Assembly: GCA_964188305.1 (NCBI GenBank)
Contig: OZ076886.1
Strand: one strand, 5' to 3'
Origin: Podarcis bocagei
Lineage: Eukaryota
Length of the DNA stretch: 64,000 nucleotides
Part shown: positions 1-64,000 of the stretch, one piece after another
How the letters are laid out: the number at the start of each line of letters is the position of its first letter
How positions within the stretch are numbered: position 1 is the first letter of the stretch
Program-made: the position numbers and the translations under genes
The notes under the pieces: generated by a model
The model's input: the letters and a program-made list of their open reading frames with translations, nothing else
What the model was told of the DNA's origin: nothing
Databases searched by the model: none

Positions 1-393
1 CTTCATTTTTTAAAAAAATGGTTATCCCTGCTGTGTTAACTCTTTTTTAGTTGTAAGCTACTTTGGGCTGCTTTATACACACCGGAAAATTGGGATATTA
101 ATGTGTTTTAAAGCTCAGATGGTAGAGCATGAGACTCTTAATGGGTTTGAGCCCCACATTGAGCAAAATATTCCTGCATTGTAAGGTCTTGATGGTCCCT
201 TCCAACTCTGCGATGCTAAGATTAAAAATAAGTGCTCCACTTCATAGGAATCTCTGGGTGAATCTACACACGCACTATAAATAAGTCAGGAATTAGAGCT
301 CCAGAACAGATCCCTTTCGCAACGGAGGTACCGCTGTACATAGTTCCATCCTTATTTCAGGCATCATGATATATCGGTATATCGTGATGTTTA

Positions 394-750
394 AAGGTAA
401 AGGTAAAGGGACCCCTGACCATTAGGTCCAGTCGTGACCGACTCTGGGGTTGTGGCGCTCATCTCACTTTATTGGCCGAGGGAGCCGACATACAGCTTCT
501 GGGTCATGTGGCCAGCATGACTAAGCCGCTTCTGGCAAACCAGAGCAGCGCACGGAAACGCCGTTTACCTTCCCGCTGGAGTGTTACCTATTTATCTACT
601 TGCACTTTGACGTGCTGTCGAACTGCTAGGTTGGCAGGAACAGGGACCGAGCAATGAAAGCTCACCCCGTTGCGGGGATTCGAACCGCAAACCTTCTGAT
701 CGGCAAGTCCTAGGCTCTGTGGTTTAACCCACAGCACCACCCGCATCCCT
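394..750 (-). mobile_element. Sauria SINE, full length
   Basis: Minus strand has a tRNA-like head with a GGTTCGAATCC B-box and an (ACCTTT)n tail. 14-bp TSD TATCGTGATGTTTA (380-393) / TATCATGATGTTTA (751-764). Confidence 0.92.
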
Positions 751-1318
751 TATCATGATGTTTAGCTGTTGATATATTGTGATGTGGAAAACCAGATATT
801 GCCCAGCCTATGGGATGGCTATTGTAGTTTTTAAATGTAGGTCTGTTCTTAGGAAAGTGGGGGAGAGGGTCACAATTTTATTTTAATGCAGCCTGCTCCA
901 ATGCATATTTATTCAGAAACAGATCCCCCTGAGTTTGAGATTTATTCCCACCTGTCTCCAAAGAATTGTACTCTTAATTCACATGTTCTAATCATCAGGA
1001 TTTCGATGGATAGGATTCGGGTTCAGGGCTTGTGTGTGCAGTCGTGCGAATGCACACACGCCCGCCCTTCTCACCATTTTGCTGTGCCGCCACCATAAAC
1101 CCAGAGATTTGTCCACTAAAAGCAGCCTCTCCACCTAAAACACTTGACTGGTAGCATCCTGGACAGTCTCCAGTGGTGACTGCCCACTTCCCATCAGAAA
1201 GAAAGCTGGCAGGAAAAAGAAAAGGTGACTCAGCCTGATTTCTCATTAGAAGCAATAAATGAGAAACTTTGGAAGAGAATAGGACTCCTTATCCCATAAT
1301 GCCCTTCTCTTTCCACAG

Positions 1319-1690
1319 GAGCTCCACCTTAGGCGGACGCTGCACATGTCTCTTTAGTATGTAGGTCTGTTTACATTTGTTTGGTGATTACTCAGAAGGT
1401 TCTCTGTGCTTTTGGTTCATTAGCAGTTTCCCAGAATGCTGACTTCATCCTTTGTGTTCCCAGAACCATAATGACTCTGGGTCCTCCTAGCAGCTGCTGA
1501 TCGATTGTATTTCACCTTTTCCTTGGGCAGGCTAATGTGGCAGCTTTCTGCAGTAAGACTATAGCTCGACCCTCAAATAAGGAGTGGAAGATTTGATCTA
1601 AAGAGTTAAGCACCTAAGAATGGAATAACAGGCAATGCAAATGCTAAAACCAGTGCCATAAATAAAGAAACATTTGCGTTTCAATGCTGC
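1319..1690 (+). other. Candidate 3'-terminal exon of the upstream gene (possibly SLC4A8 by synteny)
   Basis: Pyrimidine-rich acceptor CCCTTCTCTTTCCACAG| (AG at 1317-1318), stops within 16 codons in all three frames, non-repetitive sequence, AATAAA at 1661-1666. Gene identity rests only on the mammalian SLC4A8-SCN8A gene order. Confidence 0.3.
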
Positions 1691-1702
1691 CCCTTTTCGA
1701 CA

Positions 1703-2021
1703 GTAAAGGTAAAGGGACCCCTGACCATTTGGTCCAGTCGTAGCCGACTCTGGGGTTGCGGCCCTCATCTCGCTTTATTGGCCGAGGGAGCCGGCGTACA
1801 GCTTCCGGGTCATGTGGCCAGCATGACTAAGCTGCTTCTGGCGAACCAGAGCAGTGCACGGAAACGCCATTTACCTTCCCGCCAGAGTGGTACCTATTTA
1901 TCTACTTGCACTTTGATGTGCTTTCGAACTGCTAGGTTGGCAGGAGCAGGGACTGAGCAACAGGCGCTCACCCCGTCGCGGGGTGATCGGCAAGTCCTAG
2001 GCTCTGTGGTTTAACCCACAG
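1703..2021 (-). mobile_element. Sauria SINE, slightly 5'-truncated with an internal deletion in the B-box region
   Basis: Near-identical to 394-750. TSD CGACAGTA at 1698-1705 and 2022-2029. Confidence 0.9.
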
Positions 2022-2170
2022 CGACAGTAGTTAATAGCAATGGGAAATAAAATAAACTCTATGTTTTTTATTTAAAAAAACCCACAGGGTATGGTTTGAA
2101 GACCCATGAGGCTGGGGCTGGTCAGTGTCTGGATGTGATACTGCCTAGGAAACACATGCATGATGCCTTT

Positions 2171-2305
2171 CAGACTTTCTCAACCTGTGGGTCCCCAGAT
2201 GTTGAACTACAACTCCCATCACCCCTAGCTAGCAAGGCCAGAGCTCAGGGATGATGGGAGTTGTAGTCCAACAACATCTGGGGACCCACAGGTTGAGAAC
2301 CACTG
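2171..2305. mobile_element. Palindromic hAT-type MITE; degraded relatives near 2.7, 14.1, 16.6, 17.5, 19.0, 49.7, 60.7 and 63.1 kb
   Basis: Near-perfect hairpin: TTCTCAACCTGTGGGTCCCCAGATGTTG...AACTACAACTCCCATCA / TGATGGGAGTTGTAGT...CAACATCTGGGGACCCACAGGTTGAGAA, with CA...TG ends. Confidence 0.75.
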
Positions 2306-3373
2306 CAAGGTTTAGGTTCTCTAGTGGGGAAAAAGGCAGGAGATAAACGTAAGCATTTTATTTTATTTTTACGAAACCACAGCATATACAATAAAAAGAG
2401 AGGGCCAGTTAAATTGCAGTGATAAAGGGGTACAATGTGAGTTACAAGCAAATTTGGTGTCATTTCTACAGGAGAAAGGTTTTTACCTGTGTTCCTAACC
2501 TGTACAGAAGTCAATAAAGCAAAGTTTTGTCTTTGAAATGATGGCTTAAAAAAAGAAAAGTCAAATTGATTTAATAGAGTTTGGAGAAATGGAGGCATTC
2601 ACAAGACTTCACCACTAGATAGTGCTCTGTGCACAGTTCTTGAGTTTGGAAGCTAGGTTTGGGTGCACAACAAGGTTAAGGAAACTGTGGCCCTCCAGAT
2701 GTTGCCAAACTACGGCTCCCACCATCTCTGGTCATTGGCCATGCTCGCTGAGGCTGATGGGATTTGTAGTCCAGCAGTGCCTGAAGAACCATAGACCAAA
2801 TCCCTGAAACAGAAGGAGAGGTGATCTTCCAGGCTGGAGAGGATGAAGAATTACAGTTGATTGCCAGGACAAAATGAGATTGATTGGTGATTCTGCTTTC
2901 TGAGAGGGCAGGAATGCTTAGAGCAGGGTTTTTAAAGAACCTGTCGCCTGGTCCTCCATAAATCAAGGAAGCATTTCAGCCTCCCATGTGTACTTAGGCA
3001 TACATCGCTCAACTTTTCTTCTCGGCCTTGGAACTGGGAGGTAGGGGGCAGGGGAAAATGCAGAAGACAACGGGTTTATTACAGTAATGTAATATCTACC
3101 TCTTCGTTTTGGTGGACTTGTTTGGGTTAAGCCTTGATTCTAAACCAGTTTCTTCAATCTCTTTGGTCACATCTGCCGTGTAATTTGAACGCCCCCTGAA
3201 AGCAGAGAGTGCAACTTTAGCTGTTGTTCATTGGGATCTTAGGGATGTCTAGACTTTGACCTGAGACCTCAGGATGGGCGGACAGACGTCAGGAGTGGTG
3301 GCAGCTTACTACCTCGCAGAATTGGTTTACCCTCGGATTTCGGTGATGTCTGAACCTTGGGTCGTGCTCTCTT

Positions 3374-3627
3374 GAGAGCCAGTGTGGTGTAGTGGTTAAG
3401 AGTGGTGGACTCGTAATCTGGTGAACCGGGTTCGCGTCTCCGCTCCTCCACAGGCAGCTGCTGGGTGACCTTGGGCTAGTCACACTTCTTGAAGTCTCTC
3501 AGCCCCACTCACCTCACAGAGTGTTTGTTGTGGGGAAGGAAGGGAAAGGAGAACGTTAGCCGCTTTGAGACTCCTTCAGGTATAAAGCGGGTATCAAATC
3601 CAAGCTCTTCTTCATCTTCTTCTTCTT
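3374..3627 (+). mobile_element. tRNA-derived SINE with (TCT)n tail (Squam2-like)
   Basis: A-box TGGTGTAGTGG, B-box-like GGGTTCG, core TGACCTTGGGCTAGTCAC, TTC-repeat tail. Second copy at 54658-54912. Confidence 0.8.
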
Positions 3628-3750
3628 GCTCTATTTTTATGAAAGTGTAGATTGTACATTCACATACTGAGGAGAAAGGGGGTAGACCTCTTCACCTCCC
3701 ATCATTTCTCATAATGCTAGAATCCAGGATCATCCCACGATAGGCAGGGG

Positions 3751-3920
3751 CAGTGGCGTAGCGTGGGTTGTCAGCACCCGGGGCAAGGCAAGTAATTTGC
3801 GCCCCCTAACCCGTGGATTTGCGCCCCCTAACCCGTGGATTTGCACCCCCTAACCCTAACCCCCAGATGTTGCGCCCGGTGCGGCCGGCCCCCCCTGAAC
3901 CCCCCCACGCTACACCAGTG
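3751..3920 (+). mobile_element. Non-autonomous hAT MITE with CCCTAA-containing minisatellite, copy 1
   Basis: TIRs CAGTGGCGTAGCGTGG / CCACGCTACACCAGTG. Perfect 8-bp TSD GGCAGGGG (3743-3750, 3921-3928). Confidence 0.88.
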
Positions 3921-4100
3921 GGCAGGGGAGCCAAGAGAACTGACAAAAGGAAGTGCTTTTGCACACGACAGATGACTAACTTATGGAACACAGCTACGAG
4001 ATGTGGCGATGGTCACTGACGTAGCATGAAGTGTTGCCAAAAACATGGACAATTCTCTCAATGGCTACTAATCATGCTGGCCATGAGTGTCATCTGGGAC

Positions 4101-4610
4101 TGGGAGCTTTTCTTTTGGGAATTATAGGGACAGAACTACCTAAACTGTATAGAAACTTATTCATTTATGTGGCTACAGTGGCAAGAATGTTACTTGCCCC
4201 CAAATGGAAAGAAGCAGAAGTCCCAGCAAAGGAAGAATGGGTACAAAAACTTATGGAATATGCAGAAATGGCAAAACTTACTGGAAGAATAAGAAATCAA
4301 GATAACAAACTTTTTATAAAAGAATGGAAATGGTTTATTGAATATTTGCAGATAAATTGTAAACAGATAAGAACATTGGCAGGATTATTGTGATAACCTG
4401 CAGTTTTATAACACTATATATTTAAAGTAGATGAATAAATGAGCAAATTAAGTCAATTTGGATATGCAGAAGGTATTACAAATAAATTTAATGAACTGCA
4501 GAAAGAGGGGGGAAGGAAGTCAGGTTTTGAAATGTTAAAATGATTGTAAAACCAGTGAAATGTGTAAACATGGAAAGTATAAATAAAAATATTTTCATTT
4601 TTTTATAAAA
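4101..4610 (+). mobile_element. L1-clade LINE 3' fragment (ORF2 C-terminus, 3'UTR, A tail)
   Basis: Peptide AFLLGIIG...ATVARMLLAPKWK...YAEMAKLTGRIR is homologous to the end of the ORF at 6696-7945. AATAAA present. Imperfect TSD ATGAGTG(T/G)CATCTG at 4083-4096 and 4611-4624. Confidence 0.85.
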
Positions 4611-4726
4611 ATGAGTGGCATCTGAGTACCAGTTACTAAGGGAGTAACAGGAAAAAGTGTTGCTTTCCTGCCCTGCTGAGTAACATCCCAGAAACATCTG
4701 GTGAGCCACTATGGGAATTAAACTCT

Positions 4727-5064
4727 AGTTCCCATATGCGGAGTATGCGGAAGACAGCCCTGGGTCGTTTGACCCTTTAATTGGTTCTCTTTACCCCTGC
4801 TATAAAAAACTACGGAAGACACATTAAAAAAACGTTTAAAAGAGCATATAACTTTTACTTGGTATACTTGCAGTTGCAAATTAAATATACAATGCAGGTG
4901 GGTGTTTCCTAAATTGCTAAGACACCTTACACATAGCTACAGACTAACTAACTCTGGGGCAGACAACAGCATAACAGTTTATACCTGCCGCTCTAACTGT
5001 TAAGACTGTTCAACTGCCATAACTGTACCAACTGCCATAACTGTCACAGGGTGTATGTCCTACA
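4727..5064 (-). mobile_element. Probable solo LTR
   Basis: Minus strand begins TGTAGG and has TATAAA followed by a polyA-like AGTAAA. Flanked by 5-bp ACTCT (4722-4726, 5065-5069). One terminus is AG rather than TG. Confidence 0.5.
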
Positions 5065-5104
5065 ACTCTTGCAATTAACACTTTACATATGCATTTTGGA
5101 TGCT

Positions 5105-5469
5105 TGTTGTTGTTTAGTCATTTAGTCGTGTCCGACTCTTCATGACCCCATGGACCAGAGCACGCCAGGCACCTCTGTCCTCCACTGCCTCCCGCAGTTT
5201 GGTCAAACTCATGCTGGTAGCTTCGAAGACACTATCCAACCATCCCATCCTCTGTCGTCCCCTTCTCCTTGTGCCCTCCATCTTTCTCAACATCAGGGTT
5301 TTTTCCAGGGAGTCTTCTCTTCTCATGAGGTGGCCAAAGTATTGGAGCCTCAGCTTCACAATCTGTCCTTCCAGTGAGCACTCAGGGCTGATTTCCTTCA
5401 GAATGGATAGGTTTGATCTTCTTGCAGTCCATGGGACTCTCAAGAGTCTCCTCCAGCACCATAATTCAA
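5105..5469 (-). mobile_element. BovB (RTE clade) LINE 3' fragment
   Basis: Translation ELWCWRRLLRVPWTARRSN...LQYFGHLMRR...WRALVHGV is the diagnostic BovB C-terminus. (CAA)n tail. TSD TGGATGCT (5097-5104, 5470-5477). Confidence 0.95.
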
Positions 5470-6232
5470 TGGATGCTAACATCCCATAAAAGATGCTGGA
5501 TTAGATGAAGGTTCTTCTTGCATTTCTTATGGGTGGGTGAAAAGACGCTTCCAGGTGGCATCGATTAGGAGGTACAAAGTGTCCCTTTTTACCTCTGAAT
5601 CCCAGTTCAAAACATGCACATGCTGCAGATGAGTGCATCTGTTCAGTAGGATGATGTGGAGTAGCTTTAGTGAGGGCACATCAACTCGCTAACTGGAGAT
5701 GTGTTGAGAAACAACGGCATGGCAAAGTCAGCTCGCATTAGCTTCACCCTGCCATGAATGTGCAAAAAACTTCAGACCGCTCAGCTCCTGGTATAATTGT
5801 TTCGACAGCGAGAAATCCATACACCCAGAGTAACCCCCCGCCCCAAGCCAATATTTTAGTGCCATTGCAGTGGCTTTCAAACTGTGTTCCCAGGGATAAT
5901 GGGGTTCCTTGCCGGTTTAGATCGGCAGTGACAGGCAAGCTTCCCTGAAGCAGCTTTTCCACTGCGACCGATCTTCCTTTTGCAATGTGCAACATCAGGG
6001 GAGTGTCTGTCACTTTCTAGGCTGGAGAGCAGGGAGGGACCCAGGGTGAACTAAGAAGTTGCCTTTGAATGCATCCCAAGATTCTTTGCAAAATGCAGGG
6101 ATTCTCAGCATGGAAAAGATGTTTCCTGAGAGTAAGGAATCCGATGCCTACTTTGTTGTGAGATGGGTTCATTAAACATGACGTGATCTGCTAGGTACCA
6201 AAAAGACTCACAGCATAGTCCAATGATGCATA

Positions 6233-6474
6233 CAGTGGTACCTCGGGTTACAGACGCTTCCGGTTACAGACGCTTCAGGTCACAGACTCCACTAACCCAG
6301 AAATAGTACCTCGGGTTAAGAACTTTGCTTCAGGGTGAGAACACAAATCGTGCGGCGGTGGCATGGCAGCAGCAGGAGGCCCCTTTAGCTAAAGTGGAGC
6401 TTCAGGTTAAGAACAGTTTCAGGTTAAGAACGGATCTCTGGAACAAATTAAGTACGTAACCCGAGGTACCACTG
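6233..6474. mobile_element. Tc1/mariner (Tigger-like) MITE
   Basis: TIRs CAGTGGTACCTCGGGTTAC / GTAACCCGAGGTACCACTG with TA TSD. Inverted sister copy at 52380-52604. Confidence 0.88.
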
Positions 6475-6695
6475 TATTTGTTTAAATATAGGCTAATTTA
6501 AATGGAGGTACGAAACTTTAGGACAGCTTCTGAAAAGTTAACTTGCTGCCAAAGATTTGTTTTGCTGCCCAGGCTGAAGTTTTTTGGGTGGGTTTTCATA
6601 CCCGTACTGTGGTTTTCAGCACATCCAGCGGTGCCCTGTGCCCACAATGGTGCTCCTTAACTTCTGGGGTGGCAAGAATAAAGACAGCAAGCAGG

Positions 6696-8231
6696 GTTTA
6701 AAACAATGTAAAGAATGGCAGAGAACCCTGGCGAAATACATCTGGCAGGGGAAAAGACCAAGGATTAAAATGAAAATATTGACTGACAAAAGGGAAAGAG
6801 GAGGTTTTGCCCTCCCAGACCTGAGCTTATACTATGAAGCAGCGTGCCTACTCTGGTTAAAAGACTGGATAAAATTGGAGAACAGAGACTTATTGGACCT
6901 GGAAGGTTTCAATAATTGGTACGGGTGGCATGCATATCTCTGGTATGAGAAAGTGAAAGTCCACAGGGCCTTTTTAAACCATATTTTTAGGGGACCAATA
7001 TATCAGGTCTGGGAGAGAAATAAGAACCTTCTCGAAAGAAAGACACCCTGGTGGATTTCACCAGTAGAGGTCTTAACAATAAAAAAAACCAATATGGAGG
7101 GGAAGAACGCCACTTATGAAGATTTGGTAAGAAAAACAGAACAAGGGCCCAAACTTAAACCTTATGAAGAAATAAAAGATCTATTCACTGGTTGGTTACA
7201 ATACCATCAGGTGAATGATCTGTTAAAAGAAGATAAAAGGAAAATGGGTTTTGATGACAAAAAGTCAGAATTTAACATAGAGATAGTAGAAGGTAAGAGT
7301 AAAACATTGTCTAAAATATATGACATACTATTGGAATGGCACACAAAAGATGAGGAAGTCAAAGAGGCAATGATTAAATGGGCAATTGACTTTGGCTATA
7401 ACATTGAGTTTGAAAAGTGGTTGGAATTGTGGAATAGAAATATCAAGTTCACGGCCTGTACGACTCTGAGAGAAAATGTCTGGAAGATGCTGTACAGATG
7501 GTATCTTACGCCGGCGAAATTGGCCAAAATGTATAGATTAAAGAACAAGACATGCTGGAAATGTGGTGAAGTGGAGGGAGACCTCTACCATATGTGGTGG
7601 CTATGCAACAAGGCGAAGGCTTTCTGGGAAGCAATATACAATGAGCTCAAAAAAATACTAAAATATACCTTTCCCAAAAGACCTGAGGCCTTCTTGCTGG
7701 GAATCATGGGCAAAGAAATAAAAAATGAAGATAAAAAAATATTTCTCTATGCCACCACAGCTGCAAGAATTATGCTGGCACAAAATTGTAAAATAGAAAC
7801 TATGCCTACTATAAGTGACTGGCAGGTCAAAATGATAAACTACGCCGAACTTGATAGATTAACAGGCAGAATACGAGACCAAGACGATCAGAAATTCCAG
7901 AAAAATTGGAGTAAATTTTGGAAATATATTGGAATGGATTTATAAGATGAACTGGCGGGGCTAGAGTAACTCTATCAGCGAATAACTATAAGTTTAAAAA
8001 TTAAATACGCAATCATGGAATTTATTTGATACTTACCAAAAGGGTGAAGGGAAGTCAAAGGCTCGGTTGAGCCTAAAATATTATGATTTTCTTTTTTATG
8101 ATTTTTATGTTTACTTTTTGTTTGTATAGTATGGGGAATGGGAATAATAATCTATGTAAATGTGTTTATTTTTGTATTTGTTTGTTCTTTACAAATTCTG
8201 AATAAAAATTTAATTTATTTTTTTTTTTAAA
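6696..8231 (+). mobile_element. 5'-truncated L1-clade LINE with an uninterrupted ORF2 C-terminal part (to 7945)
   Basis: RGGFALPDL motif, zinc knuckle CWKC-x8-H-x4-C (CWKCGEVEGDLYHMWWLC), AATAAA and A tail. Perfect 16-bp TSD AAAGACAGCAAGCAGG (6680-6695, 8232-8247). Confidence 0.93.
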
Positions 8232-10101
8232 AAAGACAGCAAGCAGGAAAACATTGTTACTTTTCTTTTAATGGCTGCCAGACTACTTGTTGCTTCACCA
8301 GAAGTAATTAAAGGGAGCTTTTCTGGGGGTCTGCTATAGTCCAATTTCTGGAGTTTTTCTGGAAAAATTGGCCCCAGAGGTGCAGATAAAAAAGGACATA
8401 TTCAATTCCACTTGGCAAGCTTTTATTAAACACACAGCAAAACAAGGTGCTATCCATGCAATCTCAGGGTGTTTCCATCCTGCTGCTATTTTGGGGTGGG
8501 ATTCAATCACATACCAAGAAATTCAGGTTGCACAATTACAATTGATGGGAAAGACTTGCACAGAGGTTTTGTGATAAGAGATGGGGAAATGTGCTAGAAA
8601 GTAACACTTGCCTTGCTGCATCTAACATCCCTGCAAACAAAATGGAATGGATGTGCATTAAATAGCCATGTCAGCTAATCTCTGTGCAAAGAAATCGTGA
8701 TGAACAGGTCACCTGGAAGTTTCCCCCAGAAAGATGCTCTCGTATGGAGTGGTGGGGTCCTTTGTTGGCTATTTTGCTTTGTAAAAAACAAAGAGCTGTG
8801 GGGCTTGGTCTAAAAAAACTGGGACTTGCCTTCCCCTCTCCCCACCTCTGCCAGGCCACCCACTAATAACATCCCTGCTAATTCGCTCAGCCAGCTCTTG
8901 CCAGTTTCTTCTGGGGCATCTGGAGTAACTGGAAATGGGACCCTTGGCCAGCAACCACCAAACTTCCTGAAATGACAACTCATTCACCTCAGGTTCAACC
9001 CACATAAAGACAGCCGGCAGATCCTTGCCTAGCACCATAAAACAAAGCCAATGAGATTTATGTATCAGCAACAAGGCAGGAATACAAACACATCCCTTGA
9101 AATGGGAGGGAAGCTACTATGGGTGGATATCTGCTGGCACAGCCTCACAGCTGTGCGCTCTTAAAGAGACATTGCGCTGTCAGCCAGTTACTGCCAGATC
9201 AATAGTTACAGCTCTGCCTTGGTTCTGAGCCTCCCTGAGCTTTTGCTTAGAGGAAGGCATCCTTTGCAAAGAGAACGCTATTCTAGAGCTATTAAGAGCG
9301 GTTGCAGATGATCTTTCGCCTGTCTGTGCAATTACTTAGCAGTTATGATACTTGTTTGCTGTAGGGGGATCCCAGATGCGAGGGATTGCTTCTGCGGCAA
9401 GCTTGTCGTATTCTCCCAGCACTCAAATCAAGAACGTATTGGTGGGGAGAGCTGTGTGATTTTGCTTCTCTACCTAGCTAATGTGTCTGTCTGCAGTTGG
9501 GAATGCTGCATGGATTGTGGCTGCTTAAAGGATGGTCCCCTATTGGATGGTTTTCATCGTGACATCACTGGCAGAGTGCTGTATTTTGAACTTGGAGACC
9601 AGGTTTCGATGTCCAGGTTGCTATTTTCAGCCTCAGTCTTCCCTTCTATAAAATGGGTGCAATAGCAATGACCTTGTAAGCATTTTCATAGGAGAGCATG
9701 GGAAAACATACACATATACACCCTCTTTGTAGGCTAAATACAGCCTCAAGGCTCAGTTCCCAAAGCCATGCCAGTCCTGCTTGCATCTGCTTGTTTCCTG
9801 AGGTCATATGTAGGCACCCAAAGCTTTCCAGGGCATGATAAATGAGCCCTCGGGTGTAACATTCCCTCTGCCACAAGGTTGCCTGCTCAGCATTTGGCGC
9901 CTAGAATTCCCTAAAGCTGAGCTCAGAGGACGAGTCTTCAAAATCCCAAGAGACGGTGCTTAACCTACAAGATGTGCTATTATTTTTATGTAATATCATG
10001 ACATTGCATTTTCCTGTCTCGGCTGAGACCCAGGGTTCTCTGAGCAAGAGGTGGGCCTTGCTAGGGAAATATGGGGCACCTTCCTGGGAGGTAGATTGTT
10101 C

Positions 10102-10249
10102 CAGTGGCGTAGCGTGGGGGGTGCAGGGGGGGGCCGGCCGCACTGGGCGCAACATCTGGGGGTTAGGGTTAGGGGGCGCAAATCCACGGGTTAGGGGGCG
10201 CAAATTACTTGCCTTGCCCCGGGTGCTGACAACCCACGCTACGCCACTG
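10102..10249 (-). mobile_element. hAT MITE with CCCTAA minisatellite, copy 2
   Basis: Reverse complement of 3751-3920 lacking one 22-bp unit. Perfect TSD GATTGTTC (10094-10101, 10250-10257). Confidence 0.9.
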
Positions 10250-10496
10250 GATTGTTCTTCCTTAATGAGACTTGGAATGTCAGTCAAGTACTGCCAATTG
10301 CCTGCTGTCAAACATTCTACCAAGCCAATATCTCTGTTGCGTAAGCAGTAACCTTTTTATTCTGTCATCATGATATTATCTAGCAGCAAAGGCAGGCTTA
10401 GAAGTGCCTGGCCCACGTCAGACCTGCAGGAAGCAATATGTGTACAGTACACACTTCAATTGCGTATCTCTTATATGAAATTACTTCTGTACTTTA

Positions 10497-11294
10497 AAAG
10501 GTAAAGGGACCACTCAGCGGCGTAGCGTGAGTTGTCAGCACCCGGGGCAATGCAAGTAATTTGCGCCCCCTAACCCGGGGCAAGGCAAGTAATTTGCGCC
10601 CCCCCAACCCCTAACCTGCGAGTTGCCGCTGGCGCTGCCGCGCAAACAACACTGCTTGCCCGGAGGAGGATGGAGGCAGAAGCAGCCGCCGCCTGTGGCT
10701 GGGCCGAGGGGATGGCGGCGGCAGCAGGGTGAAGAGGCTGCCCGTGCCCGGCCAGGCGTCGGTGGCGGCGTCGGCGCTGCTGCAGCGGCTGCTCCTCCTG
10801 CGAGCAGTGAGCGGAGCGCAGCCACAGCGACGGCGGGGGGCGCGCGCGCAAGGGCGCAAGGCTGGCGGTGGCGGCGGGGAGCCCGGCGGAGGAAGGAACT
10901 TGTCCCTTCCCTCTGGACTCGCGCCCCCCCAGATGTTGCGCCCGGTGCGGTCGGCACCCCTGGGACCACTGACCATTAGGTCCAGTCGTGGCCAACTCTG
11001 GGGTTGTGGCGCTCATCTCGCTTTATTGGCCGAGGGAGCTGGCGTACACCTTCCGGGGCATGTGGCCAGCATGATTAAACTGCTTCTAGCGAACCAGAGC
11101 AGCACACGGAAACGCCATTTACCTTCCCGCCGGAGCGGTACCTATTTATCTACTTGCACTTTGACGTGCTTTCGAACTACTAGGTTGGCAGGAGCAGGGA
11201 CCGAGCAACAGGAGCTCACCCCATCACGGGGATTTGAACCGCCGACCTTCTGATCGGCAAGTCCTAGGCTCTGTGGTTTAACCCACAGCGCCAC
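10497..11294 (-). mobile_element. Sauria SINE interrupted by a hAT MITE at 10515-10962
   Basis: AAAGGTAAAGGGACCACT resumes as GACCATTAGGTCC at 10971. The remainder matches the other Sauria copies. Confidence 0.88.
10515..10962 (+). mobile_element. hAT MITE copy 3, with about 300 bp of GC-rich internal sequence and a deleted right TIR
   Basis: Left end CAGCGGCGTAGCGTG and subterminal blocks match copies 1 and 2. TSD GGACCACT (10507-10514, 10963-10970). Confidence 0.82.
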
Positions 11295-11906
11295 ACACTT
11301 CAGTTAGGAGTGGGCATTTCTCCTCCGACCTGCTACGACTCTCGGCATCCCACATCATGTGTAGCTGCAGGAGCAAACAAAACCAGTTGCCTAGGACAAT
11401 GTCATAGATGCAGGGCATGGTGGGACTAGCCAGGTTTTTTGTCTTGGGTGAAGCCTCCAGAGGGGCGCCATTGAGGCTCCCAGCCTGTGTTTGTATGTGT
11501 ACACATATGTGCATAGTGGGGTTGCCAAACTGGATTTTGACCCGGATGAATTAAAGCCTAGTTTTGCCCCTGCCCAGGAATACCTTCTGCTACATTCCTA
11601 CCTGCTTAACAGTGGGCGGAAACTCAGGAAGGCAGAATTTGGAAATATACCTGGTCTTCAAAGCATCAAGATGAGAGGGATATAACAGAGGTAAAAAATA
11701 ACTGTGGTTGCCTCTAGACCGTCAGTATTTTGCGATAGGAATTCAAACACATGCTAAAAATTTAGGTTTCTGTAATTAAAGTATATTAAGGGCACTTAGT
11801 CACTACAAATCCAACCCCCCTCCCCTTTTCTTTTCTAAAAAAGAAAAGCAGAGAAATTCACAGAAAAGTGTGGGATGAATGAATTACTAACAGGAAGATG
11901 TATAAC

Positions 11907-12049
11907 CAGTGCTTTTTTCCCCTGGGGGTACTCAAGGGTACGCAGTTTCGACATGCCCCCCCCCCCAATGTGAAAAGTGTGGCACTTACTATAACAACTT
12001 CATGGTGAATACCAACACATTTTTTTCCATGAAGGAAAAAAAAGCACTG
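11907..12049. mobile_element. Short hAT MITE
   Basis: TIRs CAGTGCTTTTTT / AAAAAAGCACTG. Perfect TSD TGTATAAC. Confidence 0.85.
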
Positions 12050-12375
12050 TGTATAACCACCACACAAGCAAATCAGGATGAATGTGCATTATTGTATAAC
12101 ATCCCTGCAAACAAATCAGAATGACTCCTCAATAAGGACTAGACATAGTCTAACCTCGGTTTTGACCATTGTGCAATAGGCGTAGAATAGGAATAGACAT
12201 AGGCATTGAATTGTAGAGTTGGAAGGGACCACGTGGGTCGTCTAGTCCAACCCCCTGCAATGCAGGTATCTTTCCCCCAGTGTTGGGCTCTAACCAGTGC
12301 CAGATTTACGTATAAGCTAAACAAGCTATAGCTTAGGGCTCACACTGCTCACACTGCGACTTTCAGCCTCTAACT

Positions 12376-12623
12376 CATGGGTAGGCAAACTAAGGCCCAG
12401 GGGCCGGATCCGGCCCAATCACCTTCTCAATCCGGCCCTCGGACGGTCTGGGAATCAGTATGTTTTTACATGAGTAGAATGTGTGCTTTTATTTAAAATG
12501 CATCTCTGGGTTATTTGTGGGGCACAGGAATTCGTTCTTCTTTTTTCAAAATATAGTCCGGCCCCCCACAAGGTCTGAGGGACAGTGGACCGGCCCCCTG
12601 CTGAAAAAGTTTGCTGACCCTTG
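12376..12623 (+). mobile_element. hAT (Charlie-like) non-autonomous element, same family as 19216-19464
   Basis: GGGTAGGCAAACTAAGGCCC...GGCCGGATCCGGCCC...AAAGTTTGCTGACCC. Directly preceded (12295-12347) by the terminus of the family at 19094-19659. Confidence 0.8.
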
Positions 12624-12970
12624 CTAACCCCTGGAAGGCGCTCCTTCTGATCACGCCCCCTTGATCGCTCAAGCCCCCTGCTTCTAACACCTCCCAGCTC
12701 GTCCCTTCTGCAGAATGCTCTTCAGTGTCCCACCACCAGGATCTGGGATCTAAGTCATCATCATCTGTGCCTTCCTTGGGGGGGCTTTAGTGTGGGCAGC
12801 CCCCATCCCTCTTCCTCATCCAGCCGGTCCCTGACCGGTTGGTTAGGCTGAAAGTTTGTGAGTGACACTCTCTCACAATTCCAAATATGCCTCTGCCCTG
12901 GGTCTGGTTGGCAACCACAGCTCTAAAACAAAGCTTATAATGGTGTGAGATGTTAACTTGGAAAAGGTTT

Positions 12971-13221
12971 TGTTAAGTTGTGGGTGAACATACTGTATCA
13001 GACAACACAGCGATTCTTCCAAAGCAGCTCTTTATTTGTAAGCTGGAACAGAACTGAACTGAGGAGCTCAGTCAGCCTGCTTATATAGAGCTCCACTAGA
13101 ATGCAACAGTAACCATTTTCTGTAACTAGCCAATCACTGAACGTCACTTTCGATCCTTCATTTGCATAACTATCTACAGTATCCCCCTGCTGGCCCAGGG
13201 TGAAAACTTCAGTACATAACA
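12971..13221 (-). mobile_element. Solo LTR (251 bp)
   Basis: TGTTA...TAACA ends. Perfect 5-bp TSD GGTTT (12966-12970, 13222-13226). TATA then AATAAA in LTR order on the minus strand. Confidence 0.82.
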
Positions 13222-13259
13222 GGTTTCTTTTCTTTTCTTTATAATTTTATTGTTTCATA

Positions 13260-13315
13260 CTTCCTTCCTTCCTTCCTTCCTTCCTTCCTTCCTTCCTTCC
13301 TTCCTTCCTTCCTTC
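13260..13315. repeat. (TTCC)n microsatellite
   Basis: Directly visible. Confidence 0.95.
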
Positions 13316-13316
13316 A

Positions 13317-13772
13317 TTTTTAAAAATTTATTTATTTGGTTTTTCAAATTATAGTTTTACAATCACATATCCAACATACAACATAAACAAGATTCCATAG
13401 AATCTCCTGGACTTCTCCCCTTTGTGGGTCCTATTATTAATCGTTTCCTCCTGCATCTTTTATAATAATCCAAGTCTTTTACAAATCCATTTTATCCAAA
13501 ATTCACCATCAAACTACAAGTGTTATTCCAATCCTACTAAAAAAATTAACTGTTTACAATGGTTTTTAAGATAAATTATAATAAAAAAAATCCCCATTCT
13601 TTATTAACATTTTGGTCTTCCTGATTTCTCATTCTTCCGGTCATTTTTGCCATTTCGGCATAGTCCATCTACTTCATCTGCCATTGTTCTCTGGTCGGGA
13701 CTTTTTCTCCTTTCCAACTCTGGGCCAGTAACATCCGGGCAGCCGTGGTCACATACATAAATAGTCTTTTCT
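13317..13772 (-). mobile_element. L1-clade LINE 3' fragment
   Basis: Minus strand encodes a ...YVTTAARMLLAQSWK...DYAEMAKMTGRMRNQ-type ORF2 terminus followed by an AT-rich 3'UTR. Confidence 0.8.
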
Positions 13773-15152
13773 CGGAGAAGGTTTCTAGTTGTATTGGCAA
13801 TTAAAAGGCATGGCGATAATCTAAGCAGCAGTACACAGAGGGAGTCATGTGTTAAATCTTATGCGGTCCCATTGCCAGAGAAAGTCTGCCTTTAAATGCG
13901 CGTCCACAATGGGTGGCATTGCACATGTTTTTTTTAACTGCGAAAAAAGGGAGATATAAATCAGCTTCTGGTCCCAGGCCAATTATTTGTAAAGGAAATT
14001 ATGTAAAACCAAAAGAACTAGCATAGGGAAGTTCCTCAGAACTGAAGCATTTGGTTTTACACAAACTAGATATGGTGCATCATATGTACCACCCATCCCA
14101 GTCCCCTAAATCAAGGGTGAAGTCCCATCAGCATGGCCAATGCTCAGGGATGATAGGAGTTATCAGTTTAGCCACACCTGCAATGTGAAGCTCTCTGCTA
14201 ACTTTCTGGGCCTTACTTCTAAGCAAAGATGCTTGGGATACAGCTGAATAGAGTTAAGCGATGCTCTTTACAACTGATGGAGATAAACTGTTATGCTAGC
14301 ATCACTACTGATCCAGCCTTAAGAGAGTTGCATAAATATTCCAAGCAAACAGCCCTTGTGGCTTTTGCTTTTTTAGCCAGAAACTCTCATTAGTCTCCCC
14401 CCTCCCCCAAAAAGGCATGTGTTTTAAACCTACTAAGTTGAATATATTTTTTGCAGATCATTTGTAGTTCACTTTTCTTGAGGAAACGAGGTTTTCAGAT
14501 GTATAAAAGCTCCCTGAGGCTTTGCAGAATTCGCTTTCTTTAATCTATTATTTATGTCTGCATGCAGCATGTGTTCCTTTCCACTGATTTAACCCCCTTT
14601 AATTTTTATTTTTTTAAAAAAACCCCTCCTTCCCCAGCTAGTTGGCCTTGTTTGTGAGTGAGTGCGTCTGCAGTGGAAATGTGAATCTATGAGCTACATC
14701 GCTTGATGCCAAGGGGGGGGGGGGACTTAAGAGAGTCAAATGATATTCCCCTCCCCAAGGGAAGTTCAGCAAATCAGCTTCATTTGGAAGAGAAGATGTT
14801 GGTGGCTTATGATTTCGTAAAATTCTTGGCAAATGTGCAGGTATGGGAGCAAAGCATCAGGCGCACAGGCAGTGCTAATTCCAAGCTAGTGTTAGCGGAG
14901 GTTCCCCAGAAGGTCAAACTCAGACTCAGAGCAGACATCCTTCTCAGTTGTCTTTTTTAGGAAGCCAGCTGTTTTTACAGGTGCATCTGGACCTACAGGA
15001 CCAGCCCTACCATAAGGCAGAGTGAGGCAACTGCCCCAGACAGCAAATTCCAGGGACTGTTACTCCTGAGCCCCCCCACCCACTCCACTCTACAAGATCA
15101 CAGAGCTGTATGTGCCACACGCAGTCTATCTGGGGGGATGGGGGCTCTAGTG

Positions 15153-15487
15153 CAGTGGAAGACGGATGGGGGCTCTAGTGCCTCGCAAGACGGAAAACCC
15201 GCTAGACGAAAGAGTTTTCCGTTTTGGAGGTGCTTCGCAAAACGAATTTCCTATGGGCTTGCTTCGCAAGACGAAAATGTCTTGCGAGTTCCTGCGGGGT
15301 TTTTTTCCCTTTTCTCCCCCTTTTTTCCCAAGCCGCTAAGCCGCTTAACAGCTGATCCGCTAAGCCCGCTAAGCCGCTAATAACGCTAAGCCGCTAAGCC
15401 GCTAATGGGCTTGCTTCGCAAGACGAAAAAACCGCAAGACGAAGAGACTTGCGGAACGGATTCTTTTCGTCTTGCGAGGCACCACTG
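15153..15487 (+). mobile_element. Tc1/mariner MITE with a rearranged left end (same family as 41105-41440)
   Basis: GCAAGACG subterminal repeats, internal (AAGCCGCT)n, right end GAGGCACCACTG|TA. Confidence 0.82.
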
Positions 15488-15621
15488 TATTCCTTTTCTG
15501 GTGTTGAAGTAAGATTCACCGGCCGGTCTTTTGTACATGGAATGAGGAGAAGGTGTCATTCTCCTTTGCCTCAGACAGCAAAATATCTTGAACCAGCCTG
15601 TGAACATGCCACAACCCTCCC

Positions 15622-15990
15622 ATTTGTACCCCGCCCATCTGGCTGGGCTTCCCCACCCACTCTGGGCGGCTTCCAACAAAGATTAAAAATACATTAAAAT
15701 GTCACACATTAAAATCTTCCCTGAACAGGGCTGCCTTCAGATGTCTTCTAAATGTCAGGTAGTTGTTTCTCTGTTTGACATCTGATGGGAGGGCATTCCA
15801 CAGGGTGGGTGCCACTACTGAAAAGGCCCTCTGCCTGGTTCCCTGTAGCTTTGCTTCTCGCAGTGAGGGAACCACTAGAAGGCCCTCGGCACTGGACCTC
15901 TGTGTCCAGGCAGAATGATGGGGTGGAGAAGCTCCTTCAGGTATACTGGGCCGAGGCCATTTAGGGCTTTAAAGGTCAACACCAACATTT
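15622..15990 (-). mobile_element. L2-clade LINE 3' fragment
   Basis: Matches 47372-47649. Minus strand contains the QRAFSVVAP...HLKAALFRE motif typical of the L2 ORF2 end. Confidence 0.78.
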
Positions 15991-16019
15991 ATATCTTCTT
16001 CTTCTTCCTCCTCCTCCCA

Positions 16020-16020
16020 A

Positions 16021-16068
<48 letters not shown>
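16020..16068. repeat. (TAT)n microsatellite
   Basis: Directly visible. Confidence 0.95.
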
Positions 16069-16329
16069 CATCCTTCATCCGTAGAACTCATGGCACTTCA
16101 CAGCATAAAATTACAATATAAAACACACAAAATGCATAATAAAAATAAGAACGAAAACAACCCCCCCAACACATTTCAAAGTGCATTGGATGTCATAAGC
16201 GCCCATGGACTAGAATCCACTTCATCAGATTATACATTAATAAATTTGTCAGTCCTTAATGTGCAACAAAGCTACCTCCACCCCAGGAAATCCTTTCTGT
16301 ATGGAGTTTCCTCCTGAGAAAGTTCGAAT

Positions 16330-16484
16330 GGCTAGATAGCTCAGTCGGTTAGAGCGTGGTGCTGATAATGCCAAGGTTGCAGGTTCGATCCCCATATGGG
16401 ACAATTGCATATTCCTGCATTGCAGGGGATTGGACTAGATAATCCTCAGGGTCCCTTCCAACTTTACAATCCGATTGGTCTATG
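16330..16484 (+). mobile_element. tRNA-head, CR1-tail SINE (Squam3-like); degraded relatives near 113-220, 12205-12290 and 28770-28835
   Basis: TAGCTCAGTCGG A-box, GGTTCGATCCC B-box, CR1-type GGTCCCTTCCAAC tail. Confidence 0.75.
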
Positions 16485-17212
16485 ACAGTAAGTACATCCG
16501 AGAAAAGTGTGTGCTTTAAATGTGCTTGAGGGAGTTCAGAGAGAGCTACAACAACCATAGACCCAAGTACCATCATGAAGATGGTTGGTCCTACATACAG
16601 CTGCCCATATCGCATTGACTAGAGCAGGGGCAGCCAACATGACACTCTCCAGATATTGTTAAACTACAAGTCTCATCAGCCCCAGCCAGAATGCCCAATG
16701 GTCAGGGATGGTGCAAGTTGTAGTCCAGAACATCTGAATGCCACCATGTCACCTACCACAGGACTAGAGAGGGATGGAAAGGCGAGAACTCCATCTCTTG
16801 GACCAATGAAGATGCACACACAGAAACTGGGTCAAGAAGGAGCTTGCTATTCTCCCACACAACTGCCCACACCTCATTAGGGAAGCCTCCCTGAATATTT
16901 GAAACTCAAAAGCAAATACTTGGCGTGGTATTCTTTTTTTTCTCCCTTCCTACTTATAAGAAATATTCAGCAATTCCAAGGGGAATGTCCTGCTTAAAGC
17001 AAGAGAAGACTTTATTCTTCTATTAATTAAGATGACTTGAGAGAGTCACATGTAAGAATGCATGAAATCTGGCATGGTTAGTCATCCGAAAGCAATCAAC
17101 TTTTTTAAAAATAAAAGTTTACTATTGGAAGAAGAATACAACCTGATCAGTATGGTATGATTTGAGGGGAAATAATCCCTAAAGAAGCATGAGTGGATTT
17201 AGTTATTTGAAG

Positions 17213-17213
<1 letters not shown>

Positions 17214-17256
<43 letters not shown>
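17214..17256. repeat. (GT)n microsatellite
   Basis: Directly visible. Confidence 0.95.
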
Positions 17257-17258
<2 letters not shown>

Positions 17259-19093
17259 AGCATCCCTAACATTCCTTGTATTTTAATACTGGTTGTATAG
17301 CAAAATTGCAGATTTCTGTGGAAGCTGTAGACCTGCCAGCTGAATAAATGTGCTGTTTCAGCTCAGGTGAAGAGTTATCCCCATACAGGGCAATCTAATA
17401 CATGTCTACTCAGAAGAAACTCAATGGGACTTACCTCCAGGGATAGAAAGATGTAAGGATTGCAGCCTTACTAGCTTAAACTGAGTCAGACCATTGGCTT
17501 AGTGTTGTCCACTCCAGCCTTTGCTATCCTGCTGTTTTGGATTACAGCTCCCATCCTCTTCAGTCATTGGCCATGCCAGCTAGGACCAATGGGAGTTGGA
17601 TTCCAAGATATCTGGAGGCGCCAGGTTAGTATACAGAATATACCGGCTGGTAGTGACTCTCCGGAGCTTCAGACAGGGGTCGTTCTCAGCCCTACTGGTG
17701 ACTGAACCTGAAATGTTTTGCAAGCAAAGCATGCACTTTCCCACTGAGCTAACTTGCCCTTTTGCCAGCTGAGCAAATTTCTGTTTACGAATGTCCGATT
17801 TAGACTAACCTGTCAATGTCCCGTAAGCTTGAAAGTGAGCAGCCAGTTTGGGGTATCTTCTTTTTCTTCTTTTTCTTTTCTTTTTGGTATTGTCTGCCTG
17901 GAATGACAATAGAATCTAGTGAAGAAATTTTGCTTTAAAGTCCTGTTCCCACCCACCCACCTCCCCCTCTCGCAGTCCAGCCTTTGTAGCTAGAAGTTGT
18001 TAAATTCCAGTGGGTGAGCAGATGTACTGACAGCTCCTTTGAGCATTCTTCATTTAGCAGTGCAGATTGCTGGGCTACAGACTGCAGATCAGATGGGATC
18101 TGTGCTGTGGGTCCTACAGGCCGAAATCACCCTTCCGTCCACCATTTGCAAGTTCTGCTCCTCACACTAACTGTGGGTGGCGAAACGTGACCACAACGCA
18201 AAGCGTGCTGGGGCCCTTAGTCAGCAGTTATGATGGATTACATAAACCTGAATGAGTATAACAGTCAAGTAATACACAGTGCCTGGGGTTGAGAAGGGAT
18301 GTTCCACCTATCAGTATGCTGGTTGCTTCTTCTTCTATTCCCCCCCCCCCAGCACACCTGCAGGAGTCCATATTGTGCCTCATTCTCTCAGCCCACCTCT
18401 CCTCCCCTATAAATCTTGCAGTAACCCAGTTTCCTAGCCTCAAAAGCTCCTGCCACCTGCCCCTTACCTGCACTGACTCAGCATATTGGCCAGATCACCT
18501 CATAAATTCACCTGGGCTGTCACAGATCTCACTGTGTTCTCTCTCAGTCTCTGTCTCTCCCTCACACAAACACACTTGCATTCTTTTTATCAGATAAAAG
18601 CATTTAGCTTTCGTTGGGCACTGCTGTTCAAATGGTGTGTGTGATACACGTCCTGTGATGGATTATGTGGTCCCCTCCCCGATATTTTATTCAAGTTGGC
18701 ACCCCGTGGCTAAAATTCAAGCATCGACGCCAGCGATAACCAGCAATTCTCAATTGTATTTAAACAGGTAGGATTTCACCATACAGTTTCCTTTCCCTCA
18801 AGCCCAGCATATGGTCAAATCCCCTTTACCTGGAAGCCACCCATCCACTTAGCCCATTGTGTCATTACATGGTTTGCAGTGCTTCTGAAAACCATCCTTC
18901 CATTTAGGAAAAAGACCGGCCATTTTGAAGAATTTGGCTGACACTAGGCAATCCCTAGTAAAAGTAGTGAGGCTATACATCAGGGGTTGGGAATTTGTGG
19001 CCTTCCAGATGTTGGTGGATTACAACTCCCATCATCCCTTAACCATTGGCCATGTTGGCTGATGCAGATGTGAACTAGAATTCTACTACATCC

Positions 19094-19659
19094 CAGGGCT
19101 GGGTTTAGGTTTGATGAGGCCCTAAGCAACTGAAGGTAATGGGGCCCTTTATATGTCCAGTTGTCCTTTGTCAACAACAAATTGTCACTGTTTTTGTCTA
19201 TAATATATGCTATATCACGGGTAGGCAACCTAAGGCCCAGGGGCCGGATCCGGCCCAATCACCTTCTAAATCTGGCCCGCAGACATTCCGGGAATCAGCG
19301 TGTCTTTACATGAGTAGAATGTGTCCTTTTATTTAAAATGCCTCTCTGGGTTATTTGTGGGGCATAGCAATTCATTCATTTTTTTATTTTTTTCAAAACA
19401 TAGTCCGGCCCCCCACAAGGTCTGAGGGACAGTGGACCCTCCTGGAAAAGTTTTCAGACCCCTGTGCTATATGGTAATTTATGGACCTAATAGGTATCTA
19501 AAGCCATTTGCACATAACAAAATATGTATTTTATCAAAGTAATTGTATTATATTTTGGAAATGTACATCCAGTTTTTCCCCTTTAATTTTTTTGGGGGGC
19601 CCCAAGACAGTGGGGCCCTAAGCTATAGCTTGTTTAGCTTATACGTAAATCCGGCACTG
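19094..19659 (+). mobile_element. hAT non-autonomous element hosting a nested hAT
   Basis: TIRs CAGGGCTGGGTTTA / TAAATCCGGCACTG. Imperfect TSD CTACATCC / CTAC-TCC. Confidence 0.72.
19216..19464 (+). mobile_element. Nested hAT (Charlie-like) element
   Basis: Perfect TSD TGCTATAT (19208-19215, 19465-19472). Same family as 12376-12623. Confidence 0.85.
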
Positions 19660-20487
19660 CTACTCCATAGGAGCACAGGTTCCCCACCCCTGCTGCACAC
19701 AAATGTGCATCTCACTGGCCTGGATCGGGTGTTATCCTATACGAGGGGTTTCTGGTGGCTGTTCTTGTGCCTGACAAGTGCTAGGCGTTTGCACGGAGAG
19801 TTCCACTCTCGCTCTGTCTTCTCTGACTCTCATTCCACCTTCCCAACTGCGCATACAGCTATTGCTGAAATTCGTTTTCATCCCACGCCAGGATTAAATC
19901 CCACACTTGCTCCATCTGTTGTGTGAGATGTGATTCTAATTTCTCACCCTTACATATGTACATCTCTGTGGCAGACTGCTCCTCCCTGCTCCCCATCCAT
20001 GTATGAAACGATTTGGGATGGATTCAAATGACTTGATTCCCCTACCCCTTCTTTCAACATGGCAAACATCGCTGGCCTCAATGCTTGGGATGTCTGAACA
20101 GGTTCCGCCTATGACAGATGATACAAGCATTAAAACCATGCAATGTAAAATTCAGTGCATACGGGGGCAAATAACTGTACAAACCTTCATATAAGGTTGT
20201 GATCGTAAATATACTTGCCTGCGAATAAATTCCAGCAGAGCATTTATTAATGTTCTTACTTCCAAGTAAATGTGTGTAAGAATCAAGCTTCAAGGATTCT
20301 GTTTGGAAGGTGGTCAAAAACAGAGTCAACAATATAGAATATATTAAAGGACCAAAATGCATATATTTAATGAATGTTTTAATTAAACTGAATGTGAACC
20401 TTATTTTACTTACAATATAGGACGCCAAAACCTCTTAAATATCCACGTGGAAACGGGACAACATTTAAGTGCATTGTAAAATATATA

Positions 20488-20842
20488 GGGACGCGGGTGG
20501 CACTGTGGTCTAAACCACTGTCGATCGGAAGATTGGCGGTTCGAATCCCCACAACAGGGTGAGCTCCCATTGCTTGGTCCCAGCTCCTGCCAACCTAGCA
20601 GTTCGAAAGCACGTTAAAGTGCAAGTAGATAAATAGGTACCGCTCCAGCGGGAAGGTAAACGGCATTTCCGTGCGCTGCTCAGGTTTCGCCAGAAGCGGC
20701 TTAGTCATGCTGACCACGTGACCCGGAAAAACTGTCTGTGGACAAACGTCGGCTCCCTCGGTCAGTAAAGCGAGATGAGCACCACAACCCCAGAGTCGTT
20801 CGCAACTGGACTTAACTGTCGGGGTCCTTTATCTTTACCTTT
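20488..20842 (+). mobile_element. Sauria SINE (variant subfamily)
   Basis: GGGACGCGGGTGG head, B-box, ACCTTT tail. TSD TAAA(A/G)TATATA. Confidence 0.9.
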
Positions 20843-21203
20843 TAAAGTATATAATCACAGTTGAGTTGATCCTATTGATTCCCATATTCATCAGTGTTGG
20901 GGGTGTGATGCATTTAGTGGGTAAGATGCCAGTCCACACAAATGGAGGATTTGTGTTGTTATGGGGGGGTGCATGTTCATGTATGCGTGTGCAGTGGAGG
21001 CTGGTCCATTGTGATGAATGGGGCACTGTCCCACCAACCTCAGTCTGCTCTCTTTGCTCCCAACCTGCCTCCTTACCTGGAACCAATCCAGGGGATGGTC
21101 TGCCTCTCAGCTTCCTGCTCCTTAGCCTTAAGCCACATTCACAGCATACATTTAAAGCCCTTTTACAGTTGTGGCTTCTGCCAAAGAATTCTGGGAGCTG
21201 TAG

Positions 21204-21556
21204 GTAAAGGTAAAGGGACCCCTGACCATTAGGTCCAATCGTGGCCGACTCTGGGGTTGCAGTGCTCATCTCTCTTTATTGGCCGAGGGAGCTGGCATAC
21301 AGCTTCCGGTTCATGTGGCCAGCATGACGAAGCCGCTTCTGGCGAAACAGAGCAGCGCACAGAAACGCTGTTTACTTTCCTGCCGGAGTGGTACCTATTT
21401 ATCTACTTGCACTTTGCCGTGCTTTTGAACTGCTAGGTTGGCAGGAGCTGGGACTGAGCAACGGGAGCTCACCCCATCGTGGGGATTCGAACCGCCGACC
21501 TTCTGATCAGAAAGTCCAAGGCTCTGTGGTTTAACCCACAGTGTCACCCGCGTCCC
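21204..21556 (-). mobile_element. Sauria SINE inserted into an older repeat
   Basis: Perfect 15-bp TSD TTCTGGGAGCTGTAG (21189-21203, 21557-21571). Confidence 0.92.
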
Positions 21557-22527
21557 TTCTGGGAGCTGTAGTTTGCTACAAATGCTGAGAATTGTTAGGA
21601 GGCCTTCATTCCGCACAGGGAGCTACAATTCCCAGAGTTCCGTGGGAAGAGGGAACATTAAACCACTCAGGGAACTGTAGGTCTTTGAAGAAACTCTCAA
21701 TCTAAATTGCAACAGAACAGGAGGAAAGAGAGAAACAAGAGTAATGGGAACAGCACATATAATACATAGAAATACGTATAAATATTGCAGTACCAAAGCT
21801 GCAGTCATAAGCATACTTAATAGGGGGTAAATCCCAATGAACTTAATGCAACTTACTTCTGAGTTAAGATTGCACTGATAGGCTTTGTTTTTCATGTGGT
21901 TGTGTACATACATATATGTGTACATGCATGTGCTGTGATATCCATATATGGATCCTATATGGATCCTTCAGTTTGATAGGAAAGATGGAGACATTGCAAA
22001 AGCCCACGCTATGAATCAAATTCACTAACCTAAAAGGATGAGAATTAATTTAACAGATAACTAGGAGTTAGGTCAACTCTCCTCCTCCCTTTTGCACAAG
22101 CTAATCTTCCTTAAAATAATGTCAATGTAAGATGACACTTCTTCATTTGTCTGTGGACACATTTTGGAAACTGGGCCTCACTAGAAAGCCACATTTGTAA
22201 ATAATGGATTAGATTGGTGTGGTGCTTGTTTGGATGATGCACTGAATTATAGATAGCCAAATAAATTCCATAGCCTGCAAAAATGTGCTTTCCTTTGAAT
22301 TGCCAGGCACATTGTGCTTTGCACTCAGTGGTTAATTTCCAAGAACAGGGGCTCAAGCATACCCCATGCGCCTGCACCCTTTTCTCAGATGTGTCTGTCT
22401 GTGGTAATTTTGAGTCAGTTCATATATGCATATTCACCACTTGGCGACTGTGCTATCCAGTGATGACTTAATGTGTGGCTGCACCATCTCAGAACTCACA
22501 CCACAAATAGAACTTCCACATAATCTC

Positions 22528-23091
22528 CAGGCTGGTAATAGATTAAGACTGATGGATACTATTGAGGGCTGAAACCGGGAAAGGGGGGGTGGAATTTGGG
22601 AATCCAAAGGGTTTATAATTACAATATATTTCATTTCGATTTTGTTTGTTATTGGTATGTAAATTGGGAAATCCGTGGAAGGGAATTTTGGTCGACCTTA
22701 AAAAAAATGCTTCAAGAATAGGAACCGATGTATAAGATTGATGTTTAAATTTGGATAATGTAAAGTTGGTTTTTTTTCTTATAAAAAAGGAATTATACTA
22801 AATGAAAATAAGGTTATCAAAATACAAATTTAGAAGTTTAAAAGTCAAATGGTTTTCAGCGGTAATGTTTAAGTTAAAAGAAAAGAAAGGGCAAAAACTA
22901 AATGAAATTAAGGGAGAGGACTTGCTGAATAAATAATTGGAAATTGGAATACAGAAAGGGGAGGTAGGAGGAGATCAGCGAACTAAGGTATAAGAAAATA
23001 AGGGATTGAAATTATACTTGTTTTTTGTCTGTGTTTTGTTTGTGTGTATATATAATCTTTGAAAATCTCAATAAATATCTATTATAAAAAA
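22528..23091 (+). mobile_element. L1-clade LINE 3' end, mostly 3'UTR
   Basis: AATAAA and A tail. Perfect 19-bp TSD AGAACTTCCACATAATCTC (22509-22527, 23092-23110). Confidence 0.8.
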
Positions 23092-24795
23092 AGAACTTCC
23101 ACATAATCTCAGATGCAATGCTTTGCAGCAGAGCCAGTTCACACATACAGATGCCAGCATGAAGCATCCAGTCATCCAGTGCGGAGGGGTATATTGTTAC
23201 AAAAGCCCGGTGCCTGCCCCTCTCTCGGCCAAGCAGTGGCAAGAGTGCATAGGACCACAGGCACACACACACAGGGTCTGTGTCCCTTTGGAGAATGGAT
23301 GATTAATTAATCAAAATCCTAATGTTTATTAATTTTACCTACACCTATAATACCATGCACGCATGAATCAGACCCAAGAGTAGCAAAAAGTGTAGAGTAA
23401 CCCAGGCATTTACATACATGATTAGACTGAGAAGGGAGGAAAAATATGTATAAAGCCTCTCTGACTGTTTACTATTTTGCAGCTGCAGTTCAGTTTTATA
23501 TTGGCAAATTTAGGTTGCACAGTTAAAGTTGGTTTGATGCTCTTGGGCTCTTGCATATCAAGCCTGCTTGCAAAAGAAAAAGAAAACCATGGCATTTTTT
23601 GCGTCAAGAAAAGTGATCGGACAGTACACCAGCATGTGTGAGATAAAAATGATGTTGAGCAATGTTCTATAGCCTCTGTGCAAGCAAATCACAATGAATG
23701 TTCAGTGAACAATGACATAACCTCTGTGCAGGTTCTCTCCTTCTCCCTCCCTCTCTCTCTCATTTTCTCATTGATTGCTTCACATGTTCCAGGAATAAAC
23801 AATAAGTCAACAAATCTAGTGATGTTGAGGGATCATTTAGCACAGGCAATTCTTGTCAAGTCTTAGGCTGGCCCAGCAATAGGAGCCCAGAGTTCATCTT
23901 AACTAAAATGTGTTTCTTCCCTGAGCATCAACAGTAGGGTGCTCCGTAGCCCTCCATGCTCATTGCTCATGGCACATGACAATCTGGATTTATTTTTAAG
24001 CCATCTTCTTTGCCTGGGCAAGGGTCAGTCTGAATGTTCCTTCCCTGAAGCTTATGGCTGAGAACATGTATAACTCTTACATACCTTCCAGCCTTGTGTT
24101 ATTAGATGGCTGGTTGTGGGCATCAGTTCATAATTCCAATTGCGTAATGATGCTGTCTAATTAAGTGCAATTTCAAAAAGAAAACGCTTCCTCAGAGAGT
24201 TTGGCGTAGTTTGCTCAAGGTGGTTTAAACAAAAAAAACTTTGCCCACCAATATGCTTTTTCAAAGCATGCTTAGATTATTGATTATTCCCTCTTCACTG
24301 TGGGCTGCATCTTCTTTTAGTGCTCATGCTGCGGAGAACCTCAAAGGACCACTTGCCGTGCACAGTAGGCCACATTTGTTTCTTTGAAATGTGGTAGGTA
24401 TGACAGGAGACACAGTGAAAATAGTACCCAAATTCACTGACTGTGGTTGTTACTCAGCATTATTGGCCACAAAGTTGTCACATTTACATCCTAGATGTGG
24501 TTCACGCACGCATGCATAATGCTCAACGACTGCAGCATCTTTGAGGCACGACATGTGAGATTGGGAGAGGCTGTGGCTCAGTGGCAGAGCATGCATTTCA
24601 CATAAAGGCAATCCCTACCATCTCCAGTTAAAAGGGTCTCAGAGAGCTGGGCTGGGGAGGACATGTACTTGAGATTTGGAAAACTTCTGATAGCCAAGGG
24701 TTAGATAGACAAGAGATCTAGCTTAGCATAAAGCAGCTTCATCTCTGTTGCTTCCCAGCATGTGCAAGAAAGAAGAAGGCTGTACCCCATGTAGT

Positions 24796-25423
24796 CAGTG
24801 GCATAGCATGGGATGCCAGTACCCGGGGCTACACGAAGGGGATGGGTGGCTGGGGAGGAGGGAAGTGGAAAGAGTATGCAAGCGCATTCACCCAGGAGAT
24901 TGGAGCCACAGAGATTAAAAAAGAAGAGTCATTCCGTTGTTGGGAGAGGTCACTTCCTAGTTTGCATGGAGAAACCATATTGAGGCAGCACTGGGTGTTG
25001 AAATTTTGTGTCCCTGACGCAGCTGGCGTTGTGGGTTAAACCACGGAGCCTAGGACTTGCTGATCAGAATGTCAGCGGTTTGAATCCCTGTGACGGGGTG
25101 AGATCCCATTGCTCGGTCCCTGCTCTTGCCAACCTAGCAGTTCAAAAGCACGTCAAAGTGCAAGTAGATAAATAGGTACCACTCCAGTGGGAAGGTAAAC
25201 GGTGTTTCCATGCGCTGCTCTGGTTCGCCAGAAGTGGCTTAGTCATGCTGGCCACATGACCCGGAAGCTGCACGCCGGCTCCCTCAGCCAATAAAGCGAG
25301 ATGAGCGCCGCACCCCCAGAGTCGACCACAACTGGACCTAATGGTCAGGAGTCCATTTACCTTTACCTTAACAATTTTGCACTCAGGGCAACTAACCGTG
25401 TGGCTCCCCCTACTACACCACTG
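24796..25423 (+). mobile_element. Older hAT element related to the CAGTGGCGTAGC family, hosting a Sauria SINE
   Basis: Ends CAGTGGCATAGCATGGG / CTACACCACTG. TSD CATGTAGT / CATGTAGC. Confidence 0.72.
25016..25369 (+). mobile_element. Sauria SINE nested in a hAT element
   Basis: Matches the other Sauria copies and has an ACCTTT tail. Confidence 0.9.
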
Positions 25424-25870
25424 CATGTAGCCCAGCCACAAAAAGGCTCAGTGCTTTACTTCATTTATTTGTTGCATTTTTATACCACCTTTTCCACTCA
25501 GGAGCTCAAGATCGTGTAGATGGTTCTCCACTCCCCATTGTGGCATGGGTGAGGTGGAGAAAAAGTGACCATCCTAGGGTCACCCAGTTAACTTCATGGC
25601 TGAGCGGGGAGCTGAACCCTGGTCTTCCAGATGCACACACGTTCACATGGAGATACAGTCACTAGAATATGAAGTTTGATAGATGCCATATTGTGCTTAG
25701 ATGTTCAGGCTTAGTGAATAATTTGAAGTATGAAAGGATACAGTGGATGGCTTAGGCAAGTCACGTTCTCCTTGAAGGGTCCCCAGTGGGTGATGTCTAA
25801 TGCAAGGCACCATCACAGAAATACATCTTATGAGCTGTGTACATAATGTGTGCCTTTATATGGCTGTATG

Positions 25871-26016
25871 CAGTGCTTTTTTTCTTTAAAAAATGTTTAG
25901 GGGTACTCTCATTTTCCTACTCATATTGAAATACTGCCCCTCAATGAGGCCAAACTTAGATTCACAAAATGTTTAGGGGTATGTGTACCCCTGTGTACCC
26001 CCAGAAAAAAGCACTG
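25871..26016. mobile_element. Short hAT MITE related to 11907-12049
   Basis: TIRs CAGTGCTTTTTT / AAAAAAGCACTG. TSD GCTGTATG / GCTGTATA. Confidence 0.82.
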
Positions 26017-28949
26017 GCTGTATATAATCATGGTTTGAGAATTCAGGAGGTTCAGATATTATATAGGCGGGTTTTGTGAGCATGTGAAAGTTTCAGTCAG
26101 TCTAACAGAAATTCATTCAGTGCTATAATGCTGCAAGCATGTTCCTGGGTTATGCTGAATGGCTCCATCGCTTGATGCACAGTAAGACCCAGAATAAGGG
26201 CCAAAGGCTACTCTAGGCCCCTGTTATTTTGTGTCTCCCAGCTTGGATGAGGACCGAAAGAAGCACATCTTCAATCCAAATGTGGAAAGAGAAAATATAA
26301 TTAATATGGATTTGGAGGGATGCCAGAGTAAGTTGCCAAGAGGCTTCTGTTGTTCGTAAGATGTAGGGAGTTGAATGGATACTGATCAGGGGCCAGTGAT
26401 GTGTGCTTTCTTCCCATGTGCTCCACGTATACATTTATAAACAAACAGCTATTACAAAAGGCACAAAAATATCCAGTACTGACCCTAGTCGGGCTGCTCT
26501 TGGAACAGGAATCAGGGTTAAAGCAATGCTTCAAAACAGGATTGCATAGATTACAATTAATCTCAGGTCAAAAAAAAAGCGAAGCTCACCTGGGTGGGGA
26601 CTTGAACTGAAGCAGTGGCAATGATTAGGCAATCAATCCAAACATTGGGAACTGTGCTGCAGCACAGTTTGAAGGAGAACAAAGTGAAGGGGGAAGCGGG
26701 AGCTGAGACCACTGGGAGGGGCTGCAAGACAGCTCACAGGAAGCAGGCTGAAGGTTGACTGCAGAAGGTTCAACACTGAAGGTTCTTCAGACATAGAAAA
26801 TTTCTATAAGCCAATCAGAATTCCAGGCTGGGGACCAGTGAGAGCCTGAGAAATGCCTGCAGGGGTGTTGAAGGGCAAGGAGAGACTGTTGCTTGCCAGC
26901 TCTCCTGAAATGACTGAGAGGCTGAACCATCTGTTCTTAGACCTTAAGGACCCAAATGCTGATCCCCTACATGACAAAAACCACCTGATAGCTAAGAAGA
27001 TAATTGTGTGCTTTACTACTGCTTTGCAACTTTAATTTAGCATCAGTGATGGTACTAAATGCACATCCCACAGAAACGACATGATCACAGCCTAGGAGAC
27101 TGAGAGTACTGTACATGCTGAAGTTTGCAAGTCTGGGAGAAATATCAGGTAGCGGGGAGGGTGGGAGGCTTAAAGGGTGGTGAAGGGGCAACTGAGAACA
27201 GGCTAAGGTGGACCAGAATGAGCTTCTTTGGCACAATGGGACTTGGAAGAGGCAGCTTGGTGACCAGAGCAGGGCGGGGGGGGGGGGCTTTCCAAGTGCC
27301 ATGAGCAGCATGTCAGAAATTAGAGAGGTCGATGGCAGAAGGGAGAGAGGAGACACATTTAACATTCAGCCACTAAAAGCTTGATGTTGACATGAAATCA
27401 CTGCAAAAAAAGTAGGCACATTACTCCATTTTAGACTCACCTTAACGTTTGTCTTCAGCTTAGGTTTGCAGTGAAAATCCCCCTGGGATATGTATGAATT
27501 CAACACAAGTTTTTGGGCTCATGGGGCTCACCACCAATCCCCTTCTGGGGTTTCTTCCTGACATAGCATACCAGAGGACTGAACTTCCATGGAATGGTAA
27601 ATAGGAACTTCATTGGTTTTTAAAACAAACCCAGAAAATGGCACTATGGAGATCATAAAGCAAATTCCTCTTGGTAGCTCAGTGATCAATAAACAAGTAA
27701 GCCCCACCTCCCTAAATCTTTTTTATTATTCTGGAGTTATCAGAGATGGCTGTATCTTTTCTTTTGGGGGGGGTGGAATTATTTGGTGGAGGCGAGGAAG
27801 AGACTGGTGCTGAAACAATCCCTAGGTGAGCAGAAATGATAGAATAATGGTGTCTGTTAAGAGCTTCATATCATCATCACTTCTCCAGGTGTGCAGATTT
27901 TAGCTACTACACCGGGCCCCATTCATCTTCATGCATCTGTCTAACAGCAGGCAGTCAAAGGATGGAACTGAGTTAAAGACAAGTGCAGTGTGGCCTTAAG
28001 TGGATTGGATATAACTGACCTTTGGGATTTCAAAATTACAGCCTGACCATGTCTTATAATACAGATGCTGGAGTCATCCGCTAAAACTAAGGTTTTCGTT
28101 CTGTTTTCGAAAAGCACATGCCGGTTCTACGGAACTGAATTGCCACAGGATATTGTGTTAATACAAATGACCGTCCTAACTGGATTAATTCTGACGCACC
28201 AAGTGAAACCTTCCTTTGCAGAAATTGCATATCTTGCACCATCACATGCCGGAGGTAAATGATACATCTTCCTAGCATGTGATACATCCATTCAGCTGAC
28301 CCCATAAGGAGAAAGAATGCTGAGCAAAACTGACTCACACATTGCCAAAAAAAAAAGCATATGTTGAATGTTCTCCTGTGTAGGAATTGGCATGAAACCC
28401 ACACGCATATCATTTCTTGAACATTGAAAAGGGGTGATGATAGCATGCACAGGAAACAGTAGCCAGTCTCAGTTTCTCACATCCACATGCAGCTTGGGAA
28501 GTGGATGATCATCAGATGTGACAGCCTGCACATGTTAAATCCCACTAGGAAGTACCATCTGTGTCAGAATTTTGTAACTGACTCTGAGAGGCAACGTTTC
28601 ATTTCGTTTTGTTTCACAGTCTTCTGTACCATTTCTTTGTTCTCATTTCCTTTGGATCTGATTAGTGGTGAATTCTGTGTGTGCATATTTCATCTAAACA
28701 GGACTGTGTTGCACAACTTGCTTGTTTGAGCTACCTGTCGTTATTTGGGGGCATTCTTTATCTGCCAGGCATCTTTTGCCCAATGTGGGGCTCGAACCCA
28801 CAAACCTGAGATTAAGAGTCTCATGATCTACCAGCTCATACCACACCCTGCAAGTGGATGATACAGACTAATGCTTCAGACATTTTGAGGAATATAGGCA
28901 ATTCAGTCATGGCAGACAATCGAGTCTGCAGAAAATGTTACGTGTGTGT

Positions 28950-29228
28950 CAGAGGCATAGTGGGCGGGAGAGGGCCATGGCTCCAGTAGCACATTTTTTT
29001 AGGTGACCCAACAGGTAAGGGGCCCTGGCAGCTGAGTCATGGCAGCAGGCAGATTGGTCTAGTTGGCAGGTGGGTGGAGGCAGCAGGCGAGGAGCCTGTT
29101 GAAGGTGAGCTCCATTCACCCTCCAAGCGTGCCCCCCTGGTGCGTGCCCCCAGCCCAGCTGCCCAGTCCACCAGGTGGGTGCAACACTTGCCCTGCCCCG
29201 GGTACTGGCTACCCACGCTACACCACTG
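28950..29228 (-). mobile_element. Older hAT element of the CAGTGGCGTAGC family
   Basis: Right end CTTGCCCTGCCCCGGGTACTGGCTACCCACGCTACACCACTG is the reverse of the family's left end. TSD GTGTGTGT / GTGTGTGG. Confidence 0.72.
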
Positions 29229-31168
29229 GTGTGTGGAAGTCCCATTGAAATGAATGGAACCGAAGTAACCTCTTGATTAAAAAAAAAAATCTGAATTGTA
29301 GCCTGTGTTAAATGTTTGTAGACCAAGTTGATGTACTTTGAGGAAAGCATGTTAAACATTGCTGAAGTGCTACACAAGCATTGCACACAATTTCTGCACC
29401 TGCTTCTGATTGAAGGATGCACCCAAAAATTACATAAGGTTTAATGTGGATTAGCTAGTTCAGTTCCCTGCTCTATGGCAGGATATCCTTTCCATAATGC
29501 CAGATAATTCCCACAAGTGTAGTCTGTCCTATCTGTGAGGGTTCCTAACCATCTTATACCTTCCTATACTTTAAAGTAATTGAGTCGATTCTGTCCTCAG
29601 TGGACAGAAAGAAAGTGGACTCTTACTCCTTGGTTTCCTTCAGACATTCTGTAAATATTTGAAAACCGTCGGCATATTCTAGCTAAACTGTCTTCTCTCT
29701 AGACATTCGTTCTAATCCCTTTATGTTTAGGAGTTTCCTTTGGATCTTTTCTAGTTTGCTGTCATATTTCCTGAACTATGACACTAGGAACATTTCACCA
29801 GGTAATATGTTCAGGTACTTGAGCTGGACTTCAAATAAATAAATAAATAAATAAACAGGTATGATTTGGCATTGTGGCTTTCACTTGTTCCTCTGTAGGA
29901 AATCCTCGCAAGCACAAGGTGCTAAATTTGGTACTTTAAAGGGGTTACCGGTAATTTGCATGCAGCCTCTCCAAAGGAATTTCTCCTTTGAAAGCCAGAC
30001 CCTTATTTGGGTTCAATAACAAACCTGTGAGATTGGCTCCTTCAGCACAGATGGTGATTTGCTTGAGTAAATTTGGTAAACTTCAAGGATCTGAACCTTA
30101 GCTTTCCTCATCCAGCCATAACACACTAACCACCACATCATCATGTTGTGTAATCCAAACAGTGTGTGTTCTTTATAACTAAATGTGGGAAACATAGGAT
30201 TATTTTCCTTGCAGGGGACTAATTCTTGTTCAGTCAACTAGGATACACATGCTCAGACTATCCTTTCATTCAGTTAAAAATCTAGGATAAAACAGAATAA
30301 CCAACTGTCCCAAACCAGCCCAGTTCCTACAGTTCCTTTTCTTAATTGCCATGTTCTCGTTCCTACCTGAGAAACTGTGTTGAGTGATTCTGCGGTGGCT
30401 GTTGTCTGCTGGAGTTGATGTTATGGAAGTCAGGGAGCTAAACCATAAGTGGAGACGAAACTACCAACAGGCAGAGCCAACTAATTCTCGTTTTGTTCCC
30501 ATCCTCTTCCTTGCTGAGATCTACCAGGGCAGCACTGAAATTAAGGAGGAGGAATCTGACAGACAGTGCCACTCTTGGACTGGCTGTAAGGTTTTGGGGG
30601 GTGACTCTTTGCCCAAATGGACCAGCCCCCACTGGTGTGATTCAGAAGCTTCCCACATTCCCAGTGGTACTTGCCCACCACAAGGTATCTTCTCTACCTT
30701 TTGGGATCTTATTAAATCTTAAGAGTTAGAGAGGACCTCAAAAGTCATCTAATCAAACCGCTGCTAATGCAGGAAACCCACCTGACAGGTAGCCATCCAT
30801 TGTTTTCTTTAATTTAGTAATAATAATAATAATTTAAAATGTTATATCCTGCCCAGATTGCTGAGTTTCCCCAGCCACTCTGGGTGGCTTACAACATATA
30901 TATATAAAAACACAACTAAACACCAAACATTTAAAAACAAAATATCCTATATGAGCAACAAACAAACCAATAAATCAATAGAAACCAATAATAACAACAA
31001 AAATTAACAATAATAAAGAGTTTACAGTTATACCCAAATTAAAATAACCACCAACCCCAACTAAACCTTTAACCAACATCAACCCGAGAAAAACAAAACA
31101 GAGGAACCATTTAAAACATTTAAAAACATTTTAGCCAGTTGCCCCAACCCAAGAGTGCATGCATGAGA

Positions 31169-31495
31169 ATCAGAAGGTTGGCGGTTCGAATCCCTGCAAC
31201 AGTGAGCTCCCATTGCTCTGTTCCAGCTCCTGCCAACCTTGCAGTTCAAAAGTACGCCAGTGCAAGTAGATGAATAGGTACAGCGGTGGTGGGAAGGTAA
31301 ATGGAGTTTCCGTGTGCTCTGGTTTCTGCCATGTTCCATTGCACCAGAAGCGGTTGTCATACTGGCCACATGAGCTGGAAAGCTGTTTGTGGACAAACAC
31401 CCGCTCCCGTGGCCTAAAAGTGAGATGAACGCTGCAACCTCATAGTCACCTTTGACTGCACTTAACCATCCAGGGGTCCTTTATCTTTCCCTACC
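31169..31495 (+). mobile_element. Diverged, 5'-truncated Sauria SINE
   Basis: GGTTCGAATCCC B-box and Sauria core with many substitutions. Confidence 0.82.
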
Positions 31496-32879
31496 TTGCA
31501 TGAGAAAGTAATGTGGGGGATTTCTAGATCTGAATAACCTGACTTCTAGCTTTGATGATGCTGCGTCCTGATGGCACATGCTTTGGCGATCCTCTGATAC
31601 ATAACTGATGCATATATCATTCCCCCACTATGATATGCACCATCGATGTTATTTCCTTATGCTTTGAGAACATTACAAGTAGCGACAGAACATATCAATG
31701 CTGGTTAATGCACAAATGAGATTGTGTACAGAGGAGCAGGGATTGGAACAGATGGCCTTTGGATCCCTTCTCAGTTTGATGAATCTGTGATCCAGGGAGC
31801 CTTTGTAGAGTCATAGACATCCTCTCCCCTGACTTTTTTTGGCATGAGCACAGCAACAAACCTTTTCATTAAAAGCTCAGCCTTACACTGTGGGAATTGG
31901 GAATTAGGGGCTAGGTTGTAGCTCTAACCGATAACCTATAGCTGAATAAACACGGTGGAACCAGGAGACCATGTGCCCCAGCTTCCTGTTGGCAGAGGTA
32001 CACACAAGTTATTTGAACTGCTGCGTCTAGCACAGACACCCTCCCTTCTTTTGCTATGTCATAATCACTTTGATAAATTTCAGTGTTCAGATCGAGTGAC
32101 CCACCTGCTTGCATCGGAGATCTCTTTTGGTCATTCACACTGGAGTCAATCCTAAAAAGCAGGTCCCGCACAAATCAATGTATATTTGAGGGAAACCGTA
32201 AGTTCATCCTTTTACATACGTAAATGTTATATAGTTCTGTAATCTTAATTATATTTTATGGCCATATTGTTATTTTTGTTTTCCTCTGCCTTTTAAAATG
32301 TTTTTTTTTTTATGTATTCTTTTTCTCTCTCTTTTTACTTTAACTCTCTGTAACATTCTTAATTAAATAATTAACATTCTTTTATATATATGGGGGGAGT
32401 TGAAAAGGGAAGTTTTGGCTCCTCCAGCATTTTGTCCATCTGAGAGGCAATAGGTGCTGTCCCTTGCTCCTCTCCTCCTTCGATATGACTTCAGCACCCC
32501 AAGCCTTTCCTGATATATGAAGCATTGTGTGTGGGGAGCGTGGCAAACCAGGTGGACAAATTGTGATGGAAGAGTGCGTTTTTTAAAAAACAAAACCAAA
32601 ACCACAGCAGACTTTATCAACAGCTTCCCCCATCAGCCCTCTTGAATTTGTGCCCAGCATATATACCTACGAATCCCCAGACACTGCCCCAGTGTACTTA
32701 GCACCAGGCAGAGATGGCAGGTCCTCCCGCCGCTGCACATGTGGGCGCCCCCACCCCCCAGCTCCTTCGGTAATAGCTGGCCTGCTTAGCAAGCGGAACT
32801 CACCGCCACCCCCCGGCACATGGTGGGGCTTGCCCGAGCCTCTCTCCATTCTGCCCAGTTTGGCCCGACATGGGCGAAG

Positions 32880-33006
32880 GCGGGGGGGGGAGATCCGGCC
32901 CACCTGCTCCCCCCCACCACCACCGTGCAGCTCGGCTTCCCCTGCCGCTGCGCCCATCGCCGGTGCCGTCGGGCCTGCTGCCCTAACTCCCAAGAACTTC
33001 TCCGAA
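32880..33006 (+). other. SCN8A: Candidate alternative non-coding first exon of SCN8A (5' boundary unknown)
   Basis: Consensus donor GAA|GTAAGT after 33006 inside the CpG island. Confidence 0.45.
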
Positions 33007-33024
33007 GTAAGTTTCTCTTCTCGC

Positions 33025-33091
33025 GGGGGGGGGGGGGAGGGAGAGAGAGAGAGAGAGAGATAAGAGACGGAAAGAGAGAGAGAGAGAGAGA
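33025..33091. repeat. G-run followed by (GA)n
   Basis: Directly visible. Confidence 0.9.
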
Positions 33092-33260
33092 CCCTTGCCA
33101 CCTTCCGGAGGTCTCCCAACTTTTCTTCCCGCCAACTTTGCTTGGGGGCTGCGGCCCGGCCCCTGGGTTAGGGACCCTGGGTTAGGGAGCGGGGCTGCGT
33201 GGGAGGCGGGCAGGCGGGGGCGCGGAGTTTTGCCACGCTCCCTAAGCGTTCTGCTGAGAG

Positions 33261-33331
33261 TCATCAATTATGCAAGGGAACGGCGCGCTGCACTGGGGGG
33301 AAGGCAGGGGAGGCAGCGCACCAAGATGGCG
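33261..33331 (+). promoter_or_regulatory. POU-type site (minus GCATAATTGATGA, 33261-33273) and YY1 site (CAAGATGGCG, 33322-33331)
   Basis: Both motifs are visible. A POU6F1 and YY1 pair is known at the conserved SCN8A exon 1c of other vertebrates. Confidence 0.7.
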
Positions 33332-33413
33332 ACAACCGCAGTTTCTCCTGCAGCCTCCCCACCTCTGCAGTCCAGCAACGCCTTGCAGGAGTCGCGCTAG
33401 CGCCGAAGCCACA
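33300..33413 (+). other. SCN8A: SCN8A 5' exon, likely the exon 1c ortholog (TSS approximate)
   Basis: Contains the YY1 element and ends at the consensus donor ACA|GTAAGT (GT at 33414-33415). Confidence 0.72.
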
Positions 33414-36400
33414 GTAAGTTGCACCGCCAGCCCGGGGGGGCACTCCAGCGTGATCGCAGGGACAGGGGGGTGGGCGGTGGGGGGACGGGGACCCGCGGGA
33501 ATCCCACCCCCCAACAGATCTTCCTCCCCTTGGTTGGGATTTGAATTTTTTTTTAAAAAAAAAGCAAAAATAAAAAACCTGAACCTGCCTCTTCTCTCCC
33601 TCCCTCCTTCATTCCCCCCACCCCACCCCACCGCCCTCCACTTCCAGGCAGGGGCTTTGCCGCAGAGCGATTTCCCCGGAGCAGGGGCCGGCGCTTCTCT
33701 TCCAACCCCGCCTAAACAGACGCACACACTTTCCCACCTCCCCACTCTTGGGGGAAGAAGTGTGGGGAAGGGGGCTCATGGGCCCGAGCCTTGATGGCCC
33801 CAAGTCCAACAGTGGGAGATCGTTCTCTCTCTCCCCCCACCCCCCAGCCTTTTCAAGCAGTTCCCCAGATCGCGGGGGTGGGGGAATGCTTCCTAGTGCT
33901 ATTCCTTGCCCATCACCCCCTCCCCGCGCCGTATAGCAGGCTTTCCCCCGTTTTCTTGCCCCCACCCCGGATTTCAGAGCGGTGCTGCTCTTGCTCCCCA
34001 CTTGGGAAGCCCTCCAAAGAACGGGCTCCTCCTGGGTACTTGGAGGCTGGGTGGAGGGTCTGCTGCGCCCCCCTCGCCCTGCGCTCTCCTCTGCAGGGCT
34101 GCTGGCCAACTCCTACCTTTCCCCAGCCGAGGGAAGCCGATCCTTGCCTCCCCCCGCCTCCCCCATAGCCCAGCAGCAACCTCTCGAGCGTCTTTTTTTT
34201 TTTTCCTGCATTGGGAGAAGGAGCGCGGCGCCGACTTTCCGCTGCTGCAGGCAAGGCAAGGCAGGCCAGCAACTGGGGCGAGAGGCAGAGAGAGAGGTGA
34301 AGGTGGTGGCGGCGGTGGCGGTGAGGGGGCTGGTGGAACTGGTGCATTTTCTCTCTCCCCCCTCCCCCGTTCCAATCTCCTTTCCTATCCTTTAGCAGGC
34401 CACCTTTTTCTTGGCAAGGCTCCCTCATCCTTGAATCCGGGCCCTCTAGTCTGTATTGGCCTTCGCACGGGGCTCATTTCAGCCCCAGACTGAAAAACAA
34501 ATAACCCCAAAGCCCTCCCTCCCTCCCAAATCCTCCGCAAAACTCCGGGTCTAGAGCCTCCTTCACCCCTCCCCCCCCCCATGCTCCCAGTCTCGATCTC
34601 TTCCCCCCGATCTTTTTTTTCTTCGTCGTCCCAGGGAGGGAGGAGAGGAACAGAGAACGAGGCTGCCTCCCATTAGGGGACTAACTTAGAGCTGTCATTA
34701 TACACCCCCACACTTCTCTCCCTCCCCTCCCCCCCCCAACGCATTCCCAGTGGACGAAGTGAAAGGACGGCAAGTTTTATCCTGAGTTTGGAGGAGGAGG
34801 AGCAGGGGGTTGTCTTATTTGGAAATCTCCTTGGCTGGAGCCGGGGTGAGGGAGATGCTCTCTCTTCCCCCACCCCTACCCCCGCCCCGCCGCCTCGCTG
34901 TGCCTCTTGTGTCCACTCAGCCGATGTGGGGAGGACATAGGGGGCGTGGAGGACTCGAGGAAGTTGGAAAGGCCGGTGGGGGAGAGAGAGGATCCACGTT
35001 GCTGGAGATCAAAGGTACATCGGTTTTGTTTTATTGTGTTGCAAAGGGCTGGGCGGGGGGGGGGGTGCTGAGAAGGAGCGCAGGCGGCGCAGCCCTTCTG
35101 GATGGGGGCAGAGACTGCAGGAGTCAGAGATCGCCCGCCTGCCTTCCCCATCTACATCTGCTCAGCGTGTTGCAAGAGCCCAGGGTGATGGGTACGGATA
35201 CATCTGACTTTCTTAGGTGGGATAGGGAGGTGTGGGGCGCGGGGGTTGGGGGTGGACGGCCTGGAGATGTGGCCGCTTCGCGCTCTCGTCTCTTCCGCGC
35301 CGACTCCTAGGGAAGCGCTGCTTGCCTTCTTGTCACACTGCAGCGTTCTCCGCCGCCGTGCGAACTCATGACCCTGGCGTCCTGCGCTCCATCGGAGACA
35401 CCTTACCGGCTGTGGGGATGGGAGGCGGAGAGGGAGGAGTTACAGCGGCTTCCCCAAAAGACTTTCCTTTTGAATGGGGTTGTGGGTGGGGGGGGGGAGG
35501 TGATTAGCTTTCGCTCTCTGCTGTCGCCGGCGTCTCCCCGTCATTGGAGGGGGGGAATGCTTGTCTACTGTGTTTTACAGGGAAAGGGTTAAATCGAGGA
35601 GCGGTGGAAGAAAAGGAATGTTATTTAGGGTGTTTTATTTTTGAGATCTTCTCCCGGCCCCCATAAATTGATCACCTCCTTCGGTATCCGCTTTTGCTTG
35701 AGGTTTTTATTCCTCTCCCCCCACCCCCACCCGCTCTGTCTTTCTGCGGCGTTGGACTAAAGGGGAGAGCGGTTTAGGAACGTGGTGCTGAAACGGACAG
35801 CTCCCTGGACTCCGACGGGAAGGCGAAGAGATCTTCGTTACAAAGCGCGCAGATTTTTTACAGGACAGGTTTTCTTGCGGGGGGGTTATAGTTCGTTTTT
35901 TTTTTGTTTTTGTCTTTAATGGACTGTGTGTTTTCTCTGTGTCGCTTGGGCCTATCCATTAGGACCTCACGACAATCATCTAGGCTTTTGCTGGTGGTGG
36001 CGATGAGGGAAGAGAAGCAATTCCTCTTAAGGAAGCCAGGCTTTATTTATTTATTTATTTATTTAGTAACGTGGTTGAGTGCAGTTGCTTTTGAAAAGCA
36101 TCCTCAAAGCGACCCCAGTGTCTTTATCAAATGAAAGAATTTCAAGGCTGTTTGATTCTGGCGTGGAGGTAGCAAAAGGAAACACCCGCATGTCCATAGG
36201 AATCTCCCCCCCCCCCCTTTGTAAAAGACGGTTGCATGATTACATCACAGAAGAAACATAATGAAGCCCAGTAAGCCCAGTAGAGATGAAAGGTGAGGAC
36301 TTGAAAAACGGTTTCAAAAGCCACGGGCCCATTGGGTGCCCTGCTGGAGCAAGTACTGTAACTCTCTCTCTCTCTCTGCCTCAAGACTCCATCTGCAAAA

Positions 36401-39400
36401 TGGAAATGATTCAATAACCCATTTCGCAAAATTACTGTAAGGGCCAGTGAGATATGAAATCACAGTGCAAAGCTAAGATTCCATATAAAGTATTAATAAT
36501 AAATGGAAATTACAGATACCTTTGTTATAGATGTGCAATATGCCTTGTGGGTGCCTCTTGAATATGCCTCCTTGTAGCAGTGACTTTGTATGGTGAGTTG
36601 TGCTGTGTTTCCTGGTTTGCCGCGTGGCTCAGGCCCCACTGTATAGTTTCTCTCCGTGTCGCTGCAAGCTGCCACCCCAGGAAATTGCAGTGGCAGCACA
36701 ATTTCAGCCCCAGTCAGGGCTGAATTATGTAGTGAGCAACCAGCATCACCTGGTTTGCTGCGTGGAGTTAACTGCCACACAGAATAGCCTCCGTAGTCCT
36801 ATCACATTGAGAAATGCTCATTGGAGTGCGTTAAGCATCTAGAAAAATGAACTGTTTCTGTCATGGAGTAGATGCATTCAGCACCTTGTTATAGCCCCAG
36901 AGATATAATGACCCTTCATCATTGTCATACTGAAGAGCCATCACCAGTATACTTCATGACAAACAGACATCTGGGCATCTGATCTGTCCAGCTGGAAGTC
37001 AACAGCTGTCATGTGGTGCTAGCCAGATGATTTCCTCTTTCATCCTAAACCTTTAAAATGATATCTTAGCCTTGTGTTGTCTGTTGGTCCATGCTGCTTG
37101 GGTGCACCAGACTGGTGTTTGATCCCTCTAGACAATGTCAACATAGTTAATTAGTTTTCTAATTATTTGAAAAGTTATTTGTAGTTCATATTGAATAGGT
37201 TTTAGGGTGGAATGTGTAGCCAATGGCCCAATCTTTTGTAACTAGATATCACTACAGGTTTACACCTATCATTTTGTGTTACTGCAGCACACTTCAGGGA
37301 GTGGCAAATTTATTTCAAGGACTTAATATTTCCAATGCTCTCCAATGGGTTAACATGTCAAGGAGATGGTTAGTAGCACGTGTTTGCAGGATGCTGACAT
37401 TCTCTTACATGTTGATGTTTGACTGTGTGGGGTTAATGCAAACCTCACATGATAATGAAATCCTTGTTTGGTCTGCCCTCAGACTTTAAAACCCATTCTT
37501 TTAAGCCAGTTCCTTAGAGTCGGATTTCCACATTGAATGATATAATATATGGATATATTTAGTCAGTAAGAATCTCCCAGCTGAAATCACTGGTAATGTC
37601 AGCTGGTAAGTTTCTTCCAGTTACTGCCAGATGAAATCCACTGGCTTGTGTTTGACTAATTTTTTTTCTTTCAGAACGAATTTATTTCTGATTGGAAATG
37701 ATGATAAATTGGTTCCTCTTCTCTTAGGCAGCTTTGTCAATGGTTAATCATCATTGTAAATAGAACTGGATTTCAGTTGCTTGGAAGTAGGTAGTGTGAT
37801 TTGGTGTAGCTAAGAATTTGGCTTACAAACATGTTCTGTTTTCATTCCAATTTAGAGGAAAAGGATGCTTTCAGTGAGATGTGTAACTCCTCCATAGTGT
37901 GCCCAAAAGCACCTGGAGAAGCTATGTTTTGTGGAATTGGCCAACTTTCTACCCCCATGATCTGATTTGCTTTAATATATTGTTTTCTATAACGTGGTAC
38001 TAATATATATTGGTTTTCCCCAGTTACTTTAAAGTTGCAATCATCCATTAATTAACCAGGCTCATTTTAACAGTACACAATCCATGCCAGTCATGCAATT
38101 TCCATTCGTTATTGATTACCTTCCTGTTACACTCCCTGACCATTGAAATATATTGAATACACTGGAATAAACGTATCCAGTAGTTTGCTCAGAGGAGTTT
38201 TGCAAGGTAAGGAGTGAGGTTAATGACACTGTGATAAATGGCATTTCTGAACCATAGAACTACCAAAGACAGGGTCATCATTAAGCCCTGCCTCAAGGCA
38301 GGATCCCACCGATGTAGATTAAGCCACATGATCCCAAACTCATTGTGACACAAGCAGAAAGCAATTTTGAACAGATGCCTTCGAAACATACAGTTTCAAC
38401 TTACTCTAGCATTAGAAAATAAGTTGCATAATACAAAAACATGATAAAACAAGACAAAAGTTGAGGCCACTAGCTAATCTGAATCATGAAGGATTTTTTC
38501 TTATGTCCAAATAGCCATGAACATAAATTGGCATTCAGATGATGGTAGGGATGATGACAGTGGTCTTGGGTGGTCTGATGGGGTTCAGGTGTTTTAGTGT
38601 CAAGATAGAAAGTAAACTGTCTTTAAAATACTAGATTTAATATAATCAAAGAGATTAACCTTGACCAGTTCCATTCCCCCCCCACACACACATTCACACC
38701 ATATCACATGTCAGTGATTGTCCTCTTGTTCTTACTATTCCAAAGCCATTTCCTCCGTCTTGGTTCATTTTATCTGCTGAAACATTGAGCCTTATTCATA
38801 AGTGTTGGAATAAATGCCTCCTTCAGTACTTGTTTTCCACCTTACTGCTACAACCTGAGCTTCATGTTGATTCACCCATTTAACTGGGTTTCTGTCATGT
38901 TGTCTTCTGCTTTGATTATCAACCTCCTTGCTAGCCAGTTCTTCCTTCTCTTGGTTCAGAAGGCATAGGAAACTAGCCTAATCTGCACCCGATGTGCAGC
39001 TTGATGATCCCAACCCAGTTCTTAAAGTAAAAAATATGTCACACTTAAAGGTGTTTGGGCAAATACCTCTCAATAATGAAATAAGGTGTAAGTCTCTCTC
39101 ACACTCTGACACATACATATATTTTTTTGAAACTTTGTGTATTGGTAAGAACTTCCTGAGTATAGTGGCTACTTAGCTAAAGATTAATATGTAGTACACT
39201 GAAAGTTTTTGTGTGTTTTGCATCTCTGGGGATGACAAGGCTACCCAGATCAAGAATAAGAACATAAGAGAACATCAGACCAGTGCTCTACCTAGTCCAG
39301 CATGCTGCTCTCACAGTGGCCCATGGGAAGCCTGTAAGCAGGATGTGACCACAATAGCGCTCTCACCTTCTGCAGTTTCCAGCAACTTATATTCAGAAGT

Positions 39401-39517
39401 ACATTTTCTCTGACAGTGGAGATAATATGCTTTAGAATCTGTGCTAAGATGAGGCTTTCATAAGGGCATGTTATCTTACATTTGTTTCCTGTGGGATTCT
39501 AGTACCTTTCTCTAACC

Positions 39518-39823
39518 CACTGGTTCCCAATTAGCTAATTACTGAAGACCCCCTATTTTTCAAAAACCAAGCCAGGGACCCCCTACTTTTGAAAATGGTG
39601 ATAACTCTATGGTAGTTACCTCTGCAAAGCAATTTTTGAACAAAATGTGGGACAGCCCCTAATAAGCAAAGGATTTAGGTATACTATATAAAAACAACAA
39701 CACAAACCATAAAATTTGGGATATTATCATGCAAAAATGACAAAAAATTAGCTGGGGGGAGGGCAAGGGATGGGTTGTGGACCCCCTGGGTGCATTCTGC
39801 GGACCCCTAATTGGGAACCACTG
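39518..39823. mobile_element. hAT (Charlie-like) MITE
   Basis: TIRs CACTGGTTCCCAA / TTGGGAACCACTG. TSD CTCTAACC / GTCTAACC. Confidence 0.78.
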
Positions 39824-39956
39824 GTCTAACCCTTACATGATACTGGCAGCAGGGTCAAGGGTTTGATGATCCAGTCTGCCATGCCTCATGGTTATGATTT
39901 TAAGGAAGCCGAGGGAAACTCATTTAGAGAGGAGATTATCTGTAAAGCAATTGGTA

Positions 39957-40900
39957 TGTAGACCAGCCATCAACTGTTGCTGCCTCAGTGGCCCTTTGCG
40001 TGGACAGGCGGAGTCCCCAGATCCCGCGCGGTCTCCCCCCGTCATGTGGAATAACGACTCAAGACAACGTGCTGTGGGATTAAATTGGCCACAACTTCAT
40101 TAAATTTCATATGTGGGTAGACCTTGGCTCAGGCATTGGGCCTTCTCCCTCCCCAGTCCCCAACCGGGGACCTAGGGAGCTTCAGGGTTATCCAGTGTGT
40201 GGGGGGGGCGGCTCTGGAGAACATATGTTCAAGCAGAGATAGCCGCCCCCGTTACACCGCCATCGCAGGGGAGACCAATGGCGACCTCTCGGCCTACGGT
40301 CAAAGCCTCCCCTCAGAAACCCCTTTAACGGGGAACTCTGGTATCGCTGCTGCAAAGAGGAAGATGGACAAAAGGATTCCACCCAAGACCTGATACTGCC
40401 AAAGTTGTGACATTTTGCTACGGGAAAGGTGAAATCTGCCAATGCAGGGAAATTCCTTTCCAGCCCTTTAACAGCGACCTTAACGTAGCAGCGCCCGCAT
40501 ACCTGTGAAGAAAAGTTAACCTGCAAAACCTGTGAAGAAAAGTTAACCTGCAAAATAAGACATTAACTGAGGGTGGGTAGGGTGGGAGAAGCTCTGGAGC
40601 CAAGTGAGGATTCCCAGGTAAGATCCTCCCTCTATTGTGTGGGCAGGTAATCCCTCCCCTACCTGGCCTGGTCTCCTTGGCAACGCTTCCCCCAGGTGGG
40701 ATTGGACAACTGACTGGGGTAGGCAGAGACCTCCAGGTATCCCACCTGAGGGAAGGCAAAGCCAAGCCTATGCTGATGGAGCCGCTCCAGATCCAGGGGC
40801 TGCGCGCATCCACACAAAGGGCGCCCCCCGTTTTATGCGGGGAACGGTCATTAGCAGAAAAAACTGTCCTGGACCAGGACAGGAATGGGTAGAGGATACA
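39957..40900. mobile_element. Probable ERV-type solo LTR in SCN8A intron 1
   Basis: CpG-rich block bounded by TGTA...TACA with an imperfect 4-bp TSD GGTA/GGTG. Internal tandem ACCTGTGAAGAAAAGTTAACCTGCAAA x2 near 40501-40555. Confidence 0.55.
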
Positions 40901-41104
40901 GGTGCTCATTCACAGCATTCTTCTCATCCAAATAATGTAATGGACCACATACAAAATAAAGAAAAGTGCTAGGAATACACAACACTGCTATAGCAGCTTA
41001 AGCAACACTCTGTCTAGCCCAGTATCCAAGAATAAGGAGCAACCATTACCAAGTGTTTCAAAGGTTGTCTACAAGGAACAGGAGACAGTTTGGGTAACAT
41101 CATA

Positions 41105-41440
41105 CAGTGGTGCCCCGCAAGACGAATGCCTTGCAAGACGGAAAACTCGCTAGACGAAAGAGTTTTCCGTTTTGGAGGTGCTTTGCAAAACGAATTTCCT
41201 ATGGGCTTGCTTCGCAAGATGACAATGTCTTGCGAGTTCCTGCTGGTTCCCCCCCCCTTTTCTAAGCCGCTAAGCCGCTTATCAGCTGATCCGATCAGCA
41301 GATAAGCCGCTAAAAGCCTCTAAAAGCCGCTAATAGCGCTAATCCGCTAATCCTTCAACGGGCTTGCTTCGCAAGACGAAAAAACCGCTAGGCGAAGAGA
41401 ATCACAGAACGGATTCTTTTCGTCTTGCGAGGCACCACTG
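41105..41440 (+). mobile_element. Tc1/mariner MITE, full length
   Basis: TA|CAGTGGTGCCCCGCAAGACG ... CGTCTTGCGAGGCACCACTG|TA. Confidence 0.88.
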
Positions 41441-43538
41441 TATGTGCATTAAAGTATATTGTGGACTGTGTGCATGCACATGCCACAGTTCTCAAGAATC
41501 ACAGCAAAAGTGTAGAATGGGAGACCGTGTTCAGAATCTAGCTTAATGACAGTGTCAGCTTTCACATCCTTAGGGTTTTGTTTTCGTTTTGTTTTATTTT
41601 AGAAGTTTATAGCCCCAAGGGGTATCAAGATGTTGTGGGCAAAGCCTGCTAAAATCTCAGAAGCCAGAGGGAGGGCTGAATAATTTTCCTGATAAAACTC
41701 AATGCTCTGCATAGATCCTTGTCTCTGCCCTGTGAGCAGTGGACCCAAACGAAAACAGTAATAATTTCAGAAAACTCTATGCAAAGTAAAAATAAATTAT
41801 ACTCATTTGCTCAAACTGCATAATATATAGATGCTTTTTCAAAGGTTGCCTTTAATAGGGATTTATTGAATGATTGAGGAGTACATTCAGCCCTGGTAAA
41901 GAATAATTTCCCTGAGGAAGAATAATTATATTGGACAATAATATGCGTTCATTCATTTTGAAAGAATTGTATGCCACTTTTTCTGCCATAATGGTATTCA
42001 AGGCTACCTAGCAAAGTTTCATTAAAAAACATCATAAACGAAAACGGCAACAAACAAGAGAGCATAGCAACAAATAAAAACACCACCACAAATTTACAAA
42101 CTTCAGAAACCAATAGGTCGTGTCTGCAGTCCAGACTGAGCATGCAGCATGACTGAGACTAAAGCCAAACACCGCAGTAAATTAAGGATGCAGTTCTGTA
42201 CCCACATATCTGGAAGTAAAGCCTTGTTGAACTCAATAGGATTTGCTTTTGAATAGAGAAGGAGGGGATTCTGCTGTAAGCTACCAAAATCAACCAACCA
42301 AAGCCCAAGTAAACGACAAGGTCTTATCCTGGTTCCTATCAGATAGTAAGAAAGGTGTGAGGTAGGTCTCTCTTGGGCACAAAGTCAGGGTGCTGCTACA
42401 GCAAAGGGCCTCTCCTTGGTAGTGACCAAATGGTCCCATCATACCCAATGAAGATGTGGCAGATTTACTTAGCTCTAGCTGAGGTTGATTCTGAAGGAGG
42501 GCAGGCCAGGCCAGTGATTCACCCAAAGACACAGCGAGCAGCCAAGGTGTTCTGAGTTCCCAGGAGCTGTGATTTAATTTCTTTCTTTCTTGCAGCATAC
42601 TGGCATTTCTCTCAAGGCTCAACCCTGCACACCATTTCAGAATTGCTGCTTTAGGATGTGTATGTGCGCGTTATAACTACTTCTACAGTGGCTATATTGA
42701 TTTTAGGGACAGCTGTGCACGCACAAAATGTGTCTCAGGGGACCAGTACAAATTCCAGGGTATGTGTGTGCCAGGTCTATTTCCTTCCCTGATTTGGCTT
42801 CGATTTAATTTATACTGGCTCGTGCTCTGAGCTACAGCTTTCACCCCATTTGCCATCTTAATACTCACGTATGTGTCTGGACCTGTCCAAATATGTCTAG
42901 CCCAAATTAGTTTTAAAATACACAAACTCAACATCTCTCCCAATGAGAATCTCCCTCCCCACATTGCCCTCAATGAGGAGTTGCTGGTTGCTCATGAGCA
43001 ACTGGTTCATTTTTTCCATGTAGGAGCGGAGAGAGTTTGTTCTCCTTCTTTTCATCGTTTTTTCAGCTTCGATACCCATTTGGGAGCAGATGGGCACCCT
43101 GGTGACGTATGGAATTTGTGGGGGAGAAATCCAGAATAGCGCCCAGCATGTTATAAGGCTCAAAGTGTGATTTTTAAGCTGCTTGTTTGAAAGTCAGGTG
43201 CATTGAACTCAATGGGGCTCCCTGCCAAAGTAAGAGAGCAAGATTCTAGATCTTATGGTTCTCATCATAGGCAACTTATAATGCATGAAAACAACTAGTG
43301 GCCTAGGACAGGAGATGTGCATTTCTTTAATCAAAGGTCAGGGGGGCCTAGATGGCCAATACAATGCAGATGGGGAAACATGGGTCAGAAAGTTGCCTCT
43401 GTATATGGATTTCCTTTGATAAGGGCAATTGTTTTTAAGATCGAGCTGTTAGAAATGCTTTGCTTGTGGTTTTGTTCTTGAAGTGGTTGAATAGCCAACT
43501 GCTACAGGAGTAATTGCTAGATACTTCCTGAGGTATTC

Positions 43539-44020
43539 TTTTTTTTAAAAAAAAGATATTTATTAAGGTTTCAAAAAAAAAAGAATTACATGAATTAAAA
43601 AAGAAAGAAAACAAGAAAGACAAAAGTAAAAATAAAAGAAAAAATACAAAATACAAAAAAGATAAAAAAAACTTTAAAAAATACATCAGTCTTTCCATAC
43701 CTTACATTCATTTCCTTGTTTCCCTGACCTCCTCACACCTCCCTTTTTTGTATTCCAATTCAGTTAGTTAATTCAGCAATTTCTTTCCCTCTTTGTTTTT
43801 ATCTTAGTCCTTTAACATAATATATTATAACTTTGGATTCTCACCTGTTAACAATCCATTTTTACATACACCTTTATAACATTGCTGCTTAAACCACTTA
43901 ACTTCATTCTGACATCATTCTAACATTCATTCTTTCAATTTCTTCCAATCTTCTTCCACCGACTCTTCTCCCTGGTCTCAGATTCTGCCAGTCATTTCCG
44001 CCAATTCCATGTAGTCCATC
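43539..44020 (-). mobile_element. L1-clade LINE 3' fragment
   Basis: Minus strand MDYMELAEMTGRI-type terminus, AATAAA and A tail. 20-bp TSD AGATAC(T/C)TCCTGAGGTATTC (43519-43538, 44021-44040). Confidence 0.87.
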
Positions 44021-44155
44021 AGATACCTCCTGAGGTATTCATTCAGCTACTGTGGTTTTTCAGACTATGGGACACATTTTCATGACGTTCTTCCCTAAAA
44101 GTGAGATCTGTTTTTTCTTCTCGTGTTGGGATCCTATTTTAGTATAACATACATA

Positions 44156-44428
44156 CCGCATTGGCCCAAATATAAACCGCACCTGAATATAAGCTGCACA
44201 TTTAAAATTCGGGGGGGGGGGGAGAGAGAGAGAGAAATATAAGACCCAAATATAAGCCTCTCCCTTAAAATTCCGCAGGTACTCACACCCGTTCCGTTTT
44301 ACCGTATGTCTGTTTCAGCAGCGATATTGTAAAAGCCGATTTTTATAAGGTCGCAAATTTAAGCTGCACTTTAACTTTTCACAGTCAGAATTTGGGAAAA
44401 AGTGAGGCTTATATTCAGGCCAATACAG
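44156..44428. mobile_element. pogo/Tigger-type MITE
   Basis: TIRs CCGCATTGGCCCAAATATAA / TTATATTCAGGCCAATACAG with TA TSD. Confidence 0.8.
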
Positions 44429-47318
44429 TATATAGTGCAAGTGATAGGCCAAAAAAGTGATGCGCTCCCAACTTGTCTGAGTCACTGAGATATTGCGGGG
44501 GCAAATGCTGTCCGGATTTTGGTTTCCTTTGGAAAGGAGAAATCACTGGAAGCTGTTTTGTAGTATTTGGGTTATTTACAAATATACAAGCAGAGCATAG
44601 ATGGAGGCAAGCAGCTTATTAAACATTCCTAGTAATGAGGCAACAGATCTGCTGCCTCACATCAAGCCCCCAGAGAGAGTGGGACACAGCACTACCATCC
44701 CCCACCCCCAGTCTGCTTTCACCTTCAACTTGCCCTTTCTCTGCCTCTGTTCCAAATGGCTTTCCCCTTCCCTTTACACGTACAGATCTTAAGTCAGCAT
44801 GCCCTCTCCCCCACTCCAGGAATAGAGAAGGATGAGATGAGTCGCCTTTCCCAAATAGCTGCCACATTTCATGCATTCCCTCTATGGCCTCCCATAAAGG
44901 AGACATCCATTGCGCATCTTGGCCAATGCTATTTCCATCAAAAAAGACATGAGGAAACATGCTAAAGGAGAGTCAGCTTGACTTTTGCCAAGGAAAACTG
45001 GGCTTCACCAGTCTTTGCTGACGATTCCTTAGAATTCTCAACCTCATGGATTGTGGCGAGTCTGTGGTTTTTGATAGACAGACCTTTTTCTGCATGGATT
45101 GTTGAAGAGCCTTTCAGAAGGAATCTCACCATTGGTCCCTAAGAACTGTAAACTGTTGTGGGACCTTATGTGGGACCATTGCCTGGCCAACAAAGATAGG
45201 AACCTAAAGGTAAGGGATAAGGCATATTCAGTTACTAGTGTGGACTTCTTATATATACCTGCTCACTGGCGCGTTGCAGAAATACAGGGTTTCACATGGA
45301 CTTTCTTCTCCTGTAGGACATACAAGAAGCCCAGTCTGGCAAGCATAGGGATGTTGAGGCAGTGGGAGGTGTCCTCTCACACTTCTCACTTGCCGTCTTC
45401 CATAGAACGCAGAGGCACAACGACATTAGTAAGTATTATGGGTTGGATCCAGGTTATTTCGAGTAGACTCACTGAAATAAGTGAGACCAAGACAGTGACC
45501 TAATTCAGTTCTTTTGATTGCTAAGCCTTGATCCAACCCAGTGATATTGTTTTCTATCTACAGAGAATGCAAAAAAAATTATAAACCTTTGAAGAAACAT
45601 TGAGAACACATTCAGCTGCCTAAGACTAGGTCAGACTATCAACTCATCTAGCCCAGGAATGTCCCACAGCAACTCTTCAGATGGTCTTGGAAAGAGTTTT
45701 TGCTGATCTTCTCCTACCTGATTCTTTTGACTTGAGAGACCAGATTTGCATGCAGCATGTGTGTTGCACCACTGAGATATGGCTCCTCCATGGAGATGCT
45801 GATAGTAGAAGATACACTTGACCAATGACTGCTAAAGTCAAAGCACAGCAGTTATGGAATATCATGGACAGAAGAAAGTTGCACAAACAATTCTTTGTAC
45901 AATGGAGCAGGCAGGGGGCTTTAGTGTAGTCAGAGGCAGAGCCCTCGGTCAAGCAAGAGAAACAGATGTGATTCTTAGAAAATGCCTCTCCATGTGCCGT
46001 ACCTAGGTTTCTTCTCTCCCCTACCTCTGCCCTTTCTAACCTTTCTGCAGAACAAGCTGGAGAGTGGCTCCTGGTTATCAGAAAGAATTATTAGGGGATT
46101 CTTGCTCTGTATATAGCCTACAGGAGAAGGGGTTGGTAGGGGATTCCGTGGGAAAGGCATAGTATGATTTAGAATCTGGGTTCAAGTTAGGGACCACTGC
46201 TCATGCAGAAGCCTATAAATAATCTTTTCTTTTTATTGTTGCTTCTCTGCTTTGCAGTTCTGTAACACTAGATACTTCTTAATGCAGACTTATAAATAAT
46301 GGGATTGTGATATCCGGCAATATTTCATTTCTTTTCCTTAAAAATTCCCAGTATAATTTGCATGTTTGAGTGACCATGAATGGAGTTTTCTGATGAGCTG
46401 ACCACAATTATTTCAAGAGATGATCTCCCAGTATCAGTTACCCTTGGAAAGCTGCCTTACATGTGTCAGTACTTTAAGATGATTTTCAGTTATGGTGACA
46501 GCAATAGCAACAAGCTACAGTTGGTGATAACAGTGATGTCGGATCCATACTTTTGTTAGATGAGCAGTCTGTGCCTGGAGTGGAAGTTAAGGCTCATCCC
46601 CACCTCTCAAGTCTTCCTGATTAAACACCCCTTTACATCCCTTCCTGGACACCAGTAGCTCCATCCACTTTTGGAAATGGAGGCCCAATGCCTCCCTTTC
46701 TCTTGCACAGGTGAGACTATTTTTTCCACCAAGCCCAGTACTATCTACTCTGAATGGCAGTAACGCTCCAGGGTTATGAAGAACAGGTCTTTTGTATCAT
46801 GTGAGAGCCTTTTAACTGAAGACATGAGGGAATGAATCTGGGACATTCTGCATGTAAAGCAAGGACTCATAGCCAATCCCACAGAGCTATGGCCCTCATT
46901 CTGCTCCCCCAAGCCAATTTGCATGGGTTTGCTTAGGAAGAGAGCCCAGGACATCTCCCACCCAACATGGAAATAATTCCCCTAGGTTAGGGATAGCCCT
47001 CCAGTTGTTGGGCTTCCCAACTCCACAGCCCTAGCCGACATTGCCAGTTGCCAGGAATAACAGGGACTGTAGCCCAATTGCACCTGCAGGGCCACAGGTT
47101 CCCCTAGTTTAGGGGAATCGTTTGCATTTGGGGGGTGAAAGGTCCTGGGTTCACTTCCTAGGCATGCCCATGCAATTAGGGGAGAGGGTCTAAGCTCAGT
47201 ATGATTGGCAGAAGGTCCAAGCTTCACTCCCTCTCCTCCTCTCCAGTTCAAGGACAACAAGCCTGAGTTTGCAGGGTGCTTGTACCACGCAAGATAGAGC
47301 TGGGCATGAACCCTCCCT

Positions 47319-47372
<54 letters not shown>

Positions 47373-47649
47373 TATTATTTATACCCCGCCCATCTGGCTG
47401 GGCTTCCCCAGCCACTCTGGGCGGCTTCCAAAAGAATATTAAAATACTATAATACATCAAACATTAAAAGCTTCCCGAAACAGGGCTGCCTTCAGATGTC
47501 TTCTGAAAGCCTGGTAGTTGTTGTTCTCTTTGACATCTGGTGGCAGGGTGTTCCACAGAGAAGGCGCCACTACCGAGAAGGCCCTCTGCCTGGTTCCCTG
47601 TAACTTGGCTTCTCGCAGTGAGGGAACCGCCAGAAGGCCCTCGGTGCTG
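47319..47649 (-). mobile_element. L2-clade LINE 3' fragment with (AAT)n microsatellite tail (47319-47371)
   Basis: Minus-strand LAVPSLREAKLQGTRQRAFSVVAPSLWNTLP...FRRHLKAALFREAF. Confidence 0.82.
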
Positions 47650-47964
47650 TAAACATCCACCCTGAAGGCACCAAGACCCTGATAACTGAGGCTTTGGGTA
47701 TGTGTGTCCCCATTCAATCTACAACACAGCACATGCATTCAGAGCACAGAAGCAAGTGTACTAGGTTTTAGTACACACTGTCTCTCCTGTGCCTTGCAGT
47801 GTTTGAAATTAGCCAGGCGCCAGGCGCATTTAGCTCCTGGCTTTCAACCGCTTGCGACCAAATGAAGATGCCTGGGTTCCAGGATGGCGCCTGCCATCTC
47901 CACCATCTGGGGATCGTTGGATCTGGACTGTTTTCACACACTAATGCCCCATCCTGTAGAATTC

Positions 47965-48332
47965 TGTCTATTTTATGTGCACAATCGGGGGGATTTTCTG
48001 GAACCCAATTGCTTTTTCTGTGCAGCCTGAGCAAGAGCAGATACCATTCAGAAAAAGAGGTGGGAATAGGCCAATATATATGTGGACTGTCCCTGGATCA
48101 AGTGATGTTTCTTCTTGTAAGTTCTCAAAGTTCTTAACCTAGCTCAAGGTTGTCGTCTGAACGAGCCAGACGTTTAACTGAGAATCCATCACAGTCAGTC
48201 CATCCTTTGAAAAATAAGACTTGAGAGCCGTCTTGCCCCAAAATGGCAACTATACATTCTGTTTTGGCAACTGCAACCTTTGTTTAAGGAGCCATGTGGC
48301 ACCTAGCTTATATATCTGAGTTTCTAACATTG
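47965..48332 (+). repeat. Low-copy duplicated segment (paralog at 52360-52994)
   Basis: 48081-48332 is the reverse complement of 52360-52837 apart from a MITE insertion. 47965-48080 matches 52883-52994 in direct orientation. Confidence 0.88.
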
Positions 48333-50853
48333 GCTGCCTTGTGTACCCCAAGGTATGCCACTGCCTACTTCTGGGTGTGCTGTCCCTGGGCAAGAGGGAA
48401 GAGGAGAAAGCGGAAGGTAGAAAACCCCTCCCATTTTGCAAGAGTTCGTTTTCTCATCCAACCAGCCCCTTCACTTGCCCTTGCTGCAGATGAGTCTTCG
48501 AGGCACGGATGCAAGGCAGATCACAAAATCCCTTGGCTAAGCAAGAATGTGTCCACTAATAGGCGATAACGGTGGGGGCGACATGAGGTGAACTTACGTG
48601 ATAGGAAGCTGTGAGCACTGTGCTACTTCTAATTAGTGCATTAGGTATGCAGAGGCAGCATGCGAGGAATCACAGGTGGGGAGAGCGCTGTTGTGTTCAT
48701 GTCTTGCTTGTGGGTTTCCAAGTGGCATCTGGTTGGCAACTGCAAGAACGGATGCTGAGCAAGACGAGCCTTTGGTCTGAACCAACAGGGGTCATCTGTT
48801 CCTATGCAGGTGAGGACAAGGGGAGAACATTTGGGGTATCATATGCCTGCTATTTCTAAAAGGGGGAAATACATGGCAGAAGGAGAGAAATAAGGAGGAA
48901 AAGAAAGTATAATGACATACTTGGAGGCTTAGGGTTGGAGCAGGATCCAATTCTAGCATTTCTTTGTGGAATTCTCTGTCTTTGCATTGAAGAAATATAA
49001 TAAAATGGACCTGCCCAACGCACAAAGATGCTGCGAGAATGAATGAAATTGTCTGAGAATATAAATTGCTTTGCCTACTCAAAGGTGTCATAAAAACTAC
49101 ATGTATTAATTTTGTTTAATGAGCATCTAATGTGACACACACAAACACACACAGCCAGCTTAGAGACATGAGTATTTGATCATTATTTATTCTGTGGTGA
49201 AATGTACATTGCATATGTAAGATTCTCCCCAAGGGAGAATTGTAAAACACACACACAGACACTCACACGTGTGTCCTCACTGAAGCATGGATCCGACCTC
49301 AAAATTTTCATCTGTTCATTTATTTTGAACAATGGACTTTTAATTATTGATGGTAATAACTTCATAATGCAGCACTAAATGGACTGTAGGGAACACTTGA
49401 AAAAATAATGTGATGCTGGTAATGGAAGGAAGGCCTTGCTACAGTGCCCTTTTGAAAATTAAATAATTGAAGCAGGCATATACGCAGAACTGTTCATGGA
49501 TAGTGCTTTCCTGAACCCCACAATTCCATCATGGAGGCATCTAGGTAAGCTATCGAACCTTAATCAGCGGTTTTCTAACTCAGCTTCTTAACACATCTCC
49601 TTTACTCCAGTCATAGTGCAGTGCATGGCTTTCTACACTGGTTGTTGCCATAGACCCCAGAGGTGAGAAACCTGTGGCTCTGCAGTTTTTGCTGAACTCC
49701 AATTCCCATTAGCCTCAGCATGGCAAATGGTCATGGATGTTGGGTCCTGTAGTCCAACAACATGTGGTGGACCACAGGTTCCTCATCCATGCCATAGACC
49801 TTTATACGGATTAGCCGCTAATAACTAAAAATCCGGTTTCTCAAAATCAAATCAATAGGCCACATTTTAAAGCCAATAAATTGTGGTCCTTGACAATACC
49901 CATATAGAAGTACCGTAAGTCTCGCTGAAATCAAGAGCGTTTACTTCCCAGTATGCAGCTGTAGGTACGCATACAGAATCTAAACTCTGGTACAAAGATT
50001 GCTGCAAATGGAACATTTTTACTACCTTTGTCTGGGTTTAGGAACAGTCCTTTGGCAAATTCTGGATGTTAAAGCACTACTTGTATGGTGAGACTCAATT
50101 CTTGCTTAACATCCAGATTCTAAATTCATTTCGGTTGGATCCAAGTAACGGCTAATCCACCTACTTTATATATATCTTTAATTGTTAGGGTTTATTGCAA
50201 CTGTATCCTTGCAATCTGATCCCGTTTACTCAAAAGTAAACCCCAGAGTATTCAGTGGGGGCATACTTGCAAGTAAACGCGCATAGGACTGCAGCTGGAA
50301 GCTCCTCTTGTCATAACGTCTTGGATCAGCTTCAGCCAGTGGTGCTTCGGTGTGGAGCCAGGATATTTGGAGACGTTCAGCCTCCTACATTCTTGCTCAG
50401 CACTTAAGGAGAGCCCTGCTGGATTAGACAAAAGCTCCATCAAATCCAGCATCCTGTTTTCCACAGTGGCCAGTCAGATGCATCTGGAATACTTTAAGCA
50501 GGGTATGGAGGCAATAGCCTCCTCTTGCCATTGCTCCACAGGCACTGAAAGGTCTTGTGGACCTATCCTTTTCGGCCTTCTTGATTAATAACGTTCTGCA
50601 GATAAATAATGGCAATACCACTTTGAGATATAGCAGCACCGTCTTTCCTGGAGGACACACAATTAGGTAAATTGGATAAAACTGTATGTGAAATGTGTCA
50701 CTCCTGATAAACCCAAGAAAGGCACCCGCCAGTTAAATACATGCAGCTTCTGACACAATCAAAACCTAGAAACCATATGTCAAGCATAACTGAGCTGTAG
50801 AAAAGACTTTACAACCTGAAAAAAGGACAATGCACAGACTTTTGTAAACCAAG

Positions 50854-51205
50854 GTAAAGGTAAAGGGACCCCTGACCATTAGGTCCAGTCGTGGCCAACT
50901 CTGGGGTTGGGGCGCTCATCTCGCTTTACTGGCCAAGGGAGCCGGCATACAGCTTCCAGGTCATGTGGCCAGCATGACTAAGCTGCTTCTGGCAAACCAG
51001 AGCAGCACACGGAAACGCTGTTTATCTTCCCGCCGGAGCGGTACCTATTTATCTACTTGCACTTTGACGTGCTTTTGAACTGCTAGGTTGGCAGGAGCAG
51101 GGACCGAGCAACGGGAGCTCATCCCATCACGGGGATTCGAACCGCCAACCTTCTGATCGGCAAGTCCTAGGCTCTGTGGTTTAACCCAAGTGCCACCTGC
51201 ATCCC
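50854..51205 (-). mobile_element. Sauria SINE
   Basis: TSD TTTGTAAACCAAG (50841-50853, 51206-51218). Confidence 0.92.
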
Positions 51206-52379
51206 TTTGTAAACCAAGAAACTCTTTAATTAAAAAAACCATTTTTTAAAAAAGTGTACAGTAGTTAGGAAGGTGAGGGTGGGCAGGTCTGCATTCTAAA
51301 ATAAACTCACCCAGTTCACAGATCCTGATTAAATGGATTGGAATGTGGTCTGCTTTGGAATCTGGCTTGAGAGTTGTCTTTTAGACTCTTCCACCTTGCC
51401 TCGGTTTTTTCAGGTTGTAGGCCACTTGGAACAGCTGGAAAGGTGTTCTATGGGAGCAGACATCTTTCCCCCGCCTCATACAGTTTACCTGGAAGGGATG
51501 ACATGTCATCACAGGTATTTGAGGCCACATTTTTACCCATATATGACAGTTTCTGCACTTTCCAGCTAAAATGGCAAGGAGCGGGGGAAAGAGGCAGCCT
51601 CAGGCTAAAATGTTATTATATTCTTTCAAAGAATTTTGTGTGGTTTTTTTTTTATTTTGTTTTTAGAGCTGCATGTGCAAGTGGTATATCAGTAGTGTGC
51701 GAAATTGTCATGGGGAGAATTTAGACCTGTCCTCATCTAAATTCAAAGATCATTATTACAGGTATTTACCTGGTTACCTGATCTTTAGATTAACTGGAAT
51801 TATGCAGGGTCACCCTCGCCCTGTTTCTCCCTCTGACACACACGCTGCTTTTTATTTTATTTGGGTGAGGTTGTTGAGTATTCTGTTGATGGATTTAATT
51901 GGACTGATGAATCTATAGTGTTGATATTTTAATGAGAGGGATTGTTGTGTGTGTGCCTGTGTGCACTTTCTTGTAAGCTGTCCTGAATGCCCTTTCAGGG
52001 TTGAAAGGCAAAAGCAAACAGCACCGGCAGGTCTGGCCCTACCATAAGGCAGAATGATGGATTTGCCTCAGGTGGCAGATGTCAGGGGAAACAGCAGAAG
52101 CCTCCTGCCTACAACTGTTGCTGCTGAGCTTACCTGTATGTGCCGCACAGCTTCTCATGCACCTCCTAAACTAGCCTGCTGACCCCAGTCTGCTACTGTA
52201 TGTGGAATAGTGGAAGGGGGTTCTTGTTCTTTGGTTCAAGCAGCAACATGTGTTGAGACAGTCCTGAGCACTAATGTCACATGCTGCATGCGCCCCTTTC
52301 CAGTCAGAGGGTATGCGATGGCACTTTTCACCAGGCACTTTTCACTTCTATATGGTTAACAGTGTTGGAAACTCAGATA

Positions 52380-52604
52380 CAGTGGTACCTCGGGTTAAGT
52401 ACTTAATTCATTCCGGAGGTCTGTTCTTAACCTGAAGCACCACTTTAGCTAATGGGGCCTCCCGCTGCCACCGCACCGCCGGAGCACAATTTCTGTTCTC
52501 ATCCTGAAGCAAAGTTCTTAACCCGAGGTACTATTTCTGGGTTAGCGGAGTCTGTAACCTGAAGCGTATGTAACCTGAAGCGTATGTAACCCGAGGTACC
52601 ACTG
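52380..52604. mobile_element. Tc1/mariner MITE (family of 6233-6474, opposite orientation)
   Basis: TIR CAGTGGTACCTCGGGTTA with TA TSD. Confidence 0.88.
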
Positions 52605-52994
52605 TATATCATCTAGGTGCCACATGGCTCCTTAAACCAAGGTTGCAGTTGCCAAAGCAGAATCCTTAGTTGCCATTTTGGCGTAAGACGGCTCTCAAGT
52701 ATTATTTTTCAAAGGATGGACTGACTGTGATGGATTCTCAGTTAAGTGTCTGGCTTGTTCAGACGACAACCTTGAGCTAGGTTAGGAACTTTGAGAACTT
52801 AAAGAAGAAAAGTCACTTGATCTAGGGACAGTCCACATATATATATTCTATCAGTTATATACATATATATATTCTATCAGTTATATTTTATCTGCACAAT
52901 CGCACAATGAATTTCTGGAACCCAATTGCTTTTTCTGTGCAGCACGAGCAGCCACCATTCAGAAAAAGAGGTTGGAATAGGCCCATATATATAT

Positions 52995-53309
52995 AAACCA
53001 CAGAGCCTAGGACTTGCCGATCAGAAGGTCGGCAGTTCGAATCCCCGCGACAGGGTGAGCTCCCGTTGCTCAGTCCCAGCTCCTGCCAGCCTAGCAGTTC
53101 GAAAGCATTTCAAAGTGCAAGTAGATGGGAAGGTAAACGGTGTTTCCGTGCGCTGCTCTGGTTCGCCAGAAGCGACTTAGTCATGCTGGCCACATGACCC
53201 GGAAGCTGTATGCCGGCTCCCTCGGCCAATAAAGCGAGATGAGTGCCGCAACCCCAGAGTTGGCCACGACTGGACCTAATGGTCAGGGGTCCCTTTACCT
53301 TTACCTTTA
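52995..53309 (+). mobile_element. 5'-truncated Sauria SINE
   Basis: Sauria core and ACCTTT tail. Confidence 0.88.
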
Positions 53310-53330
53310 TGAATGATAGTGGCACATTCA

Positions 53331-53612
53331 CAGGGCCAGCCCAAGACCCTTTGGTGCCTGAGGCAAGAAGTGCCACCGATGCTTCCTCCCTTCCTCAGAT
53401 CGAGGACCACACCCCAGTGGAGTGGGTGTAGCATGTCACTTGAGGTGGGTTAACTCAGGTCACCCCTTGGTGTGCCAGCCATGCTAGTGCAGCAAGCTAG
53501 CTTAGGGCTGCAGGGCAGACCCCATGGCACACCTTTCTAGCCCTTTTTTGCCCCTCAGAATTTGCTGCCTGAGGCAGCTGCCATACTCTGCCCCATGGGA
53601 GGGCTGGCCCTG
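53331..53612. mobile_element. Old hAT element; relatives near 15.0 and 52.0 kb
   Basis: TIRs CAGGGCCAGCCC / GGGCTGGCCCTG. Confidence 0.65.
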
Positions 53613-54467
53613 CAAATCCGTGATCCCCATGAGACATTGTAGACGAGAGGGTCCTGTCCATTGATAGTGTTTCATTGATTTCAGCAAAGCCTGGCATTCT
53701 CAATATCATGTCCCAGGGTTGCTGCACTAAAGATGTATGCTGAAAACGGCTTTGTGTGCAGGAAGTCACAGGTTCAATATCTGGCATCCCCCAATCAGTG
53801 TAAACAGCACTGAGACAGATGGACCGATGGTCTGACTCACTATAAGGCAGCTTCCTATGATTCTTATAACTGTTCAAGTACAGTACAAAGGTATGCACCC
53901 AAACTGGAGTCATATATACAGTAACTAGAAGGTTAGATGCTCTGTTGGTTTGCTGCACAAGGCCAGGTACTATCTGGCACAGAGATTAGCACCTCTAGAA
54001 TCTTGGATATCCAAGTTGCAAGTCTTTGTCATTGTAACCCCTCAACGTATCCCCCCCAAAAAATCTGTCCCTTTTTTATCTGCCTTTCCGCTGTTGACAG
54101 TTCCTGTGATATTTGAAAACCTGAATGATGGAAACAGATTATATTATGAAGATCTGAGGAGATGTATGCAAATATCCTTAATCTGCATAATATATCACGA
54201 TCACACAGTACTGTGTAAAACCAAAATGCAACAGGACAAAAGACAGATGGAAGGGAAGTCCTGAGCAATGATGCAGTAGATGAACACTTACTATTTATTC
54301 CTAAGCGCTGTAACAGCCTCTGCTTTACTGGCCACAGCAAGGAATAAGGTAGCAGGAGTAGGAATTAAAGAACTGGATCAAGTTCTGAGAGAGGCCATGC
54401 TCCGACAATCTTTTGTTCAGGTGCACTCTTTCAGACTTCTTTTTAATTTGCCCAATGCTTTCCTGAC

Positions 54468-54508
<41 letters not shown>
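54468..54508. repeat. (AAT)n microsatellite
   Basis: Directly visible. Confidence 0.95.
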
Positions 54509-54510
<2 letters not shown>

Positions 54511-54657
54511 CCACCAATCATTTACTGTGACTGTTCTGTCATTTAAATGTATTATTTCTGGTGTTGTTGCATACTTATTTTTTGCTTTTTGTACATTGCT
54601 TAGATATTTTATAGCGTGAGCAGTTTATAAATCTTCTGAAATAAATAAATAACATAA

Positions 54658-54912
54658 AGAGCCAGTGTGGTGTAGTGGTTCAGAGCGGTGGACTCGTAAT
54701 CTGGTGAACCGGGTTCAATTCCCTGCTCCTCCACATGCAGCTGCTGGGTAACCTTGGGCTAGTCACACTTCTTTGAAGTCTCTCAGCCTCACTCACCTCG
54801 CAGAGTGTTTGTTGTGGGGGAGGAAGGGAAAGGAGAATGTTAGCCGCTTTGAGACTCCTTCGGGTAGTGATAAAGCGGGATATCAAATCCAAACTCTTCT
54901 TCTTCTTCTCTT
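54658..54912 (+). mobile_element. tRNA-derived SINE with (TCT)n tail (Squam2-like)
   Basis: Near-identical to 3374-3627. Confidence 0.82.
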
Positions 54913-55848
54913 GTGGCATAGTCAAGTGGGAAAAAGAGCGCAAAAATGCTGATCCATTGGCAGGAACATCATAATTCCACTTACAGATATGCAAAGCTTT
55001 GCATAAGCACCCACACAATTAGAAGTGCACACCTTGATGTTCCTTGCACTAGCTGGTTGCACAAGAAGAATCACCCTTTGGGCAGTGAAATTTTAAATGT
55101 CACACTCTACAAATCATAAATTGATTCGCTTGATGATCAATGCAAAATGAAACATTTGCAACAATCTGATTTTATCAGCCAATATTTCTTTGGCATTCCA
55201 GATATTATTTTCTCTGATAAGTGCTTTTATTGGAATCTGCAGGGGACAGGGAGAAATCTTAGGCCATGAAGCAAATGATGTTGGTACTGATATCAGCAGG
55301 CAGTTTCTCCATGTGTGTGAGGAATGTTTAAAAAAAATCCAGGGAGCAAGAATGAGAGGCTTCATCCTTGAGATCAAGGGGTAGGTGGTCACCAGTAAAA
55401 AGTTTTAGGATCACCACTGATGACCTGGCACCCATGCTGGTGGATGTGGGAGTTTGGGTGGCCATCTTTGCAGAAGGAAGCCCTCAGTTTGGAGGGCTGA
55501 TCAGGGGGCAGCCCTCTATCTTCTGTCTTTGAAAGGCTGCTTACGTAGTTTGAGTTCAGTTTTAAGATAAAGTGCAATAGGAAGGGAGAGCAGGGAGGGC
55601 CTTAAATTTGCCCATCAACAGCCCCTGAACAGACAGCAGATTGAAGAGCCACACAGGGTGCCTGGTTCAGCTTCCATGCTATAGAAAGATGCATTGAATT
55701 TCTATTTTATACTAATTTTATGCAAATACACATACATACACATTCTCTTTTTTGGGGTGATGTGTAAACAAGCACTAGTTAACTATCGAAGTTGTGCAAT
55801 GTGGTGGCCACTAGTTTAGACTGTTTGAAAAGAGAACAAAGACAAATT

Positions 55849-55927
55849 CATTGAATACAATGTGGCTACTACAACAGTAGGAGAGGAAAACATTGAATAC
55901 AATGTGGCTACTACAACAGTAGGAGAG
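55849..55927. repeat. Tandem duplication, 42-bp period
   Basis: CATTGAATACAATGTGGCTACTACAACAGTAGGAGAG at 55849 and 55891. Confidence 0.9.
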
Positions 55928-58900
55928 TCTTGCTGCTGGGCTTCCTGGAGGCAACTGGTTGATTACACTGCTGTTCATCTCAGTTCCTGCTTTCAGGCGT
56001 CCCATAGGCATACTGCCTTCGACCATGGAATTGGAATATAGCCACTGGGTCTGATAGCTTTATTGTCCATGAACTAGTCTAATCTTCTAAGGCTCCCATG
56101 AGTCATTGAAACATATGCTCTTAGCCCAGATGTGCTATCCTTATACTACCAGTGCTCCCCAGGGAATGGGGTTCAACATTCTTGTTTCCTTGCTGGATAG
56201 CATTGCGGGCAAATTTCCTTTCCCCATTTCTTCTTAAAGCCCATCTTAAGCCTTTTTGAATCCATTGTTTTCTCTCTGTGGGAACAGTGAACAACTTGCT
56301 TTCCTCCTTCTTTCTGACATCCTTTGAAATATTTATGTCTCGTCAGCATATGTCCTTCTTTCCGCCATTTTATTTTCGCAAGACTGAAACCTTAGATTCC
56401 CAGTTCCTTTAAGGCTGCTGTCACAGGGCTTGCCTTCCAGACCTTGCCTCTGAACTCCCTCTCTTCTAGCCTTCCTGAAGTGCCCAGATGTTTGCTTTTT
56501 AATTAGAGTCCCAGAGGTTTAGCCAAATTTTACAGTCTTCGTTCATGGTGCAGACACCTTCCTCTGGTCCCCCATTATCTGATTATTCAGTTTGTTTTAT
56601 TTCCTTTCCAGGTGAACAGTTTGGTTGCTGGGGTAGCGATCAGGAGGAGATATGCAACACCTTACCATTGACTCAGAGCAAGGACAGCTGCGAGATAAAT
56701 TAAAATGTGAGCAGCACATTTTCAAAATGTTCCCATTTCAAAGCTGCTGTTTGGGTAGCAGGACCAGGAAGGACACAGTTAGAAAAAGTTGCTAACCCAG
56801 GCATACACCATTGATATGGGCCACTTCCTTATTTGGCTAGCATTGGTCATCACCACCCAAATGGCTACATTTTACTTGGAATTAAGAAATGCTGTTCAAA
56901 CGTCATTGAGACTGGACCCCTGGGGTAACGGCTCTTTATTTTAACATAGTAATGCAGGGGTTTCCAAACTGTGCTCCATGAACTTTCAGGGGCCTGCAAG
57001 CTTCTTTCACACTATGTCAGTAAAAACTGAATTAAAGATCACACAGCATTTAGCGCAGCACATTACAATTGCTACACCAGGCAGAGAAATCTTTTAGTGA
57101 TCTGTTAAGACCCTCAGCCATTTTCAAGTGGTCCGTGGTGTTGTGGAGTTTGGGAATTCCTGAAGTTAGTGGGTTTATTTTCCTTGTGTCAAACCCCTTT
57201 GTTTTCCTTATGTCCAATGGATTGTTCAATCTGTTCACTCCAAGGAAAACTTGTAAGCATGTGTGCGGCCATAACGGATACTCACTGTGGGTTGAGCAAC
57301 TTCCACTCATGATGAATGAAAGGACAAGTCCCCACAATCGCACAAAGGACACTGTCATGTCAGAGCGATTCCCCCTTGCTTCACAGCAACCAAGAGGCAT
57401 TGTGGTTCAAGTATTTGTAGCTCCTCCTAGCGTGGGTTCCACACTTAGGTAGCATGAGGGGTTTCCCCCTCCCCATCAAAGGCTGTAGCAAGAATCTCTG
57501 TGTGTTCTTGAGATGGATCTTTGACCCATGGTTAAGGAATATTCCAGCTCTCCATTGAGGAAATGATGTGGGTGTGCCCAAGGAGTTCCTTTGGACCCTC
57601 GTGAGTCTTCTCCAGTATTTACTTTATGCCTTTACTTGGGGTTTTCTTGAGTAAATCCCAAGAATTCCATCATCGCTTTCCATTTCATTTGTGCCCGTCA
57701 AAATAACTGTGGAGTAACCGTTTTGAAGACTCCTGCAGCTATAAGGCTCATAAAGTGGCCCTATGCAGTGCCATAATATCACACAAGATTTATTTTATGT
57801 GTTTATTAAATTTGTATACCATCCTTCATCCATAGATCTCAGGGGCAGTTCACAACATAAAAATACAAGATAAAAACTTTGGTCAATGACTGAGGTTGGG
57901 GTTTTTTGCAGGGAACGGGTGTTTAGATTACAGCAAGGGCAAAGGCCTCTTTAAACCTCTCCTTCCCCAGTGTCAAAAGCAATCCACTGTCTGGGAGTAA
58001 ATAGGGACAGCAGATTTTGAGGGTGGGAGTCAGTCTCTATAAAACTTGATGGCTAGGCTACAATTGGTTTATTGGTTTGTAGTTGTTCTTAATTTTATTA
58101 TTTACTTTGTGGTTTTTATATTGTGATTTTATGTTGTGAACTGCCCTGAAATCTATGGATGAAGGGTGATGTTGTTGTTGTTGTCATAAATTTCTCATAA
58201 GGACCTGCACTTTTTAAAATGGCTTGTCCCATTCATTTCCTTGCACTGTGTATCTGTGTAGTGTTGGAAATTGATTATAGGATTAAACCTCCCTATCTCC
58301 TGGGAGACATTGAGAATCTCAGGTGGCGGAATGGTCCTGCAGGGCATAGTTGACCTGATTAGAGTTCTGCTAGTGTGGCCTTGGGCAAAATCGCTCTTCC
58401 TTTCTCTATGATTGCTTGCTCTGTTGGCTTTATAAGGTTGGAGGTGAGGTTTATCGGTGATGCTATAATTGCAGATGAAATGTGCTTCAACTGACTGGTA
58501 TTGCATGCTTGCTCTGGATAAACTGCAGAAGTAAATATTTCACTGTCTCATGCTTAGCACTATCAGCCAATTAAAGAAGTTTTGGTTGATTAATCATATG
58601 ATGTTTAACTGATTAATCTATTAATAAGGCAAATTTAAACACATGGGCATATTACCAAAACCTCATTATAGATGCCTTTTTTAATATGCCAAAGGAGCTA
58701 ATGGAAAAGAAGAAGAAAGCTGCCATTCTTTGTTAGACGGCACTGGTCATCTTTCCTTTTTTTTTTTTGTTATCTGTTACAGTAACAAACCAGAGCTAAA
58801 ATATCCTTAAAGCAAACAGGTAATGCCTTCGCAGCCTTATCAAATAAAATTACTCCCTCTGATGAATCAAGAAAAACTTTAGCCAGCTGATCTGCCAGTT

Positions 58901-61352
58901 AAAGGCTGCAGCCTTCCTCGTTTTGCAGTTGTGTGTCCTCAGACAGTCCAACATGCAGTACCTCTTCACACAACCATTTGATTATGGGGGTGTTGTATTG
59001 CTTCCACCCTTCCTCAGTGTGGCATCTCCTCACAACAGCCCTAAGAGGTAGGTAAGGCTAGAAGATGGTGACTTGCCCAAGGTCATCCAGTGAGCTTCAT
59101 GGCTGAGTGGGGATTTGAGTCGGGGTTATCCCAGCAGTCTGCTCGCTACACTACAGTAATAAACTCCTGTTAAGGTGGTGTTAATCTTAGGTGTCTTCAG
59201 TGGCGCCGGAGCTGAGAGGGGTAAGGAAGGCAAACTAGACTTCTTAATGATGGTGATGACTGACTCCATGCGGCTATAGCTGCATCGTAATGATTTGGCC
59301 CCGTAGGGGATCGTTGGCTTCAAGGAGTATGTTGAGTCATCATTCCTTATTCAAGGGGTCCTTGCTAGCCAGTTGTTTTCTGCTGTAAGAATTGTACGTG
59401 AAAAAGCATTTTGTGTTTGTATGTGCCTTTCTCTTGTTTGCTGAATATATCTGTATCGTCTCTGTTTGTTTCTACAAGTTAGTCCCTCTGTGTCTGGTGC
59501 ACGAAGCAACGGGATTATTTCTGCACCTTAAAAAACCCTCTGCCCATCCAGCAGTTAGACGGCTCCCTTAAGTGCCAAAGCTCGTGTGCTCTGTTGTATT
59601 TCAGTCTGCAGTGCTGCAGTGCCGTTGCATCAGTGCACAGCTTCTAGAATTCCACTCCCCTTCCTTCAGAGCGAAAAGCTCTGAATCGTCAGTCCTGAAT
59701 CACGGTTTCATTCTCCTTCCTGTTTCTCCGGCAAAGGTGTCAAACTACAGAGAAAGGGGGGGACGGGACTCTGCTTGTGCATCTCTGTGTGTGTGTGTTC
59801 TACATAGGAGCACCAGATGCAGACAAACTCTGTTTTTCTGACTCACACTTATTATTTGGTCTGACAGCACGTCATACCTGGTGGCGGCCTCTTTGCTGGG
59901 GACACTGTGCAGTCCCTGCAGAATGCAAACTTATTTCTCTAGAGTCATCCTTCAAACAAATATGTCTTTGTTTGCTTTTCATGATGCCTGCCAAAAAGAA
60001 GAAATTTTCTTAGTAGCATCTCTGTTTTTAAAATCTTACGTATTTTCTAACTGGCAATGGAATTTGGTCGGCTTTTGGAGGGGGGGGGAGGAGAAGGTTT
60101 GCATTAAATTCAGTTTGATTTTAAAAAACACCTACCGGTAGTTTTGGCTTCATATGCATAGGTCCCTATTGAGATCAGACATAGGGTTGCCAACTGATCA
60201 GTAAAAAGCCTGAACTGCTCTTGTCCTTGGAGCAGAAACCTTATCTGCAGAAATCAGCAGCAGATGAAGTTTTTTGCTGCATGAAGATAAGAATTATCAT
60301 CTTCTGCTCATGTCTGCAAGATCAGCCTGCTGTTAACCCCAACCTGTGCAGTTAAGGCATAGAAACAAGCATTCTTTTTAATGGCAACCCTAGAAAAGGT
60401 ATTCAGCTAGCCACTTCTCCCCCCCCCCCAGTAAATACTTGCATGTAATACATAATACAGGATGTTTCAACAATGCAGGAGGTTGTTGCATTCAGGTTTT
60501 GCCTGGTACTGTATGGATGCCGAATAGTGAGAATTATTTGCCATCTATCCATCTTTTTTGGCATGGCCCTTCTTTCCCTGATTTCCAAGGCTTGTAAACT
60601 CAGGATCCCTCTTGCACCCAAAGCAAGATGCAGGTCCCTAGACTAGAGCTGGGGAACCTGTGGCCTCTAGATATTGTTGGACATTCTTGGCCATTGGCCA
60701 TGCTGGCTGCAGCTGGTGGGAGCTGGAGTCTTTAATGATGTTTGGAGGACCATAGTTTCCCCATGCCTGCCCTAGCCAACAAACTAAACCCATAAAATCT
60801 TTTAAAGGTTAAAAATCAAAGCATTACTGGTCCAAATTTTACCTGGGACACATGGTTTCTTTTACCTGTATACTCTGATCTTAACACCAATACTTGTGGC
60901 TTCCAATGGCATGAGTAATATGAAGAGATTGTGTGGCTTTTTGTGGCCTTGTGTGAACAGTATTGTACTGCTCAAGGGAGAAGTGAAAAAGAAGGTGCTG
61001 AGTTAGGATAATCTGCTAGTTTAAAATGCTAGCTGAATCTGTGGATGGCAGAGATTGATTTCTTGCTTAGCGGCCTATAGGATTTCAGGCAGGCAGCTTG
61101 ACGGAAAGGGAAGAGGAGAAATATACTAGAGCAAATCAGCCAACATTTGAAGATATTTCATATAGATATGGGTTCCTCCTCAGTCCCCATCTCCATCAAA
61201 CTCACCAATCCCTGAAATGTATTTTAACACTGGCATTCAGAAAAGCTCCATCACATGCAGATGTTAGCATGTGGTGCATGTGCATTTGTGTCAGGGCCAA
61301 AAATTGTATCCTCCTGCCATTACTTCAACATAAAAGTAATAAGAATAATGTT

Positions 61353-61964
61353 TCATAGAATCATAGAATCATAGAGTTGGAATAGACCAGAAGGGCCATC
61401 GAGTCCAACCCCCTGCCAAGCAGGAAACACCATCAGAGCACTCCTGACATATGGTTGTCAAGCCTCTGCTTAAAGACCTCCAAAGTAGGAGACTCCACCA
61501 CACTCCTTGGCAGCAAATTCCACTGTCAAACAGCTCTTACTGTCAGGAAGTTCTTCCTAATGTTTAGGTGGAATCTTCTTTCTTGTAGTTTGGATCCATT
61601 GCTCCGTGTCCGCTTCTCTGGAGCAGCAGAAAACAACCTTTCTCCCTCCTCTATGTGACATCCTTTTATATATTTGAACATGGCTATCATATCACCCCTT
61701 AACCTCCTCTTCTCCAGGCTAAACATGCCCAGCTCCCTTAGCCGTTCCTCATAAGGCATCGTTTCCAGGCCTTTGACCATTTTGGTTGCCCTCCTCTGGA
61801 CACGTTCCAGTTTGTCAGTGTCCTTCTTGAACTGTGGTGCCCAGAACTGGACACAGTACTCCAGGTGAGGTCTGTCCAGAGCAGAATACAGTGGCACTAT
61901 TACTTCCCTTGATCTAGATGCTATACTCATATTGATGCAGCCCAGAATTGCATTGGCTTTTTTA
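61353..61964 (-). mobile_element. CR1 LINE 3' fragment
   Basis: [10 protein letters not shown]...[20 protein letters not shown]...[12 protein letters not shown]...[10 protein letters not shown], with an (ATTCTATG)n tail. Confidence 0.95.
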
Positions 61965-63708
61965 AACCATTGATTGACATACATTTGTGCCAAAATTATA
62001 GTGTTGGGGTTTTATTGTTCTAATGTTGTATTGACCATGTTCAAACATCATGGTAAGCCATAAACCATGGTTTACCGTGTATGAGTTGATCCCACCCTGA
62101 TTTTTGCTGCCTGCTAGCACTGGAAGGAATCAAACCAAGGTCTTTGACTTAGAGTTATTTTTGAAAGAGGGATTGTGGTTTGTTTCATTTTCAGCAAACC
62201 ATGATCTGAAGCCAAGGCTTGTTTTGGCTTACTGATTGTGCTTTGTTGGAGTGAAGCAAACCATGGTCATTGGTTTGAACATAACACTAAGCCAGTGATC
62301 ATGGTTTGTTTCCTCTGTGTACTAGCAGGGAGAAGCGAAACAACCCATGTAGGGGCATTCATAGTGAATCATTAACTGTGGTTTACAGTGATGGGCCACT
62401 GGTTTTGTGTGCTGAACTGTTGCATGCCAAGCTGAAGATGCCTACCTTAATATACTTTTAAAAGAGATGGGTTCATGTGTGAAGCTTTGGTTAAATCTGA
62501 CACAGTGGTGCTCAGTCTTTCTACTTTTAGGGAAGGGTTTCCAAATTGACTTATCTGCCAAGGATCACACAGGCATTTGCCATGGAACTCCTGTGCATTG
62601 TGGTGAATTCTGGGGCATGCTTGATTCATGTTGGACTCTGGTTAAGCTTGTTGGACCCATACAACTGGGACTACAACACAGAACATTGCTAATCCTACCC
62701 TGTAGCTAGACACTGTCCTGGAAGATCAGGGTAACTTGTCCATCATTAGGCATCTTCTTATTAAGGAATCTGCTCTTGCAAACTTTGCCATGTTTCTCTT
62801 CAGGCATTAGCGGTTCTTAGAGAAACACCAGTGAACTTTTGGCATCACAAAATGAAGCTGCTCAGAAGGAAAACAGTAATAGGTGGACCATAGGATTTAA
62901 AAGTTCTGGAGTGGTTGGCCAGTCTTAATATTAAAAAGCTGTCTCCAGAAGAGGTAGAGTTGTCAGGGTAGTACTAAGTATCATAAAATACAGTAAGTAG
63001 TAGAGAGTTCATCCATGTTATCTGCCATTTTACATGAGTTCTATAATGGACCAGTGAACTTGACAACCTTAAGTAGTTTAAGACAGGGATGGGGAACCTG
63101 TGGCCCTCAAGATGCTCTTAAACTACAGCTCTTATAATCTCTGAGCATTAACCATGATGGCTGGGGCTGATGGGAGTTGGAATCCCAGGACCGCACTAGG
63201 CCCCGCGCCGGTCCAAGCGGTTGCCTGGCCTTGTGTGACCTTCCTGGGGCCGCTCAGCCTCCCCTCGTGAGCAGGAGGCCAAAGACAGCAATGATAAGAG
63301 AGGGGAGGGAGGGGGAACAGCTGGGCGAGGAAGGGGTTAGCAGCACGGAGTGGGAGGGAGGGAGGTGCAGGATGGTGGCGGAGGTGCCCCAGTGGTGATG
63401 GTGGGGTGTCTGGGTTTTTGATCCCTGGAATATGGCACCCCTCAACAACATCCAGTGGGTACCATGTCGACTAGCTCTGGTTTAAGTGAGATACTTGGGG
63501 AATGTGTTGAGCTCATTGTCTCAGGCAGCTTTGTTTAATGCTCCCCTTGAGAGGGTGAATGGTAAAACCAATGCAACAATTGGTGGTATCTCAATGGAGA
63601 TGTGGCTCAACAAGCCTCATTCATTCTTCCCTCCAAAAATACTCAATTCACCCACCAGTATGTTGAGGATTTGACTTGTGACCGTCTGTCCTATTCTCTC
63701 CTCTACAG

Positions 63709-63762
63709 AGCTGACCTATCCCGGGCGCATCATAACTAAATAAGTTTCTGCAGGATGAAAAA
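63709..63762 (+). other. SCN8A: 5'UTR part (54 nt) of the SCN8A first coding exon
   Basis: Acceptor CTATTCTCTCCTCTACAG| (AG at 63707-63708) and the SCN-family TGCAGGATGAAAAAATG start context. Confidence 0.8.
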
Positions 63763-64000
63763 ATGGCAGGGCGGCTGCTTGCACCACCAGGCCCTGATAG
63801 TTTTCGACCTTTCACTCCGGAATCTCTGGCTAACATCGAGAAGCGCATCGCAGAAGATAAGAAGAAGAAGCGCCCCAAGCAAGACAGCAGTCACAGAGAT
63901 GACGACGAAGAGAGCAGACCAAGACCAAACAGTGACCTGGAGGCAGGGAAGAATTTGCCTTTCATCTATGGGGATATCCCAAAAGGCCTGGTTGCTGTGC
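63763..64000 (+). CDS. SCN8A: Voltage-gated sodium channel Nav1.6 alpha subunit, N-terminus (runs off the window; not in the ORF track)
   Basis: Translates [97 protein letters not shown] and GLVAV are characteristic of Nav1.6 among Nav paralogs. Confidence 0.95.

Follow-up and report, generated by a model that had tools for sequence, protein, structure and literature searches.

An upstream open reading frame on the YY1 site of the SCN8A non-coding first exon: conserved start, frame and stop from lizard to teleosts without amino-acid constraint

RESULTS

The SCN8A locus and its non-coding first exon

We analyzed a window of 64,000 nucleotides from Podarcis bocagei (contig OZ076886.1, one strand). 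Six-frame translation revealed the coding sequence of Nav1.6, which starts at position 63763 on the plus strand and runs past the end of the window at 64000. The first coding exon of SCN8A (63709 onward) is preceded by the acceptor ctctacAG, followed by AGCTGACC (junction 63708/63709), and its encoded N terminus was best matched by the SCN8A-type N terminus of Naja naja (94%), with birds at 87 to 91% and mammals at 82 to 84%. A non-coding first exon lies 30.3 kb upstream of this coding exon. The features of the locus are as follows.

33228 to 33413, plus strand: SCN8A non-coding first exon ("exon 1c" type) and immediate promoter, a deeply conserved block
33262 to 33277, plus strand: POU/octamer-like site TCATCAATTATGCAAG, containing the upstream ATG 33270 (7-species alignment, PMC3809569)
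33323 to 33331, plus strand: YY1/TISU-type core AAGATGGCG (single copy in the window, alignment, PMC2518114)
33326 to 33400, plus strand: 24-codon upstream open reading frame (uORF) MATTAVSPAASPPLQSSNALQESR with stop TAG (sequence, 7-species alignment)
33398 to 33400, plus strand: uORF stop codon, TAG in lizard and TAA in six fish (7-species alignment)
33414 to 33419, plus strand: exon 1c splice donor GTAAGT (junction in RNA contig X5; GT(A/G)(A/G)GT kept in fish)
63709 to 63762, plus strand: 5'-untranslated part of the first coding exon, with acceptor AG at 63707-63708 (sequence)
63763 to 64000, plus strand: Nav1.6 coding start, continuing beyond the window (translation and protein matches)

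A preliminary description of this DNA, made from its letters, had assigned the upstream exon to SCN8A, and this assignment is borne out by the coding exon at 63709 onward and by an RNA contig of a relative (X5, see below) that is spliced to the orthologous exon. Exon 1c of SCN8A and its promoter have been described by Drews et al. (2005, 2007), as summarized in a review (PMC3809569). According to this review, the exon is highly conserved, harbors Pou6f1/Brn5, YY1 and REST/NRSF sites to which its conservation is ascribed, and drives neuronal LacZ expression together with upstream sequence. The lizard exon harbors conserved predicted sites, identified by motif match, for two of these factors, namely the POU-like TCATCAATTATGCA and the YY1 core AAGATGGCG; no match to the RE1/REST consensus with up to three mismatches was found in the exon. 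The accessible literature on SCN8A exon 1c does not discuss a uORF.

Several further elements were observed around the exon and elsewhere in the window. The GC-rich region includes a second donor-like GTAAGT (CCGAA followed by GTAAGT) at 33007-33012, about 400 nt before the exon 1c donor, and this second site could serve a different alternative first exon, of the 1a or 1b type. Just upstream of the conserved block, at 33020-33092, a run of G precedes long (GA)n microsatellites. The scan for RE1 also returned three copies of TCAGCACCCGGGGCAA(G/T)GCA at 3771-3790, 10210-10229 and 10535-10554, which appear to belong to one interspersed repeat. The region at 10 to 11 kb of the window is GC- and CpG-rich. 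Finally, retroelement ORF fragments resembling the C-terminal part of reverse transcriptase, together with a weak tRNA-like match (29.9 bits) that is possibly a SINE head, were found at 6584-7945, 5114-5482, 61526-61993 and 16337-16395.

The uORF starts within a YY1/TISU-type motif

The ATG at 33326-33328 lies within AAGATGGCG (33323-33331), a motif that occurs once in the 64-kb window, and its context is ACCAAGATGG, with an A at -3 and a G at +4. It opens the frame MATTAVSPAASPPLQSSNALQESR, which comprises 24 codons and ends at a TAG at 33398-33400, leaving 13 bases (33401-33413) before the GTAAGT donor at 33414-33419. The preliminary description had reported an ATG inside a YY1 motif, a strong context and an ORF ending 13 nt before the donor, and all three were confirmed in the sequence. 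The length of the uORF is unremarkable per se, since shuffling the exon's own bases gave at least 24 open codons after an ATG in 61% of the shuffles.

The motif contains the TISU core AAGATGGC at 33323-33330, in sense orientation and with the ATG at its center; it is as the center of this YY1/TISU-type motif that the ATG 33326 exists. YY1 binds this core, and the YY1/TISU element acts both in transcription, via YY1, and in translation initiation (PMC2518114). Among TISU genes, 36% have an annotated ORF that begins downstream of the element (PMC2518114). The context AAGATGG, which the preliminary description had presented as optimal, belongs to the core AAGATGGC itself (PMC2518114), and for this reason its strength as a Kozak sequence cannot be counted as a separate line of evidence.

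The uORF is part of a spliced leader with three upstream AUGs

Many other organisms share about half of the words sampled from 33200-33413. We aligned runs of four relatives to the exon stretch: X5, which is on record as RNA, the genomic X2 and X18, and X1, which is RNA only by guess. The RNA contig X5 (256 nt) covers 33244-33405 and continues with CAACCTCA and AGTTGACCTATCCTGGGTGCAA. The former corresponds to the last eight bases of the exon with three differences, and the latter matches 63709-63730 (AGCTGACCTATCCCGGGCGCAT) with four differences. Since this RNA joins the donor at 33413 to the coding exon and reaches back to approximately 33242, the ATG 33326 lies in the mature leader, at least 82 nt downstream of the RNA end. 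As the preliminary description presumed, the ATG is thus transcribed, and in the relative X5 the RNA begins upstream rather than downstream of 33326. Contigs cannot define a transcription start site (TSS), and a second TSS closer to AUG 33326 may exist; the 5' reach of X1 (33117) was not taken as a bound for the TSS.

The spliced lizard leader contains three upstream AUGs, at 33270, 33326 and 63755. The ATG at 33270, overlooked in the preliminary description, lies inside the POU-like site in the context TCAATTATGC (A at -3), is out of frame with 33326 and is also included in the RNA of the relative. Its ORF of 49 codons spans the entire 24-codon uORF in the spliced lizard leader and is ended by a TGA at 63712-63714, 6 nt into the coding exon. 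Fish keep this ATG, but the ORF that it opens measures 1 to 31 codons, and it ends ahead of the YY1-site ATG in four of the five fish aligned for that check.

The third ATG, at 63755, precedes the main ATG by 8 nt in a different frame and overlaps the coding sequence. It sits in an invariant motif composed of CAGGATGA, four variable bases and ATGGC (63750-63766), and this motif is shared by the lizard, flycatcher, elephant shark, skate and eight teleost loci. The ATG 63755 appears to be a conserved uAUG that overlaps the main start of Nav1.6. In leaders of the ATF4 type, a terminated uORF is followed by a uAUG that overlaps the coding sequence. The human SCN8A 5' UTR is listed in a computational screen with 181 nt, 72% GC and two uORFs, one of them ATF4-like (PMC12303066, with columns read by text order), and this entry fits the layout of the lizard leader.

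Start, frame and stop are conserved from lizard to teleosts, with a variable stop among close relatives

In close relatives, the exon block is 96 to 99% identical to the lizard sequence. The genomic contigs X2 and X18 aligned without gaps over 33246-33425, with 5 to 8 differences, and their flanks could not be aligned. Inside the 75-nt ORF, the sole difference listed for X5, X2 and X18, which stem from three separate studies, was 33386 C>T. This change converts codon 21 from CAG to TAG and cuts the ORF to 20 codons in all three. Additionally, X1 (one contig, depth 5.1) carries a deletion of 2 nt at 33363, and its frame is shifted beyond codon 12-13. Close relatives thus include variable stops and, possibly, a frameshift.

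For the deep comparison, we used short N-terminal scn8a models from annotations to reach loci, taken with an upstream flank of 10 kb. The resulting 7-species alignment comprises the lizard, as the one tetrapod, and the teleosts Pungitius, Megalops, Scleropages, Siganus, Boreogadus and Salvelinus. For Ficedula, Callorhinchus, Amblyraja, Anguilla and Tachysurus, the flanks (10 kb; 5.2 kb for Tachysurus scn8ab) stop short of the block, and the alignment is thus without a bird, mammal or cartilaginous-fish copy. In the six teleosts, the exon 1c block was located 2.5 to 9.5 kb upstream of the scn8a coding exon, with 70 to 75% identity to the lizard over approximately 190 nt. Both the POU-like GTCATCAATTATG and the YY1 core ATGGCGACA were invariant in all seven species; the fish version of the YY1 site reads AATATGGCG, and the fish counterpart of the TISU core is AATATGGC.

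All seven species share the YY1-site ATG, the frame, a length of exactly 24 codons and a TAA or TAG at one and the same column, and 36 of the 75 uORF columns are invariant. These 75 columns were free of gap intervals, compared to five in the stretch of 58 columns from one ATG to the other, and length varies again directly after the uORF stop. In the stop triplet, the first two bases (T and A) do not vary, and the third is A or G; equally conserved triplets made up one of the 25 neighboring ones (codons 16-24) and none of the 10 after the stop. Across the seven species, the uORF stop lies 10 to 13 nt ahead of the exon junction. Frame and stop, whose variation in orthologs would speak against the proposal according to the preliminary description, are retained in the lizard and the six teleosts, and they vary among the close relatives, of which three runs carry a TAG at codon 21 and one contig lacks 2 nt.

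Three observations were made alongside. In Siganus canaliculatus, an annotated 89-aa gene without Pfam match (L006, 7346-7615, minus) lies on the strand opposite to the exon 1c block and is probably a spurious call on a conserved non-coding element. In Pungitius (L002, 1-4315), the upstream neighbors of scn8a are two Methyltransf_11-type genes and a pKID/bZIP gene, leaving about 5.7 kb for the entire scn8a promoter and first intron. A metagenome scan for the pattern of POU site, gap and YY1 site gave no match.

The uORF peptide does not show amino-acid constraint

The preliminary description had proposed that the uORF may be peptide-constrained. The codon pattern contradicts this. Indeed, pN/pS was 1.02 in the uORF frame (1.05 for codons 9-24), compared to 0.81 in frame +1 and 0.54 in frame +2, which makes the uORF frame the least coding-like of the three, whereas the first coding exon of the same species, used as a control, gave 0.25. 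Values of pS were 0.22 for the uORF, 0.25 for frame +1, 0.34 for frame +2 and 0.60 for the coding exon. In other words, the "silent" sites of the uORF are far more conserved than true silent sites, and in the uORF replacement and silent changes occur at equal frequency. The distribution by codon position shows the same: invariant columns at first, second and third positions numbered 15, 11 and 10 of 25 in the uORF versus 46, 48 and 11 of 78 in the coding exon, so that third positions in the uORF are conserved like first ones, without third-position relaxation.

Codons 9-12, 16-19 and 23-24 vary mainly by non-synonymous steps, and the lizard peptide is of low complexity and rich in A/S/P/T, whereas the fish peptides are rich in F/L. 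The MATTAVSP and L-Q residues that are shared are uninformative on the peptide because the underlying bases are invariant at all three codon positions. Moreover, the open state of the uORF frame is not special, since the other two frames are nearly stop-free as well (stop-free in six of the seven species each).

A Pfam scan of both uORF peptides gave no match, ORF-translation searches with the block in the uORF frame and in a minus frame found nothing, and an exact look-up of a 174-aa ORF returned no record. SCN8A did not appear in the accessible parts of the Sandmann 2023 tables, nor was it named in a human-brain Ribo-seq preprint and a nanoRibo-seq paper, an absence that is uninformative.

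DISCUSSION

We propose that 33326-33400 is a genuine uORF in the mature SCN8A leader and, probably, an ordinary one that works independently of its peptide. With its amino acids free to drift, it amounts at most to an upstream frame that dampens translation, placed on a YY1 DNA site, and a conserved small protein or micropeptide gene is contradicted by the codon pattern. Constraint on the promoter/leader block of about 190 bp is at the nucleotide level, from teleosts to lizard. With an AUG in good context, a frame that is always open and 24 codons long in the seven species, and a stop shortly ahead of the exon junction, the uORF would most likely act whatever its peptide sequence. Ribosomes starting at 33326, or earlier at 33270, would have to terminate and re-initiate, or else scan past, before arriving at the Nav1.6 AUG, 67 nt further on. 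The third, overlapping uAUG 8 nt before the main start would give the leader an ATF4-like layout. Judging from the sequence, YY1 may bind the motif, the uORF may be translated, and Nav1.6 dosage may be affected.

Less likely in our view, yet a serious rival, is an explanation purely at the DNA level, in which the block is a promoter or first-exon enhancer built of POU, YY1 and further motifs, and the ORF, its length and its stop are by-products. Third positions that are conserved like first ones, the "synonymous" divergence far below that of real coding sequence, three nearly stop-free frames and the ease with which 24 open codons follow an ATG in shuffled sequence all speak for it, as does the invariance of the ORF head ATGGCGACAACCGCAGTTTCTCC and of the CTGCAGT block at all three codon positions. 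The literature, too, credits transcription-factor sites, with exon 1c and its upstream sequence driving neuronal LacZ (PMC3809569). Against this explanation stand the stop triplet, which is a conserved island with hardly an equal among its neighbors and in which the exchange of TAA for TAG preserves the stop function, and the indels, which occur directly before the ATG and after the stop and not in between. Furthermore, some translation is hard to avoid because the AUG is present in spliced RNA with a good context.

The view of the preliminary description, in which the uORF peptide itself is under selection as a free micropeptide or as a stalling nascent chain, is very improbable. It can draw on the conserved start, frame and stop, on the MATTAVSP N terminus and the L-Q at positions 14-15 common to lizard and most fish, and on an F-L-D near the C terminus common to fish. 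Against it stand the pN/pS of 1.02 in the least coding-like of the three frames and the location of the shared residues on stretches invariant at three codon positions. Codons 9-12, 16-19 and 23-24 change mostly in a non-synonymous manner, the compositions of the lizard and fish peptides differ, and neither a family match nor a hit in the ORF-translation searches was obtained. Moreover, the C-terminal part is truncated in three runs and frameshifted in one low-depth contig.

Still less credible is a conserved structure of the leader RNA, such as a hairpin that presents or hides the AUG. The lizard leader folds stably, at -69.4 kcal/mol for 172 nt, and the AUG comes to lie close to the apex of an extended GC-rich hairpin, but its z-score against shuffles is only -1.17, and RNAalifold on the seven species gave -10 kcal/mol, the covariation term being +0.46. 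In fish, this hairpin does not persist, since the sequence of its 5' arm is part of what is deleted there, and we rejected this candidate on these grounds.

Some of the data also weigh against a role of the uORF that we favor. The AUG at 33270, with its A at -3, would capture some of the ribosomes first. Blocks with few indels are a common trait of deeply conserved non-coding elements, and for this reason the constant length of the uORF could be a by-product of the spacing between DNA motifs. Finally, the geometry is not fixed in close relatives, as seen from the TAG in X5, X2 and X18 and the deletion in X1.

Going one step further, the geometry of the uORF, i.e., an AUG on the YY1 site, 24 codons and a stop just before the junction, might itself have been selected for more than 400 million years, a reading that we put forward tentatively and consider somewhat doubtful. 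If it holds true, a single stretch of DNA would have two functions, that of a YY1 site and that of a translational gate on Nav1.6 dosage which does not depend on the peptide, and a TISU-like dual-use element would operate in a long neuronal leader instead of a short housekeeping one. Transcription and translation would then clearly be constrained by one and the same motif (YY1/TISU). In a weaker variant, limited to the first eight codons, the invariant N terminus MATTAVSP might matter as a nascent peptide. SCN8A is an epilepsy gene that is sensitive to dosage, and antisense therapies for it are being studied. A uORF retained in its leader between fish and reptiles would offer a natural handle on Nav1.6 protein output, for example via uAUG-blocking oligonucleotides or in the interpretation of 5' UTR variants. 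The locus also calls for caution in that a conserved ORF start, frame and stop within an ultraconserved non-coding block is not by itself the sign of a peptide.

Comparison with known systems

Like the mammalian SCN8A exon 1c, the lizard exon is a non-coding first exon that is spliced to a coding exon a long way downstream, is highly conserved, as far as fish, and carries predicted POU (Pou6f1/Brn5-type) and YY1 sites. The mammalian exon lies about 70 kb away (PMC3809569), compared to 30.3 kb in the lizard, and the lizard exon is without an RE1 match; its identity with 1c rests on the description in the review (PMC3809569).

Like the AMD1 MAGDIS uORF, the arginine attenuator peptide and micropeptide genes, the SCN8A uORF is a short ORF at a conserved position in a leader. 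Conserved-peptide uORFs such as MAGDIS and the arginine attenuator peptide are conserved at the amino-acid level, usually near the C terminus. In contrast, the SCN8A uORF has a pN/pS of about 1 and a C terminus that is variable, truncated in some relatives and possibly frameshifted in one.

The resemblance is closer to the peptide-independent uORFs of ATF4-type leaders, in which start and stop are conserved and the peptide is not. As in those leaders, a short terminated uORF in good context is followed by an out-of-frame uAUG, here 63755, that overlaps the main start. In SCN8A, the re-initiation distance is only 67 nt, and the likeness to ATF4 leaders is one of layout.

The YY1 site, for its part, has the same core AAGATGGC as TISU, with the ATG at its center, in one orientation and downstream of the TSS. 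The bases predicted to bind YY1 also provide the AUG context, and the role as an upstream ATG is the one found in 36% of TISU genes. However, TISU normally lies at +5 to +30 in very short leaders, whereas the SCN8A leader RNA of the relative starts at least 82 nt before the AUG. Furthermore, unlike in TISU genes, another AUG precedes that of the YY1 site, and TISU genes are mostly housekeeping genes while SCN8A is neuronal. The dual use of YY1/TISU bases is thus a known principle, and what differs here is its setting in a long leader and in a neuronal gene.
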